From an uncultured bacterium (GTDB taxonomy: Bacteria; Planctomycetota; UBA1135; GCA-002686595), in contig CALSNU010000001.1 of the NCBI GenBank assembly GCA_943787795.1, positions 768,001 through 832,000 on the forward strand: DNA of 64,000 nt. Direction: 5' to 3'. The notes beneath the pieces were generated by a model, which had not been told where the DNA came from, did not search any database, and saw only the letters and a list, made by a program, of their open reading frames with translations. The translations under genes and the position numbers were made by a program. This document shows positions 1-64,000 of this stretch, in pieces. Every line of letters begins with the position of its first letter. Position 1 is the first letter of the stretch.

Positions 1-411
1 GCAAAAGCCTGCGGCGAGCCCCAGGTCCAGGGCATGGGGGAGGTGGAGGCGGTACTTCCTGGCGGCATAGAGCCCGAGGGCGATCCCCCCAAAGGTGCCG
101 CCGTACATGACGAGGCCGCCCTCCCAGTAGTAGAGGATCGTCATGGGGTCATCGAGGTAGCGCTGTCCGGTGGCGCTGCCGCGGAAGATCTCGACGATGA
201 CGTACATGGCCCTGGCCCCAAGGAGGATCCCCACGAGGATCCACATGGGGACGGCGGCGAACCCGGGGGCATCGGCCTCTCGGTCGACGGCGTAGCGGTC
301 GCCGAGCTTGCCGTAGAGGTGGGTGCCGACGAGGAAGCCGAGCACCACCATCAGGCCGAAGGCGCGCAGGGGGACGCCGATCAGCGGGATCTCGAAGAGG
401 ATCGGGTACAT
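1..411 (-). CDS. lgt: Prolipoprotein diacylglyceryl transferase (5' part; runs off the window edge)
   Basis: Not in the ORF track. Manual translation from the ATG at 411 gives MYPILFEIPLIGVPLRAFGLMVVLGFLVG...ILLGARAMYVI...YYWEGGLVMYGG, matching the Lgt N-terminus and its GAR and W.GGL..YGG motifs. Confidence 0.88.
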   Translation of the reverse strand, partial: MYPILFEIPLIGVPLRAFGLMVVLGFLVGTHLYGKLGDRYAVDREADAPGFAAVPMWILVGILLGARAMYVIVEIFRGSATGQRYLDDPMTILYYWEGGLVMYGGTFGGIALGLYAARKYRLHLPHALDLGLAAGFC

Positions 412-584
412 GGCGGAGCACTGTACGCGGCCCCAGGGCGCAGGCGAAGGGGCGGGGTCGGGAGGATTTGCGGACAGGATTCGGGGAGGGGTGCCGCCGG
501 GCGGTGCGGTGTGACCAGAGGAGGCCGTATAGTGTCGCGCCGCGAAACCAAGGCGCCGACCCGGGCTCCTCCGCGCTCCACACC

Positions 585-1424
585 ATGAACACGCCCCCCA
601 AGGCCAAGCTCTTCGTCGAGGGGCGCTATCTCAAGCACTCCCGAGACCTCCCCCAGACGGTCTTCTTTTGTCCCGAGTGCAAGGGGCACCCCCGGAGGCG
701 CCGCAAGTGCGAGAAGTGCGAGGGGTTCGGCAAGCTCACCAAGGACTCGGTCCAGGAGCTCATCGGCTGGGTGCTCGGCAAGGCCGCGGGGACCCGCAAG
801 CACAAGTTCCACGGCGCCGGCCGCGAGGACGTCGACGTGCGGATGCTCGGTGACGGGCGCCCATTTGTCATGGAGCTGGTGGACCCGCGGGACCACCAGG
901 TGGACCTGGCGGAGATCGAGGCGACCATCAACTCGCGCAACGAGGGGCGGCTCGAGGTGCGCGGGCTGCACTGGACCCAGAAGGGCAGGGTGCGGTTCCT
1001 CAAGGAGGGCACCTTCGCGAAGGAGTACTGCGCCCGCGTCGAGGTCGACCAGCGGCCGAGCGAGGAGACCGTCGCGGCTCTGATCGGACGCCGCTACGAG
1101 GTCGCCCAGCAGACCCCGAGCCGCGTGGCGCACCGCCGAGCGGACAAGGTCCGTGAGCGCTGGATCGAGGTGCTCGACGTGCAGCTGGATCCCGAGGAGG
1201 ACCTGTTCCTCAGCGTCACCATTCGGACCCAGGCGGGGACCTACGTCAAGGAGGCCATCAGCGGCGAGGGCGGCATGAGCCAGCCGTCCATTGCCGAGCT
1301 CCTCGGGGTCGGCAGCGCCAAGTGCGCGAGCCTCGACGTCCTCGCGATCCTCGATCAGGAGGAGGGCGAGGAGGCCGGTGAATCCAACCCGACCTCATTG
1401 GGGTTCGGGTCAGGGCTCTCCTGA
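585..1424 (+). CDS. Pus10-family tRNA pseudouridine(54/55) synthase, catalytic domain only
   Basis: Motifs GRYLK.SRDLPQT, CPEC...CEKC, SVQELI, FHGAGREDVDVRMLG.GRPFVME (catalytic Asp), QQTP.RV.HRR...RER and TQAGTYVKE. ATG at 585 is in frame with ORF 468..1424. Confidence 0.88.
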   Translation: MNTPPKAKLFVEGRYLKHSRDLPQTVFFCPECKGHPRRRRKCEKCEGFGKLTKDSVQELIGWVLGKAAGTRKHKFHGAGREDVDVRMLGDGRPFVMELVDPRDHQVDLAEIEATINSRNEGRLEVRGLHWTQKGRVRFLKEGTFAKEYCARVEVDQRPSEETVAALIGRRYEVAQQTPSRVAHRRADKVRERWIEVLDVQLDPEEDLFLSVTIRTQAGTYVKEAISGEGGMSQPSIAELLGVGSAKCASLDVLAILDQEEGEEAGESNPTSLGFGSGLS

Positions 1425-1431
1425 GCAGCGC

Positions 1432-1529
1432 GCTCCTCGGTCAAACCAGTCCGGTCCCGTCAGTCCGGTCGCGCCAGTACGGTCAAGTCCGTCCGGCCAA
1501 GACGGCTCGGCCAAGACGGCTCGGTCACG
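1432..1529. repeat. Degenerate 14-bp tandem repeat, ~7 units
   Basis: Units from 1446: ccagtccggtcccg, tcagtccggtcgcg, ccagtacggtcaag, tccgtccggccaag, acggctcggccaag, acggctcggtcacg. A weaker unit lies at 1432-1445. Confidence 0.75.
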
Positions 1530-1873
1530 CCTGGCTCGGACTGGGCCAGCGTGACTCGGCAGGGCGGCCGCGCATGCCGGGCCGCTGCCGCGGTGCAGGC
1601 CGTGATTTCGCAGGAGCCCAGTTGGCTCCGGTCGTCCCGTCGACCGGGCGGTTGGCCGTGCGGGTGGTCGTGCGGGTGGAGGGGCGGGTCACGCCGCCCC
1701 ATGCCCGTGGGGCCGATTCGCTCGCTGGTGACGTCGGCGTCGCCGTGACGGCGCGTTCCCGTGACGGGATGCTGACCGGCCGGGGCCGCTGGGGTGACGC
1801 TGCCCGGGACAAGGCCCTGCGTGGGTCGCGACACTGCACGCGTCGCGACATTGCGCGCGGCGGGAGACTGAGT

Positions 1874-1921
1874 GGTTGGAGGCTCTGCTGGGTCGAGAAT
1901 CTGCCGGGTCGAGACTCTGCC
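1874..1921. repeat. 16-bp direct repeat, 2 near-identical copies plus 1 degenerate
   Basis: ggttggaggctctgct / gggtcgagaatctgcc / gggtcgagactctgcc. Confidence 0.65.
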
Positions 1922-1934
1922 GGGAGGTCTCAGC

Positions 1935-2435
1935 TCAAAAGAGCACGCCCATGACCGTCGCCTCGAAGACCCTCTTGGGCTGCAGCACGCCATCGCGCTC
2001 CACGAAGCCTTCGGCGCTGTACTTGAACATCCGGCTCCCCGCGCGCTCGAGCTTGACCGCGAGGAACATCGTGCAGGGCGGCTCCACAACGCCGCGGAAG
2101 CGGCAATCGTCCACACCTCCGAACCCGACGAAGCGCCCGTCAGACTCCTCCACCCTGTGCTTGGAGTAGTCGAAGGAGGCGATCTGCGCCGCCGTCTCGA
2201 TCATCAGCGCCCCGGGGAACATGGGGCGGCCAGGAATGTGATCCTCGGCCCACCAGTCCTCGCTCCGGATGGCCTTCACGCCAACGGCGATCCCGCCCTC
2301 CGCATCCACGTAGGCGAGGTGATCGAGCACAGCGAAGGTCCCCCGCTGCGCTAGGTATTCGTCCAGCGTCGCGCGGTTCACCGCGACGTGGGTCCGATCG
2401 ATGCTCTCTAGGTCGAGGATGGGTTGGATCGACAT
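1935..2435 (-). CDS. fabZ: FabA/FabZ-family 3-hydroxyacyl-ACP dehydratase (FabZ-type)
   Basis: DHIPGRPMFPGALMIETAAQ (His/Glu dyad motif) and GVDDCRFRGVVEP. ATG at 2435 (MSIQPILD), 166 aa. Confidence 0.8.
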   Translation of the reverse strand: MSIQPILDLESIDRTHVAVNRATLDEYLAQRGTFAVLDHLAYVDAEGGIAVGVKAIRSEDWWAEDHIPGRPMFPGALMIETAAQIASFDYSKHRVEESDGRFVGFGGVDDCRFRGVVEPPCTMFLAVKLERAGSRMFKYSAEGFVERDGVLQPKRVFEATVMGVLF

Positions 2436-2618
2436 TGGGATGGGGTTCCAGAGGTGGGGAGCGGTCTTCTCTGCCGAACGGAAGCTCGGCCTCCACGACG
2501 ATTTGGGCCACAATGGTACGGAGACAGGGTGCGCGTATCGTTCCAATTCGCCGGGACCGCTGCGTTCCTGGCCTTCACGACGAAGACCTGCACCGGCAGT
2601 GAAACCGACCAGGACCCC

Positions 2619-3806
2619 ATGAGACCCCCCCTTCGCTTCACGACCCTCGCCGTCCACGCCGGGCGGCGCCCCACCCCCCAGGACCCCGACCTCTCGCCCC
2701 CGATTCGCCGGGCGACCACGTTCCTCCAGCACCCCGAAGTGCATGAGCTCACCGACGCAGGGGACTGGTCGACGCCGCTGGTCTACTCGCGCTACGGCTC
2801 GCCGAATGCCTCGGACGCAGAGGAGGTCCTTGCGGCCCTGGAGGGCGCGGAGCGCGGGGTGCTGTTCGCCAGCGGCATGGCCGCCATCCACGCCATGCTC
2901 CTGCACGCCTTCCCCGGCGGGTCCGGGAAGGTCGCCCTGGCGCGTCAGATCTATGGGGGGACCAGCTCACTGCTGTCCAAGGCGCTCGCCTCCCTCGGCT
3001 TCGAGGTGATCCCCTTCGATGTCCAGGACGACGGGGAGCTGGGGGCCGCGCTGGCCGCTGGCGCAGGGCTGGTGCACGTCGAGGGGCTCTCCAATCCGAC
3101 CGCACTCCTCGCCAACATCCCTCGGCTCGCGGAGCAGGCTCACGCCGCGGGGGCGCTCCTGTCCGTGGACTCCACCTTCGCGACGCCGGTGGTCCAGCGC
3201 CCCTTGGAGCTCGGCGCGGACCTCGTGGTGCACTCGGCGACCAAGGCGCTCGCGGGTCACTCGGACGTGACGGCGGGCGTTGTCCTCGGGAGCGCGGCGC
3301 GGATGGAGCAGGTCGCTGGCTACCGAAAGCTCACCGGCGCCATCCTTGACCCGGCGGCGGCATGGCTGCTCCGAAGGAGCCTCTCGACCCTGGGGCTTCG
3401 GGTCGAAGCGCAGTGTCGGGCCGCGTCGGCCCTGGCCCGGTCGCTGGCCGACCGAGAGGATGTGGTCCGCGTCCACTACCCTGGCCTCCCCGGAGACCCC
3501 GGTCACTCGCTCGCGCCTCGCGTCCTGCTCGATGGTCTCCACGGGAGCATGCTCGCCTTCGAGCTCGCGGGGGGAGATGACCTCGCCCGCCCGTTTGTCT
3601 CGCGGTTGCGCCTCGCCGTGGACGCTCCGAGCCTCGGCGGTGTGGAGACCCTTGTGAGCATCCCGCATCTCATGTCGCACCCCGGTCTTTCGGCTGAAGA
3701 GCGCCTCGGGGTTGGCTTCGGACCCGGCTGCATCCGCGTGGCCTGCGGGATCGAGGACCCCGAAGACCTGGTCGCGGACTTCGCCTGCGCCTTCGACGAG
3801 CGTTGA
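2619..3806 (+). CDS. PLP-dependent Cys/Met metabolism enzyme (cystathionine gamma-synthase/lyase, methionine gamma-lyase family)
   Basis: YSRYGSP, FASGMAAI, DSTFATP, VHSATKALAGHSD (PLP lysine), SLGGVETL and RVACGIED. ATG at 2619. Confidence 0.9.
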   Translation: MRPPLRFTTLAVHAGRRPTPQDPDLSPPIRRATTFLQHPEVHELTDAGDWSTPLVYSRYGSPNASDAEEVLAALEGAERGVLFASGMAAIHAMLLHAFPGGSGKVALARQIYGGTSSLLSKALASLGFEVIPFDVQDDGELGAALAAGAGLVHVEGLSNPTALLANIPRLAEQAHAAGALLSVDSTFATPVVQRPLELGADLVVHSATKALAGHSDVTAGVVLGSAARMEQVAGYRKLTGAILDPAAAWLLRRSLSTLGLRVEAQCRAASALARSLADREDVVRVHYPGLPGDPGHSLAPRVLLDGLHGSMLAFELAGGDDLARPFVSRLRLAVDAPSLGGVETLVSIPHLMSHPGLSAEERLGVGFGPGCIRVACGIEDPEDLVADFACAFDER

Positions 3807-3810
3807 GCGC

Positions 3811-4989
3811 TCAGCGCATGTTCATCGTCTCGAGCGTGGACTCGCCGGCGAGCAGCTTCACGTCGAGCCGGCAGCTGCGGCCCTCCTCTGCCTGGGTGGC
3901 GTTGACCCGCCACGGGCCGGGAGAGAGGTAGGCGACTCTGGCCCGGCCGAACTCGTTGGTCTCGCGCCGGAACGAGCCGACGCCGCTCCCGCGAAGGTAG
4001 CCCACCAGTTCCACGCCTGGGAACGGGCGGCCGTACTCGTCAGTGGCCTCGATCTCCAGGGTGGCGAGCGGGGGGAGCTGAATCTCGTTGATCGCGACGG
4101 CGGAGAGGGCCACGGCGACCGGCTGCGGAGTAGTGGTGGAGTGCACGGGGTGGCCGGTGCGAAGGATCCAGTTCCCGCTGGTCACGCCAGGGAAGAGGAA
4201 GGCCCCGCTGCTGTCCGTGACGGCCTCGAGCCGGCCTTCAGCGGGCTCCTCCCGGTCGATCAGGTAGACCGGAAGTTGGACGGCCATGTCCCCGTTGGCC
4301 TGCCGGATCCGACCCGCGACGCTGGCCAGCCTGACGAGGCGTGAGGTCACGCTGACGACGTTGACCCCGGGCATGTGTTCGTACCCGGCGAGCTTGAAGA
4401 GGGCGACCTCCTGGGGCCGGGCCACAAGCCCCTCGGCCTCGACGCTGAGGCGGTACGCGGCCATCGGGAGGTCGCTCAGCTGGAAGTCGCGCTGACCAGG
4501 TTCGGAGGTGATCGTTCGCGAGACGGCCTTGTCCCGGCCGGCCGCGACCCTGGAGGGCTCGAGCTTCAGGGTCCATCGCTCGGGGTAGGGGACGCCCTCC
4601 TCGACCCGGACCTCACCGAAGATCATCCCGGTGCCCTCGAAGACGCGGTCCATGGACGCGTACGCGCCCGCCGGGCCGGCCTCCACACCAGACGTCACGC
4701 GGGGCCCGTCGGCCGCCTCGGTCAGGTTGTTGGAGAGCGGCTCCACCGGCGAGTCTTCGAGGGTGCGATCGGCAAGCTCGTAGTCCTCTCCGCCCTGGGT
4801 CCTCACGGAGCCTTGCCAGGTCAAGGCGCCGACCACGAAGAGCACGAGGCCCAGCACCGCGATCCAGGCCAGCCCGGAGGCGCCCCGTCTGCGCCCATGG
4901 GAACTTCTCGTCCCTGGGGTCGACGGCTTGGAACGCCCAATTAAGGTCTCATGGCCCATACGCTTCTCTGTCGACATCGAATCCATCAT
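3811..4989 (-). CDS. Membrane-anchored protein with carboxypeptidase-regulatory-like (transthyretin-like) beta-sandwich repeats
   Basis: One N-terminal TM helix (LAWIAVLGLVLFVVGALTW), then repeats such as AVTDSSGAFLFPGVTSGNW and ETNEFGRARVAYLSPGPW. Start uncertain. Confidence 0.65.
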   Translation of the reverse strand: MMDSMSTEKRMGHETLIGRSKPSTPGTRSSHGRRRGASGLAWIAVLGLVLFVVGALTWQGSVRTQGGEDYELADRTLEDSPVEPLSNNLTEAADGPRVTSGVEAGPAGAYASMDRVFEGTGMIFGEVRVEEGVPYPERWTLKLEPSRVAAGRDKAVSRTITSEPGQRDFQLSDLPMAAYRLSVEAEGLVARPQEVALFKLAGYEHMPGVNVVSVTSRLVRLASVAGRIRQANGDMAVQLPVYLIDREEPAEGRLEAVTDSSGAFLFPGVTSGNWILRTGHPVHSTTTPQPVAVALSAVAINEIQLPPLATLEIEATDEYGRPFPGVELVGYLRGSGVGSFRRETNEFGRARVAYLSPGPWRVNATQAEEGRSCRLDVKLLAGESTLETMNMR

Positions 4990-5068
4990 GGTGGTTTCCG
5001 ACAGGCCACTCTGCGGCCGTCGGGCTACAGACTAGCCTCGGTGCCCATCGAGCGCGCCCTCATCCCAG

Positions 5069-7576
5069 GTGCCTCAACCCTCCTCGAACATGTTTGAACT
5101 CGACCCCCTCCGCGCGGCTCCTCGGGGCCTCCGCCTTCGAATGCTCGGCGCCGCCCTCCTGACCCTCCTCGCAGGCACCGCGCCGGCGGTCGACGGCTCG
5201 GCCAGCGACCCCGGCCCCGCGGCCGCGGCGGATGAGGGACGCGTCCTCGTCCTAGGCTTCGACGGCGCGGACTGGCGCACCACGGAGCGCATGATGGACC
5301 GCGGTGAGCTGCCGAACATGGCCCGGCTGCGGGCGATGGGCTCTGCTGGGCCCCTCGTCTCCACGGACCCGGCGGAGTCGGCTGCGGGCTGGGCGGCGAT
5401 CAACACCGGCGCCAACCCGCTCAAGAACGGCGTGCCGAGCTTCATCAAGCGGACGATCAGCGACAGCGGGTTCATCTCGCCTGGGTTCGCCCACGTCGAG
5501 GCAGAGACTCGTTCCGTGGAGGACATGGACGCCACCGGGGTCCAGGCGGCCCTGGGGGGGGAAGACCGCTCGATGATGATCGGCTTCGCGGTCCTCTTCG
5601 TGGCGTTCCTGCTGCTCAAGCTGGTCATCAAGGCCAACGGGACCGTCTCGCTCCTCCTGAGTGTTCTGCTCGGCGGCGCCGCAGGCTTCGCCACTCGCTC
5701 GGCCGAGGAGGGCCTCCCCGAAGAGATCACGGGGGTGGTCGCGAACAAGGTCCAGATGGACGGCTTCTGGGTCGAGGCGGCGCGCGCCGGCTACCCGTCG
5801 GTGGCGCTGCAGGCGCCCCTCGCCTTCGACCGCCCCGGCGCCGAGGGGGCGAGGACGCTCTTCGGGCTCGGGCTGCCGGACGTGCGGACCTCGTACAACG
5901 GCGACTGGTTCATCTACACCACCGACACGCTCGCCTCGGGCCGCGCGCCCAAGGGTGACGCCTCCTCCTCGAATTCGGGGACGGGCATCATCTATCGGGT
6001 GGACTTCAAGAAGCCCAAGGACGGTGGGGCGAAGGCCATCGACACGTCGCTCTACGGGCCGCTGAACTTTGTGGAGATGGACCGGGTCTCCCGCCGGCTC
6101 GCTGAGCTGGAGACCGAGATCGCCGAGGCGCAGGACTACAAGTCCAGTCGAGTGCTCGCCGACGAGCAGGAGGACCTCGAGAAGCTCTACGCCGAGATGG
6201 GGCAAATCCCCGGGCGCCCGGGCAAGGAGTACAAGCACCGCGCCACAGTCCCGCTGCGCGTGGTCGCCGGCGCCCAGGACGGCAGCTGGGACGTCACGAT
6301 CGGCTCCGAGACCCAGACGCTCACGCTCGACGGGTGGAGCGACTTCTTCCAGGTCGAATTCGAGCTGAGCCCCCTGGTGTCGGTCCCGGCGGTCACCCGC
6401 GCGCGGATCCTCGGGGACGACCCGTTCGAGATCTACATCGACACGCTCCAGTTTGACCCCGCCAAGCCGTCCTTCTGGCAGCCGACGAGCAGCCCCCTCG
6501 GGTTCTCGGCGGAGCTCGCCCAGGGGATCGGCTCGACGTTTGAGACCCTCGGCTGGGGCTGCATGACGAACCAGATCAAGGATGAGCTCCTGGACCCCGC
6601 GGTCTTCCTGGAGGACGTCGAGTTCACCATGACCTTCCGCCGCAAGCTCATGCAGCGGATGCTCGAGGACGAGGACTGGCGCGTGCTCTACTCGGTCTTC
6701 AGCACGACGGACCGGGTGCAGCACATGATGTACCGCTTCTACGATCCCGAGCACCCCATGTATGACGCGGAGGAGGCGGCGCGCAAGGTCACCTTCTTCG
6801 GCGAGGAGATCGAGCTGCGCGATGCGATCCCCGCCATCTACCGGCAGATGGACAGCATCGTGGGAGAGGCCATGGAGGCGCTCCGCGACGACGACACGTT
6901 GATGCTCTGCGCGGACCACGGCTTCACGAGCTACCGCCGCGGGATGCACGTGAACAACTGGCTGGCCAGTGAGGGCTTCCTGACCCTGAAGGAAGGTCTG
7001 GACAGCACCGCGGGCGGCTTCGCCGCGATCGACTGGTCCAAGACCCAGGCCTACAGCCTCGGCCTCGGGATGGTCTTCCTCAACCTCGAGGGGCGTGAGC
7101 CGGCGGGCATCGTCAAGCTCGAGGACGCTCGCGGCGTCCTGGAGCAGATCCAGTCGCGCTTCCTCGTCGCGGAGGACGAGGGCCGCAAGGTCGGGTCCAG
7201 CGCGACGATCATCCAGGACGTCTACGAGGGGCCGATCGCCTGGGGGTCCAAGGACTACCCGTGCTCCGACCTGATGCTCGGCTTCGCGGAGTTCTACCGG
7301 GTGTCGTGGTCGACGGTGGGGGGCGGCCTGCCGGTCACCCGAGACGACGCAGACGCGGTCGTGCCCAAGCCGACCTACAGCGACAACTCCAACCTCTGGT
7401 CTGGCGACCACGCGTCCAACGACCCCAACGTGGTGACGGGGATCTTCTTCTGCAGCCGGAAGGTGACGAGCGAGGACGGGACGTTCTCGGTGATGGACAT
7501 CGCGCCGACGGTCCTCTCGAGGCTCGGCGCGCCGCTGCCTGCGGCGCTCGATCGGCCGGCTCTCTCGTTCGACTGA
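5069..7576 (+). CDS. Alkaline phosphatase superfamily (type I phosphodiesterase/nucleotide pyrophosphatase-like) exported protein with an internal TM hairpin
   Basis: LGFDGAD, PAESAAGWAAINTG (nucleophile region), DRVQHM, CADHGF and WSGDH. Signal-peptide-like N-terminus and two hydrophobic helices at ~aa 168-208. Start uncertain. Confidence 0.8.
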   Translation: MPQPSSNMFELDPLRAAPRGLRLRMLGAALLTLLAGTAPAVDGSASDPGPAAAADEGRVLVLGFDGADWRTTERMMDRGELPNMARLRAMGSAGPLVSTDPAESAAGWAAINTGANPLKNGVPSFIKRTISDSGFISPGFAHVEAETRSVEDMDATGVQAALGGEDRSMMIGFAVLFVAFLLLKLVIKANGTVSLLLSVLLGGAAGFATRSAEEGLPEEITGVVANKVQMDGFWVEAARAGYPSVALQAPLAFDRPGAEGARTLFGLGLPDVRTSYNGDWFIYTTDTLASGRAPKGDASSSNSGTGIIYRVDFKKPKDGGAKAIDTSLYGPLNFVEMDRVSRRLAELETEIAEAQDYKSSRVLADEQEDLEKLYAEMGQIPGRPGKEYKHRATVPLRVVAGAQDGSWDVTIGSETQTLTLDGWSDFFQVEFELSPLVSVPAVTRARILGDDPFEIYIDTLQFDPAKPSFWQPTSSPLGFSAELAQGIGSTFETLGWGCMTNQIKDELLDPAVFLEDVEFTMTFRRKLMQRMLEDEDWRVLYSVFSTTDRVQHMMYRFYDPEHPMYDAEEAARKVTFFGEEIELRDAIPAIYRQMDSIVGEAMEALRDDDTLMLCADHGFTSYRRGMHVNNWLASEGFLTLKEGLDSTAGGFAAIDWSKTQAYSLGLGMVFLNLEGREPAGIVKLEDARGVLEQIQSRFLVAEDEGRKVGSSATIIQDVYEGPIAWGSKDYPCSDLMLGFAEFYRVSWSTVGGGLPVTRDDADAVVPKPTYSDNSNLWSGDHASNDPNVVTGIFFCSRKVTSEDGTFSVMDIAPTVLSRLGAPLPAALDRPALSFD

Positions 7577-7588
7577 GGGGCTGGGATC

Positions 7589-7918
7589 ATGGACGGAGTT
7601 GTTACGCCGATCTCTGCGGCAGACCTGAAGTCGCGCCTCGACGCGGGAGAGGAGCTGGTGCTCCTCGACGTGCGTGAGGCTGAGGAACTCGCGATCTGCG
7701 CGATCCCTGGCGTGACTCATATCCCGCTCGGGGAGCTCAGTGTCCGGCACCACGAGCTCGACCCCGAGGCGGAGACGGTCTGCATTTGCCACCACGGGAT
7801 CCGCAGCGCCAACGCGGCGGCAGGTCTCTCGGGGCTCGGCTTCGAGCGCCTGCTCAACCTGACGGGCGGTGTCGAGCGTTGGGCACGGGACGTGGACCCG
7901 GCCATGGCGCGCTATTGA
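7589..7918 (+). CDS. Single-domain rhodanese (sulfurtransferase)
   Basis: LLDVRE, HIPLGEL, active-site loop CHHGIRS and NLTGGVERW; resembles the MoeB/MoeZ C-terminal rhodanese domain. Confidence 0.88.
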   Translation: MDGVVTPISAADLKSRLDAGEELVLLDVREAEELAICAIPGVTHIPLGELSVRHHELDPEAETVCICHHGIRSANAAAGLSGLGFERLLNLTGGVERWARDVDPAMARY

Positions 7919-7997
7919 GGGTCGCGAGGACCGGGCGCTGAAAGGCGGGGGGCCCGTTTCCCACCAAGGGGACAGACCACAGCCCCATTCACTCCCG

Positions 7998-8315
7998 ATG
8001 CCCAACGCACGCCTCCACCGATCTTCTGCGCCCGCCCCGTCTCCTCGAGAGGGGAACCCGTCGCCTCCACCAGGCGACCCGTCACCTCGTCGGGGAGCCT
8101 CTGGCCAGGCCGTGGCGCCTTCAAGGGCCCCGCGGGACCTTGAATGGACCGATCCTGTGACGGGAGAGCGCCTCGGGATCCGCCTTCGAGCGGGGGAGGG
8201 GCTCCTGGGGCGCCTCCTTGGCGAAGGGTTCGAGGTGGCTGATTTGGCCCGTGAGGAGGCGATTGAGGCGGCGATTGGGTCAGCGACTGGGTCGGGCCCG
8301 GGCGTCGCCGCGTGA
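7998..8315 (+). CDS. Hypothetical small protein
   Basis: Fills the gap between rhodanese and purE. Pro-rich N-terminus, then a protein-like segment LEWTDPVTGERLGIRL. No recognised family. Confidence 0.35.
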   Translation: MPNARLHRSSAPAPSPREGNPSPPPGDPSPRRGASGQAVAPSRAPRDLEWTDPVTGERLGIRLRAGEGLLGRLLGEGFEVADLAREEAIEAAIGSATGSGPGVAA

Positions 8316-8396
8316 CTCGGGGGGACACGGGGGCCCCTGGTCGTTATTCTGTCCGGCTTCCCGGCGCGGCCCGACCGTCCCCACGAGCCCCTCTCG

Positions 8397-8945
8397 ATGT
8401 CCGAAGATCAGTCCACGACCCTCAGTCACCAGCTCCCCGAGGACCTGACCGACGCCCCCTCCGGCGCCGCGAAGGTCAGCGTCGTCTTCGGGAGCGCCTC
8501 CGACTGGCCCACCATGCGCGCCACGGTCGAGGTGCTCGACACCTTCGGTGTGGCCTGCGAGTACGGAGTCGTCTCCGCGCACCGGACGCCTGACCGGCTG
8601 CGCGAGTTCGCCGAGGGCGCCCGCGGGCGCGGGGTCGAGGTGATCATCGCGGCCGCCGGTGGCGCGGCGCACCTCCCGGGGATGATCGCGGCCTGGACCA
8701 CCCTCCCGGTCCTCGGCGTGCCGATTCGCAGTCGAGCGTTGAGCGGCGTGGACTCGCTGCTCTCCATCGTGCAGATGCCCCGGGGTGTCCCCGTGGGAAC
8801 GCTGGCCATCGGTGATGCCGGCGCGAGCAACGCCGCGCTCCTCGCCCTCAGGATGCTCTCGACCCATGACGCTGAGATCGAGCAGCGGCTCAAGGCCCAT
8901 GGTGACACCGCTGCCGCCTCGGCTCTCTCTGCGCCCCTGGACTGA
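8397..8945 (+). CDS. purE: N5-CAIR mutase
   Basis: [28 protein letters not shown] and [13 protein letters not shown]. Confidence 0.97.
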
Positions 8946-8948
8946 GCG

Positions 8949-10100
8949 ATGAACCGCGGAGACGCTCGAGTCGAGCCGGGGGGTACCCTCGGCGTCCTTG
9001 GTGGCGGCCAGCTGGGGCGGATGTTCGGCATCGCGGCCCGCCAGATGGGCTACCGCTTTGCGGTCTACTCCGATGACCTGGGCGGCCCGGCGTCCCAGAT
9101 CGCGGACATGGCTGTTCAGGGCGCCTATGACGACGAGGAGGCGGTCGCCGCGTTCGCCCGTGGGGTCGACGCCGTCAGCTTCGAGTTCGAGAACGTCCCG
9201 GCGGTCGCAGGCGAGGCCGCGGCGAGGCACACCCTCGTGCGTCCCGATGGGTCGTTGCTCCACACGGTGCAGGACCGAACCCGAGAGAAGCGCGGCCTGG
9301 TATCCCTCGGCCTGCCGGTGGCCCCGTTCCACGCCATCGCGAGCGCCGCGGACCTCGAGGCTGCGAGGGAGCGGATCCCGGGCGCGGGTGTCCTGAAGAC
9401 GTCGAGCTTCGGATATGACGGCAAGGGCCAGGCTCGGGTCGGGGACGGGGCGGAGCTCGCGGCGGCCTGGAGCCAGCTGGGGGAGGTGCCCTGCGTCCTG
9501 GAGGAGCTCGTGCCCTTTGAGGAGGAGGTCTCTGTCATCGTCGCGCGGGGCGTGGGCGGCGACGTCGCGATCTTTGAGCCGTTCGCCAACGAGCACACCA
9601 ACCACATCCTTGACGTCACGGTCTGTCCAGCGGCCCTCGAGCCTTCGGTGGCCCAGGAGGTCGAGCGGATCGCTCGCGCCGTCGTGGAGGGCTTCGATGT
9701 GATCGGCGTCGTGTGCGTGGAGCTCTTCAGGCTCGGGGACGGGACGATCCTGGTGAACGAGATCGCGCCGCGACCGCACAACTCGGGTCACCTGACCATC
9801 GACGCCCACAGCTGCTCGCAGTTCGAGCAGCAGGTCCGCGCGGTGGCAGGGTTGCCCCTGGGGTCCAGCGAGCGCGTCGGACCGCCTGCCGCGATGTCGA
9901 ACCTGTTGGGGGACCTGTGGTCGAACGGGACCCCGGACTTCGCCGCGGCGCTGGCCGTCCCGGAGGTCTCGCTCCACCTCTACGGCAAGGCCGAGCCGCG
10001 GCCCGGCCGAAAGATGGGCCACATCACGGCCACAGCGCCCACGGTCGAGCAGGCCGCGGTCCGGGTCCGGGCTGCCCGCGCAGCCCTGACCGGGGAGTGA
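8949..10100 (+). CDS. purK: N5-CAIR synthase (ATP-grasp)
   Basis: GGGQLGRM, FEFENVP, GYDGKGQ, NEIAPRPHNSGH and RKMGH; directly follows purE. Confidence 0.97.
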   Translation: MNRGDARVEPGGTLGVLGGGQLGRMFGIAARQMGYRFAVYSDDLGGPASQIADMAVQGAYDDEEAVAAFARGVDAVSFEFENVPAVAGEAAARHTLVRPDGSLLHTVQDRTREKRGLVSLGLPVAPFHAIASAADLEAARERIPGAGVLKTSSFGYDGKGQARVGDGAELAAAWSQLGEVPCVLEELVPFEEEVSVIVARGVGGDVAIFEPFANEHTNHILDVTVCPAALEPSVAQEVERIARAVVEGFDVIGVVCVELFRLGDGTILVNEIAPRPHNSGHLTIDAHSCSQFEQQVRAVAGLPLGSSERVGPPAAMSNLLGDLWSNGTPDFAAALAVPEVSLHLYGKAEPRPGRKMGHITATAPTVEQAAVRVRAARAALTGE

Positions 10101-10177
10101 GCCGGGGACCTCGTGGAATCGAGGGTGTGCCCCCTTCCGCGCAGGCGTGGGGGCTGGGGATTGGCTAGGCTGCGCCC

Positions 10178-11749
10178 ATGAGTTTCCACTGGAAGGTCCT
10201 CCTCTGGATGGCGGCCGGCGCTCTCGTCGGCCTCCTGATGCAGACGTTTCTCCCCGCTCCGGCGTACTCCGGTGTAACCGTCGCGGGGGTCGACGGCGGC
10301 GTGGCGGTCACCGCGGTCGCCAGCGGCAGTCCCGGCGCCAAGGCGGGCCTGACGCTCGGGAGCGAATTCGAGGCGGCCGTGGTCTCCAGGGGCTCGGAGG
10401 ACGAGCGTCGCATCGAGCTGGCGAGCGCGACCGATCTGGACGAGGGCGTCGTCAAGGAGCTCTCGAACGGCGAGGTCGTGTGGCTGGTGCCGTCGGGTAA
10501 TGCTGCGACCGCTGCGGCGGGGGACGTGGACGTCATGGGAGGCGCGGTGGCGCTGACGGTGGCCTTCGCGCCGGACAGTCCCCGTGCCAGGGCAGTGGCC
10601 CCGTTCTCCTTCGCCGCGGACATCTTCCTCGCGCTGCTGAAGATGTTGATCGTGCCGATTGTGCTGACGTCGATCATCACCGGGGTGGCGAGCGTTGGCT
10701 CCATGGGCGACCTCAAGCGGCTCGGCGGGAAGACCTTCGCTTACTACGTCGCCACCAGCATGTTGGCGATCATCGTCGGCCAGCTGCTGGTGAACATCAT
10801 CAGGCCCGGGGACGGCGCGACGCTCGGGCTGTCCCCCCTGACGGCGGCGGGGGCGAGCCCGGACGCCAGCTTTATCGAGGTCATCAAGCGGATGATCCCG
10901 AGCAACATCGCCGCGTCGCTGACCGACAACGGCGCGATGCTCTCCATCATCTTCTTCGCGCTGATCTTCGGGTTCTTCATCACCCAGACCGCCGAGCCGC
11001 ACCAGTCGCGGGTCAAGGAGCTGTTCGAGAGCCTCCTCGAGGTGGTCATGACCATGGCGGAGGGGATCCTCAAGCTCCTGCCCTACGGCGTCTTCGCGCT
11101 GCTGGTCAAGGTCGTGGCGAGCACCGGCTTCGCGCCCTTCAAGGCGCTGCTGCTGTACATGATCACCGTCGCCCTGGCGCTGGTGATCCACGCCACGGTG
11201 ACCCTTCCGATCCTGCTACGGTCGATCGGCAAGATCCGCCCGATGGACTGGTTCCGTGCCATGTCGCCGGCGCTGATGACGGCCTTCAGCACCTCGTCGT
11301 CCTCGATGACCTTGCCTGTGACCCTGAGGACCGTCGAGGAGCGCGGCCGGGTCAGCAACCGCGTGACCTCCTTCACGCTGCCGCTTGGAGCGACCATCAA
11401 CATGGACGGCACGGCCCTCTACGAGTGCATCGGGGTCATCTTCCTGGCCCAGTACTACGCGGCAGTTGGAGACTTCGAGCTCACCATGGGCGCCCAGGCG
11501 CTCGTGGTGGTGCTGGCGCTGCTCGCCAGCGTCGGCGCAGCGGGAATTCCCTCTGCGGGGCTCGTGATGATGCTCACGATTCTCTCGGCCCTGGAGCTGC
11601 CGCTCGAGGGGGCGGCGCTGCTCCTCGCGGTGGACCGCCCTCTGGATATGATGCGGACCGTCGTCAACGTGTGGTCGGACTCCTGCGCCGCCGCGGTGGT
11701 CGCGCGCAGCGAGGGAGAGGAAGGTCCGCTGGCTCCCGCCACGGCCTGA
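10178..11749 (+). CDS. Dicarboxylate/amino acid:cation symporter (DAACS, GltP/SstT family) with a PDZ-like insertion
   Basis: LLKMLIVPIV, AFSTSSSSMTLP, LGATINMDGTALY, GAAGIP and AVDRPLDMMRTVVNV. About 110 extra residues follow TM1. Confidence 0.92.
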   Translation: MSFHWKVLLWMAAGALVGLLMQTFLPAPAYSGVTVAGVDGGVAVTAVASGSPGAKAGLTLGSEFEAAVVSRGSEDERRIELASATDLDEGVVKELSNGEVVWLVPSGNAATAAAGDVDVMGGAVALTVAFAPDSPRARAVAPFSFAADIFLALLKMLIVPIVLTSIITGVASVGSMGDLKRLGGKTFAYYVATSMLAIIVGQLLVNIIRPGDGATLGLSPLTAAGASPDASFIEVIKRMIPSNIAASLTDNGAMLSIIFFALIFGFFITQTAEPHQSRVKELFESLLEVVMTMAEGILKLLPYGVFALLVKVVASTGFAPFKALLLYMITVALALVIHATVTLPILLRSIGKIRPMDWFRAMSPALMTAFSTSSSSMTLPVTLRTVEERGRVSNRVTSFTLPLGATINMDGTALYECIGVIFLAQYYAAVGDFELTMGAQALVVVLALLASVGAAGIPSAGLVMMLTILSALELPLEGAALLLAVDRPLDMMRTVVNVWSDSCAAAVVARSEGEEGPLAPATA

Positions 11750-11788
11750 CCCGGTTAGACTGTCCGCCCGAACCTGTCGATACCAGCT

Positions 11789-12805
11789 ATGAACACCGGC
11801 TCACTCAACGAACGAATCACGCGCGCTCTCGCCTTCATGCTCCGTCACCAGCCGGAGGAGTTCGACCTCGAACTCGACCGCTTCGGCTGGGGGGACCTCG
11901 AGGACGTGGTCTACGCTCTTCAGGAGCGTACGGGCTCCACGGTGGAGGAGGAGGACGTGGCCGAGGCCATCGAGTCCAGCGATCGACCGCGGTACGAGAT
12001 CAAGGACGGCAAGATCCGCGCCCTGTACGGGCACTCGATCCAGATCGACCCCGGTGAGGCCACCGAGCCGCCGGACGAGCTCTTCATCGGCGTCGGGAGT
12101 CGTGACGCCTCCCGGGCCGAGGACAGCGGCCTGCGGAGCGGCCGACGCGCGTTCCTTCACCTCGCTCGAACCGAGGAGGAGGCGAGGGAGTCGGGGCGCC
12201 GTATCGCCCGCGACTACGCCGTGGTGACGGTCTTCGCCGGCGAGGCTTTCGACGAGGGCACCGAGTTCTATGACCGCGGCGCCCTCTTCCTGGCGGACGA
12301 GATCCCCGGTGAGTTCCTCGAGGTCGGCGAGATTCAGCATGACGGCATCGAGCGCGACGAGAACCGACGTTCGCGCGGCCGCCGCAACGCGGACGGTCCC
12401 CGTGGATCACGCCGCGGCCGAGGTCGCGGGCGCGGTCGAGGTGGACGTGATGACGAGCGGTCGTCGAACTCGGACCGTGACCGGGACCGCAGCGAGCCTC
12501 GTCGCGACCGCGAGGAGCCCCGCCGCGAGGAGCCCCGCCGCGAGGAGCGAGCGCCTCGCGAGGCGGAGGCTGCGCCTGCGGAGTCCGGCTCATTCGGAGT
12601 CGGTCTCGCCGGAGCCGCGGCCCGGCGCGCCGAGGACACGGAGCGATCCAAGCCGGAGCCGAGGAAGGCCCAGGACCAACCGAAGACTGAGCCGAAGACT
12701 GAGCCGAAGACTGAACCGAAGGCCGAGCGTAAGCCTGAGCCTCGCAAGCAGGATCGTGAAGAGGAGCCGGGGTCGGCCCCCTCTGGATTCGGCGCGGGAC
12801 TGTAA
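11789..12805 (+). CDS. kptA: RNA 2'-phosphotransferase (Tpt1/KptA family) with a long disordered C-terminal tail
   Basis: LAFMLRHQP, LDRFGW, RPRYE, IRALYGHS and GLRSGRRAFLHL; C-terminal ~150 aa rich in R/G/E/P. Confidence 0.82.
   Translation: MNTGSLNERITRALAFMLRHQPEEFDLELDRFGWGDLEDVVYALQERTGSTVEEEDVAEAIESSDRPRYEIKDGKIRALYGHSIQIDPGEATEPPDELFIGVGSRDASRAEDSGLRSGRRAFLHLARTEEEARESGRRIARDYAVVTVFAGEAFDEGTEFYDRGALFLADEIPGEFLEVGEIQHDGIERDENRRSRGRRNADGPRGSRRGRGRGRGRGGRDDERSSNSDRDRDRSEPRRDREEPRREEPRREERAPREAEAAPAESGSFGVGLAGAAARRAEDTERSKPEPRKAQDQPKTEPKTEPKTEPKAERKPEPRKQDREEEPGSAPSGFGAGL
12680..12721 (+). repeat. 12-bp coding tandem repeat (PKTE x3.5) in the KptA tail
   Basis: ccgaagactgag ccgaagactgag ccgaagactgaa ccgaag. 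Confidence 0.85.
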
Positions 12806-12816
12806 TTCCCCGCACC

Positions 12817-13761
12817 ATGGGGCTCGCCCAGCGCCTCCCCGCGCTCCCCGACGGCTTCAAGGTCGTCGAGGGAGAGCGTGGGGTGATCGCCTGTCGCGCG
12901 GCTCAGCTCGAGGCGCTCCTCGCCGCCGGGTTCTCGCCGGACGGCCGTCACCGGGCCCGCGGGGCTTCGGAGATGGAGGACGCGGCCGAGGCCGGTCGGG
13001 AGCCCCTCGGCAAGCTCGAGGTCGGCGGCGTTCCCTGCCTCGCGCGCCGCTTCAGCCACGGTGGTCTTGCCAGGGCTATCACGGGTCGCAGGTTCAGGGA
13101 CCCGTCGCGCCCCTTCAACGAGCTGATCCTCTCCGAGGCGCTCCGTGAAGCCGGAGTACCGACCCCGCGGGTGCTGGCGGCGCGCGCGGTCCCGGTCTTT
13201 CCCTTCGGCTACGAGCTGACCCTCGTCACGGAGCGTCTTGGGGGGACGCTCGACCTGGGGCACCTCCTCGGCGCGGTGCGTCGGGGGGAGCGGGGCGCAG
13301 GCGATCTCCGGCGCGCGCTGGACTCCGCGGGCGCCCTGGTGCAACTCGTCCACGACGCGGGGTGCCTGCACGCGGACCTGCAGCCAGCGAATATCCTCCT
13401 CCATGAAGGGTGTTGGGCAGAGGCCTGGATCCTCGATCTCGATCGCTCCCGGATCCAAGGCGCCGGAGGCCTCCCCGAGGCCGCGCGAATTCGAAACCTC
13501 GCCCGTCTCTGGAGGCACGTGGCGCGCCGCGAACGCGACCACGGCCCCGTGGTCGGCGCCGGAGGTGCGCTTCGCTTCCTGCGGGCGTACGGCGTTGGGT
13601 CTTCGGATCTTCGGCGCTGGCTCGATGAGATCCGGGAGGGAGCGCGCGAGGGGGGGCTATTGCACGGGGCCGGGTGGTGGCTCGAGCGCACCTTCGGTCG
13701 CTCGGTGGATGCCCGGGCCGCCGCCAGTAGCCGTCAGCCGCCCATGACGCCACGGGGGTAG
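12817..13761 (+). CDS. Lipopolysaccharide kinase, Kdo/WaaP/InaA family (KdkA-like)
   Basis: RRFSHGGL, SRPFNEL, GVPTP, HADLQPANIL, ILDLDRS and NLARL.R. Confidence 0.8.
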   Translation: MGLAQRLPALPDGFKVVEGERGVIACRAAQLEALLAAGFSPDGRHRARGASEMEDAAEAGREPLGKLEVGGVPCLARRFSHGGLARAITGRRFRDPSRPFNELILSEALREAGVPTPRVLAARAVPVFPFGYELTLVTERLGGTLDLGHLLGAVRRGERGAGDLRRALDSAGALVQLVHDAGCLHADLQPANILLHEGCWAEAWILDLDRSRIQGAGGLPEAARIRNLARLWRHVARRERDHGPVVGAGGALRFLRAYGVGSSDLRRWLDEIREGAREGGLLHGAGWWLERTFGRSVDARAAASSRQPPMTPRG

Positions 13762-16700
13762 AGCGGCCCGTCGGCGGAGAGCGCGCTCTCAAGCAGCGCG
13801 CGGGTCCAGCGCAGGTGGCGCCGCCGCTTGAGCCTTGAGCTGAGACGCTCGTTGTCGTCCTGGATCCGACGTTCGATGCTCCGGCGCACCCGAATCGCGA
13901 GCCTGGTCTTCCCGCGCTCCGTCAGCGCGAGCGAGAGGGTCGCGCTGATGACGATACGATCGGGGAGCTCGGCGCCGTGCTCGTCGGTCAATCGCTGGGC
14001 TTGCTGCGCGAAGCGTAGGGCTTCCCTCCGGTCGCCGCTCTCGCGGGCGAGGCGAGCCTCCACGGCCAGGGTCAGCGCGAGGTGTCGCTGGAGCCCGAGC
14101 GCGGTCGAGAGGCGGTGGGCGCGGCGGACCAGATCGGCGGCGCCGGCGAGCCCCTGCTCCCCGATGAGGATGCCCAGGAAGAGCGAGACGGTGGCCTCTC
14201 CCCGGCGGTCCTCGGTGCGTCGAGCCGCGAAGAGGGCGTCCCGCAGCATGAGCTCGGCCTCCCGCTCTCGCCCCACGTCGGCCAGTAGCCGCCCGTGCCT
14301 GGCGGCGACCTCCACCTCGATCCGCCCCTCGCCACCCCGGAGGGCGAGCTCGCCGGCTCTCTCGAATGCACGGTCGGCCATCCGCTGGCGACCGATGAGT
14401 CGCCATGCGCGGCCTGCGATCAGGCTCGACTCTGCCCTCGCGGCCGTCGCGCCCAGGCTCCGCTCGTTGCGCCGCAGGGAGCGCCGCAGGCGCGTGAGGG
14501 TGACAAGGGCGGCTTCGGGGTCGCCCCCGTGGATGAGGATCAAGGCGTCGAGGAGTTCGGCGTGGGCGCTCGCAACGGGGTCGGGGGCGAGGTCCGCGGC
14601 CTCCTTGGCGCGCCGTCTGGCCTCGGCCAGATCCCCGTGCTCCAGGGCGATTCGCCCGGACAGTCGAGCGATCTCCGAGCGGTCGGCGGCGAGCTGTTGC
14701 CCGCGCACCCCCGCCGCTCTGGGCGGCACGGGTGGCGAGGGCTTCGGCGTTGCGCAAGAGGCCTCGAGCCAGCCCGAACTCTCCGCCGCCGATGGAGAAG
14801 CGCGCGTGCAGGAGGTACACGCGCGCTCCCTCCGCGGGCCGCCGCTCGAGGTCCAGCTCGAGCTCCCCGAGCCCCTCCAGCGCTGCGCGCTGCTCGGCCC
14901 TCTCCCCGAGCCGATCCGCCGCCCCCGCGAGCGCCTCCAGGAAGATCCGTCGTGGGCCGGCGAGGTCTCCCGTGGCGTCGAGGGCCTCGAGGCCCCACCC
15001 CGCCAGCGTGGCGAGGCGGTGGGGGTGACCCGCGCTGGCGAGGCGCTTCAGCATGCCGGGCAGGATCGAGAGGAGCTCCCCGAGGGCCTCACCTTCCCGC
15101 AGGTGGAAGGCGCGGCGGAAGCTCGGTCGCAGGCCGCGCCGTACCTCGAGCTGGCTCAGCGCGCGCGCCACCGCGAGGTGGCCGCGGCGCCGGCGGCCGG
15201 GCGATATCTTCGCGAGGATCTCCTCTCGCTCGATCGGCTCGGCGAAGCGATAGCGTCCTCCAGAGGGCACGATCCATCCGGTGCGTACGAGGTGGCTGAA
15301 GGCGGCCTCGAGGGTGCCGATGGGGACCCCGGCCCAAGCGTGCGAGACCACGGTGGACTCGAAGCGGCTGCCGACGATCGCCAGGCGTTCGAGCCAGATC
15401 CGGGAGCGGCCTTCGAGGGTCGAGAGCCGCTCATCCACCGCCTCAAGGATCCCCTTGGGTCGCGGGAGGTCGTCGGGCGAGATCAGGAGTTCGAGCCCTC
15501 GATCCTGGCCAGCGATGGGGCGGGCCCAGCCCCGCTCTTCCATCAAGCGCAGGACCTCCTCGATGCTCCCTGGGACTCCGCCGGTCCGTTCATGAAGGGC
15601 GCGCGCGAGCCGAAGCCTGGGGACCGAGTGGTGGAAGGTGTGCTCGACGATCCGGAGGACCGCTTCCTCGCTGATCGGCTCCAGCGGGATCGGGACCGTG
15701 AACGGCTGCATGCGCCGCCGCAGTTCGGCGAGCCCTGCCGCCCTCCGGAATCCGGCCCGTTGCCGCTCGCCAAGGACCAGCAGCAGGCGCGTCTCCTGCA
15801 GGCCCCGGGCCACTCGCATGAGCGCGTCGAGGGTCGTGGTGCCGGCGAAGTTGATGTCGTCCAGGAAGAGGATGGTCGGGCGGGACTTCCCCAGCGCCAG
15901 CATCCACTCGCCGAGGGCTGCCGCCTCGGTCACCTCTTGATCCTGCGGCGTGCGCGCGCCCGGGTCGAGGGCGTTGATGAGGGTGCGGGCGATGGGGGGC
16001 GTCACCGCGGCCTCCAACAGGGCCCTGGATCGCGCTCCGGGGGCGACGTCTTGGGGGAGATGAAGCCAGCGCCGAACCAGGGTCAGGAGCGTGGCGCCGG
16101 GGCGCTCCTCGGTCACCCGCTCGCAGCGCCCATAGATGTAGATCGGCGGGGACTCGGAGCGTCGCCGGATGAGGTGCACGAACTCCGTCACCAGCCGGGA
16201 CTTGCCCATGCCGCGCTCCCCGCGCAGGAGCGCCACGGCGCCACCATCGCAGGCCTGACTCCACGCTCCAGAGAGCAAGTCGAGCTCCATCCGGCGGCCT
16301 GCGAGTGGGAGGTCGTGACGGCCAGCCCAGGGGGTCCCCTCCGCCCGGTCGCCGGCCCCCTCCGAGAGGCGGGCCCGCCACCAGGGCGAGGCCTCGCCGT
16401 CCTCGAGCACGCGGGCGACGGTCGCGCAGGTCGGGCGGTCCGCGGGTCGCGGCGCAAGGGACGCGAGCACGATCGCGTCGAGCAGCGGGGACAGCCTCGG
16501 GACCACGTTCGAGGGCGGAGAGACCCTGCCCGATCGAAGGCGCTTGAGGTCGGGAGGGACACCACAGGCCGGGGAGCCCACGGCGATCTCGAAGAGGAGC
16601 GCGCCGAGGGCGAAGGTGTCCGCTGTCGCGGCTGCAGCGGAGCCGCGTGCGCGCTCAGGCGCGACAAAGCGGGGCGTGCCGAGGGCCGCCTCCGCCGCGC

Positions 16701-17358
16701 CCTCGCGCTCGGCGTGACCGAGGTCCACGAGGCTGGCGCGGCCCGCTCGGTCCAGCCGGACGTTGTCTGGCTTGACGTCGCCGTGGACCCAGCCTGCCTG
16801 GTGAAGCGCGGCAAGGGCCGCGGCCAGCCGGGCGCCGATCGCCCGCACCGTGGGTTCAGGGAGGGCACCGGCGACCTCGAGCTCTTCGGACAGTGAGACG
16901 CCGGGGATGAAGTCCTGGAGCAGCCACGGGCGCTTGGCCCCGGCGTCGGAAGCCGCGTCGGAAGCCGCGCCGGAAGCCGAGTTGGACGGGGCGCCAGACG
17001 GGGTGGCAGACGGGGTGGCTTCTGGCGGCGCCACGCCGTCGGCGAGGGGAGGGGTCGGCTCCGTCTCCTCGAGCAGGTAAGTCCGGGCGACCGCGGCATG
17101 GGCGAAGGTGGCCGAGGCGCGTACCTCGCGGCGCAAGGTGCCGAGGGCGTCCGGGTCCCCGGCGAGCTCCGGCCGCAGGATCTTGACCGCGACGTCCGCT
17201 CCCGCGGCAAAAGGACCCCAGGCCCGGATCGCCCGAGCGCGCCAGACCCGGCTGGTGTTTCCCAGCCCATGCAGCTCCAGCAACTCCAGGTCGGGGGTGC
17301 CTGACGAACCGTGCTCGCCGGATTCCTGGCGATCGTGAGCTGGACTGGGCGAGGTCAT
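13734..17358 (-). CDS. Ser/Thr protein kinase - P-loop (STAND-like AAA) ATPase - TPR-like protein; frameshifted near 14710
   Basis: VAVK, HGDVKPDN, DLG, GTPRFVAPE; Walker A GERGMGKS, Walker B LFLDD; helical repeats. Removing one base from the run at 14708-14712 joins ORFs 13789..17484 and 13734..14729 into 1207 aa from the ATG at 17358. Confidence 0.8.
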
Positions 17359-17472
17359 CTGGGCGCCGAACCGGTACCTTGTGCGTCCGCGGGGGGTGCT
17401 CCATCCATGGGGCCTGGGCCCGGAGACGCTCCCGGGCCCCGAGTCTACGAAGCCCCGCTTGCTCCACGACCC

Positions 17473-18898
17473 TTGACCTTCCACGTCTACAACTCACTCA
17501 CCCGATCCAAGGCGCCGTTCTCGACCATCGAGGAGGGTGTGGTCCGCATGTACAACTGCGGGCCGACGGTCTATGGCCGTCCGCACATCGGAAATTATCG
17601 GAGCTTTCTCTTCGCGGACATCCTGCGTCGGTGGCTCGAGTACCTCGGCTATGACGTCCAGCAGGTGATGAACATCACCGACGTCGGGCACCTCACCGAC
17701 GATACGGAAGCCGACTCCTCCGGCGAGGACAAGGTCGAGGCCCGCGCGCGGGCTGAGAAGAAGGATCCGTTCGAGATCACCCGCGAGTACACCGCCATGT
17801 TCCTCGAGGACATGGCCGCGCTCGGGGTCAAGGAGCCGATGGCTCGTCCGCGCGCCACGGAGTACATCGATGAGATGGTCGAGATGGTGGAGGCCCTGAT
17901 CGAGAAGGGGCACGCATACAGGGTCGACGACAACGTCTACTTCGACGTCACGAGCTTCTCCGAGTACGGCCGCCTGTCGGGGAATCGGGTGGATGACCTC
18001 GAGGCTGGAAAGCGCGTGGAGGTCAATGAGGACAAGCGGCACCCCGCGGACTTCGCGCTCTGGAAGAGCGACCCCCGCTCACCTGATGAAGTGGGAGACG
18101 GTCTTCGGGTCGGACGGGTTCCCCGGGTGGCATATCGAGTGCTCGGCCATGGCCAAGGCGCTCCTCGGTGAGCAGATTGACATCCACACGGGTGGTGAAG
18201 ACAACGTCTTCCCACACCACGAGTGTGAGATCGCTCAGAGCGCATGCGCCAACGGCGTGCCGTTGGCTGAGGTCTGGATGCACGCCAAGTTCCTGCAGGT
18301 GGACGGCGGCAAGATGAGCAAGAGCCTCGGCAACGTCTACACCCTGCCGGACGTGGTGGCGCGCGGGTTCGAGCCACGCCACCTGCGCTTTGCGCTGGTC
18401 CGGGGTCACTACCGAACCCAGATCAACTTCACATGGGCGATCATGGACGAGATCCGGGCTCGGCTGGAGAACCTCGATGAGATCGCCGTCCTGCTGCACC
18501 GGATCCTCGACGGTGGGGCGGCCGCCAGGGACGGCGCTGGACGCGAGACCCTGACCGCCGCCATCACGGGCTTTGAGGCTGGTATGAACGACGACCTCAA
18601 CATGCCGGTGGCGCTCGCCGCGCTGGAGGGGCTGCGCAAGCCGCTCCTGGAGGTGGCCATCGGCGCGGATGTGGCGCGGGATGCCATGCAGTGGCTGGAG
18701 CGCGCCAACTCGGTCCTGGGCTTCGTCGAGACCGGGGCGCAGAGCGCAGACGAGGAGGTCGAGGCCCTCATCGAGGCCAGGACCGCGGCCAAGGCTGCCA
18801 AGGACTGGCCGGCTGCCGACGCGGCCCGAGACGCCCTGACCGCGCTCGGCATCGAGATCCAGGACACCCCCGAAGGGCTCGTCTGGCGGCGCCGCTGA
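17473..18898 (+). CDS. cysS: Cysteine--tRNA ligase; +1 frameshift near 18074, probably a sequencing error
   Basis: [26 protein letters not shown] | [19 protein letters not shown] and KMSKS. Deleting one C of 18072-18076 restores WKSDPAHLMKW. TTG start at 17473 inferred. Confidence 0.95.
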
Positions 18899-19012
18899 AG
18901 CTCCGCCGAGTCTTCGCTGAGCGCAGCGGGAGAGCGGGCGTGGGGGCTCAGTCTTCCCCTGGGGGAGCATCATCCTCGCCCGGCACGGCCGCGGCGTTGG
19001 TGATGGGGCGGG

Positions 19013-19417
19013 CTAGCTCGCGGGGCCGTCGGACCCCTCGCTCGGCTCCTCTTGGCCTCGGATCTGCCGGTCCTTCCTGAGCGCCTGGGTGATCATGTCG
19101 TCCATCTGCTCGGCGTCGGACGCGGTGGTATCGGCGAGGAAACGGAGCTGAGGGATCGACCTCGTCTCGAGCACGCGGCCCACCTGCTTGCGGATGAAGC
19201 CTGTGGCATGCTCGAGCATCTGTGACGCCTGGGACCGCTCGGAGCTGCTCCCGAGGACGGAGTAGAAGAGCTTCGCCACGGACAAGTCCGAGTTGAGCTC
19301 CACGCGGACGATCGTGATGAACTGCGCTCGAGGATCAGAGATCTCGTGCTGGAGACAGTGCGCGGCACGGCGCTGAATCGCAGCCTCGATACGGGCAATA
19401 GTACGCGGGTTCGCCAT
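19013..19417 (-). CDS. rbfA: 30S ribosome-binding factor A
   Basis: ISDPR, ITIVRVELNSDLSVAK, GFIRKQVG and IPQLRF..D; downstream of infB. Confidence 0.92.
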   Translation of the reverse strand: MANPRTIARIEAAIQRRAAHCLQHEISDPRAQFITIVRVELNSDLSVAKLFYSVLGSSSERSQASQMLEHATGFIRKQVGRVLETRSIPQLRFLADTTASDAEQMDDMITQALRKDRQIRGQEEPSEGSDGPAS

Positions 19418-19459
19418 GGTTCCTTTTCCTCGGGCAGCCCGGTGACGGGCCTCACGAAA

Positions 19460-19484
19460 GGCGGGGCACCGGAGGTGCCCCGCC
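19460..19484 (-). terminator. GC-rich hairpin between infB and rbfA, terminator-like with a short U tract
   Basis: Perfect 11-bp inverted repeat GGCGGGGCACC-GGA-GGTGCCCCGCC, followed by TTTC on the minus strand. Confidence 0.55.
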
Positions 19485-19519
19485 CGGGTCGAGCGCCGCG
19501 CGGCCGCGGCGTCGTTCGA

Positions 19520-22450
19520 TCAGAGCGACCGCTTGATCTCCTTCATGCGGTACGCCTCGACCACGTCTTCCAGGCGGATGTCGCGGAAGTCCTTGAGGAC
19601 GATGCCGCACTCGAAGCCGGAGCGGACCTCGTTGGCCTCCTCCTTCTCCCGTCGGAGCGACCCGATCTGGCCGGTGTACACGACGGTGCCATCGCGGATC
19701 AGGCGCACCTTGTTGCTGCGCTTGACCGTGCCGTCGGTGACCATGCAGCCAGCGATGAGTCCGATCTTGGAGGACTTGAAGAGCCGTCGAATCTCGACGT
19801 GGCCCATGATCTCCTCCTCGTACTCCGGCTTCAGCGCGCCTTCCATGACGCGTCGGAGGTCATCGAGCAGCTCGTAGATGACGCCGTAGCGGCGTACAAC
19901 GAGGCCGCCGCGCTCAGCCGCCTGACGCGCCTTCGGGTTCACCGAGACGTGGAAGGCGATCAGCAGAGCTTCAGAGGTGGAGGCGAGGTCGACATCGCTC
20001 TCCGTGATGGGGCCGACGCCGGCGTGCACCAGCTTGACCTGGACCTCGTCGTGCTCGAGCGCGTCGATCTCCTGGCGGATGACCTCGACCGAGCCCTGGA
20101 CGTCCGCGCGGACAATGACGTTGATGACCTCGCGCTCCGTCTTCGGAGCGGACCCGAGGATCGCCTCGAGCTCGCGGCTCGGCTCGCGCTTGGACGCCAG
20201 CATCTTGGCTCGGCTCGTGCGCTCGCGCTCCTGGGCGATCTCTTTGGCCTGAGCCAGGGTCTCGATGACGTGGAAGGGCTGCCCGACGCCCGGGAGGGCG
20301 TCGAGGCCGGTGACCGACACGGGGGTCGATGGGCCGGCGACCTTCAGGGTCTTGCCTCGGTCATTGATGATCTGGCGGACCTTGCCGTAGCCCTCGCCGG
20401 CGAGGATGACGTCGCCCTTGTTGAGCGTGCCGTCCTGCACGAGAAGGTGGGCGATGATGCCCCTGCCCTGCTGGATCTCGGCCTCGAGGACCACGCCAGC
20501 GGCCGGGCCGTCCGGGTGGGCACGGAGGCCCAACTCGGACTCGCCCATGAGGAAGATGTGCTCGAGGAGCTCCTCGATGCCGTCTCCAGTCATGCCTGAG
20601 GTCTCGAACATGGCGGTCTTGCCGCCGTACTGCTCAGGGACAAGCTCCTGGCCCATCAGCTGCTGGATCACCGAGTTCGCGTTGAACTCGGGGCGGTCCT
20701 TCTTGTTGATGGCGACCACGATAGGGGTGCCGGCCGCGCGGGCGTGTGCGATGGCCTCGACGGTGCTCGGCTTGACGCCGTCATCTCCAGCGACCACGAG
20801 CACGACAATGTCCACGGCCTTGGCGCCTCGGGCGCGCATCGCCGTGAAGGCCTGGTGACCGGGGGTGTCAACGATGGTGACGGTGTGGCCCAGACGGGTC
20901 TGGACCTGGTACGCGCCGACGTGCTGCGTGATGCCGCCCGACTCCTTGTCCGCGACCTTGGTCTCGCGGATCTTGTCGATGAGCGTCGTCTTGCCGTGGT
21001 CGACGTGGCCGAGGAACGCCACGGTGGGGGAGCGCTCGAAGAGCAGCTCCTCCTCGATCTCGCTTCGCTTCTTGGCGACCTCGTCGATCATCAGCTGCTC
21101 GGCGGTGACCTCCTGCTTGACCTCGAGGGTGACCCCGAACTCGGAGGCGAGGAGCGTCGCCGTGTCGCCGTCGATGGTCGCGTTCAGCGTGAACATGCCG
21201 AGCTGCTGCTCGAGGGCCCGCTTCTGGACCACGCTGCTCTTGAGCGAGAGGCCGTCGGCGAGCTTCGCCATCGTGATCGGCTCCTCGATCGCGACGGTGC
21301 TCCCGCGGTAAGGCGACTCGGTGACCTGGTCTCGGCTGCCGCCGCGACCGCCGCTGTTCCGGCGACCCGGAGGCCCGCCAGCAGCTCGGTTGCGCCGCAG
21401 GAAGCGGCCCTGCTCGCGCTCGCGGAGCTCCGCGGCGGTCATCTTGCCTCGCGGCCCGGCGGGGCCAGCCTGGCGGTTGCGGTCACGTCCGAAGGTGGGG
21501 CGGACGTCGGGCGTCGCGTCATCCCTCGACTGGAGCCTGCGAGAATCCGGGCGGCTTCGGCTGGGCGAGGCCTGCTGGAAGCTCGACGGATCGATGAAGC
21601 CGACGACGTTGCCCTTGCGGCCGGCGCCCTCTGTTGCGGCAGGCGCCGCAGTGTCACCTGCTGCTGGAGCCGGCTTGGGAGCGTCGCCAGCCGGAGTCTC
21701 AGGGGCGGGAGCGGCCGGAGACTCAGCCACCGTGCCTTCGGCGGCGGGCGCCGCCGGGCCAGCTTCGGCAGCGGGGGGCGCCTCGATCGGTGCGGAGACC
21801 TCGCTCACTGGCTGGGGAGCCGTCGGCGCTTCAGCCCCGGTAGCGTCAGGCTGGGGAGCCTCCGCAGCGGGAGCCGCAGCGGTCGGAGCCTCGACAGCGG
21901 GAGCAGTAGGGGTCTCGGAGACGGGGGCCTCGGCGACCGGAGCTCCAGCGGCCGGAGCCTCCGCGGCCGGAGCTTCAGCCGCAGGAGCCTCGGCGGCGGG
22001 AGCTTCAGCGGCGGGAGCCTCAGCCGCAGGAGCCTCAGCCGCAGGAGCCTCAGCCGCAGGAGCCTCAGCCGCAGGAGCCTCAGCGGCGGGCGCAGGCGCG
22101 ACCGGAGCCGGAGCAGGGGGAGCCGCGGCGGTGGGAGCCGGGGTCTTCTTCCTGCGCTTCAGGCCGGGGAGGCCGGCGAGTGCGCCGTCGTGGTCTTCCG
22201 CGGCAGCGGCCTTCCTGCGCTTCTTGACGCGCAGTCCGCCGCTCTCGTCAGCGGGGGCCTCTTCAGGCTCGCTGGGCGAGATGCCGTTGGCCTCGAGCAG
22301 TCCCATCGCCTGGACCTGCTCGAACTGGTCCAACGCGGACATGTGGCTCTTCGCCTTGCTGAATCCGAAGTCTCGAAGCTTGGACGCCAGGTCCTTGCCG
22401 GGCATGCCGTACTTCTTCGCGAGATCGTGGATGCGTACCTTGTCGCTCAA
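19520..22450 (-). CDS. infB: Translation initiation factor IF-2
   Basis: N-terminal KVRIHDLAK, GHVDHGKTT, GGITQH, DTPGH, NKKD and GFECGI. TTG start at 22450 inferred. Confidence 0.97.
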   Translation of the reverse strand: MSDKVRIHDLAKKYGMPGKDLASKLRDFGFSKAKSHMSALDQFEQVQAMGLLEANGISPSEPEEAPADESGGLRVKKRRKAAAAEDHDGALAGLPGLKRRKKTPAPTAAAPPAPAPVAPAPAAEAPAAEAPAAEAPAAEAPAAEAPAAEAPAAEAPAAEAPAAEAPAAGAPVAEAPVSETPTAPAVEAPTAAAPAAEAPQPDATGAEAPTAPQPVSEVSAPIEAPPAAEAGPAAPAAEGTVAESPAAPAPETPAGDAPKPAPAAGDTAAPAATEGAGRKGNVVGFIDPSSFQQASPSRSRPDSRRLQSRDDATPDVRPTFGRDRNRQAGPAGPRGKMTAAELREREQGRFLRRNRAAGGPPGRRNSGGRGGSRDQVTESPYRGSTVAIEEPITMAKLADGLSLKSSVVQKRALEQQLGMFTLNATIDGDTATLLASEFGVTLEVKQEVTAEQLMIDEVAKKRSEIEEELLFERSPTVAFLGHVDHGKTTLIDKIRETKVADKESGGITQHVGAYQVQTRLGHTVTIVDTPGHQAFTAMRARGAKAVDIVVLVVAGDDGVKPSTVEAIAHARAAGTPIVVAINKKDRPEFNANSVIQQLMGQELVPEQYGGKTAMFETSGMTGDGIEELLEHIFLMGESELGLRAHPDGPAAGVVLEAEIQQGRGIIAHLLVQDGTLNKGDVILAGEGYGKVRQIINDRGKTLKVAGPSTPVSVTGLDALPGVGQPFHVIETLAQAKEIAQERERTSRAKMLASKREPSRELEAILGSAPKTEREVINVIVRADVQGSVEVIRQEIDALEHDEVQVKLVHAGVGPITESDVDLASTSEALLIAFHVSVNPKARQAAERGGLVVRRYGVIYELLDDLRRVMEGALKPEYEEEIMGHVEIRRLFKSSKIGLIAGCMVTDGTVKRSNKVRLIRDGTVVYTGQIGSLRREKEEANEVRSGFECGIVLKDFRDIRLEDVVEAYRMKEIKRSL
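21938..22087 (-). repeat. 15-bp coding tandem repeat, 10 units (AAEAP x9 + AAGAP), in the IF-2 linker
   Basis: aggagcctcagccgc-type units on the + strand with synonymous variation. Confidence 0.92.
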
Positions 22451-22705
22451 ACTTTGGGTGTTGGGTTCTTGGGGCGCTCGTGGGGGGTGTAGAGCGCCGG
22501 GCTGGCCGTGGTCATCTCCGAGATCGGCCAGCGTGAAGATCACCTGGTTCGAGCGGGGAGATCGTCCTCAAAGCGGACGAAGTGGCGTGTTCTGGGGGGC
22601 GTTGGAAGGCCGGAGGAGTGAGCGCGCTGGAGCGCGCGACCCTCAGGCTTCATGGCGGGAGACAATCACGATGATGTGTTGGGCTCTGGGTACTCGGGGC
22701 TGGCG

Positions 22706-23845
22706 TCAGGACGCCGCCGGGGGGGCCGGCGGTTCCTCGACAGCCGCAGAATCAACCGAGGCGGCCTCGTTGGGAGCCTCCACGGGGACAGTTTCGGCTT
22801 CGGAGTGGTCCCCGGCGGGAGCCTCAGCGGACTCAGCGGGAGCCTCAACGGCACCGTCGATCTCACCCTCTGCGGGGGCAGAGCCAGCGTCTTCGAAGTA
22901 CTCCTCTCGGGTCTTGATGTCGATTTCCCAGCCGCACAGGCGGCTGGCGAGGCGGACGTTCTGGCCGCGCTTGCCGATGGCAAGGGACTGCTGCTCCTCG
23001 TCCACGAGCACCGTCACGGAGTGACGGTCGACGTGGGGGTAGATGTTGTCCAGGTGGATCTTGGCCGGCCCGAGCCCGTTCATGACGAGGGTCTCGAGGG
23101 AGTCGCTCCACCGGATGATGTCGATGCGCTCGCCGCGCAGCTCGTCGATGACGGCCTTGATCCTCGAGCCGCGGACGCCGACGCAGGCGCCAATGGCGTC
23201 GATCTTGGGGTCGCTGGAGAGGACGGCCATCTTCGTGCGATAGCCGGGCTCACGGACGACGCGCTTGATCTCGATGATCTGGTCAGCGATCTCAGGCACC
23301 TCCAGCTCGAAGAGTCGACGCACGAGGTCGGGGTGGGTCCGGCTGACCAGCACCTTGACGCGGCTGCCGTCCTTGCGGACCTCGACGATGATGACGCGGA
23401 TCCGATCGCCGGGGGCATAGGTCTCCCCGCGGACGCGGTCCTCGCGGATCAGGTTCGCCTCAACGTCTCCGAGGCTGACGATGAGGTCCTGCCCTTCGTA
23501 GCGCTGGACCTCGCCGCTGATGAGCTGGCCGACCCGTGCCTCGTACTTGTCATAGAAGACGTCGCGCTCGGCCTCTCGGACGCGCTGTGTGAACCCCTGC
23601 TTGACCGTCTGAGCGACGATCCTGCCGAGATCCTCCATGTCAAACTCGTAGACGCCTTCATCGTCCTCGATCGTGACCTCACCGGACTCCCGGTCGATGG
23701 TGCAGATCAGGTCCTCGCCCTCGCCGAAGCGCTTGCGCACGGCAGCGGCCATCGACTCCTCCAGGGCGCGGAAGATGACTTCCCGAGGGATGTTCTTCAT
23801 CGCGTGGAGCGCGTCGATTGTCTGGAGGAGGGTCTCGGGGTTCAT
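22706..23845 (-). CDS. nusA: Transcription termination/antitermination factor NusA
   Basis: LGRIVAQTVKQ, S1 domain, SRTHPDLV..LFELEVPEI, REPGYRTK, GACVGVRGSRI and AIGKRGQNVRLA. Confidence 0.97.
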   Translation of the reverse strand: MNPETLLQTIDALHAMKNIPREVIFRALEESMAAAVRKRFGEGEDLICTIDRESGEVTIEDDEGVYEFDMEDLGRIVAQTVKQGFTQRVREAERDVFYDKYEARVGQLISGEVQRYEGQDLIVSLGDVEANLIREDRVRGETYAPGDRIRVIIVEVRKDGSRVKVLVSRTHPDLVRRLFELEVPEIADQIIEIKRVVREPGYRTKMAVLSSDPKIDAIGACVGVRGSRIKAVIDELRGERIDIIRWSDSLETLVMNGLGPAKIHLDNIYPHVDRHSVTVLVDEEQQSLAIGKRGQNVRLASRLCGWEIDIKTREEYFEDAGSAPAEGEIDGAVEAPAESAEAPAGDHSEAETVPVEAPNEAASVDSAAVEEPPAPPAAS

Positions 23846-23862
23846 GGCTCGAGGTCGGGGCA

Positions 23863-23894
23863 ATAGAAAAGGAGCGGGGGAATCCCCGCTCCTT
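23863..23894 (-). terminator. Intrinsic-terminator-like hairpin in the nusA leader (putative attenuator)
   Basis: Minus strand reads AAGGAGCGGGG-ATTC-CCCCGCTCCTT-TTCTAT, ending ~20 nt before the nusA ATG. Confidence 0.65.
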
Positions 23895-24093
23895 CCGCTG
23901 CGCAGGGGCAGTCAGCTCCGTGTTGAGAACGGGGCTGGCAGCGAATGCGCGGTGTCCAGGAGAGTTTGTAGGGTCTTCAGGCGCCGCGTAGTTTGGTCCA
24001 GGGGGTCCGGGGAGTCAACCTCTCCCGGCTCGCTTCCCGGGGCCTTCAATGACGCCTCCTCGACGCGTGTCGGCCCCTGCCCAAGATCCGACG

Positions 24094-25137
24094 ATGAACA
24101 CAGATCCCACCGATCCCCAGGCCCCTCGCGCCGGAGCGCCCGCCAGCCCCAGAGGCGGCGAGGAGAGCGCCTGGGCCTCGTTTGAGGCCGATCTGAATCG
24201 CGTCGCCGCCTCCGGCCTCTCCGCGCCGGCGGTCCCGGCGACGGTCCTGCTCACCGGAGAGAGCGGCTCGGGCAAGAGTCGGGCCGCCCGCCGATTGCAT
24301 GATCGCTCCCCCCGTGCCGAGGGCCCGTTCATCGCGGTACAGCTCGCGGCCCTCTCCTCGACGCTGATCGAGGCCGAGCTCTTCGGGCACGAAGCGGGTG
24401 CGTTCACGGGTGCCTCGGGGGCGCGGCTGGGCCGTTTCGAGCTCGCCACCGGCGGCACGCTGGTCCTCGAGGGTGTGGAGACCCTCGCCCTCGACCTTCA
24501 GGTCAAGCTCCTGCGGGTCCTCCAGGAGCGGGTTGTCGAGCCGCTTGGGTCCGAGTCGGGGCGGCAAGTGGACGTCCGCGTCATCGCCACCTCGGCTCGG
24601 GACCTGCGGGATGCCGTGGAGGAAGGGGCCTTCAGGGAGGACCTCTACTTCCGGCTGGCGGTCGTCCCGCTCTCCGTGCCACCTCTGAGGGCCCGAGCGT
24701 GGGAGGACAGCTTTGAGGAGCTCTGCGGAGACCTCGCGGGCGACGTCGCGGCGCGTCTCGGCGTCCCCACCAGGCGGCTCTCCAAGGGGGGGGTGGACGC
24801 CCTGAGAGCTCACCCGTGGCCCGGGAACTTCAGGGAGCTGGAGAACGCCCTCGAGCGCGCCCTTGTGCTGGGCGGCGCGGCGCTGCCGCCGCAGGCTCCG
24901 TTGGACGGGGTGCACTTTGACTTCCTCCATGAGACCATCCGGGGCCGGGCGAGCGAGCTTGCCCGGCAAGCGCTGGCGTCAGGCGTCGGTCTGGACGAGC
25001 TCGACGCCGCGGTGCTCGCCGAGGCGCTTGAGGAGTCGAGGGGCAACGTGGCTGCGGCAGCGCGCCGCGTCGGGCTCTCCCGTCGAGCCTTCGCCTATCG
25101 CCAGAAGCGAGCTGCGGAGCCCGAGGGACAGGGCTGA
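24094..25137 (+). CDS. Sigma54-interaction (bEBP) AAA+ regulator with Fis-type HTH and no N-terminal sensor domain
   Basis: [50 protein letters not shown] and [14 protein letters not shown]. Start at 24049 or 24094. Confidence 0.88.
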
Positions 25138-25196
25138 GCCGCGTCAGCGCGCGTGCGGGCTCGATGAATGCGGCGCCCTGTTAGAGTCCTCGATAG

Positions 25197-27689
25197 ATGT
25201 CCTCGTTGATCCTCTATGCCCTGGCAGCCCTGACGCTGCCTCCCTCCGGCTCGGTCCTCGTTCCACCCGCAGCGCGGGGAGCAGGCATGGAAGTGGAGGC
25301 TGGGGCCGGGACCCAAGAGGGAGCGGCCGCGCCCTCGGAGGAGCCGCTCGCTGCTGGGCCACTCTTGGTTCAACTCCTGGAAGGCGACCGGCCTGGACGA
25401 GTCCAGATGGCCGAGCGGCTCGCGGACATCCTCCCGACCAGCCAGGTGCTTGAGGCGCTGCCGCTGCTCGCCGACCGGGACCCGGAGATTCGCGTCATCG
25501 CCGCAGGGCTCCTCGCGAGGCCTGACCTTGCAGGGGCGGCGAGGCGTGAGCGCGTGGGCGCCCTGGCTCGGGCCGCCGCGCTGGATGCGGACCGGCGGGT
25601 GGTCATGGCGGCGATCGAGTCGCTCGGCCGGATCGGTGGCCCCCGCGCGACCGCCGAGCTCGCTGCGCTGACCGGGGACGATATGAACGCGGTCGCCGTG
25701 GCCGCGGCGCGAGCGCTCGCGGGAGCCCCCGGGGGGCTCTCGCCACTCTGTGCCCTCGTCCGCCGTTCCACGGCGTCGGAGGGTCGGCCTCGCTCGGCGG
25801 TGCTCGTGGAGCTCCTGCCCCGCTACGGCCAGTGGCTCGCCGACGAGCCGGCGGCCACCGCGGGAGATCACGCGCCCCTCGTCTTTGGACTTCGGCACCC
25901 ATCCTTCGACGTCCGGGCCGCGGCCCGGGTGGCCTTCGACCGACTGATCTCTCGGCTCATCGACTCGGCGGTCCCGGGCCGGGCCTCCTCGCTGCTCGGG
26001 AAGCTCGGCGGCGTGGGGATTGAACGAGATGTGGCGCTCTATCAGCGCGCTCGGATCTGCCTGGCGGCTGAAGGCGACGCGGCTGGTGCCCTGGTGGCGG
26101 CACGAGAGCTGGTTCGGTCCAGGGGGCTGATGCTCCGTCCCAGCGCGCGAACGGACGCCTTCGAGTCGCAGCTCTGGCTGTTTCGAGGCCTCTACCTGCA
26201 GGGGATCGCCGAGATCGCGCTCGGTGATCACGCCGCCGCTTCGGACTCTCTTTCGAGCGCGGCCAGCGCCCTCGACGTCGCCCTCTCCGAGCGGCGGGAC
26301 CTGCTCTCACGCCCTGAACGCGCGCGGCACGTGGACCTGTTGCACCAGCGGGCGGTCACCGAGGTGGCGCGGACCCTGGCGCTCGTGGTCCGCGGCGACT
26401 CGGGGATCGGCGCCCTCGAGCGAGGTCGCTCCGCGCACCTGATTCACCTGGAGGCCCAGGCCGTCTATGCGGAGATCGAGGGCAACGTCACCACCGGCTG
26501 GGACGGCCTCTTGACCGCGGACCTCTCGCCGTACCGGCTGCTCTTCGGCCGCAAGGGGTTCGCGGGGTCGTCGAGCGAGGGTGCGGCGCTCCGCCCGCTG
26601 GACCGCGCGACGATCGTCCGGCTGGAGGGCGCCCTCGGCCGCATCCTCGCGACCGTGTCCCCCGGGGAGCTTCCCGGCTTCGAGCCGCTGGAAGGGTCCG
26701 CAGGGTCTGCGCTCCTCAAGCCGTTGACCGACCCGCTTGAGGATCCTCAGCGGCGTGAGCTCCTGGAGCGAATCAACGCCGCCAGGCTGACCGGGCTGGA
26801 GTCCGCCATCGAGGAGGCCGACGCGGCTTATCTGCGCGCGCAGCGGCGTGCTCCGGGGATGCTCCCCGAGCGCGAGTACGAGGCCCTCCAAAGGCTACAG
26901 GGGATGCGCATGCGCGCCGCCCAGGCCGCCGAGCAGGCCACGCGCGCCGGGGACCGCCGCTGGGTGCGCGACCTCCGCATCCCGGGCAGCGCCGCCCTCT
27001 GGTTCGCACAGGACCTGACGGAGGAGGGGCGCGGGGCCGAGGCGCGCCAGGTGGCGAGGCGCCTGGAGCTGGACATCGAGTCGCGTGGGATCTCCAACTG
27101 GTGGTTCTACGTGGGGCACGAGCGCATCGCGCGGGCGCAGCTGCTCCAGGGCAGCGCGTACACGGACGAGGGGCTCGGAGAGGAGGCGGAGGAGGTCCTC
27201 CTGCGTGCGGTGGAGCGCATCGAGGACATCGAGAAGCAGCTCAAGGAGAACGGCGCCTCCAAGGCGGCGGTGGCGCAGTTCCGAAACATGCGGGCCTCCG
27301 CGCTGGTGAGCCTGGCGGTCAACGCCAACGTCAAGCTGAGGGCGCCGGACCGAGCCCGCAGCTACTACGAGCGGGCCTATGCCCTGCGCAAGGACGAGTT
27401 CATGCGGACGCTCCTCGCCTGCTACCGGGCCCGTAGCGGCGCGGAGCCCGAGGCGCGGGCGCTCCTGCGCACGATCCAGCCCGGGCCAGGCACCTGGTAC
27501 AACCTCGCCTGCACCCACGCACTCCTCGGGGACGTGGACGAGGCCCTGGAGTACCTGCGGTCGGAGCTCGAGCAGAACCACTCGTCGTCCGAGTCACGGG
27601 CCCGCCAGCAGGAATGGGCCGCCGAGGATCCGGATCTGGCCTCGCTCAGGGACGACCCGCGATTCAGGCGCCTCGTCCGGGTCGACTGA
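25197..27689 (+). CDS. Exported HEAT-repeat/TPR protein
   Basis: Signal-like N-terminus; HEAT-like DRDPEIRVIAA, DADRRVVMAAIESLG and HPSFDVRAAA; C-terminal TPR WYNLACTHALLG...AAEDPDLASLRDDPRF. Confidence 0.7.
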   Translation: MSSLILYALAALTLPPSGSVLVPPAARGAGMEVEAGAGTQEGAAAPSEEPLAAGPLLVQLLEGDRPGRVQMAERLADILPTSQVLEALPLLADRDPEIRVIAAGLLARPDLAGAARRERVGALARAAALDADRRVVMAAIESLGRIGGPRATAELAALTGDDMNAVAVAAARALAGAPGGLSPLCALVRRSTASEGRPRSAVLVELLPRYGQWLADEPAATAGDHAPLVFGLRHPSFDVRAAARVAFDRLISRLIDSAVPGRASSLLGKLGGVGIERDVALYQRARICLAAEGDAAGALVAARELVRSRGLMLRPSARTDAFESQLWLFRGLYLQGIAEIALGDHAAASDSLSSAASALDVALSERRDLLSRPERARHVDLLHQRAVTEVARTLALVVRGDSGIGALERGRSAHLIHLEAQAVYAEIEGNVTTGWDGLLTADLSPYRLLFGRKGFAGSSSEGAALRPLDRATIVRLEGALGRILATVSPGELPGFEPLEGSAGSALLKPLTDPLEDPQRRELLERINAARLTGLESAIEEADAAYLRAQRRAPGMLPEREYEALQRLQGMRMRAAQAAEQATRAGDRRWVRDLRIPGSAALWFAQDLTEEGRGAEARQVARRLELDIESRGISNWWFYVGHERIARAQLLQGSAYTDEGLGEEAEEVLLRAVERIEDIEKQLKENGASKAAVAQFRNMRASALVSLAVNANVKLRAPDRARSYYERAYALRKDEFMRTLLACYRARSGAEPEARALLRTIQPGPGTWYNLACTHALLGDVDEALEYLRSELEQNHSSSESRARQQEWAAEDPDLASLRDDPRFRRLVRVD

Positions 27690-27789
27690 CGATATCCTCC
27701 CGGGCCCGATCGCTCTCGCGGCGGCTCCCGGTGGGCATGAGGCCCACTCGCGGACGCCGATCGCCTCGCCACGATCGCGGAGCGACTCC

Positions 27790-28968
27790 ATGGGAAAGGT
27801 GACTTTGACGGGTAAAGGGCGCCGGTGGTACCTGCGCGGGCACCCGTGGATCTACAAGGACGACGTGGCCTCAGCCGAGGCCACGCCGGGCGAGCTCGTG
27901 CCGGTCGAGGACCCGAACGGCGCGCCGCTGGGCTGGGGGCTCTTCAGCTCCGAGTCTCGGATCCGGGTCAGGATGGTCACCCGCGAGGCCGAGCAGCCGA
28001 ATCGGGCCTTCTGGGCCGAGCGGCTCCAGCGCGCCGTCCGCCATCGCGAGCGCCTGGGTCTGATGGATCCCGCCGGCGCGTGCCGGCTCGTGGGCGGCGA
28101 CTCGGATGGCTTCCCCGGGTGGATCGTGGACCGCTACGCCAAGACGCTGGTGATCCAGTCCGGCACGCAGGGGTCCGATCGGATGCGCGACTTCCTCATC
28201 GCGTTGCTGCGCGAGGCGATGCCCTTCGAGCCGGAGACGATCATCGATCGTTCCGACACGAGCGTCCGAAAGCTGGAGGGCCTCGAGAAGATCGTCGAGG
28301 TCGTGGACGGGACCATCGATGGGCCGGTCCTCGTCCAAGACCACGGCCTGCAGTACGAGGTCGACGTGTTCCAGGGCCACAAGACGGGGCACTACCTTGA
28401 CCAGTCGAGCAACCGCCTCAAGGCGGCCCAGCTCGCGAGCGGCGGTCGCGTCCTGGACGCCTTCGCCTACGACGGCCTCTTCGGGCTGCACGCGGCGCTG
28501 GCCGGGGCCGAGGAGGTCACGTGCCTCGAGCAGAACCGGGGCGCTTGCGAGCGCATCCTGGCCAACGCCGAGCGCAACGGCCTCCAGGACAAGATCAAGG
28601 TCGAGCGCGTCGACTGCATGAAGGACATGCGCGCGCGCGCCGAGCGGGGCGACCGCCACGACGTCGTCATCGTGGATCCGCCCGCTTTTGCGCGCAGCAA
28701 GAAGGAGATCGCCGGGGCCGAGCGGGGCTACGTCGAGCTGAACCGACGGGCCTTCGACCTCACGCCTGACGGTGGCGCGGTGGTGAGCGCATCGTGCTCC
28801 TACAACGTCAGCCCCAGGGACTTCGTGGAGTACATCGGCAAGGCCGCGAGCATCGCCGGTCGCCACGTCTGGATGGAGGAGCTCACCAGCGCCTCCAGTG
28901 ACCACCCGCACCTGGTGACCCTCCCCGAGACGGACTACCTGAAGTGCGCCTTCCTGCGCGTGCACTGA
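27790..28968 (+). CDS. rlmI: RlmI-like (PUA + class I SAM) rRNA m5C methyltransferase
   Basis: GHPWIY, DSDGFPGWIVDRY, GHKTGHYLDQ, IVDPPAFA, SASCS and ETDYLK. Confidence 0.85.
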   Translation: MGKVTLTGKGRRWYLRGHPWIYKDDVASAEATPGELVPVEDPNGAPLGWGLFSSESRIRVRMVTREAEQPNRAFWAERLQRAVRHRERLGLMDPAGACRLVGGDSDGFPGWIVDRYAKTLVIQSGTQGSDRMRDFLIALLREAMPFEPETIIDRSDTSVRKLEGLEKIVEVVDGTIDGPVLVQDHGLQYEVDVFQGHKTGHYLDQSSNRLKAAQLASGGRVLDAFAYDGLFGLHAALAGAEEVTCLEQNRGACERILANAERNGLQDKIKVERVDCMKDMRARAERGDRHDVVIVDPPAFARSKKEIAGAERGYVELNRRAFDLTPDGGAVVSASCSYNVSPRDFVEYIGKAASIAGRHVWMEELTSASSDHPHLVTLPETDYLKCAFLRVH

Positions 28969-28978
28969 GCGAAGGGAC

Positions 28979-29197
28979 ATGGACGCCACCACGACCCGAT
29001 CGATCCGCGTGAACGGAGAGTCCCTGGAGGTCGCCGCCGGCTGGACGGTGGCGGACCTCGTGGCGTCCCGCGGACTGCGGCCGGAGCAGGTCGCCGTCGA
29101 GGTCAACCGGGAGCTTGCGCCACGCGCCACGCACCCCGCGCGGATGCTCGAGGCGGGGGACCAGGTGGAGATCGTGACCCTCGTCGGCGGCGGTTAG
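28979..29197 (+). CDS. thiS: Sulfur carrier protein ThiS
   Basis: IRVNGE, VAVEVNRE, GDQVEIVTLVGGG with C-terminal GG; precedes thiG. Confidence 0.95.
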   Translation: MDATTTRSIRVNGESLEVAAGWTVADLVASRGLRPEQVAVEVNRELAPRATHPARMLEAGDQVEIVTLVGGG

Positions 29198-29212
29198 CCG
29201 GACCGACTTACA

Positions 29213-30046
29213 ATGGAACCGACCATGAGCCAGACTGATCAATCGCACGTCGCGGACAGCCCCCTCCGGATCGGAGCGGACGTCTCCATGGCCTCTCGCT
29301 TGCTGGTGGGGACCGGCAAGTACGCGAGCTTCGCGGAGACCGCGAGGGCCCTGGAGATCAGCGGCACGGAGATGGTCACGGTCGCCGTTCGTCGCGTGAA
29401 CCTCGACCCCTCCAAGGGCGAGTCGCTGCTCGACCACGTGGACCGCGACCGCTACCACCTGCTCCCGAACACCGCGGGCTGCTACGACGTGGACTCAGCG
29501 CTGCGGACGGCCCGTCTCGCGCGCGAGCTGCTGGACACGCCTCTCGTGAAGCTGGAGGTGCTCGGTGACCCGAAGACCCTGCTCCCCGATCCGATCGGGA
29601 CCCTCGAGGCCACCAAGGTCTTGGTGGAGGAGGGCTTCACGGTGATGGTGTACTGCTCGGACGATCCTCGGATGGGCGTGCGCCTCGCCGAGCTCGGGGC
29701 GGCGGCGGTCATGCCTGCGGGCTCTCCGATCGGGTCGGGGCAAGGGGTGCTCAACCCCAACGCGATCAGGATCCTCATGGAGCTGATCGATGTCCCGGTG
29801 ATTGTGGACGCCGGTGTGGGCACGGCGTCGGACGTGGCGCAGTGCATGGAGCTCGGCGCGGAAGGCGTCCTGCTCAACACTGCGATCGCTGGCGCACGGG
29901 AGCCCCTGCGTATGGCCGCGGCCATGCGGGATGCCTGCGCCGCGGGCCGTCAAGCCCACCTGGCCGGGCGGATTCCCCGGCGGCTCTATGCGAACGCCTC
30001 CTCTCCGGAGGAAGGGCTGATCGAGGAGGCGGGGCCGCGCTCCTAG
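29213..30046 (+). CDS. thiG: Thiazole synthase
   Basis: [34 protein letters not shown] and [10 protein letters not shown]. Confidence 0.96.
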
Positions 30047-30048
30047 GG

Positions 30049-30928
30049 ATGGGGCACCCGCTCCCTCTGGCGATCGCGTCACTCGCGCAGGCATCCGAGG
30101 AGGCCGTCGAGATGACGGCGACCCAGGGCTTCGTCGTGGCAGCGCTGCTGCTGGGGGTCGGGGTCTCCCTGGTCCCGCTCATGCGCAGAGCGAGCGCGTG
30201 GTTGCTGGGCGCGACGCCGGAGCGCGCGGCGGGGTTCCGTCCGACGGACCTCCTGATCGTTGCCCTGGCCTTCATCCTCAGCCAGGTCCTGGTCGTCGAG
30301 ACCTACCGCCTTTGGGTCGGGGTGAAGGAGCTGGACATCGAGTCCCTCGGGGTGATTCCAGCCCTTGGCCTGAGCGTGGCGTCCCAGGGGCTCGCGGCGG
30401 GGGTGGTCCTCGTGCTCGCCCTTCGGCGGGAGGGCGGCGCGGCCACCCTCGGGCTATGCGCCCTGACGCCCGGGGCGCGGGGGGCCTTTGCCGGCGTCTG
30501 CTATCTGCTGTCGATCCCGACGCTCATGGGCCTCGGTGCTCTGACCGCGGCGATCTCTGCCGCCCAGGGGGAGGGGCCCCCGGTCCAGGGCGTCGCTGTC
30601 CTCGTGGGGGAGGGGCTGGCCGAGAATCCGCTGCTGATCGGCGCCATGGTCGCCCTCGTGATCCCGCTCCTCGAGGAGATCCTGTTCCGAGGCTTCCTCC
30701 TGGAGATGCTCGTCTCCAGGGCCGGCGCGGCGGTCGGGGTCGTGGCGTCATCTGCGCTCTTCGCGCTCTTGCACGGCACCTCGGTCTTCCTCCCTATCTT
30801 TGGGCTGGCGCTCGTTCTCGCCTGCGTGAAGCTCCGGACACGAAGCCTGGGCGCCGCCTGGGCGATCCACGCGCTCCACAACGGCGCGACGACGTTCTTC
30901 ATCGTCTCGGGAGGACTCCCGGCTGTAA
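30049..30928 (+). CDS. CPBP (Abi/CAAX-like) intramembrane glutamic endopeptidase; as sequenced it reads through in frame into the gamma-CA gene
   Basis: Multiple TM helices with LLEEILFRG, FALLH and IHALHN motifs. The end given is an off-frame TAA at 30926-30928 that becomes in frame if one G of 30909-30911 is removed. Confidence 0.75.
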
Positions 30929-30933
30929 TCCCC

Positions 30934-31440
30934 ATGGCTGAGTACCCAAGGCAAGGCCTGTTTCGAAGGCTGGAGGGCGGCGGTGCCGCCGCGACCAACG
31001 CGACCCTCACGGGCTTGATTGAGCTGGGTGAGGACGTCAGCGTATGGTTCGGCTGCGTGCTGCGAGGCGACGACGCGCCGATCCGGGTCGGCGCCCGGAC
31101 GAACATCCAGGACCTGACCATGATCCACGCCGACGTGGACGTCCCCAACGTGATCGGTGCGGACGTGACGATCGGCCACCGCTGCGTGCTGCATGGCGCG
31201 CAGGTGGGAGATCGGTGCCTCATCGGCATGGGCGCGATCCTCCTCGGCGGCTCCGTCATTGGCGAGGAGTCCATCATCGGCGCGGGCGCCGTGGTGAAGG
31301 AGGGCATGGTCATCCCGCCCCGCTCCCTGGTGGTCGGCGTCCCCGCCAAGGTCGTGCGGGAGATCGACGAGCAGGCGGTGGCAGCCATCCGCCGCAGCGC
31401 GCAGGGGTACGTGGAGAAGTTCAGCCAATACCTGGGCTGA
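30934..31440 (+). CDS. Gamma-class carbonic anhydrase family protein (YrdA/CaiE-like, hexapeptide repeats)
   Basis: SVWFGCVLRGD, TNIQD..MIH and TIGHRCVLHG (three His ligands), IPPRSLVVGVPAK. Own ATG at 30934. Confidence 0.88.
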   Translation: MAEYPRQGLFRRLEGGGAAATNATLTGLIELGEDVSVWFGCVLRGDDAPIRVGARTNIQDLTMIHADVDVPNVIGADVTIGHRCVLHGAQVGDRCLIGMGAILLGGSVIGEESIIGAGAVVKEGMVIPPRSLVVGVPAKVVREIDEQAVAAIRRSAQGYVEKFSQYLG

Positions 31441-31449
31441 GGCGGCGCG

Positions 31450-32253
31450 ATGGGGGAGCAAGACATCACCGTATCGGAGCCTTACGAGCGCAAGCTGGAG
31501 GCTCTGGACCGCACGCTCGCGGGCTTCGGTCGCGTGGCCGTCGCGTTCTCCGGCGGCGTGGACTCCACGGTGCTCCTGCACGCGGCGCGCCGTGTCCTGG
31601 GCCGTGAGTGTGGCGTCGCGGTCATCGCCGACTCGCCGTCGCTTCCGCGGGCAGAGCTCGTGGACGCGCGCCAGATCGCGGCGGCGCTGGACGTCTTGCT
31701 GGAGGAGGTCCGCACGGGGGAGGGGGACGACCCGCGCTACCGCGAGAACGCGGGGAACCGGTGCTACTTCTGCAAGGCGGCGCTGTTCGACGCCATGGGA
31801 GAGTTCGCCGCCCGCGAGGGGTTCGAGGTGCTCGCCTTCGGTGAGATCGTAGACGACTGGGGTGACCACCGGCCCGGCGCGATGGCAGCCCGTGAGTACG
31901 GGGTGGTGGCCCCGTTGAGCGGCGCGGGATTCAGCAAGGAGGACGTCCGCCGCTACGCCGCGGAGCACGGGCTAGAGGTCGCGGACAAGCCGGCCTCGGC
32001 CTGCCTCGCGTCGCGGATCCCGGTGGGGACAGAGGTCACGCCTGAGCGGCTCTTGACGGTCGAGCGCGCGGAGGCGGCCCTGCGAGAGCTCGGGATCCGG
32101 GTGCTGCGGGTGCGTCACCACGGGGCGCACGCCCGCGTGGAGGTCGGGGCCGACGAGCTGGAGGCCTGCCAGGGGATGGTGCCGCAGATCGAGACAAGGC
32201 TCATCGAGAGCGGCTTCGAGAGCCACGAGCTCGCCGTCTACGGGCAGGGGTGA
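31450..32253 (+). CDS. larE: LarE-family ATP-dependent sulfur transferase (PP-loop)
   Basis: AFSGGVDS, NRCYFCK, DHRPG..AA.E, KPASACLASRIP and RVRHHG..ARVEV. Confidence 0.85.
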   Translation: MGEQDITVSEPYERKLEALDRTLAGFGRVAVAFSGGVDSTVLLHAARRVLGRECGVAVIADSPSLPRAELVDARQIAAALDVLLEEVRTGEGDDPRYRENAGNRCYFCKAALFDAMGEFAAREGFEVLAFGEIVDDWGDHRPGAMAAREYGVVAPLSGAGFSKEDVRRYAAEHGLEVADKPASACLASRIPVGTEVTPERLLTVERAEAALRELGIRVLRVRHHGAHARVEVGADELEACQGMVPQIETRLIESGFESHELAVYGQG

Positions 32254-32305
32254 GGCCCCGCGGGGCGCGCTCGGGGACCACCGAACGGTGAAACCCCAAA
32301 TCCAT

Positions 32306-32333
32306 TTGACAATGCGAGTTCCTAGGGTATTCT
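32306..32333 (+). promoter_or_regulatory. Putative sigma70 promoter for the pilin cassette
   Basis: TTGACA (32306-32311), 16-bp spacer, TATTCT (32328-32333), in a rare AT-rich patch ~130 nt before the first pilin gene. Confidence 0.55.
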
Positions 32334-32465
32334 CGCACGCCTCGCGGCGCGGATCGAGTTGGCGCTCGCCGTCGTGTCATCCCGGGGCCTCATATTGAAG
32401 CGTCCACCGCTCCGCTTGGAGCGCTGGATGGGCACCGGAGCGGCCCTTGGGGGGGCTGTGCCCAG

Positions 32466-32960
32466 ATGAACTCGACCGCACCCACCGCCTCGGGCAGGTG
32501 GACCCAACATCGACGCGCGCCATGGCGCGACGGAGACCGCAGCAGGCTGCGGTCGGCCAGGGCGCTTCGTGTCCGCTCGGGGTTCACGATGATCGAGCTC
32601 CTCGTCGCGATCACCATCCTCTTGATCTCCCTCGCCGCCGCCTTCGGTAGCCAGGTCGCGAGCTTCGGCCTCATCGACTCCAGCCGCGACTCGACGCTGG
32701 CCATGACGGAGCTCGAGCGGTGCATGGAGGAGGTGCTCACCAAGTCGAGCGACAACATCCCCGTGGACTATCCCGCGGGGGAGCCGATCTCGGGGTACGA
32801 CGACGTTCGCCTCCGGCAGCAGTCCATCGTGCCGAGCTTCCCGGGCTACTCGGGAGGCGGGTCGATCCCTGATCCGCTCGAGGTGGTCCTGGAGGCCACA
32901 TGGCTGGATTCGCGCGGTCGCTTGCAGCGGCTCAACCTGACGACCCAGGTGGCGAGGTGA
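32466..32960 (+). CDS. Type IV minor pilin/pseudopilin (PilV-like)
   Basis: Class III signal RSG|FTMIELLVAITILLI (G-1, F+1, E+5). Start uncertain. Confidence 0.82.
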   Translation: MNSTAPTASGRWTQHRRAPWRDGDRSRLRSARALRVRSGFTMIELLVAITILLISLAAAFGSQVASFGLIDSSRDSTLAMTELERCMEEVLTKSSDNIPVDYPAGEPISGYDDVRLRQQSIVPSFPGYSGGGSIPDPLEVVLEATWLDSRGRLQRLNLTTQVAR

Positions 32961-32964
32961 GCCG

Positions 32965-33780
32965 ATGATGTGTCCGAATCGAACAACGGGGGAGCGCCAG
33001 CGCGGCAGCCGCGGCTTCACGCTCCTCGAGATGATCCTGGGGGCCACGGTCCTCGCGCTCCTCGCGAAGACGATGATCAGCGCCACCACGAGCGTGAGCC
33101 ACCTGACCGAGAGCGGGAACCTGGAGTCGCGAATCCAGCGAGACAGCGACCGGGCGATGGGGCGGATCATGGAGGACCTGCGCATGTCCGGCTTCCATAC
33201 GGTCAATGGGCGGGCGTACCCGCACGTCTTCCTGAACGGTGAGCCGGACTCGGAGTTCCGCGAGTTCGAGCATACCCCCGCGCCGCAGGCCGCCGCTCCG
33301 GGGGAGGCCGCTCATGGACCCATGTGCTCGATCGTCCTCTGCGCCCCGAGCGACCTGGACGGGAACGGGCGGCCTGAGATCGATGTGGACGGCGACGGGA
33401 CCCCGGAGCTAGATGGGAACGGTGACGGATCGGTCTCCGATGAGCCCGAGGATGTCCTGGGGATCTGGGATGAGCAATCGCACACCATCAGCGCCCGGTC
33501 ACGGCTGGTCTGGTCCCACGAGGACATCGCCTACATGGTGATCGAGTCCGCGGCGGGCGAGAACGAGCTGGTTCGCCTCGTCTCCAACGGCGAGGGCGGG
33601 CGAGAGGTCCTGGCGCGCTCTGTGGAGCGCCTGACCTTCGAGACCTCCCAGCCGGGCGCGGCGAGCGTGTCGGCCGGCACGGTCCGGGTCCGGATCGACT
33701 TTCGCGCCACCACGGAATCCGGGCACCTGTTCCGGACCCACTCCGAGGCGCTGGTGAGGTTGAGGAACAACAACGGCTGA
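32965..33780 (+). CDS. Type IV minor pilin/pseudopilin (PilW/PulJ-like) with DxDGxG loops
   Basis: SRG|FTLLEMILGATVL; DLDGNG, DVDGDG and LDGNGDG; ends EALVRLRN. Confidence 0.82.
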   Translation: MMCPNRTTGERQRGSRGFTLLEMILGATVLALLAKTMISATTSVSHLTESGNLESRIQRDSDRAMGRIMEDLRMSGFHTVNGRAYPHVFLNGEPDSEFREFEHTPAPQAAAPGEAAHGPMCSIVLCAPSDLDGNGRPEIDVDGDGTPELDGNGDGSVSDEPEDVLGIWDEQSHTISARSRLVWSHEDIAYMVIESAAGENELVRLVSNGEGGREVLARSVERLTFETSQPGAASVSAGTVRVRIDFRATTESGHLFRTHSEALVRLRNNNG

Positions 33781-33876
33781 GGCGGCCACGCCGTGTCTCC
33801 GAGCGGAGGCACGGGGGGACCGCGGCCAGGCAACACCGCGCGCCGAGGGCGGCGCGTGGAACATCGAGGGCATAAC

Positions 33877-35676
33877 ATGAAGTTGATTCGAACGAGAAAG
33901 GGAGTCGCCTCGCGGCGGGGCGTCGCGCTCATCTACGCGGTCTTTGGCAGCTTCGTGGTGGCCAGCATGGTCTCGGTCATGTTCACCATGGCTGGGGTTA
34001 GCGATCGGCAAGCAGCGGTCCATAACGGCCAGACGAGGGGCCGTTACCTGGCTGAGGGCGCCCTGCGGGTCGTCGCCAAGGAGCTCCAGAACGACCTGGC
34101 GAACTGGAAGGCCCCGACGCTCAGCGGCACCAAGGTGGTCGGTGGGGAGCAGGTCGAGTTCACCGTGACGGCCCTCGGGGAGCAGGTCACCACGACCAAC
34201 GAGTCGGGGATCTCGAACCTCGTTCAGCCCTACGAGCTCGAGACTCGAGTTCGGGTGGACGGCGTGCGGCAGCGGGCGCACCGGATCGTCAACGCGACCT
34301 GGACGCCGCTCTTCCAGTTCGCGGTCTTCTATAACAGCGACCTGGAGGTCCACGCCGGGCCCAACATGACCCTGCGCGGCCGAGTGCACTCCAATCGGGA
34401 CATGTATCTGGGTGGCGGCAACACGATCACGCTGGACACCAACTACGTCCACGCCGTTGGCGGGGTCTTCCGCTACAAGAAGCGCGACGGCACGGCGGCG
34501 GGCGGCAACGTGGACATCCGGCGCTGGGTGGAGAACCCCTTCGACCCCTCGGCGCCGTCGGAGTTCGAGCGAATGCTCAGCCGCGCGCAGCTGCCCGTCT
34601 CCAGCACCTCGGGCTACGACAGCAACTACAGGGACGGCCTCGATCTCGACGGCGACGGGCTCTTCACCGGCCCGGGCGAGTGGCTGCCCTTCGAGTTCGG
34701 TGCGGCCGAGCTGTGGAGCCCGCCCTCGGGGTACGAGGAGGGCTATGGCCAAACCGTGATGACGGGGCAGCACGGCGTCGAGGAGGCCGTGACCCCCCCG
34801 ATCGGGTCCATCCAGATGTACGAGTCCGTCGAGGGAGGGTCTTACGAGCTCGACGCCAACACGGGTGAGTACTCGTTCGTCGGCCCCGGCCTCGGGGACC
34901 ATGACAGGGGCTTCTACCACGAGAACGCAGGCCTCTCCATCATTGCAGACAGCTCGGGCTACGGGTTCACCGTCTATGACGCCGAGGGGAACGACGTGAC
35001 CATGGAGGTCGCGGACGCGATCAGCCTCGATTCCGTCCCCGACATGCGTCAGTCCAACGGGGGCTCCACGGACGTCGAGACGATCCAGCTCGACCTCGGC
35101 CTGCTCGCAGACTCCGGATACTTCCCGGACAATGGCCTGGTCTACGCGGCCCACGAGGCGCTCGGCACGGGCACCGACGCGAGCGGCCTAATGCTCACCA
35201 ATGGGTCGGAGCTGGCGTCCGCCCTGACGGTGGTCTCTCCGTCCTCGGTCTACGTTCATGGTGACTACAACGTGGTCAACAAGCAGGGGGCATCCATCAT
35301 CGGTGACGCGGTCAACCTGCTCTCGAACGCCTGGGACGGGAGCAAGGCTCCGGGGACTCTGCCGAGCGCGAGCGAGACCAGCTTCAACTTCGCCATGGTC
35401 ACCGGCTCCTACGATAGCGTGCCCGGCCGCTACAGCGGTGGCCTTGAGAACCTGCCGCGCTTCCACGAGAACTGGAGCGGGGTGGCCTGCAACATCTCCG
35501 GGAGCTTCGTGAACCTGTTCGACAGCCAGCACGCTACGGGCGACTGGCGCTACGGCAGCGACCGCTACAGGGCGCCCATCCGAGCGTGGCAGTACGACGA
35601 CGACTTCAATGACCTCGGTTCACTCCCCCCGTTCACGCCGATGGCGGTCGAGACGGTGGACATCGTGGCCTGGTAA
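33877..35676 (+). CDS. PilX/GspK-like pilin with a large C-terminal domain
   Basis: RRG|VALIYAVF (no E+5, as in PilX), GRYLAEGAL, PLFQFAVFY, GRVHSN, GGLENLPRFHENW and PPFTP. ATG at 33877. Confidence 0.78.
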   Translation: MKLIRTRKGVASRRGVALIYAVFGSFVVASMVSVMFTMAGVSDRQAAVHNGQTRGRYLAEGALRVVAKELQNDLANWKAPTLSGTKVVGGEQVEFTVTALGEQVTTTNESGISNLVQPYELETRVRVDGVRQRAHRIVNATWTPLFQFAVFYNSDLEVHAGPNMTLRGRVHSNRDMYLGGGNTITLDTNYVHAVGGVFRYKKRDGTAAGGNVDIRRWVENPFDPSAPSEFERMLSRAQLPVSSTSGYDSNYRDGLDLDGDGLFTGPGEWLPFEFGAAELWSPPSGYEEGYGQTVMTGQHGVEEAVTPPIGSIQMYESVEGGSYELDANTGEYSFVGPGLGDHDRGFYHENAGLSIIADSSGYGFTVYDAEGNDVTMEVADAISLDSVPDMRQSNGGSTDVETIQLDLGLLADSGYFPDNGLVYAAHEALGTGTDASGLMLTNGSELASALTVVSPSSVYVHGDYNVVNKQGASIIGDAVNLLSNAWDGSKAPGTLPSASETSFNFAMVTGSYDSVPGRYSGGLENLPRFHENWSGVACNISGSFVNLFDSQHATGDWRYGSDRYRAPIRAWQYDDDFNDLGSLPPFTPMAVETVDIVAW

Positions 35677-35721
35677 ACGCCCCGCTTGTGCGTGGGGGCG
35701 CGCCGCGTCGCCCAAATGACC

Positions 35722-35757
35722 GCCGGCCCGCGCTTCCTCAAGGAGGCGCGGGCCGGC
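35722..35757. terminator. Strong hairpin between convergent genes (likely bidirectional terminator)
   Basis: GCCGGCCCGCGCTTCC-TCAA-GGAGGCGCGGGCCGGC, a 16-bp stem with one G-U pair and no long U tract. Confidence 0.6.
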
Positions 35758-35776
35758 TCATTGGTGACCTCTCGGC

Positions 35777-38311
35777 TTACTGGAAGGTCACGGAGTAGCC
35801 GCGCGAGAAGTTCGACGTGTTGCCCGGGTTCTGATCCCGATACCAGCACTGGAAGTTCCATGTCTCACCCGGGAGGGCGGGGACCGTCATCGTCGGCTGC
35901 GGGATGGCGCCCGTGTCCACGGTGATCGAGAAGCTGCCGAGGAAGCCCGAGTTCCCGACCTGCCCGAGGTAGCGGCCGGCGTTGGAGCCGACGCACAGGT
36001 TGCCCTGGCTCCCGCCGGGGTTCGTGATGAAGGTCTGGTTACGGGAGACGATGAAGTAGCCGCTCGAGAGGAACGGCAGGTCGACCACGGTGAGGGTCAG
36101 GTTGTTGAGGGCGACCTCAGCGGAGCCGGAGCCAATGATGGTGGCCGCGCGGCCGCTGGAGTTGGTGACGGCGTCGCAGTAGAGCGTGCCGATGCCGTCG
36201 CCGCAGTTGACGTCGGCGATCTCGAAGTCGTCGATAGCGGCCTCCACGATGGACCCTGAACCGAGGTCCGAGGCGATGAAGCGCATGCGCATCTGGGACG
36301 TGGGCGTGACGACGCTGGAGACCCGGAAGACATTCTGGATCCAACCGCCTGCGGTACCGGATCCATCTGGACCGACGCTCTCCACGAGGCTCCAGGAGGA
36401 GCCGCCGTTGTTGGAGATCTCGACCACAAAGACGTCGGCGTTCGGCGACGCACCCTGGTCGTTGGAGTACCAGCGGTAGTAGGAGACCGTCGGATCGTTC
36501 AGCGCCGACATGTCGATGATCGGGGTCAGCAGGGTCGTGCTGCCGCCGTCCACGTCGTTCGTGCCAATGCTGCCGCCCGGGTTGCCCTGGCCGGTGAACC
36601 AGCACTGCGCGCCGATGACCGAGTGGTCGTCCTCGGGCTGCGCCGAGGTCCCGACGGGGTTACCGCGTTCCCAGATGCCGGTCGTGGCGTCGTCGCCCGG
36701 TGCGCCTGAGACCCAGCCTGCGGCGCTCTCCATGTTGTCGGACCGCGCGACGGTGAGAGAGTCACCAGCGATCGACGAGTAGGAGGACGAAGGGGCTGAC
36801 GACGGCGCGTTGACCGTCTGTCCGGTCTGCGAGGTCGCGGAGATGAAGTAGGAGACCTGCGCGCCGCAGGGGAGCGGCGGGAACGCGGCCGAGTAGAACG
36901 AGCCGCCGTTGGCCACGAGCGGGACGGTGGTCGGGCCGCTCCCGATGTCGTAGGTCAGCGTGGGGGACGAGGGGTCGAGGGAGCCAGGGATCAGCTCGTT
37001 GATGACCACGGGGATGGTGCCCCCGGATGGGTCGATCGTGGCGGGCTCACCCTGCGCGAGGGCGATCGAGAGCTCGGGCGGACCGAAGCGCAGGACGAAC
37101 AGGCCGGACTCGATGTCGCTGCCGATGATCGTCCCGCTGGGGAAGCCGACGTAGCAGCTCCAGAGCCCGTTGAAGGAGGCGTTGCTGGAGTTCGGCGCGG
37201 TGTCGAAGAAGCCGACCTCGGGGGGGGAGTTCAGGCTCTGGTTCAGGTCGAAGGCCCTGATCCCGGAGGTGTAGTTGGCCTGGAACAGGATCCCGTCCCG
37301 CTCGTACATGTTGTGCCCGATCGCGGCGTTGCCGTTGTCGAAGGCGCCGATGTAGGAGGCGTTGCCCGGGTCGGACACGTCGAAGACGCGGGTGGTCGTG
37401 GTGCTCACGGTCGAGCCCTCATCGAGCTCGTCGCCGAGGTAGAAGCGGGTCCGGTCGTTGGAGAGCCAGCCCTGGTGGCTGTAGGCGCGAGCCGGGTAGG
37501 AGACCTGCGAGAGGACGACCGGATTGCTCTTGTTCGTCACGTCGACGATGGTGAGCCCGGTGTCCGTCTGGCCGCCGTTCAGGCCGCCACAGCAATACGC
37601 GATCTCACGGCCGGCATAGGGGCCCGTGGTGTAGGTGACGATCTGTGCGTCGTGGACGTAGCGCTGCGACCAGGAACCCACGTACTGGGGGTTCGAGGGG
37701 TTGGCGAGGCTGTAGATGCGAAGGCCCTCGCTCCCGCCGCCTGTGCGATAGAGGAAGCCGCTGACCTCGTCCAGTGCGACGTTGTGGGTGGCGTTGGTGC
37801 CAGGGCCCGTCACCGTGTTCTCGAGGTTGACCACGCCAGCGTCGACGTTGGTCAGGTCGATGACCTGGATGCCGCTTCCGCCCTCGGAGACGGCGTAGGC
37901 ACGGGAGCCGTAGACCTTGATGTCCCGCCAGGTGCTGTTCGGGCCGCTGATGGTCTCGACGAGCGTCGGGAGCGTCGGGTTCGACACCTCGACGATCGCG
38001 GTCCCCTGGGTGGTCAGCATCAGCGCGTACTCACGCCCGGACGGCGAGGTGTAGCCCCAGCAGTCGTTGCCGTTGGCGCCGCTGAAGCCGAGGTCGCTCA
38101 AGGTCATCCAGGACTGGAGCGTGAAGTTGTCGGCGGGGAACCCGAGGGAGGCGGCCGCGGTCAGGGCGCTGAGGCCCTGGGCGTTGGTGGCCGCCGTGAA
38201 CCCTGTCCCGGGGACCGGCGGCTTCCGGTCGAGGATCTTGGGGTCGTCGTCGTGAAGTAAGGCCGGGGCCGATGTGGAGAGCGTGAGCGCGGCGAGGATG
38301 GGGAAGATCAT
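35777..38311 (-). CDS. Secreted choice-of-anchor B / LVIVD-repeat beta-propeller protein with Ig-like, jelly-roll and Cys-containing C-terminal domains
   Basis: Signal peptide; NDCWGY....GREYA, WRDIKVY, THN, YVHDAQ, YSHQGWL, GDELDE, GHN and QANYTSG; C-terminal YCDAVTNSSG...GNLC...WNFQCWYRD. Confidence 0.8.
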   Translation of the reverse strand: MIFPILAALTLSTSAPALLHDDDPKILDRKPPVPGTGFTAATNAQGLSALTAAASLGFPADNFTLQSWMTLSDLGFSGANGNDCWGYTSPSGREYALMLTTQGTAIVEVSNPTLPTLVETISGPNSTWRDIKVYGSRAYAVSEGGSGIQVIDLTNVDAGVVNLENTVTGPGTNATHNVALDEVSGFLYRTGGGSEGLRIYSLANPSNPQYVGSWSQRYVHDAQIVTYTTGPYAGREIAYCCGGLNGGQTDTGLTIVDVTNKSNPVVLSQVSYPARAYSHQGWLSNDRTRFYLGDELDEGSTVSTTTTRVFDVSDPGNASYIGAFDNGNAAIGHNMYERDGILFQANYTSGIRAFDLNQSLNSPPEVGFFDTAPNSSNASFNGLWSCYVGFPSGTIIGSDIESGLFVLRFGPPELSIALAQGEPATIDPSGGTIPVVINELIPGSLDPSSPTLTYDIGSGPTTVPLVANGGSFYSAAFPPLPCGAQVSYFISATSQTGQTVNAPSSAPSSSYSSIAGDSLTVARSDNMESAAGWVSGAPGDDATTGIWERGNPVGTSAQPEDDHSVIGAQCWFTGQGNPGGSIGTNDVDGGSTTLLTPIIDMSALNDPTVSYYRWYSNDQGASPNADVFVVEISNNGGSSWSLVESVGPDGSGTAGGWIQNVFRVSSVVTPTSQMRMRFIASDLGSGSIVEAAIDDFEIADVNCGDGIGTLYCDAVTNSSGRAATIIGSGSAEVALNNLTLTVVDLPFLSSGYFIVSRNQTFITNPGGSQGNLCVGSNAGRYLGQVGNSGFLGSFSITVDTGAIPQPTMTVPALPGETWNFQCWYRDQNPGNTSNFSRGYSVTFQ

Positions 38312-38432
38312 GTTCGGAGAACTGAGCTGGCGAGCGGGGGGCGAGCTTGGGCCCCTAAAAGCTACCTCGAACCCCCAGGAGGGGAGCGGGCGACGCTGGG
38401 GGATGGCTGTAAAGGAGGGGGCGGCGTTTCGA

Positions 38433-39770
38433 TCAGCGACCTGGCGCAGATTGAGACGGTGGGGCGAGCAGCCCGGGGGCCGCCTGGCTGCCCTCCAGGG
38501 CCGCCAGGAAGGCGCTCAGGTCACGCTTTTCCCCGACGGTGAGACGGAGCCGCACCAGGACTTGTTCCTGGTGATGGCCTCTTCCGGTGGCCCCCTCGAG
38601 CTCCGAGTAGAACTCGATCACGCTCGCGAGGTCTTCGAGCTGGCCCTGGTGCATGAAGGGCTTGCGATGATTGAGGTTACGGAGGCTCGGGGTCCTGAAT
38701 TCGCCCCAGGCCTCGGAGGACTGACGCAGCTGGCGGACCCTTAAGGCCGCCGGTCCGTCGGGATCGTCGCTGTACGAACCGGCCGCGTTGAACGGGCTAC
38801 CAGCGACCACCCTCGCCCCGTCGAAGCGGCCCGGATCCCGGGCCTCGCCGCCGTGCAGGGTTGGCAGGGCGTTGTTGTGAAACTCTCCGTCCGAGAAGTT
38901 CGGGCCGCTGTGGCAGAGGACGCAGTTGGCCCTCCCCATGAACAGGGCGAGCCCACGCTGGGCCTCGGGCGAGAGGCTGCCGACCTTCTCGGCGTCGTTC
39001 TCACGCAGCCCCTCGACGAAGCGGTCAAACGGGGCGTCGCCGCGGACCAGGAGGCGCTGATAAGCCGCGATGGCCTTGCCGGCGTGGACGAAGACCTCGT
39101 CGATCGCGGCACGTTGAGCGTCGTCGAGGGCGGCCCACGCCTGAACAGCCTCGGGGGCCGCGGGCCCTTGAGCCGTCTCCCTGCCACGGGCAGGCCGAGC
39201 ATCGTCGGGGCGTCCGCCGAGCGCGGCGCGGTTCAGGGGCCCGAAGACGGCCTCGTAGTCCGCGAGCAGGGCTGGATCATCGGCAATGACCCGAACGAGC
39301 ATCCCCCTCGTGGTGCCCATCTCCCTGGTGTCCTCGAGGGGATCGAGGGCCTGCATCCAGAGGGAATCTGCGCGACCGTCCCAGGTCAACCAGCGGTGGT
39401 GGGCGACGTTCCAGAGCGTCGGGGTGTGCCGGTTTCCGACCTGTTGCCCCATGGCCAGCTGCCGGCCGTCCGTGAAGCCGCGCTTCGGATCGTGGCAGGT
39501 AGCGCAGGAGACCTCTCCGTCCGCCGAGAGGCGCTCGTCGAAGAAGAGCGCCTGGCCGAACCGGGCCGCGAGGGCGTTGTCGGCGAAGCGATTGGTCGGG
39601 TCCGCGGGGAGCGGGGGCAGCGGCGACATCTGCAGGATGCGCCGCACCTGCGCCTCGCTGAAGGGCACCGCGGTCTCCACCGGCGCAGCCGGTCCTTCGG
39701 GCGCTGGGCCGCAGGCTACCGCGATGAGGAGCGTCGCCGAGGCGAGCCAGGGGAGGGCGCCGGCGCGCAT
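38433..39770 (-). CDS. Di-heme cytochrome c peroxidase family (bCcP/MauG/MbnH) lipoprotein
   Basis: Lipobox IAVAC; LFFDERLS; heme sites SCATCH and NCVLCH; WDGRA..L..QA; FRTPSLRN; PFMHQG. The ATG at 39770 overlaps the upstream stop (TGATG). Confidence 0.9.
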   Translation of the reverse strand: MRAGALPWLASATLLIAVACGPAPEGPAAPVETAVPFSEAQVRRILQMSPLPPLPADPTNRFADNALAARFGQALFFDERLSADGEVSCATCHDPKRGFTDGRQLAMGQQVGNRHTPTLWNVAHHRWLTWDGRADSLWMQALDPLEDTREMGTTRGMLVRVIADDPALLADYEAVFGPLNRAALGGRPDDARPARGRETAQGPAAPEAVQAWAALDDAQRAAIDEVFVHAGKAIAAYQRLLVRGDAPFDRFVEGLRENDAEKVGSLSPEAQRGLALFMGRANCVLCHSGPNFSDGEFHNNALPTLHGGEARDPGRFDGARVVAGSPFNAAGSYSDDPDGPAALRVRQLRQSSEAWGEFRTPSLRNLNHRKPFMHQGQLEDLASVIEFYSELEGATGRGHHQEQVLVRLRLTVGEKRDLSAFLAALEGSQAAPGLLAPPSQSAPGR

Positions 39771-40251
39771 CAGTACTGAAGCCTCACGCTGACCTGGGCG
39801 CGCTCGAATCGGGCGCCCTTCTGCACGTCCACGTGTAGCTCCCAGTGTCCGTACATATGAAGGAGGAGGCCGTCCGCCCGCATCGAACCGTCCTCCTGGG
39901 GCGTCAGGCCGACGTCTCGCAGCATGCCGTGCTTGTGGGCGGGCATCGCGGCGTCGATGGAGACCGCGTCGTAGGCGTCGAAGGGGGGCACCAGACTCCG
40001 GGTCGATGAGCGAGAGCGAGACGCTGAAGGCCTCGTTCATCGGCATCGGGTCGACCAGCGGCGTGATCCGAGCGATGAACATCCCGCCGCTGGAGAGCGC
40101 CTCCAGCGTCTCGCCGCGCACCTCGGGACTCGCCGGCTCATCGGTGCGGGTCCGCCACGCTGGTCCCGGCGTCAGAGGCCGGCGGATCTTGCTCGCCCGC
40201 GCCGCAGCCAAGGGTGATGAGCGACAGGATGACGGGGATGGAGAGTCTCAT
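39770..40251 (-). CDS. YtkA/FixH-like lipoprotein with a His/Met motif; two +1 frameshifts
   Basis: MRLSIPVILSLITLGC lipobox from the ATG at 40251; DAAMPAHKHGM and LLHMYGHWELHVDV. Removing one base at 40148-40150 and one at 39983-39988 gives an intact 159-aa ORF overlapping both neighbours' start/stop codons. Confidence 0.75.
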
Positions 40252-42242
40252 CGTCCTTCACCTTCCGGTTGATTGGACTTGGGCTGGAGGGGGACCCAGG
40301 TCGCCGCAGACTTCAGGGGCTCGATATAGAGCCGGCCCCCGAATCCAGCGATCAACGTGAGGTGGTCGGGGTCGAAGATCTGGCCGCGATGGTTGCCGTG
40401 GTCGAGCACGACGAGGCGCCCCTCGTCCATGGCGACGATCCCGCGCGGGTCGTGGAATTGGCCCGGCCCCAGGCCGCGCCCGCCGAATCCGCCCACGTGC
40501 CGGACGGCGCCGCCCGGTTGCCGCTCGAACCGCTCGACCCGGTCGGTGGCGCGGTCGGTGACCCAGATGCGATTCTCGCGAGAGGCCACGCCGTCAGGCT
40601 CCAAGAGGACCCCCTCGCCGAACGTCCGCAGCAGCTGCCCGCTGGGACCGAACTCCAGGACCCGTCCCCCTCGGGCGCCTGGGGCTCCCTCTCCGCCTGA
40701 GTCCACGACGAGGATTGTGCTGGCGGTGCCGAGGGTCGCCGGTGAGAGGCCCGCGATGCCGCGGATGGGCCCGGACTCGTCGTCGCCCTCGAGGGTCCCG
40801 ATCGTCTCCAGGTCGTGGTTGAGGATGAGCACCGAGTCCGTCGCGCGGTCCGAGACGAGGATCATCTCGTTGTTGGTACCCGGCGACAGGATCGACACCG
40901 CCCCCGGCCAGAACGGTCGGCCGGACGCGGCGGCGAGATCCAGGCCGTCGAGCTGCTGCGCCAGCTCAGGGTCTGCATTGAGCGGGCGCTGGGGCTGAAC
41001 GCGGAGCAGGGAGCGGGTGAGACGCGCGTTCCCCTCGTCCACCGCGAGCAGCGAGCGGCCACCGTTGAAGAGCCAGGTCGCGCAGGGGGTGCGGTACATG
41101 CCGAAGCGTGTCCCGTAGCTCGCCACGTCGGAGATCTTGGCCGGCTCCTTGCCCCTCAGGTCGTGGACCTGAACCTGGTGGCTCTCGGGAGAGACGGTCG
41201 CCATGTAGATCCCGCTGCCTGACAGGCTCGGTCCGAAGTGGGCAGCGGGCGGGCCGATCGCTGCCCGAAGGGGATCCTCTACAGGCTCCGCGCCCGGAGC
41301 GCGCCCGAAGAGCTGGACCCTGTCGTCCATGGGCTCGGCGACGGCGAGCAGCTGGGCGTCGCCCGAGACCGCGAGGGCCGCGGGGTAGTGGAGCGCGCCG
41401 GCACCCTCGCCCGGGCGGATCGCATGGACTCCGAACCGGTAGGCGAGCTCGCCGATCGCGGTGCCGGTGTTGAAGGCCTGAACTCGATGATTCTCGCGAT
41501 CGGCAACGAAGATCTTGCCGTCCGCAAATTCCACGTCGCTCGGGCCAGACAGGAGCGAGGGGTGGGGGCCCAGCTGCGAGAAGCTCTCCTCGTGCCCACC
41601 GTCGAGATCGAACACATGGATCCGGTGGGTCGCGCGATCGCAGATCGCGATCTGCAGCGCCCCGTCGGGCCCTTCGATGAAGCACGCGGCCTGGGGGCGA
41701 ACGAGCAGCTCCGCGCCGATGACATCGGGCGTGAGGGAGCCGCCTCGGAAGAGCTTCGCGGACCCAGCGCCGGGGTCGGCCACCACGACCAGCTGAGCCT
41801 CGCCGGACCCGGTCACGTCGACGCCAGCCGGGAGTGTGAGCGCCATCGCGTCCGCTGCGGGCACCGCTTCTCCTCCGCCCGCGGGGAGCAGCCAGAGCAT
41901 CCGCTGCAGCTCGTCGGTGATGAACACGTCTCCCTCCTCCGAGACCGCGAGCCCGACGGGCCGCTCGAGCTGGTCGGCGCCGAGCTCGGCGAGGTTCGGG
42001 GCGGGCGGCTCCGGGTCGGCGCTGGGCTCGAAGACCTGCACCGAAGGCGGGCGCTCGGCATCACCGCGCGTGGCGATGAACAGTGCGTTGGGTCTTCCTT
42101 GGAACGGGCCGAAGGCGGCCGCCACCGGTCGAGGGAGACCGGCGATCGTCGTGAGGTAAGCTCCGAGGTGTGAGGGCCCTTCATCGACGGTCTGCTGGGG
42201 GACCATCGAGGGCGAGAGGACGAGAGCGAGCAGCGCGAGCAT
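40248..42242 (-). CDS. Secreted NHL-repeat (tandem beta-propeller) protein
   Basis: Signal peptide; repeats LERPVGLAV, GPSDVEF...FVADRENHRVQAF, LHYPAALAV and GQFHDPRGIV...DHGNHRGQIF. Confidence 0.82.
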   Translation of the reverse strand: MLALLALVLSPSMVPQQTVDEGPSHLGAYLTTIAGLPRPVAAAFGPFQGRPNALFIATRGDAERPPSVQVFEPSADPEPPAPNLAELGADQLERPVGLAVSEEGDVFITDELQRMLWLLPAGGGEAVPAADAMALTLPAGVDVTGSGEAQLVVVADPGAGSAKLFRGGSLTPDVIGAELLVRPQAACFIEGPDGALQIAICDRATHRIHVFDLDGGHEESFSQLGPHPSLLSGPSDVEFADGKIFVADRENHRVQAFNTGTAIGELAYRFGVHAIRPGEGAGALHYPAALAVSGDAQLLAVAEPMDDRVQLFGRAPGAEPVEDPLRAAIGPPAAHFGPSLSGSGIYMATVSPESHQVQVHDLRGKEPAKISDVASYGTRFGMYRTPCATWLFNGGRSLLAVDEGNARLTRSLLRVQPQRPLNADPELAQQLDGLDLAAASGRPFWPGAVSILSPGTNNEMILVSDRATDSVLILNHDLETIGTLEGDDESGPIRGIAGLSPATLGTASTILVVDSGGEGAPGARGGRVLEFGPSGQLLRTFGEGVLLEPDGVASRENRIWVTDRATDRVERFERQPGGAVRHVGGFGGRGLGPGQFHDPRGIVAMDEGRLVVLDHGNHRGQIFDPDHLTLIAGFGGRLYIEPLKSAATWVPLQPKSNQPEGEGR

Positions 42243-42409
42243 GGCTCCATCCTAAGCCGGGCGGCACGGACTCCCGAGGGATGCAGGAGCCCATTCTTCA
42301 CGGCTACACTTCCTTCATCGGGATCGAGAATCGAGTCGCTACCATCCGACCATCGAGACCTCCACGACCCGCACCGCACGGTGGGTGTGGGCGATCGGTC
42401 GCATCGCAC

Positions 42410-43690
42410 ATGACCAGGGAGAAGCTGACACCGCCTCCGGCAGGGCCGAAGGTCACGTCCGAGGAGGGGCTCCAGCCGGAGCTCCAGCCGGAGCTCCAGC
42501 CGGAGCTCCAGCCGGGGCTCCAGCCGTTCGGCGCTCCATCGCGTGCTCCCCGGGGCAGCGCGTTGGCCCGCGCGCTTGAGGACCTTCGCGAGGCCGGAGG
42601 GATGGGAGGCGTGGTGCCCTCGCCTCCTCCTGCCGATCTGGGCCCCGCCGCCGGTGATGCCCGTGACGCCCGAGAGACCCGTGACAACCGGGACGCACAG
42701 GAGGCCAGCGCACTGCGCACTCCCCCGCTGCTGGTTGAGCCGTTTGTGTTCGGGGAGGAGGGCTCTGCTGCGGAGGAAGCTGCTGAGACCAAACGGGTGG
42801 TTCGCTCTGAGATCGGAGCGGACGCCCCAGCAGCCAAGTCAGCAGCCAAGCCAGCAGCCAAGCCAGCAGCCGAATCAGCAGCCGAATCAGCAGCCGAGCC
42901 GGCCGCCACGCTGGATCAAGCTCGGACCGAGCCGCGCTCCTTGGACAACACGCTCACCTCCACGATCCGGCGATGGGCCAAGCCCACCACGCCCAAGGAG
43001 CTCGAGGCGCGAGGCGTGAAGCGGGTGCGCAGCGTGAGCATGTCGCGGATCGCTTCTCTCATCGAGAAGGCCATCAACCGAGAGCTCATCGCCCGGACCC
43101 TGGATGGGGATACTGACGATGCGCTCTCGCTCTCAGCCAACGCGCGCGCGGGGTTCCTCGAGCTCGCTCGGACCGAGATGTCGGGCCGGGTCGACGTGGG
43201 GGCGGACTCGAGCGCCTTCGCGGACCTCGACCGGCTACGAGACGAGCTGGAGGCGCGGCGCGCCGAGCTCGAGGAGAGGGGGCGAAGCCTGGACGGGAGC
43301 GACTTCGGAGTCGAAGACGAAGCGCTGGAGCGCCGACTGCGAGCGGTGTTTGCCTCACGGCCTGAACGGCGAGACCCGGAGCTAGAGCGGGCCGTGGTGC
43401 AGGCTGCGCTCGGGGAGCTGGGCGAGATGCGGAGCCGAGCAGCCGAGCGGCGGATGGCGGAGAGCCGTCGAGAGACCCGACAGCTGGAGCGCCGGATCAC
43501 GAAGCTCGCCGGCCTGCTGGAGCAGACGGAGGGAGAGCTCCGCCGGACGCGCGCCCGCGGCGCCCAGGAGACAGGCGTGGCCTCGATCTACTCGGAGGTC
43601 CAGGGGCTCGACGAGGGAGACGGCCGCCTCGAGCAGAAGAAGGACCTCATGAAGTGCATCTTCGAGGCCAACCTCGAGCTGCAACATTGA
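42410..43690 (+). CDS. Hypothetical protein: low-complexity N-terminus and coiled-coil C-terminus
   Basis: Long ORF with coding-like composition; LQPE x5 and AAKP/AAES x6 repeats; heptad-rich C-terminal half. Confidence 0.65.
   Translation: MTREKLTPPPAGPKVTSEEGLQPELQPELQPELQPGLQPFGAPSRAPRGSALARALEDLREAGGMGGVVPSPPPADLGPAAGDARDARETRDNRDAQEASALRTPPLLVEPFVFGEEGSAAEEAAETKRVVRSEIGADAPAAKSAAKPAAKPAAESAAESAAEPAATLDQARTEPRSLDNTLTSTIRRWAKPTTPKELEARGVKRVRSVSMSRIASLIEKAINRELIARTLDGDTDDALSLSANARAGFLELARTEMSGRVDVGADSSAFADLDRLRDELEARRAELEERGRSLDGSDFGVEDEALERRLRAVFASRPERRDPELERAVVQAALGELGEMRSRAAERRMAESRRETRQLERRITKLAGLLEQTEGELRRTRARGAQETGVASIYSEVQGLDEGDGRLEQKKDLMKCIFEANLELQH
42470..42526 (+). repeat. 12-bp coding tandem repeat (LQPE x~5)
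   Basis: ctccagccggag x3, ctccagccgggg, ctccagccg. Confidence 0.85.
42830..42901 (+). repeat. 12-bp coding tandem repeat (AAKS/AAKP/AAES/AAEP x6)
   Basis: gcagccaagtca, gcagccaagcca x2, gcagccgaatca x2, gcagccgagccg. Confidence 0.85.
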
Positions 43691-43772
43691 GGAGCGGCCG
43701 CCCATCACGGGTGCCCCTCATCTCATCGCCGCGTGCTGCGCGACGCGCCCACAGCGTCCAGGGGCCGGCGAA

Positions 43773-45038
43773 CTAGCGGTGGAACAGCGGGAGCGTGTCG
43801 TCCGGCAGAGCCAGGAACAGCACGTTGCTCGCGGTCGCGTAGGCGGCACCGTAGCGGTTCACGAACTTCAGCCCGTTGCCGCCAACCCGGACGTCCTTCC
43901 AGGATCCTGACGGTTCCTGGGACGCGCACAGGCGCCGCATGACCGGCTCTGCCCAGCGGCGATAGTGGCTCGTATCCCGGTGGTGCCACAGGGCCTGGCT
44001 GAGGTAGAACCGCTCGTAGTAGGGGAAGGGATCGGCAGCCCCGGCGCCGTCCTCTTCTCGCTCGAGGAGCTTGCGCCAGATGAAGTCATAGCCCTCCTGG
44101 ACTCTGGGGCCGTCGTACGTCCCGCTGGCCTGCAGGGTCACGAGGCCTGCGGCGGTCAGGGCGATCGAGGTCTGGGGGTCGTCGAGCCCATACTTGAAGC
44201 CGCCGAGGGTCTGGCGGGCGCGCCTGCGGGCCGCCTCCTTGTCGTCCACGGCGGGGTCGTCCTGCGACGGGAGCTCCATCACCTGGAGTCGGGTCACGTA
44301 GTCCACGGCCTCGGCCACCGCGTCGGGGTTCACGCGGATCCCGACGTCGTTGGCGGCGCGCATGGCCTGAACCATCGCCACGGTGACGGACCCCTCGTGT
44401 TGGATCGAGCGGGCGGCGGAGTAGTACCAGCCGCCCTCGGCGCCCTGAGATCCTTCGATGCGATCGATGGCGGCGAGCAGCGTCTCGCCGATGCGCTTGC
44501 CGAGCGGAGTGTTCGGAGAGACGGTGTAGGCCTGCGCGAGGGCCAGGGTCGCGAGGCCGTGCCCGTGGGTCCGCGAGATGTTGTCGCCGCGATCCTCGAT
44601 GAAGCCTGGGAAGTCGTCGGAGCCACGGTGGGTGCTGGCGAGGAGGTACTCGATGGCCCTCCGCACCTGCTCCTGGTGCTCACCGCGGGTGAGCGTGGAG
44701 CCGCCCGACATCCAGGCCAGGGCGGCCAGCGAGGTGACCGCGAGCGGAGCTCGCTGACCAGGTTCGGCGTCCCCGACCTCGACCGAGCCATCCCGGGAGC
44801 TCTGTCGCGTCGACAGCCACTTGAGGCCCCGACCGATGGCCGTGATCCGCTCGGCGTCACCCTCCTGGGGATAGGGCCGCAGGGAGTCGTCCTCTTGGAG
44901 CTGGGGCCCGGCCAGGAGCAGGCGGCCCGTCGAGGACGGGGTGCCCTTGCTGCGCTCGTCCGTCGGCGCGGCCGCGTGGGCGCAGACGCTCACGCAGAAA
45001 ACAGCCAGGAGGCCGCGGGCGATCAGTCGGAGGGGCAT
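43773..45038 (-). CDS. Exported prenyltransferase/squalene-oxidase-repeat ((alpha/alpha)6 barrel) protein, paralog 2
   Basis: Signal-like N-terminus from the ATG at 45038; RGLKWL..RQ, HGHGLATLALAQAY, QGAEGGWYY and QEPSGSW; ends LPLFHR. Confidence 0.8.
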   Translation of the reverse strand: MPLRLIARGLLAVFCVSVCAHAAAPTDERSKGTPSSTGRLLLAGPQLQEDDSLRPYPQEGDAERITAIGRGLKWLSTRQSSRDGSVEVGDAEPGQRAPLAVTSLAALAWMSGGSTLTRGEHQEQVRRAIEYLLASTHRGSDDFPGFIEDRGDNISRTHGHGLATLALAQAYTVSPNTPLGKRIGETLLAAIDRIEGSQGAEGGWYYSAARSIQHEGSVTVAMVQAMRAANDVGIRVNPDAVAEAVDYVTRLQVMELPSQDDPAVDDKEAARRRARQTLGGFKYGLDDPQTSIALTAAGLVTLQASGTYDGPRVQEGYDFIWRKLLEREEDGAGAADPFPYYERFYLSQALWHHRDTSHYRRWAEPVMRRLCASQEPSGSWKDVRVGGNGLKFVNRYGAAYATASNVLFLALPDDTLPLFHR

Positions 45039-45057
45039 CAGCGAGGAAGCTCTTGGC

Positions 45058-46050
45058 TCAGCGCTTGCCGCCCTTGTTGAGCCGCTTGTAGTACGAGTCG
45101 ACCCAGTCCCGATAGCGGGGGGGGACGTCCTCGCTGACGCCGTTCTGGAAGACCTTGCGCAGGTGAACCGGGAGGTCACCCCACTCCTCGGCCCCGCTCG
45201 CGCCCGAGGGGCCGCCGGTCTCGCTGAGAGGGGGCGCGTCGGCCTGCCCGTCTTCTCCGGCGTCCGACTCCTGGCTCCCGCGGGGCTGCTGACCGTCGCC
45301 GGGCTCCCCTTGCTGCTCCTCACCCTCACCCGGTTCCGGCGGGCGTTCGCCGCTCTCTTGCTTGCGGCTATTCGACGGGGTCTGCCCCTGCTGGGGCGTG
45401 CCCTGGCTTGAGGGGCTCTGACTCTGGCTGCTGGAGCTGCTGGAACTGCTGCTCTGCTGCTCGGCCATCTCCAGGATCGTCTGGATATCGTCCAGGGTCG
45501 CTTCGCTCTGGCTCCGGGTGGCCCCGAGGATGCGAGCCATCCCGGAGGAGGCGCCCGCGGCCCCCTGCTCGGCCTCACGGATGAGCTCGTCGATGCCGGC
45601 GCTTCCGATGTCGTCGGCTCCTGAGACGTCTCCGCTGCTGGCCTCGTAGAGGAGGTCGGTCACACGCTGGAGGCGCTTCTCGACCTTGAGGAAGAGCTGC
45701 TCGATGTCCTCTGGCCCGCCGGCACCGCCGGGGGGCGCGAAGGGGTTCATCCCCCGCAGGTCGGTCTCGTCCTGCTCAGGGGTGGGGGGGGGAGCGCCGG
45801 CCTCCCGGGGATCGGTCTCTTGAGGCTCCGTCTTTGGGGCCCCGCCTTCCTGGCCGGTTTGCTCTGTGCCGGTTTGCTCTGTGCCGGTCTGCGATGTGCG
45901 GGTTTGCTCTGCACTCGAAGCAGGGAGGGCGGAATCGACGGGGGCCGCCGACTCCTGTGCTCCGGCGAGCGCCGCGAGCATGAGGGCGCCGGCCGTGAAG
46001 GTGGCTCGACGAAGGGGGGGCGTGGTGCGGTTCATGATCTGGTTCCTCAT
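45058..46050 (-). CDS. Exported low-complexity protein with a C-terminal WG.LP...P..YR..V..YY motif
   Basis: Signal peptide, Q/S/E/P-rich linker, ends WGDLPVHLRKVFQNGVSEDVPPRYRDWVDSYYKRL. ATGA overlap with the upstream gene. Confidence 0.7.
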   Translation of the reverse strand: MRNQIMNRTTPPLRRATFTAGALMLAALAGAQESAAPVDSALPASSAEQTRTSQTGTEQTGTEQTGQEGGAPKTEPQETDPREAGAPPPTPEQDETDLRGMNPFAPPGGAGGPEDIEQLFLKVEKRLQRVTDLLYEASSGDVSGADDIGSAGIDELIREAEQGAAGASSGMARILGATRSQSEATLDDIQTILEMAEQQSSSSSSSSSQSQSPSSQGTPQQGQTPSNSRKQESGERPPEPGEGEEQQGEPGDGQQPRGSQESDAGEDGQADAPPLSETGGPSGASGAEEWGDLPVHLRKVFQNGVSEDVPPRYRDWVDSYYKRLNKGGKR

Positions 46051-49000
46051 CGGTCTTCGCTCTCCTGATCCTGACCCTCGACGGGCGACGCTCCCTGACC
46101 CTGGCCAAACCCGAGGCGCTGGCGCATGTCCGTGAACAGCTCCAGGACGCGCTCGTGTTGGCTTGCGAGTCGCGCGATATCCCGCAGGATCAGCGGGTCG
46201 AGCTCCTCGCCGGCAGCGATCTCGGGGTAGAGGTCGTAGAGCTGATCCACGCGCTGGAGGAGATCCTCCTCCAGCTTGGCGAGGAGCTTGAGCTCGGCCA
46301 CGTCCGGGATGAGCTGGTTCGAGTCCTGCTGCTGCTGTTCTTCTTGCTGCTGGTCCTGCTGTTCCTGCTGCTCTTGTTCCTCCTCGGCACGTCGCTCGAG
46401 CTCATCTTCGAGCGCTTCGCGCAGCAGGGCGAGGCCATCGGCCACGTCGTCCTGCAGGGCCTGAGTGCGGTCACCGGAGCGGTACCCCCCCTGCATCGGA
46501 CAGGTCCTTGACCACGCGGCGAAGGTCCCGAGCAGCACGGTCGAGGACCTCGGCGAAGACCATGGTGCCCTCGGCGCGGATCGCCTCCACGATGCCGTCG
46601 ATGCGCGTCGCGAGCGCCTCCTCCTCACGCGAGATGTTCCGCAGCCGGATCTTCTCGCTCCGCGAGGGGCGAGCCTTGCGGGTGGCGTCGAGGTCGCGGG
46701 TCTCCTGCATCTGCACGCGGTGCAGAGCTTCGATCTCGATCACCTCCTCCTTGATCTGGAACAGGAGCTCCTCCTGCCGCAGTGAGTCGTACTGCTCTTC
46801 CTCTTCCTCCAGCTCATCGAGGGCCTCCTCGATCTTCTGTTCGGTCTCCTCTTCCTTCGACTCCGCCTCGTCGAGGTCGCCGCTCTCCAGCGCTTCGGAG
46901 GCCTCCGCTGCGCTCTCCGCTGCCTCGGAGAGGGCCTTGTTGGAGTCGGCCATCTCGTTCCGCTCCTCGTTGCGCTCGGCGAGGGCGAGGAGCTTCTCCT
47001 CGAGGGCTTGCTGCCGATCTGCGAGCTCCTCGGCGCGCTGCTGCTGCTCCTCGTTCTGAGGCTGAGCTCCCTGCTGAGCCTCCCGGGCCGCGTCTCGCAA
47101 GGCGTCGACGGCCTCCCGCTGGGCCTCGGCTGCTGCCGAGCTTCCGCTGGGCTGCTCGAGGGCCTCGCTGGCCTCGCTCATGGACTGTTGAGCCTCTTCG
47201 ATGGCCTGCTCGACGGCGTCGGAGGCCTCAGGGCTCATTCCGGCCGCCTCGGCGGCCTCGGCGATGTCGCCGACCTCCTGCTCGAGGGCCTCTTGCGCGG
47301 CCTGGGCCGCTTCGGCCTCTGCCTGGTCCTCGGAGCCAGTCGCCGCTCCGATGGCCTCTTCGAGGGCCTCGCGAGCGGCCGCCAGCTCCTCGGCGGCTTG
47401 CTCCGCGGCCTGCTCCGCGTCCTGCTGGCGCTGTGCCGCCTCGGACGGGGAGGGGCTACTCTGCTGCTGGCCACTCTGCTGCTGGCCACTCTGCTGCTGG
47501 CCGCTCTGCTGCTGGCCGCCTCTGCTGCTGGCCGCCTCTGCTGCTGGCCGCCTCTGCTGCTGGCCGCCTCTGCTGCTGGCCGCCTCTGCTGCTGCCGCCT
47601 CTGCTGCTGGCCGACTCTGCTGCTGGCCGCTCTGCTGCTGGCCGCTCTGCTGCTGGCCGCTCTGCTGCTGCCGCTCTGCTGCTGGCCGCCTCTGCTGCTG
47701 GCCGCTCTGCTGCTGGCCGCTCTGCTGCTGGCCGCTCTGCTGCTGGCCACTCTGCTGCTGGCCGCCCTGCTGGGAGGCGGCGGCAGCGGCTTCACGAGCC
47801 GCCGATGCAGCCCGCTCCATGGCTTCTTGGGCCCGCGCGAGGGCGTCGGCCACCTCCGAGGCTCCGGGGAGTGATCCCTCCGACTCCGCGGCGCGGCGTG
47901 CCTCACGCTCCAGGTTCGCCGCGGCGCTGGCCGCGGCCTTCTGCCGCTCCTGTGCCTTGTCTGCCTCACTGGCGGCCCGTCCGAGCGCCCGGTCGAGAGC
48001 TGCGAGGGCCTCGGTGGTCGCCTCGCGGACCCGCTGCTTGGCTTCGCGTCCGGCATCGGCGTCGCCCGGCGCGTCCCTCGCCTCGCGCTTCGCTTCGGCG
48101 CTGGCGGCTTCCGCTGCCGCAAGCTCCTGGTCGATCTCTGTGGCCTGGGCAGCGGTCGCTTCACGCTCGCCGGCCTCTGCGGCCTCGGCCAGGGCCTGCG
48201 CGGTGCCCTGAGCCATGCGGCGCGCGCTGCTGGCCGCTTCCCTGCGCTCCGCAGCGGCAGCACGGGTCTCGGCCGCCTGCTGCGCGGCGGCCTCGGTCGC
48301 CTGAGCGCGAGCCCCTGGAGCGGCACCGTCCGCTGTGCTCTGGGCAATCTGCTGCGCGACCTCCCGGAGGTCTCCGGCTGCCTCCAGGAGCTGTTCGTCC
48401 CCCGACAGCTCTCCGCGGCGTTCGAGGTTGTCCGCTACGCGGTCGAGCTCCGCGGCGGCGTCGGCGGCGGCCTCTGGGGTGGCCTTGGTGGGGGCTGCGT
48501 TCCTGGAGGCCTCCTCGAGGGCGGCGGCGGCCCGATCGAGGTCCGCTGCGCGCGCCTCGTCGGAGCGCGCAGCTGCGAGCGAGGGGCGCATGGACTCGAG
48601 CATCGAACGGTCCGCGGCGCTCGCCGCACGGAGCGCCTCCGCGCGGGCGCGCTGCTCCGCTTCGAGCGACTTGAGCTCAGACAGCAAGCGCTCGGCGTCG
48701 AGGAGGCCAGACTCCCGTGAGCGCTCCTCGTTCTCACGCAGGAGGCGCTGCTGCTCCTCGATGGCGCTCTCGATCCGATCGATGACCTCACGCTGCTCCG
48801 GCGTCGTCGCGTCCTGGCGGAGCTCCTCGGTGTCCTCGCGGATGTCCTGCTCTTCGCTCGCGATGGCGTTGAGCTCGGCGCGGATCTCGCGGATGGCCTG
48901 GAGGTCCTCTTCGATCGACTCTTGCCGGTCGCGCTCGGTGAGAATGTCAAGGAGTCGGGCGACGCGCCCGATGATGCGCTCCTGTCGTTCCAGCGCGGCG

Positions 49001-49329
49001 AGGACCCGGTTGCCCTCGAGGTCCTCGCTGGAGTTGTTCATGAGCTCCTCGATGGTCCGTCCCTCCGCGTCCGTCGGGCGCTCATCGAGGAATTCCAGGG
49101 CCTGGCGCAGGAGCGCGGCGGCGCCCGGGCGTTGCTCGGCCTCGTAGCGCGGGGCGAGCTTCACGATCTTCTCGCGCAGCCGCTTGATCTGCCGTTGCAA
49201 GCTCAGCTGCTCGTCCGCGAGAGCACGCCGGTCCCTGGACCGGTCATCCTGCGGGGCGCTCAGGGTCGGCGTCGCCGAGCTGGTCGCGCCAACGAGCAGG
49301 ATCATCATCGTGAGGAGAGGTCGCTTCAT
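46047..49329 (-). CDS. Long exported coiled-coil protein (DUF4175-like) with an SGQQQ tract; +1 frameshift near 46488
   Basis: Signal peptide MKRPLLTMMILLVG; A/E/Q-rich heptads. Deleting one base of the run at 46485-46491 joins ORFs 46471..49428 and 46047..46628 into 1093 aa. Confidence 0.72.
47461..47766 (-). repeat. ~20-unit 15-bp coding tandem repeat (SGQQQ)n with some 14- and 16-bp units
   Basis: + strand consensus ctgctgctggcc(g/a)ct; seven 16-bp units and one 14-bp unit, net +6 nt, so the frame is preserved. Confidence 0.92.
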
Positions 49330-51707
49330 CGGTCGTTCTCCGCGGCCTTCCGGGTCCGCTCCTTCAGGTTCTTCTGCCGGCTGAGGATGTCTCGGGTGAG
49401 CGAGAGCACCGACTGCAAGCTGTCCCACTCACCGAGCTCACCGGTGAGGCGGTCCATGGTCTCGCGCAGCTCCGTGAGCCGGAGGTCCGCCTCGGAGAGC
49501 GCCGTCTTGGCGCTCTCCAGGTCGCCTGCGTCACGCACGGCCTCCAGGGACGTGATCCATGCCTCCATGCGGGGCCCGGTGGCCTCGAGGGCCAGGCCCA
49601 CGATTCGAACCAGGTCGCCCGCCCGCTCCGGGCTGCCGAGCTGGCCCGCGCTGAGCTCCCCCGAGATCTTGGCCCAGGCGTTGTCATCGAAGCTCCGCTC
49701 GGTCGATCCGGCCGTCAGTTCGACAAGGCGGCGCTCGAGCGCGCCGGCTCGCTCGTCGAGGCGAGAGTAGATCATCGCCTCGGCCAGGCCGGAGAGGTCT
49801 CGTGCGATGGAGCGCAGGTCACCGCGTTGCCGCCTCGCGTCGTTGGCGGCGTTGATCAGCTCCCCGGCGTCGGGGAGCTCGGCGGCGTCGCCAATCAGAG
49901 AGGACAGCAGCGCCTGCAGGTCGCGCTTCGCCGGCTCCATCGATCGGTCAAGGCGCTCCACGGCCTCCGCCGCGGCGCTCAACCCGTCCCGCTGACCGCG
50001 CATGAACTCGTCGGTGCCGACCACCCGGATCAGCAGGGCGCTCGTGCGGGAGAGGTTGGGCTCCGGCTCCCGGGTGTCTTCAGCCTCGATGAACAGTGCG
50101 GTCACGCTTCCCACGAGGGACTCGGCCGGCGGGAAGAGCTCCTTGACCTCCAGAGGGGTCGAGGCGAGGGCCGCCATGCGGCTCCGGCCCTCGGAGACCG
50201 TGGTCGCGTCGGTGACCACCGTGAGCCCAAGGGGGCGAGCCTCCATGACCTCGTCCGTCGCGGCGTCGCGCCCCTCGAGCCGGACCTCTCCGATGCCAAA
50301 GTCATCCCTCACGAGCACGCGTAGCGGGACGGCGCCGCCCTCCACGACCTCCGTCTCGCTGCGGCCGGGAGCCAGCACGAGCAGCTCCGGTCGTCGGTCG
50401 GGGACGACCTCGATCCCGAACAGCGCGGGGTCGGGGTTTCCGAGCCCCGCCGCGTCGGTCAACTCCACCCTGAAGCGGAGCGACTGGACCATCACGTCGG
50501 AGAAGCTCAGCCCGGGGGCGGGATCCAGCGAGACTCCGTCGGGGGGAGGCGGCCCCAGGTGGGGGAAGGGCTGCGGCTGGAGGTCCCGAACCAGGTCGTC
50601 AGGGAACGTCCGGACCACGCCGGTGGCGTCCTCGGGGTCCGTCTTCACGTGGACGGTGACGCGCGATCCAGCGAGGACCGACACCTTGGTCTCGGACTCC
50701 GTGCGGCGAGGGAGGCCGGCGTAAGCGGGCGGCTCAATCGCGAAGGCGAGGCCGGCGATGTCGGGGGGCTGGAGCACCTCGACCACGACCCTCGGGACGC
50801 CGCGGTTGTCGTCGCCCCCGGTGACCGTCAGGGAGGTCGACTCCTGAAGTGAGGGGAGCAGGGTGCGGTATTGACCCGGACCGCTGGGGCCCACATCGAG
50901 GGTCGTGCCGCTCTCGAAGCTGATGGTCACCAGCTCCGGGGACACGCCGTCAGCCTCCACCAGCACGGGCACGTCGCTCCCGCGGGCGGCTCGAACGAGG
51001 ATCACGCCCTCCTCGGGGCGCCTCACCTCGAGGCCGGGCGCGTCGTCCGGCACGGTGACCGTGAGGGTGGTCGCGCGGGGCCAGGCCACCTCGGCGCCGA
51101 GCATGCGGGCGGCGAAGATCCTGGCCATCGCAGGCTCGGCGGAGAGGGCCATGGCGGTCGCCGTCAGGGCGAGCACGGCCGTGCCCATACGGCGCCGTGG
51201 ACCCCGGCGGTCCGTGACCCGGCGGAGGTCAGCACGCGCGGCCAGGGCCTCGGCCCGGGCGGCCACGGCGCGGACGAGCTCCGCCGCGGGCGCCTCGGCG
51301 GGCACCGAGCCGTCCAGCTGGATCGCGCTCACGAAGAGGTCCTCACGGGCGTCCTCGTCCACCGCGCGCTCGGCGAGCATCGCCAGCTCGGACCGGCCAG
51401 GGAGCGCCTTGACGTGCAGGAACAGGCACCGGCGGAGCAGGTAGATCGTGCCGCCCGTGAGCACCGCGAGGTGAAGGATGCGGACGGGGGCCGGAAGCCG
51501 GAGCAGGCGGTCCGCCGCGTACATGAAGAGCAGCCACGCAGCCGTGGCAGCCACGACGGTTCCCACGCCGTGCAGGAGCACGCCGCGGGAGAGCGAGCCC
51601 CTGAGCCTGCGGAGCAGGGCGTCGAGGCGCGGAGTTTCCACCCGAGCCCTGGCGCCCTCGACGGCGCGATCGCCCATGGCGGCGTTGCTGGTGTCCTGTG
51701 CGCTCAT
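49326..51707 (-). CDS. Membrane protein with 3 N-terminal TM helices, Ig-like domains and a helical C-terminus (DUF4175-like)
   Basis: TM segments; VSAIQL, WPRATTL, EPPAYAGLP and PDRRPEL...VRDDFGI. Confidence 0.72.
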   Translation of the reverse strand: MSAQDTSNAAMGDRAVEGARARVETPRLDALLRRLRGSLSRGVLLHGVGTVVAATAAWLLFMYAADRLLRLPAPVRILHLAVLTGGTIYLLRRCLFLHVKALPGRSELAMLAERAVDEDAREDLFVSAIQLDGSVPAEAPAAELVRAVAARAEALAARADLRRVTDRRGPRRRMGTAVLALTATAMALSAEPAMARIFAARMLGAEVAWPRATTLTVTVPDDAPGLEVRRPEEGVILVRAARGSDVPVLVEADGVSPELVTISFESGTTLDVGPSGPGQYRTLLPSLQESTSLTVTGGDDNRGVPRVVVEVLQPPDIAGLAFAIEPPAYAGLPRRTESETKVSVLAGSRVTVHVKTDPEDATGVVRTFPDDLVRDLQPQPFPHLGPPPPDGVSLDPAPGLSFSDVMVQSLRFRVELTDAAGLGNPDPALFGIEVVPDRRPELLVLAPGRSETEVVEGGAVPLRVLVRDDFGIGEVRLEGRDAATDEVMEARPLGLTVVTDATTVSEGRSRMAALASTPLEVKELFPPAESLVGSVTALFIEAEDTREPEPNLSRTSALLIRVVGTDEFMRGQRDGLSAAAEAVERLDRSMEPAKRDLQALLSSLIGDAAELPDAGELINAANDARRQRGDLRSIARDLSGLAEAMIYSRLDERAGALERRLVELTAGSTERSFDDNAWAKISGELSAGQLGSPERAGDLVRIVGLALEATGPRMEAWITSLEAVRDAGDLESAKTALSEADLRLTELRETMDRLTGELGEWDSLQSVLSLTRDILSRQKNLKERTRKAAENDR

Positions 51708-51714
51708 CCGTTCA

Positions 51715-52902
51715 TCAGCGGTGGAAGATCGGGAGGAAGTCGTACGGGATCTCGAGGATCAGGCAGGCCATGGCCGTGCTGAACGCGGCCCCAGGTCCGG
51801 TCTCATTGGGCCAGGAGCCGTCGGCCTTCTGATACCGGATCAGCAGCTCGCGCAGGCGCGTGAAGTAGTTCACCCAGTCGTGCCCGCCCTTCGTGTACAT
51901 GGCCTGCACGCCGTAGTAGTGGCCGTACCAGAAGAAGTAGTGACCGGCTGAACCGTAGCGCCGGTTGAAGCTGTCGAACTGCGAGTTCAGGAAGTCGACC
52001 CCCCGGTCAATCAGCTCGTCGGAGTAGATCCCGAGCCCGTTCAGGGCCGTGACTCCCGCGGAGGTCAGGGGGAAGGTCGAGCGGGACTGGGCCTGGCGCT
52101 GGTAGCTGAAGGTGCCGAGCGCGCTGTATCGAACGGAGCGGCGTTGGGTGCCGGTCACCGCGGAGTCCACGACGTAGCGGATGGCGAGGTCGACCGTTGA
52201 CTTCGGCACCCGGATCCCGATGTTCCGCGCCGCGCGGAGGGCGAGGACCTGACAAACCACGATCGACATGTCCGACTCGCGGGCGAGCGGCACGTACCGC
52301 CAGCCGCCCTCCTCGTTCTGGCACTTGACGATGAAGTCCACGGCCTTCTGGAGACGCAGTCGGACGTCCTCGCGGTGGGTCATGCCATAGATCTCCGCGA
52401 GGAAGAGCGTGGCGAAGGCGTGGCTGTACATCCGCGTCCCGGCGAAGGTGATGTAACCGTCTTCCTGGACACAGCCAAGGACGAAGTCCACGGCGCGGTC
52501 AAGGGCCTCTCCGTACTCGCCGCGACCCGGCAGGTGCCCGCCGGCCAGGAAGGCGATGCCCGCGAGTGAGGTGACGCCCACGTGGGCCGCAGAGGCGCTC
52601 GTGGAGCGGTAGGAGTTGTTCAGCTTGAAGCCGACCGCCGCGGTCCAGGACCCATCCTCGTTCTGCTCCCGAGAGAGCCACGCCAGGCCCCGTTCCGTGG
52701 CACGCTCTTGTTCCTCGGTGATCCTCACGCCGCGCGTGCTGCCGCTTCGCTTGAGGCCATCTCGGCCCCCTTCCTGGACCATCTCCAGGACCAGCGGTGT
52801 GGCGGGGGAGGGGCTCGAGTGGCCTGCGCTCCCAGAGCCGAGGGCCAGAAGACTCGCCAGGGTCACGGTGAGCGACCGGAGCTTGTGCGGGTGGATATTC
52901 AT
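51715..52902 (-). CDS. Exported prenyltransferase/squalene-oxidase-repeat protein, paralog 1
   Basis: Signal peptide; QW-type repeats QNEDGSW, QEDGY, QNEEGGW and QKADGSW; MYSHAFATLFLAE; ends LPIFHR. Confidence 0.85.
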   Translation of the reverse strand: MNIHPHKLRSLTVTLASLLALGSGSAGHSSPSPATPLVLEMVQEGGRDGLKRSGSTRGVRITEEQERATERGLAWLSREQNEDGSWTAAVGFKLNNSYRSTSASAAHVGVTSLAGIAFLAGGHLPGRGEYGEALDRAVDFVLGCVQEDGYITFAGTRMYSHAFATLFLAEIYGMTHREDVRLRLQKAVDFIVKCQNEEGGWRYVPLARESDMSIVVCQVLALRAARNIGIRVPKSTVDLAIRYVVDSAVTGTQRRSVRYSALGTFSYQRQAQSRSTFPLTSAGVTALNGLGIYSDELIDRGVDFLNSQFDSFNRRYGSAGHYFFWYGHYYGVQAMYTKGGHDWVNYFTRLRELLIRYQKADGSWPNETGPGAAFSTAMACLILEIPYDFLPIFHR

Positions 52903-55900
52903 CGTTGCATCACGTCCATTCGCCTCGCGCCCATCATGACCAGGGATCCGCCGATCCCGCTGAGATTCCGCCAGCGCGCCGAGATGCCGCCAAACTCGAC
53001 GTTCCGGGTCTCAACGTGTCGCCCGGTGGCGGCGTCGAGAAACATGAGCCGCATCTCTGGCCGGACCGATCGGCGCTCGCCAGTGGTCTGGCGGATGAGC
53101 ATCGCGACGACGCCGCCTCCGAGCGCAGGGGCGGCAAGGCTCTCCACGCCGGAGGCCTGGAGCGGCCTGGATGAGGACTGTCTCCAGATGACGCCTCGGC
53201 TGGCGTGGATCCCCTCAAGGAGGGGAGGGGAGGTACCGTTCTCGGTGATCCCGACCATCAGCGGGCTGTCCAGGACCACCCGAGAGCGGATGTTGACCCC
53301 TACCAGGTGGGTCTTGCTGTCGAGCGCGGCCAGGGGGGACGAGCGGAGGATCCCGTTCTGTTCGTCGAGGGTGTGCAGGCCCAGTTCGGGCCGGCTCAGG
53401 TTGCTCCGCCGGGACCCGGAGTTGCCGACCCGCTCGAGCATCGCCAGGCGAACCCGCTTCGCGCTGCCGACCTCTACCGGGAGGTCCACCAGCCCCACGA
53501 GGTTGTGGACGCCACCATTGAAGCGGTCGAGGTCCACCTTCCAAAGCTCTCTTCCGTCGTCGAGGTCAAAGGCCACGACGCGGTTCTCCGAGCGGGTGTT
53601 GTATCCACCCTCGATGGTGGCGAGCACCAGCTGTCGACCGTCCGCCCAGGCCGACTGAGCCTCGCGGGAGTTGAGCTGACCGGTCTCCGGCGCGGCCAGG
53701 GGGTGTCCGGTCGAGAGGTCGTGGACTCCCGCCTTGGTCCCGCGCAGTGGCAGGAGGACGAAGCGCCCGTCGGAGACCTTGATCTCGGGGTGGAAGCGGT
53801 CGCCAATGACGCCGAGCTTCCACAGCCGGATGCCGAGCTCGGCGTCGACGCCGTACACCTCGGCGGGCTTCCCTGTGTCGAGGAAGCGAGAGACGATGAC
53901 CGCGACTCCGGCGGAGACGGTGGCCGAGGTGATCCCGCGATCGGGGAGCTCGAACACCCACTGGGGAGCGCCGGTGGCCGCGTCGCGGCTGATCACCCGG
54001 TCACGCTCCGCGATGATCACGTCGCCGCCTGTGGGGGAGACTCGAGGTGCTCGGTCGCGTCGACCCAGTCCGAGATCTGCGGGGACGCTCCACCGGACCC
54101 CGGTGCCAGGGGAGACCGCCGCCAGGCGATCCCTGGAGGCGGCCAGGAGGACCTGGCCGTCCGGGGCGACCCCGGCTCCGGGGCGTTCGGCCAGCCGCAT
54201 GGATCCGACCGGGGTGAAGTCGCCGTCGATGGAGTCCTTGATGGTCACCTGCTGATCGAAGGTCGAGCTGGTCGGAGCCTTGGCGGGCAGCGCCGCGCGC
54301 CAGCGAGCCGCGAGCTCTTCCAGCGGCAGAGTCCCGATCGACGAGAGCTCCACCTCAAGCGACGGGCGGTAGCGGGCGAGGTTCTCGACGATCCCTGCCC
54401 GGAGCTCGAGGTTGCCCGCCTCACCCATGACCTCGGCCAAACGGGCGAGCTGAGAGGCCTCTCGAGCCGTGCAGCGCGCCGGATGCCAGTCAAAGGAGAG
54501 CGACGAGATCACCAGCTGGGCGACCTGCTCGGGGTCTCCGCGTTCGATGGCGAACGCGACACGATCCTCGGCGGCGCGGGTGGCCGCCGCGGACCCAGGG
54601 AAGAGCCGAGGCAGGCGCTCGAGCAGCTCGTCGGAGCCAGTCAAGGCGTAGGCCGAGCGCGCGTCCTGCAGCGCTTCATCGGCCTCGGCCTCCAGGCCTG
54701 CGATGGCGACGGACTCGGGGTACAGCATCCTGACCGCGAAGATCCGCGCCGCCGCCCACTGGGCGCTCGTGGTGCCGAAGAGGCGCTCGTCGGGGAACTC
54801 GAGCAGGACTCGATGCAGGGCGGCCAGCTCAGCGGACAGGGCAGCGTCCAGGTCGGGGAGGACGCGGGCCATCTCCGCCTGGCTGATGCGGGCGAAGAGC
54901 CCCGCGGTGATCGTGGCCTGCTCGACGCTGCCCGCGCTCTCGGACGCGGGTCGCAGCGAGGTGGCTCGCGGCGTGACCGGACCCCTCCAAGGGTCGATCC
55001 AGAGCGAAGAGGCCATCAGGCGGCCGCCCGAGGCGTCAACGTCGCGCGCGCCCTCGACGACCCGGTTCAGGGCGCTCTCCGCGCTCCACCCAGCGTCGAG
55101 GGCGTTGGCCTCCACGGCCACCTCGAGGGCGGCGTGCCGCTCGAGGATCTCCTCGAGGATCGCCGCTCTAGCGAGATCGTCGCGGGAACGTTCGATCTCG
55201 AGGAGGGTCAGCAAGGCCGTCAGCCGAAGGGGCTGCGAGGCGCTGAACTCCACCGCGTCGCGGGCAGCCGCGCGGGCTGCATCCGCATCTCCCCGCAACC
55301 GCTCGCCGCGCGCGCGGAGCAAGAAGCCGCGGTGGGTCTGGTAGCGACGTAGCGCGAGGTCCGAACCGCGCTCGGGCGTCCCTGAACTGTCCGCCTCGAT
55401 AGCTGCGACCGCCGCCTCCGCCTCGCCCACGAGCGCGAGCGCCTCATCGACCATCGTGCCGCGCGCGAGCAACGCCTCCGCGCGCTCGAGCAGCAACCGG
55501 ACCAGCCCGAGGACCTCGGTCCTCGACGCCTCCGGCCGGAGCACCGCCGCCCGTGCCCGGGCGACCATGGCTGCCCACTCGAAGCGGGCGTTGAGGTAGT
55601 TGCCGTCGGTCGAGAAGAGCATGCCGTCGGCGACGAGCAGCTGCCCGGCGCCCAGCCGGCCTCCGGTCACCTGCTCTCGGACCCGGCCGCTGTCGCGGTC
55701 CAAGATCACGACCCCTTTCGAGGTCGGGACGAAGACGCTCTCGGCGTCGACAGCGGGGAACCCGTCATCGCTCCGGAGCACGCCCTCGAGCGGCCAGGCC
55801 CAGCCCCTCTCGAGCGGCGGTCCGAGCCGAGAACCTCGGGGGAAGTTGACGGAGACCACCGAGGTCCCGCCGAGGAGGATGCTGCGCTCGTCCGCGGCGA

Positions 55901-57746
55901 GCAGGAGCGCCAGGCCTGCGCCGGGCCGGCGGCGACTCCTCGTCGAGCGGATGCCCAGCTCGCGGGTCAAGAGTCGCTGATCCATGGACCAGAGCGTGGC
56001 CCCGGTCTCGGCGTCGAGCGCGATCAAGGCCTCTCCATCGAACGGCGCCACCAGGACCGTGTCACCCGAGATGATGGGCGGGGAGTTCCGCCACAGGTTG
56101 GCGATCCAGCCCGCTGCGTAGTACTGGGGCGGCTGGATCGGGACCTGATCGTAGAGCGCGTCCCAGCGGGTCTCCCCCGTGAACAGGTCCAGGGCGGCGA
56201 CCAGCCCGAGCTGGGTGGCGACGATGACCGTATCTCCAAACACCACCGGCGGCGGCGCCGAGAACTCGACGTTCGCCCGACCGAACATGTTCAGCGTGCG
56301 CTGCCCCGTGACGACGGGAGCAGACCACAGCACCTCGCCCGTCGAGAGGTCAAAGCAGCCGAGGTGGAGCTCGATGCGACCTCGGAGGCGTGCCATCGGC
56401 ACCAGGACGCGCGCCCCGACGATGGTGGGGGGGCCCACCACGGTCATGCGCTCGGCAAAGGACCCCGAGTCACCATCCCAGCCGTCGGGGGGCATGGTGT
56501 TCCACAGGGGCTCGCCGGTCTCGAGGTCGAGGGCCATGAGCCGGCGCTCAGGGATCTCCACGATGATGGACATCTCGTTGTACTGATCGCGCTGCTCGAA
56601 GGAGAACGGGATCTGGAGCGGCGCCACCACGATGCCGCGCCCCGCGGCGACCGTGACGATCCTCTCCGAGGTGTCCACTGCGTCGTCGAAGTCGCTCTTC
56701 CCGCGGCCGTTGTCCCAGTCGAGCGCCGAGGGCTCGAGGCTCCAGAGCGGAGACCCGTCGAAGGCGTCGATCGCGTGCACGCTCCGTGACGTGTTGACGA
56801 TGACGGTGTCCCCGACGCGCTGGGGGAAGAGTCGACTGGACCCGTTCAGGTTGGCGAAGGGGCCTCTGGGCAGCGTGAAGGGGGAGGGCCATGAGGCCGA
56901 ACCGTCCTCCCCGTCGCGAACCGAGGAGGTGATCGCCGCGGCCGCCACGGAGGTCGCCGGGCCCCGGGAGAAGCTGGCCTCCCGTGAGGCCCGAGAGCCG
57001 CCCTCGGCCCCGGACTCCTCGAGCAGAGCGGCCGCGAGGTCGGCGCGCGCGAGGGCCCCGGGGGCTCCGTCGCCGAGGTCGGCTCGGAGCGCTGCCCAGT
57101 CCTTGCGGGTGACGGTCACCCGTTGGGGCTGGCCGAGGCGCAGGGCCGCCGCGCGAGCCCAGGCACGGAGCCCGTCGCCCGCGTGGCCGAGCTCAAGCTC
57201 CAGGTCTCCGAGGGCCCACCAGGCACGCTCGGCGGACTCCGAGAGGGGCCAGCGCCGCGCCACGTCGGAGAGCCCACCTCGGTCTCCCGCCGCGATGGCA
57301 CGCTCGAGGGCGAGGCGCGCCCTGCGGCCGAAGCGCTGTCTGTAGAGGTCTCGACCCTCGGCGGGCAGGGCGAAGAGTTCGCGGGCTGCCCAGCTGGAGG
57401 CGCCAGGGTGGACGTCAGTCTGTGATGGCTTGAGCGCGCCCAGCGCCTGCGGGCGCTCGGCGCCGAGGACCTCGCCGCGGTGGTCTTCGATCAGAGTTTG
57501 TAGTCCCTCGATGGCCTCCGACCAGCGCCCCGCAGCCACATGGTCCGCGGCTTGATTGGCGACCGCTCGGGCGGCCTGGGTGTCGTAGAGCTGGAAGGCG
57601 CGCGGACGGAAGTTCTCGTCCGCTTCCTCCTGGGGCTCCGGCGCGGCCGCCGCGCCGACGGAGAGACACCATGCTGCCGTCGCCGCGAGCAAGAGAGGCC
57701 TGCTCGCGCCGCGCGCGGCTCGCGTTGTCTTCCAGTGGTCCACCAT
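52899..57746 (-). CDS. Very large exported PQQ-like (BamB-type) beta-propeller + TPR-like protein
   Basis: 1615 aa; repeats AIDAFDGSPLW, ALDLETGEPLW, CFDLSTGEVLW, ALDLFTGETRW, ALDAETGATLW, SRDAATGAPQW and AFDLDDGRELW in two clusters separated by helical regions. Confidence 0.82.
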   Translation of the reverse strand: MVDHWKTTRAARGASRPLLLAATAAWCLSVGAAAAPEPQEEADENFRPRAFQLYDTQAARAVANQAADHVAAGRWSEAIEGLQTLIEDHRGEVLGAERPQALGALKPSQTDVHPGASSWAARELFALPAEGRDLYRQRFGRRARLALERAIAAGDRGGLSDVARRWPLSESAERAWWALGDLELELGHAGDGLRAWARAAALRLGQPQRVTVTRKDWAALRADLGDGAPGALARADLAAALLEESGAEGGSRASREASFSRGPATSVAAAAITSSVRDGEDGSASWPSPFTLPRGPFANLNGSSRLFPQRVGDTVIVNTSRSVHAIDAFDGSPLWSLEPSALDWDNGRGKSDFDDAVDTSERIVTVAAGRGIVVAPLQIPFSFEQRDQYNEMSIIVEIPERRLMALDLETGEPLWNTMPPDGWDGDSGSFAERMTVVGPPTIVGARVLVPMARLRGRIELHLGCFDLSTGEVLWSAPVVTGQRTLNMFGRANVEFSAPPPVVFGDTVIVATQLGLVAALDLFTGETRWDALYDQVPIQPPQYYAAGWIANLWRNSPPIISGDTVLVAPFDGEALIALDAETGATLWSMDQRLLTRELGIRSTRSRRRPGAGLALLLAADERSILLGGTSVVSVNFPRGSRLGPPLERGWAWPLEGVLRSDDGFPAVDAESVFVPTSKGVVILDRDSGRVREQVTGGRLGAGQLLVADGMLFSTDGNYLNARFEWAAMVARARAAVLRPEASRTEVLGLVRLLLERAEALLARGTMVDEALALVGEAEAAVAAIEADSSGTPERGSDLALRRYQTHRGFLLRARGERLRGDADAARAAARDAVEFSASQPLRLTALLTLLEIERSRDDLARAAILEEILERHAALEVAVEANALDAGWSAESALNRVVEGARDVDASGGRLMASSLWIDPWRGPVTPRATSLRPASESAGSVEQATITAGLFARISQAEMARVLPDLDAALSAELAALHRVLLEFPDERLFGTTSAQWAAARIFAVRMLYPESVAIAGLEAEADEALQDARSAYALTGSDELLERLPRLFPGSAAATRAAEDRVAFAIERGDPEQVAQLVISSLSFDWHPARCTAREASQLARLAEVMGEAGNLELRAGIVENLARYRPSLEVELSSIGTLPLEELAARWRAALPAKAPTSSTFDQQVTIKDSIDGDFTPVGSMRLAERPGAGVAPDGQVLLAASRDRLAAVSPGTGVRWSVPADLGLGRRDRAPRVSPTGGDVIIAERDRVISRDAATGAPQWVFELPDRGITSATVSAGVAVIVSRFLDTGKPAEVYGVDAELGIRLWKLGVIGDRFHPEIKVSDGRFVLLPLRGTKAGVHDLSTGHPLAAPETGQLNSREAQSAWADGRQLVLATIEGGYNTRSENRVVAFDLDDGRELWKVDLDRFNGGVHNLVGLVDLPVEVGSAKRVRLAMLERVGNSGSRRSNLSRPELGLHTLDEQNGILRSSPLAALDSKTHLVGVNIRSRVVLDSPLMVGITENGTSPPLLEGIHASRGVIWRQSSSRPLQASGVESLAAPALGGGVVAMLIRQTTGERRSVRPEMRLMFLDAATGRHVETRNVEFGGISARWRNLSGIGGSLVMMGARRMDVMQR

Positions 57747-57751
57747 CTCTC

Positions 57752-60175
57752 TTAGATGAGCTCCATCCGTTTTCTAAGGAGCCATTCCGATCCGAGCAGG
57801 GCCAGCGCGAGCAGCAGGGTCGCCCAGCGGTCCCAGGCGTCTTCGAGCTGGCTCGAAACGGGCTCGCGGCGCTCCTGGTCGGCGGGGAACGCCTCTTCGA
57901 TGGCGTCGAGGTCCGCGGCGGAGGTCGAGATCCCCCCGGTCAGGGTGGCCAGGCGCTCCATGAGCACAGGGTCGGGGCTCGGGTCAGCGTTCTCCCGGGA
58001 GGGGAGGAGCACATCGAACTCCGTCCGGACGCGCTCGCCGCCGGTCTCGGACTCCACGAGGGAAACGTAGCGCCCCGGCCGCTCGGGCTGATAGGTGCCG
58101 CGATAGAGACCTGGGCGGCCCTCGACGCCGGCTAGAACCAGCTCGGTCTCGTCCCCGTCGGGCGTGCGCAGGATGATCTCCTGAGCGGGCTCATCGCTGG
58201 GCTGGAAGTCCTCGTCGAGGACCCGGGCCTCAAGCGTCACGCGATCGGAGATGTCGTACTCGGTGCGGAGGGACTCGAGCTCGAACCGTCGATCCCCGCT
58301 TCGCATCCGGCCGAGGGCGAGCCAGCGCAGGGCGTTGCGCCAGAAGGCCTCGTAGTAGCGATAGCCAAAGCGGAAGCGCCAGCGGTTGGTGGCCTCCACG
58401 GCGAGGAACAGGGTCCGCCCCGAGGGGAAGTACCCCGTGACCAGCAGGGGATCACGTTCGCCGCCGCCCGCGATGGAGGCGATCGGGTGACGGAGGAGCA
58501 CCTGGGAGCCGGCCTTGGCGCCGCGCACCGGGTAGTGCCAGTAGAACCCACGGAGCCCGCGCTCATCTTCCCAGAGCGCGCGGTTGGTCTCGGCGTCCTG
58601 CTCGAGCCGCACGATCTCATGGGGTGCGCCAGGATCCTCGAGGGTGTAGCGGTGCTCCTTGGCCGTCGGCACGTCGAGCATGGACACCCCTGCGCGGTCG
58701 AGCTCCACCGGTAACAGGTCCGCGAACTCGGTCCCTGCGATGGAGCGCGGCATGTCGTACTGACCGGCGATGATGCAGAGCCCGCCGCCCCGCTCGACGA
58801 ACTCGAAGAGCGACCTCACGAACTCTTCTCCCCGGGCAGGGTCCGGAGAGATGTCGTAGGGGTTGATGTCGCCGAGGATGATGACGTCGTAGTTCTGGAG
58901 CAGCTCCTCGCGGGAGGTCGGCACCGCCGTGAGGGATTGGAGGCCGCGGGTCCGGTCCTGCTGGAAGTCTGGAGTCGCTGACAGCAGGAAGAGCTGCACG
59001 TCGATCCGGTCGTCGATCCGCCGCAGCTCGGTGTTGAGGAAGCGGTACTCGTAGCGGGGGTAGCCCTCCACGTAGAGCACGCGGACCTTCTCGCGGGTCA
59101 CGGTGACCGAGACGGTGAGCTGGTTGTCGTCCGTCACGCGCTCGCCCTCGAGGGGCTCCACCCTGAGTCGGAAGCGTCGCTCGCTCGAGCCGTAGTCGAG
59201 GGCGTCGCGCCCTGCGACGAGGACCACGCGGTCACCCGAGTCCACGAGGGGGACCTCCTCGGAGGTCACGATCCGAACCTCGTCCGAGCCCGTGGTGGAG
59301 AGCTCCTCGAGCTGCAGGACGACGCTGCCACCGTCGGTGCCGCGCGCCGACACGCGCGCCGCGATCTCGATCTGGTCGCCCTCGAGGACCGAGCTGGGTG
59401 AGTCCACAAGTTCGATCGCGAGGTTGACCTCTGTGCGGTCGTCGCCCACGACCACGGTGTTGAGGGCCACGCCAGCGACCCCTGCCGCTCCGACCGCCTC
59501 TTCGATGACGGAGCCGGTGTTGGAGCGGCCGTCGCTGACGATCACCACGTCGGAGACGTACCGGCCCCTGTGGCCCGCGAGCGCGGCCCGGATCGCGTCG
59601 CCGATGGCGGTCGCGGACCCCTTGCCGTCGAGGGGGCTCCCCGACGCCAAGGGCTCGAGGTCCTCGGCGAAGCGGAACGTCCTGGGGATATATCCGCGGT
59701 CCGTCGCGAGCTGCTCGACCCGGTCTCGGACAGCGAGGGCGATGTCGGTGCGGCTGAGGGCCTCGGGCGACTTGCCGGTCAGCGCCTGCAGCGCAGCGCG
59801 CGCCTCAGGGTCTCCGGTGTACGGGTCCTGCCGGGTCATCGACCCGGAGTCGTCGAACAGCAGGAGGACCTCAGGGGAGATCACGTTCTGCTGCTGACGC
59901 ACATGAACGGGACGGGCGAGAACCGTGAGCAGGAGAAGGAAGCTCAGGGCTCGCAGCGTGACCATGCTCCACCTCGCTCGGGTGGAGATCGACTCGCGCC
60001 AGTAGGCGAGATAGGCGACGCCAAAGGCCCCCGGGATCAGGAGGAGCACCACCACCCAGAGCGCGGGCAGATCCATGAGCCGCCAGGTCTCCTGGATGGC
60101 CTCGCCAGCGGCCTTGCTGGCCGCGGGGACGGCGGCGTCGCCGCCTCCCTGGAGCAGTACGAGGAGCGGACTCAT
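57752..60175 (-). CDS. Membrane-anchored vWA + Ig-like + class I glutamine-amidotransferase-like domain protein
   Basis: N-terminal TMs; MIDAS DDSGSM...TAIGDA...VSDG; VLYVEGYPRYEYRFL, YDVIILGD and FVERGGGL; C-terminal TM EWLLRKR. Confidence 0.82.
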   Translation of the reverse strand: MSPLLVLLQGGGDAAVPAASKAAGEAIQETWRLMDLPALWVVVLLLIPGAFGVAYLAYWRESISTRARWSMVTLRALSFLLLLTVLARPVHVRQQQNVISPEVLLLFDDSGSMTRQDPYTGDPEARAALQALTGKSPEALSRTDIALAVRDRVEQLATDRGYIPRTFRFAEDLEPLASGSPLDGKGSATAIGDAIRAALAGHRGRYVSDVVIVSDGRSNTGSVIEEAVGAAGVAGVALNTVVVGDDRTEVNLAIELVDSPSSVLEGDQIEIAARVSARGTDGGSVVLQLEELSTTGSDEVRIVTSEEVPLVDSGDRVVLVAGRDALDYGSSERRFRLRVEPLEGERVTDDNQLTVSVTVTREKVRVLYVEGYPRYEYRFLNTELRRIDDRIDVQLFLLSATPDFQQDRTRGLQSLTAVPTSREELLQNYDVIILGDINPYDISPDPARGEEFVRSLFEFVERGGGLCIIAGQYDMPRSIAGTEFADLLPVELDRAGVSMLDVPTAKEHRYTLEDPGAPHEIVRLEQDAETNRALWEDERGLRGFYWHYPVRGAKAGSQVLLRHPIASIAGGGERDPLLVTGYFPSGRTLFLAVEATNRWRFRFGYRYYEAFWRNALRWLALGRMRSGDRRFELESLRTEYDISDRVTLEARVLDEDFQPSDEPAQEIILRTPDGDETELVLAGVEGRPGLYRGTYQPERPGRYVSLVESETGGERVRTEFDVLLPSRENADPSPDPVLMERLATLTGGISTSAADLDAIEEAFPADQERREPVSSQLEDAWDRWATLLLALALLGSEWLLRKRMELI

Positions 60176-62421
60176 GAGTGGACCCTCCGGCGGGTGCCAA
60201 TCCAGGCGCCCCAGAGGGACTCCGCCACGAGGAAGATGAGGGCCGCGAGGGCGAGCCAGCGCCAGAGCTCTCCCTGGCGGGGCGCGATGCTGGCCTCGAC
60301 CTCGCCGCCCTCGGTGTTCACCGTGGCGACACGGAGAGCGGGGTGGATCGCCTCGACCTCGAGGGCAGTGGCGCGCGCGAGGTCGCTCTCTCGGGCGTCG
60401 AGCTGCACGGCCACCGGCTGGGTTCGCCCGCCCTCGGTACGGACGGTGTAGACACCCACGGAGTCCATCCAGCTCCCGTCCAGCATGGGCAGCGCCCAGC
60501 GACGATCGGGGCGCTCGGTGGAGTCACCCTCGATGGGGCGCTGGGCGCCGCTGGGTGAGATCAGCGTGGCCGCCCGGGGGAAGCTGTCGACCACGAGCTC
60601 GATGCCGCTCCCCACGGCCAGGTTCCGCTCCTGCTGGAAGCGGGCCCCCAGGTCCTGGACGAGCTCGAGGACCAGCGGAACGAAAGTCCCCGGCGAGTCG
60701 GGGACTCGGTTCCAGGCCCGATCCAGGCTGCTTGTCCAGAGCACCACCTTCCCGTCTCCGTAGCCGCGCTCCAGGAGGAAGGGACTGCGCGCGGTGTCAT
60801 CGAAGGCGGCCAGGACGCGGGCCGTGGGGGACGGCGTGAAGGACACGAAGTCGTAGAAAGGCGCCTCGGTCAGCAGCGGCCGCCAGCGCTCATCACCGAA
60901 GAAGTTGAGCGCGGGATGCTCCTCGTCGAACTCGTTCACGCGGTAGTAGCGCGTGCGGTCCGCGGCCGAGACTCTCCGGACCGGTTCACCCGGGAGCAGG
61001 CCTGTGCCGTCCGTACGGAACAGGTCCTGGCTCCAGCCAGAGAGGTCGCCGAGGCGGTCGCCCGCGGTGATCAGCAGGCCTGCACCCGCGGCCACGCGCT
61101 CCTCGAGCCGCGTGACGGCGGCGCTCGAGAGGGGCGGAACGTTCGCGAGGACGATGAGATCGGCCTCCTCGATGGGGGAGTCCGCGGCGTCGAGCTCCGA
61201 GGGGGAGATGGTTCGGACCCGGAAGGGGCTGCTCGATGCCCCGTCAACACCGAGCTCGTCGGTGGGAGGCTCGAGGACCGCGAGCAGGTATCCAGCCTCG
61301 TCTTCCTCCACTCGGTCGGCCGGTGCGCCGTTGACCACGAGGACCTCGAGGGGCGGCGGCGCGAGGACCACCCGCGCGCGGCTGTCGTCGACGCTGAGGC
61401 GGTCGCCCTCCAGCGTGGCGACGATGTCGAGGTAGCCCGGGTCCTCCAGCGTGACGGTGAACACCGCCTCGGCCTTACCCCGTGCGGGGATGTCGATGCG
61501 CTGGCTGGGGAGCCGCTCCCCGCCCACCTTGAGGGCGACTCGCTCCGCGAGAAGCTCCCGCTCCCCGTGATTGGTCACCCCCACGGCCACCTCGAAGGGA
61601 GTCCCCGCTCGCGGCCCCTCGCCGAGGACGAGGATCGAGTCCACCGACAGGTTCGGCGGCGTGAGTTCTCCCCGGCCGAGGTCCTCGACGAGCACCGCGA
61701 GGCCGAGCGCCTCGATCCGGGAGAGCTGCTCGGCGAGGGCCGGTCGCGCCTCACCCTCCGCGGCCGATGGGGAGGAGCTGATGGCGAGGAACGTGCTCTC
61801 CTGGAGGTCGCTCAGCAGGCGGACCTCGGCGCCGCCGCCGGCTCCGCGCTGGGCGCTTTCCTCCAGCACGGCCGCGACCTCACCGAGCGCGAGCGTCAGG
61901 TCCAGGGACTCGTCGAGGGGGCGCTCGATCGACTGGAGGATCGAGCGCGCGTCGGCAGGATCGGTCCAGGGGAAGACCCGCGGGCGGTCCCCGGCGAGGA
62001 TCAGCCGGGCCCGATCACCTCGGCCCTCATCGAGCCCTTCGAGGAGGAGTCCAGCGCGCTCCTTGATGCGGCCGAACACGCTCTCCACCTCGGCGCGGTA
62101 GCCGGTGGACGCGGAGCCATCGATCACGAGCACGAGGTCCCGGCGCTCCTCCTGGAGGCCGATGAGCGGGCTGTCGCCCGAAGCGAAGGGGCGGGCCACC
62201 GCGAACGCGAGGGCTGCCACCGCGAGCATGCGCAGGAGCAGCAGCAGGAGATTCTCCAGCTGGACCCTGCGCCGCGTCTTCCTGTAAGCCGCCAGAACGA
62301 ACCGCATCGCCGCCCAGCGCTGTGGCCGGTGGCGCTGACGATTCAGCAGGTGGATCACGAGCGGGACGGCGGCGAGCGTCGCGCCGATCGCGAGTCCTGG
62401 ATTCAAGAAGCCTTCGATCAA
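60172..62421 (-). CDS. BatA N-terminal domain + vWA + CARDB/Ig-like + GATase-like membrane protein
   Basis: FLNP...AAVPLVIHLLNR...WAAMRF...LLLLLRML...ARP (BatA); DGSAS MIDAS; LSVDDSR; C-terminal TM ELWRWL. TTG start. Confidence 0.85.
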   Translation of the reverse strand: MIEGFLNPGLAIGATLAAVPLVIHLLNRQRHRPQRWAAMRFVLAAYRKTRRRVQLENLLLLLLRMLAVAALAFAVARPFASGDSPLIGLQEERRDLVLVIDGSASTGYRAEVESVFGRIKERAGLLLEGLDEGRGDRARLILAGDRPRVFPWTDPADARSILQSIERPLDESLDLTLALGEVAAVLEESAQRGAGGGAEVRLLSDLQESTFLAISSSPSAAEGEARPALAEQLSRIEALGLAVLVEDLGRGELTPPNLSVDSILVLGEGPRAGTPFEVAVGVTNHGERELLAERVALKVGGERLPSQRIDIPARGKAEAVFTVTLEDPGYLDIVATLEGDRLSVDDSRARVVLAPPPLEVLVVNGAPADRVEEDEAGYLLAVLEPPTDELGVDGASSSPFRVRTISPSELDAADSPIEEADLIVLANVPPLSSAAVTRLEERVAAGAGLLITAGDRLGDLSGWSQDLFRTDGTGLLPGEPVRRVSAADRTRYYRVNEFDEEHPALNFFGDERWRPLLTEAPFYDFVSFTPSPTARVLAAFDDTARSPFLLERGYGDGKVVLWTSSLDRAWNRVPDSPGTFVPLVLELVQDLGARFQQERNLAVGSGIELVVDSFPRAATLISPSGAQRPIEGDSTERPDRRWALPMLDGSWMDSVGVYTVRTEGGRTQPVAVQLDARESDLARATALEVEAIHPALRVATVNTEGGEVEASIAPRQGELWRWLALAALIFLVAESLWGAWIGTRRRVHS

Positions 62422-62531
62422 GGGGGCCTCTGAGGGCGGTGTGGGGGGGGGCCGGAAGAGTAGCGGGAGGGGGAGGGCCGGTGCCGTGGTGCAGCCGGCG
62501 CGAGGGTGCGGCCGGCGCTGGGGTGCGGGGG

Positions 62532-63437
62532 CTAGCCGCCCGAGCGCGCGCGGGCCAGACGCCGCGAGAGGTACGCCGCCATGACAGCGTCGAGGGGCTC
62601 GTTGGTGGAGACGTGGACGAAGTCGACGGAGAGGGCACGCGCGCGCTGGGCGAGCTCACGCGTGTGGGCGTTGATCTCCTCCAGGTAAGCCTCGCGAATG
62701 GCCTTGGGGTCCACCTTCAGGTTGCCCGCACCCTCGAGCCCTTCGAGCTTGACGAGGGCGTCGAGGTCGAAGGAGGTCTCCAGGGGGTCGACGACCTGGA
62801 ACAGGATGGGCTCGTGCCCCTCGTGGACCAGTCGCTTGATCCCCTCGAGGATGCTGTCGATGTCGTCGAAGAAGTCCGAGAACACGGCGGTGATGCCGCG
62901 CCGACGGATGCGGGGCACCAGGCTGTGCAGGACCTCGCCGACCGCGGTCGGGCCGCCCGGACTGGCCTCCTCGAGCGACCGCAGGATCGCGGCCTCCTGG
63001 GGAGCTCCGTTACCGGGAGGGACCTTCGCCCTGATGCTGTCGTCGAAGATCACGAGCCCAGCGGTGTCTCGCTTCCCGAGGACGAGGTGCGCGAGCGCCG
63101 CAGCTCCCCAGCGGGCGTAGTCGAGCTTGGTCCAGCCGGTCGAGCCAAAGCCCATGGACTCGGAGGCGTCCACGAGCAGGTTGAGGGAGAGGTTGGTCTC
63201 CTCCACGTACTCCTTGACTACGAGGCGCTCGGAGCGAGCGAACACCTTCCAGTCCACCTTCCGCACCTCGTCTCCGGGGGCATAGGCGCGGTGCTGCGCG
63301 AACTCCACGGAGCTACCGCGCTGGGGCGAGGCGTGGACGCCCGCCATGAAACCCTCGACGGCTCGTCTGGCGACGAGCTCGAGCCCCGACAGCTTGTCGA
63401 GGACGGCGGGGTCAATGGTGCCGTTGGTACGGGCCAC
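62532..63437 (-). CDS. DUF58 domain (vWA-like) protein
   Basis: GVHASPQRGSSVEFAQHRAYAPGDEVRKVDWKV, VKEYVEE, DASESM and FSDF. Confidence 0.92.
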   Translation of the reverse strand: MARTNGTIDPAVLDKLSGLELVARRAVEGFMAGVHASPQRGSSVEFAQHRAYAPGDEVRKVDWKVFARSERLVVKEYVEETNLSLNLLVDASESMGFGSTGWTKLDYARWGAAALAHLVLGKRDTAGLVIFDDSIRAKVPPGNGAPQEAAILRSLEEASPGGPTAVGEVLHSLVPRIRRRGITAVFSDFFDDIDSILEGIKRLVHEGHEPILFQVVDPLETSFDLDALVKLEGLEGAGNLKVDPKAIREAYLEEINAHTRELAQRARALSVDFVHVSTNEPLDAVMAAYLSRRLARARSGG

Positions 63438-63457
63438 GGAAGAGAGCGTGCCTGGCC

Positions 63458-64000
63458 TCAGCTGGCCGACTGGTCACGGACGCCGGGGAGGCCGGCGCCG
63501 ACAGCCTGGGCCGGATCGATCTCATCGATCAGGCGGTCGATCAGGTGGTCGGAGGTGATCCCCTCGGCCTGCGCCGTGAAGTTCGTGACGATCCGGTGCC
63601 GCAAGACGGGCTTCGCGACGGCGCGTACGTCCTCGATGGACACGTGCGTCCGGCCGGCGAGGGCGGCGTGGGCCTTGGCGCCGAGGATGAGGAATTGACT
63701 CGCCCGCGGTCCGGCTCCCCAGGAGACGTTCTCGCGGATGAACGGCAGCGGGTCACCGGCACGCACGCGGGTGGCGCGGGCCAGCCCGAGCGCGTAGTCA
63801 AACACCGCGTCGGCCACGGGCAGCTCGCGGATCGTGTCCTGCAGCTCCTTGAGCTCATCCGCAGAGACCACGCTCGAGACCTCGGCGCCGCCACCGCCGG
63901 TGGTGCGCTTGAGGATCTCGCGCTCCTCGTCCGCGTCGGGATAGCCGACCTGGACCATGAACATGAAGCGGTCGAGCTGAGCTTCGGGGAGGGGATAGGT
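63458..64000 (-). CDS. moxR: MoxR-family AAA+ ATPase (3' part; start lies beyond the window)
   Basis: [23 protein letters not shown] and VLRHRI. Confidence 0.92.

Follow-up and report, generated by a model that had tools for sequence, protein, structure and literature searches.

Pseudouridine at position 55 (Psi55) is among the most conserved of tRNA modifications. According to reviews of 2021, 2023, and 2025, bacteria lack Pus10 and rely on TruB to make Psi55 (PMC7912444, PMC9957541, PMC12710931). A 279-aa reading frame with Pus10 motifs in a planctomycete contig, within the 64,000-nucleotide stretch of DNA analyzed here (the window), raises the question of what such an enzyme does in a bacterium, and how it could do so without a THUMP domain. 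We argue that it is probably an ancient gain from archaea that now makes tRNA Psi55 in place of TruB.

The named homologs of the protein come from Planctomycetota, one of them, 74% identical, from strain Poly30. Because a preprint places Poly30 in the OM190 clade (10.1101/817700), the host class is probably OM190 (referred to below as the class, with families f1 to f10). Automatic annotation already labels some proteins of the class as Pus10, and in the literature searched (most subscription papers and supplements were out of scope) we found no account of Pus10 in these bacteria.

An intact Pus10 catalytic domain

The gene and the three loops that matter most for its assignment are as follows.

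585..1424, + strand: THUMP-less Pus10 gene, 279 aa (Pfam, NCBIfam, AF2 model, Foldseek)
669..719, + strand: forefinger loop CxxC-KGHPRRRRK-CxxC (aa 29-45), putative Zn knuckle with a basic spacer of 9 aa
819..836, + strand: active-site loop GREDVD, with R80, catalytic D82, and D84 (consensus GREDXD, PMC3753934)
1107..1142, + strand: thumb loop QQTPSRVAHRRA with the His183-Arg184 hook (TP.RV.HRR in 120/120 closest homologs)

Every motif named by the original prediction is present in the translation, and its assignment to the Pus10 family was borne out by profile searches. The protein lies above the curated cut-offs of both Pfam Pus10_C (PF21238; aa 10-255, E 7.6e-59, 199.5 bits vs. a cut-off of 27, profile positions 1-231 of 232) and NCBIfam TIGR01213 (256 bits vs. 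200, with coverage limited to profile positions 160-401 of 402). At E up to 0.1, the Pfam scan of the protein left TruB, TruA, TruD, RluA, and THUMP unmatched, and across Pfam and NCBIfam none of the TruB (TruB_N/TIGR00431), TruA, TruD, RluA, or RsuA profiles matched; the sole Cbf5 cross-match is weak (19 bits vs. a cut-off of 242). The only significant PDB sequence match is to residues 288-518 of human PUS10 (E 4.8e-29). In the AF2 model (mean pLDDT 89.7), a catalytic domain at approximately aa 8-257 is followed by an acidic tail (261-279) modeled at low confidence. For this model Foldseek ranks human PUS10 first (PDB entry 2v9k, with E 1.2e-23, TMq 0.76, and rmsd 2.2), with TruA (E 1e-9) and TruB (E 2e-7) far behind. 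Overall, 585-1424 encodes a genuine, intact Pus10 catalytic domain. The gene is under purifying selection: dN/dS is 0.05-0.06 between close relatives (two pairs) and 0.19-0.34 between distant ones (four pairs, GC-saturated).

Comparison with known enzymes places the protein more precisely. Its catalytic domain is 38-46% identical to the archaeal loci retrieved (TIGR01213, PF21238; COG1258 according to PMC7912444), and it shares with archaeal Pus10 the GREDxD loop, the CxxC forefinger, the HRR thumb, and a score over the equivalog cut-off. It differs from archaeal Pus10 in its bacterial host, the missing N-terminal Zn/THUMP region, a forefinger spacer of 9 rather than 4 residues, and the lack of a TrmY partner. 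Human PUS10's C-terminal domain has the same fold, but the human enzyme has a large N-domain and, by alignment, a forefinger without the Cys knuckle. Bacterial TruB (TIGR00431, PF01509) shares the superfamily fold and, as predicted here, the job of making tRNA Psi55, whereas its active-site motif is different, structural identity is only ~16%-17%, and TruB_N does not match the window protein at E up to 0.1.

For the M. jannaschii enzyme, Joardar et al. (2013, PMC3753934) describe R273, D275, D277, Y339, I412, K413, and L440, together with a thumb hook (His376-Arg377) and a forefinger bounded by Cys. Judged by motif and spacing rather than by direct alignment, R80, D82, D84, Y148, V221, K222, L250, and H183-R184 match this set (spacings of 66, 35, 39, and 28 vs. 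64, 37, 37, and 27 in M. jannaschii), and both Pus10 loops are present, the thumb as TPSRVAHRR and the forefinger as CxxC-x9-CxxC. The catalytic and thumb residues are nearly invariant in database homologs (115-120 of 120) and are kept across the 46 tabulated class loci, except for D84, which is N in six. The chemistry of the class enzyme is probably conventional.

The CxxC...CxxC element had been taken for an insert; it turned out to be the archaeal forefinger loop, found in 46/46 non-Iainarchaeota archaeal Pus10 examined. From the residue spacing in PMC3753934, it would correspond to M. jannaschii ffl1/ffl2, and its CxxC pair would bind Zn. The spacer consists of nine mostly basic residues in the window protein, compared with four in archaea, and its length varies within the class (9-10 basic residues in f1, f2, and f4; 4-6 in f3 and f5-f10). 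The knuckle has a median of 6 Lys/Arg in the class versus 3-3.5 in archaea. The median net charge of the catalytic core is +5 in the class, +5.5 in other archaea, and +9.5 in Iainarchaeota; charge compensation over the whole core was rejected, as the core is not more basic overall and the gain is confined to the knuckle. Family f5 proteins (L157-L160) carry C-terminal extensions ~40-50 aa longer than those of other class members.

The missing N-terminal domain

The N-terminal Zn/THUMP accessory domain, a canonical Pus10 feature, is absent from the window protein, which we consequently file as a truncated variant rather than a canonical Pus10. The original prediction held that the frame upstream of 585 could not accommodate this domain. 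As worded, this was incorrect: the frame stays open for 128 codons upstream of ATG585, as far as window position 201, and contains a TTG at 468. The absence of THUMP is nevertheless right in substance, because positions 201-411 are antisense to lgt, the upstream open frame matches neither Pus10_THUMP_arc nor a profile made from the closest archaeal N-domains, and same-genus relatives have a stop codon 17 codons ahead of the GRY motif. The start at ATG585 is backed by homologs, with a median of 12 aa before GRY and none reaching 70 aa (counted in the 118 of the 120 closest homologs with a recognizable GRY motif).

Could the missing domain be supplied by another gene? As far as the reviews go, an N-domain belongs to every archaeal and eukaryotic Pus10 described, so an enzyme that depends on a separately encoded RNA-binding partner deserves consideration. 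We built a profile from 20 Iainarchaeota N-domains, which recovered 3/5 other-class genomes with a fused N-domain as a positive control and is thus not fully sensitive. It matched 0/111 class genomes and nothing in a six-frame translation of this genome. Pus10_THUMP_arc (PF22023) gave nothing over its cut-off in this genome either, the lone THUMP match lies in an unrelated 415-codon frame on a different contig, and the conserved neighbors identified are lgt and fabZ. We therefore regard such a split enzyme as very unlikely.

The region upstream of the catalytic domain is ~12 aa long in the class, ~90-110 aa in 12 Pus10 examined from other classes of Planctomycetota, ~85-140 aa in Iainarchaeota, and ~160-200 aa in most archaea retrieved; ordered by length, these regions describe a stepwise reduction with the THUMP-less class at its end. 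The N-domain of the other-class proteins is reduced or degenerate, with weak PF22023 matches (8/10 at E up to 1, best 1.1e-5). Four full-length proteins (THUMP plus catalytic domain; P0302, P0318, P0335, and P0372) are named from Bipolaricaulota/Acetothermia, the names being as deposited; these too are bacterial, but with a full-length N-domain. In one genome, a second N-domain profile match (G253:C9:5542-5778, E 1.8e-4) falls in a 409-codon frame apart from that genome's Pus10.

Genomic setting

The gene lies on a 1.45-Mb contig among bacterial genes. The features of the window that concern its setting are the following.

1..411, - strand: lgt (5' part), divergent conserved neighbor (Pfam; 36/55 loci)
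1935..2435, - strand: FabZ/FabA-like dehydratase, convergent conserved neighbor (Pfam, NCBIfam; 33/55 loci)
19013..23863, - strand: nusA-infB-rbfA, with truB not following rbfA

The two flanking genes agree with the predicted setting among bacterial housekeeping genes, and the predicted host-like, GC-rich codon usage was also found (GC3 of 0.93 vs. 0.85-0.89 in five window housekeeping genes). Neither neighbor occurs at any of 13 other-class loci, compared with the 36 (lgt) and 33 (fabZ) of 55 class-type loci. It should be noted that 30 of these 55 come from a named collection and were put in the class by sequence likeness rather than genome taxonomy, and that two of the 55 (L072 and L081) bear other NCBI class labels. 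Synteny was scored by targeted tblastn with three window genes over flanks of up to 1.5-3 kb, some incomplete; clustering of neighboring ORFs was swamped by spurious GC-rich frames, and tblastn was used instead, so a further conserved neighbor may have escaped notice. The missing truB after rbfA was set aside and is not counted as evidence for TruB loss.

Some further observations concern the window and its genome. The ~500-bp intergenic stretch 3' of the gene (1425-1934) contains short degenerate GC-rich repeats (e.g., GACGGCTCGG, twice near 1501-1525). Marine metatranscriptome contigs span the Pus10 gene and also noncoding sequence at ~1580-1930, which is compatible with DNA carry-over. A frame at 11789-12805 (+) encodes a Tpt1/KptA RNA 2'-phosphotransferase domain that carries a long, charged extension at its C terminus, and a selenocysteine tRNA was called in the genome at G000:C3:34220-34319.

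Pus10 and TruB across the class and the phylum

The class sample comprised 221 genomes, counting the genome of the window (84.9% complete; the others at least 85%). Pus10_C was above cut-off in 220/221 (in pieces in a few), so that Pus10 is a class-wide core gene and no one-off. This distribution already refutes the reading of the locus as an artefact or relic, whether through archaeal DNA contaminating the bin or as a truncated gene in decay. The marker-based completeness of 84.9% and the loss of one domain might be cited for it, but they have to be set against the long bacterial contig, the host-like GC3, purifying selection, conserved synteny, and a 74%-identical homolog in the 7.7-Mb record of a cultured isolate (P0022). 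We consider its probability negligible.

TruB_N was detected in just 3/221 class genomes and in 0/104 high-quality ones (positive control, 14/14). TruB was not found in the genome of the window (84.9% complete), where tblastn with two class TruB genes gave a best E of 0.14. The genome-wide search thus came out in favor of the predicted TruB replacement. The exceptions in the class are a typical TruB on a 1.4-kb contig (G190, possibly mis-binned) and two divergent TruB-like genes in one genus (G098 and G136); the gene in G098 reaches 141 bits where the TIGR00431 cut-off is 151. At the locus level, divergent TruB-like genes with an HGGALDPF motif were placed at L014:1126-2250(-), which scores under the cut-off, and L015:1159-2259(-), in two genomes of one class genus with Pus10, and are possibly a re-acquisition. 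Together with G489, discussed below, these make four exceptions that carry both genes (G489, G098, G136, and G190). By motif patterns, which are insensitive, other Psi-synthase motifs in this genome comprise three of the RluA/RluD type and one TruA, with no TruB, TruD, or RsuA motif.

Among 301 genomes sampled across Planctomycetota (completeness of 88% or more), Pus10_C matched 48, or 46 (21 from the class, 25 from other classes) once weak partial matches in G269 and G277 were dropped, and TruB_N matched 159. TruB accompanies a full-length Pus10 in 1/46 genomes (G489 only) versus 158/255 without one. The main caveat is that 97/301 genomes have neither gene, indicating that TruB loss is common in the phylum without a visible replacement; these genomes may lack Psi55 or use another enzyme.

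This caveat bears directly on an alternative, namely, that the loss of TruB was an independent event and that the truncated Pus10 now serves another target (rRNA, tmRNA, or a subset of tRNAs) or functions chiefly as an RNA chaperone. Targets can change when an accessory domain is lost, and noncatalytic roles are described for human PUS10 (PMC12710931). What speaks against retargeting is that the loops for T-loop recognition are invariant and that the mutual exclusion of Pus10 and TruB recurs in the other classes (1/25 Pus10-bearing genomes with both), whose acquisitions are separate in the best trees. On balance, we think retargeting unlikely.

A probable role in Psi55 formation

The preferred reading is Psi55 synthesis, which is the most likely role given canonical GTTCRA T-loops in 41/45 tRNA calls of this genome and no TruB. 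The stand-alone catalytic domain is the only candidate we found for the tRNA Psi55 synthase of the class, and a nonorthologous displacement of TruB is, in our judgment, likely. Work on archaeal enzymes provides the precedent: E. coli without truB regains Psi55 when supplied with archaeal Pus10, which is also active on a 17-mer T stem-loop (PMC3753934). By analogy, the forefinger knuckle and HRR thumb would pinch the T stem-loop, Arg80 would move in where the uridine has flipped out, and Asp82 would catalyze conversion of U55 to Psi55. THUMP, modeled as binding the tRNA 3' end, would be dispensable in the class enzyme; its loss may have been tolerated because the T-arm alone suffices as a substrate of archaeal Pus10. 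Mutant data do indicate that parts of the tRNA beyond the T-arm help Pus10 binding (PMC3753934). N-domain residues are reported to be dispensable for Psi55 (2025 review, PMC12710931), and we found in the literature no experiment on a THUMP-deleted Pus10.

Origin of the gene

Among the best 80 of 580 confirmed genome loci, 50 are archaeal and 30 bacterial (29 labeled Planctomycetota and one unlabeled). Trees of the catalytic domain were computed from 244-249 columns and thinned row sets, leaving out rows without clean motifs; eukaryotic and other DPANN sequences were not deliberately sampled for trees or tests. The class was recovered as one clade (99-100) and joined to Iainarchaeota (Diapherotrites, DPANN) with an SH-aLRT of 99 (100/99 under LG+G4; 99/96, as sister group, under LG+C20). 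The two are sister groups in the best trees and weakly nested or unresolved in others. Iainarchaeota too have a Pus10 with a shortened N-region (the window protein is 39% identical to P0190), but theirs keeps a THUMP-like segment and lacks the thumb His (0/24, vs. 24/24 class proteins). Pus10 of the other Planctomycetota classes, although bacterial and mostly without TruB (24/25), falls elsewhere, in two to four pieces (more in a larger tree) on long branches, mostly near Thermoplasmatota with weak support. AU tests rejected neither a single Planctomycetota clade (p 0.064) nor the grouping of the class and other Planctomycetota with Thermoplasmatota (p 0.090) or with Iainarchaeota (p 0.24).

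In light of these AU results, the thumb-His mismatch, and the sampling of DPANN and eukaryotes, sequence comparison makes an Iainarchaeota-related donor and multiple gains likely rather than certain. We infer the direction, from archaea to bacteria, from the patchy bacterial distribution and the domain loss. The predicted old, ameliorated cross-domain acquisition holds up. As evidence for TruB replacement, the class counts as a single inherited event rather than 220. One gain would have preceded the diversification of the class. The donor would have been an Iainarchaeota-related archaeon with a Pus10 whose N-region was by then down to ~90 aa, and the remainder would have been lost afterwards. 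Viral contigs contained no relative of this Pus10, leaving a viral vector unsupported.

The Iainarchaeota proteins at L084, L100, L104, and L132-L155 have a shortened N-region and no thumb His, and in two the Cys knuckle of the forefinger is missing as well. Three scored Iainarchaeota genomes have no TruB/Cbf5 match, and our literature search found no biochemical study of an Iainarchaeota Pus10.

Position 54

M. jannaschii Pus10 makes Psi54 as well as Psi55, both in E. coli and on the 17-mer T stem-loop, and P. furiosus Pus10, which has a short forefinger, makes Psi55 only (Joardar et al. 2013, PMC3753934). The Psi55 reading could be extended accordingly: at least in families without TrmFO, the class enzyme may form both and yield archaeal-type T-loops. 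By analogy with these enzymes this is possible, but we hold it rather doubtful, and from the sequences Psi54 activity in itself is an equally tentative proposal.

In its favor, the class enzyme retains every catalytic-domain determinant of Psi54 that has been tested (a forefinger of full size, Arg80, Tyr148, Leu250, and the His-Arg hook; PMC3753934). The search for TrmA gave 0/111 class genomes, and TrmFO in 0/66, 0/13, and 0/3 genomes of f1, f2, and f4, respectively; the TrmFO-less families mostly have the longer, basic forefinger. A check of this genome for TrmA and TrmFO returned MnmG and an RlmD-type enzyme only, its one TrmA/RlmD-family gene scoring as RlmD. On the other side, N-domain basic residues and Zn cysteines that PMC12710931 calls crucial for Psi54 are gone in the class enzyme, although a Cys mutant nevertheless retained Psi54 in vivo (PMC3753934). 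Methylation of U54 by an RlmD-type enzyme, as in Thermococcales, is conceivable. TrmFO, present in 24/111 class genomes, is confined to f3 (21/21) and f5 (3/4), where it coexists with the same intact Pus10 motifs; as M. jannaschii Pus10 outcompetes TrmA, this suggests that Psi55 alone is made there. The absence of TrmFO was rejected as support for Psi54, being weak evidence in a phylum where only 14/301 genomes have the enzyme. The association of forefinger spacer with TrmFO is confounded by kinship and broken by f6-f8, and is a lead only. TrmY was found in 0/111 class genomes, so no methylated m1Psi54 pathway is expected.

More speculative still is the fullest version of this idea, in which a whole bacterial class has an archaeal-type T-loop: a single-domain Pus10 from a DPANN-related archaeon would make Psi54 and Psi55 without THUMP, its enlarged basic zinc-knuckle forefinger replacing the lost RNA-binding domain, and TrmFO-bearing sister families would make Psi55 only.

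Implications

The bacterial Pus10 found here contradict the restriction of the family to archaea and eukaryotes stated in reviews. To our knowledge, the PUS10 literature leaves the role of THUMP and the choice between Psi54 and Psi55 open, and only an apo structure is available. The natural series of full-length proteins, proteins with an N-domain of ~90 aa, and proteins with none, with and without TrmFO, would test both. As a small mesophilic protein with one domain, the enzyme would also lend itself well to structure determination with bound RNA. By analogy with the archaeal enzymes, we are fairly confident that this THUMP-less Pus10 acts on the tRNA T-loop as archaeal pseudouridine synthases do and takes TruB's place throughout the class. 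Entry of Pus10 into bacteria seems to have happened more than once, and in this case, a whole class appears to have exchanged a core translation enzyme for an archaeal one.
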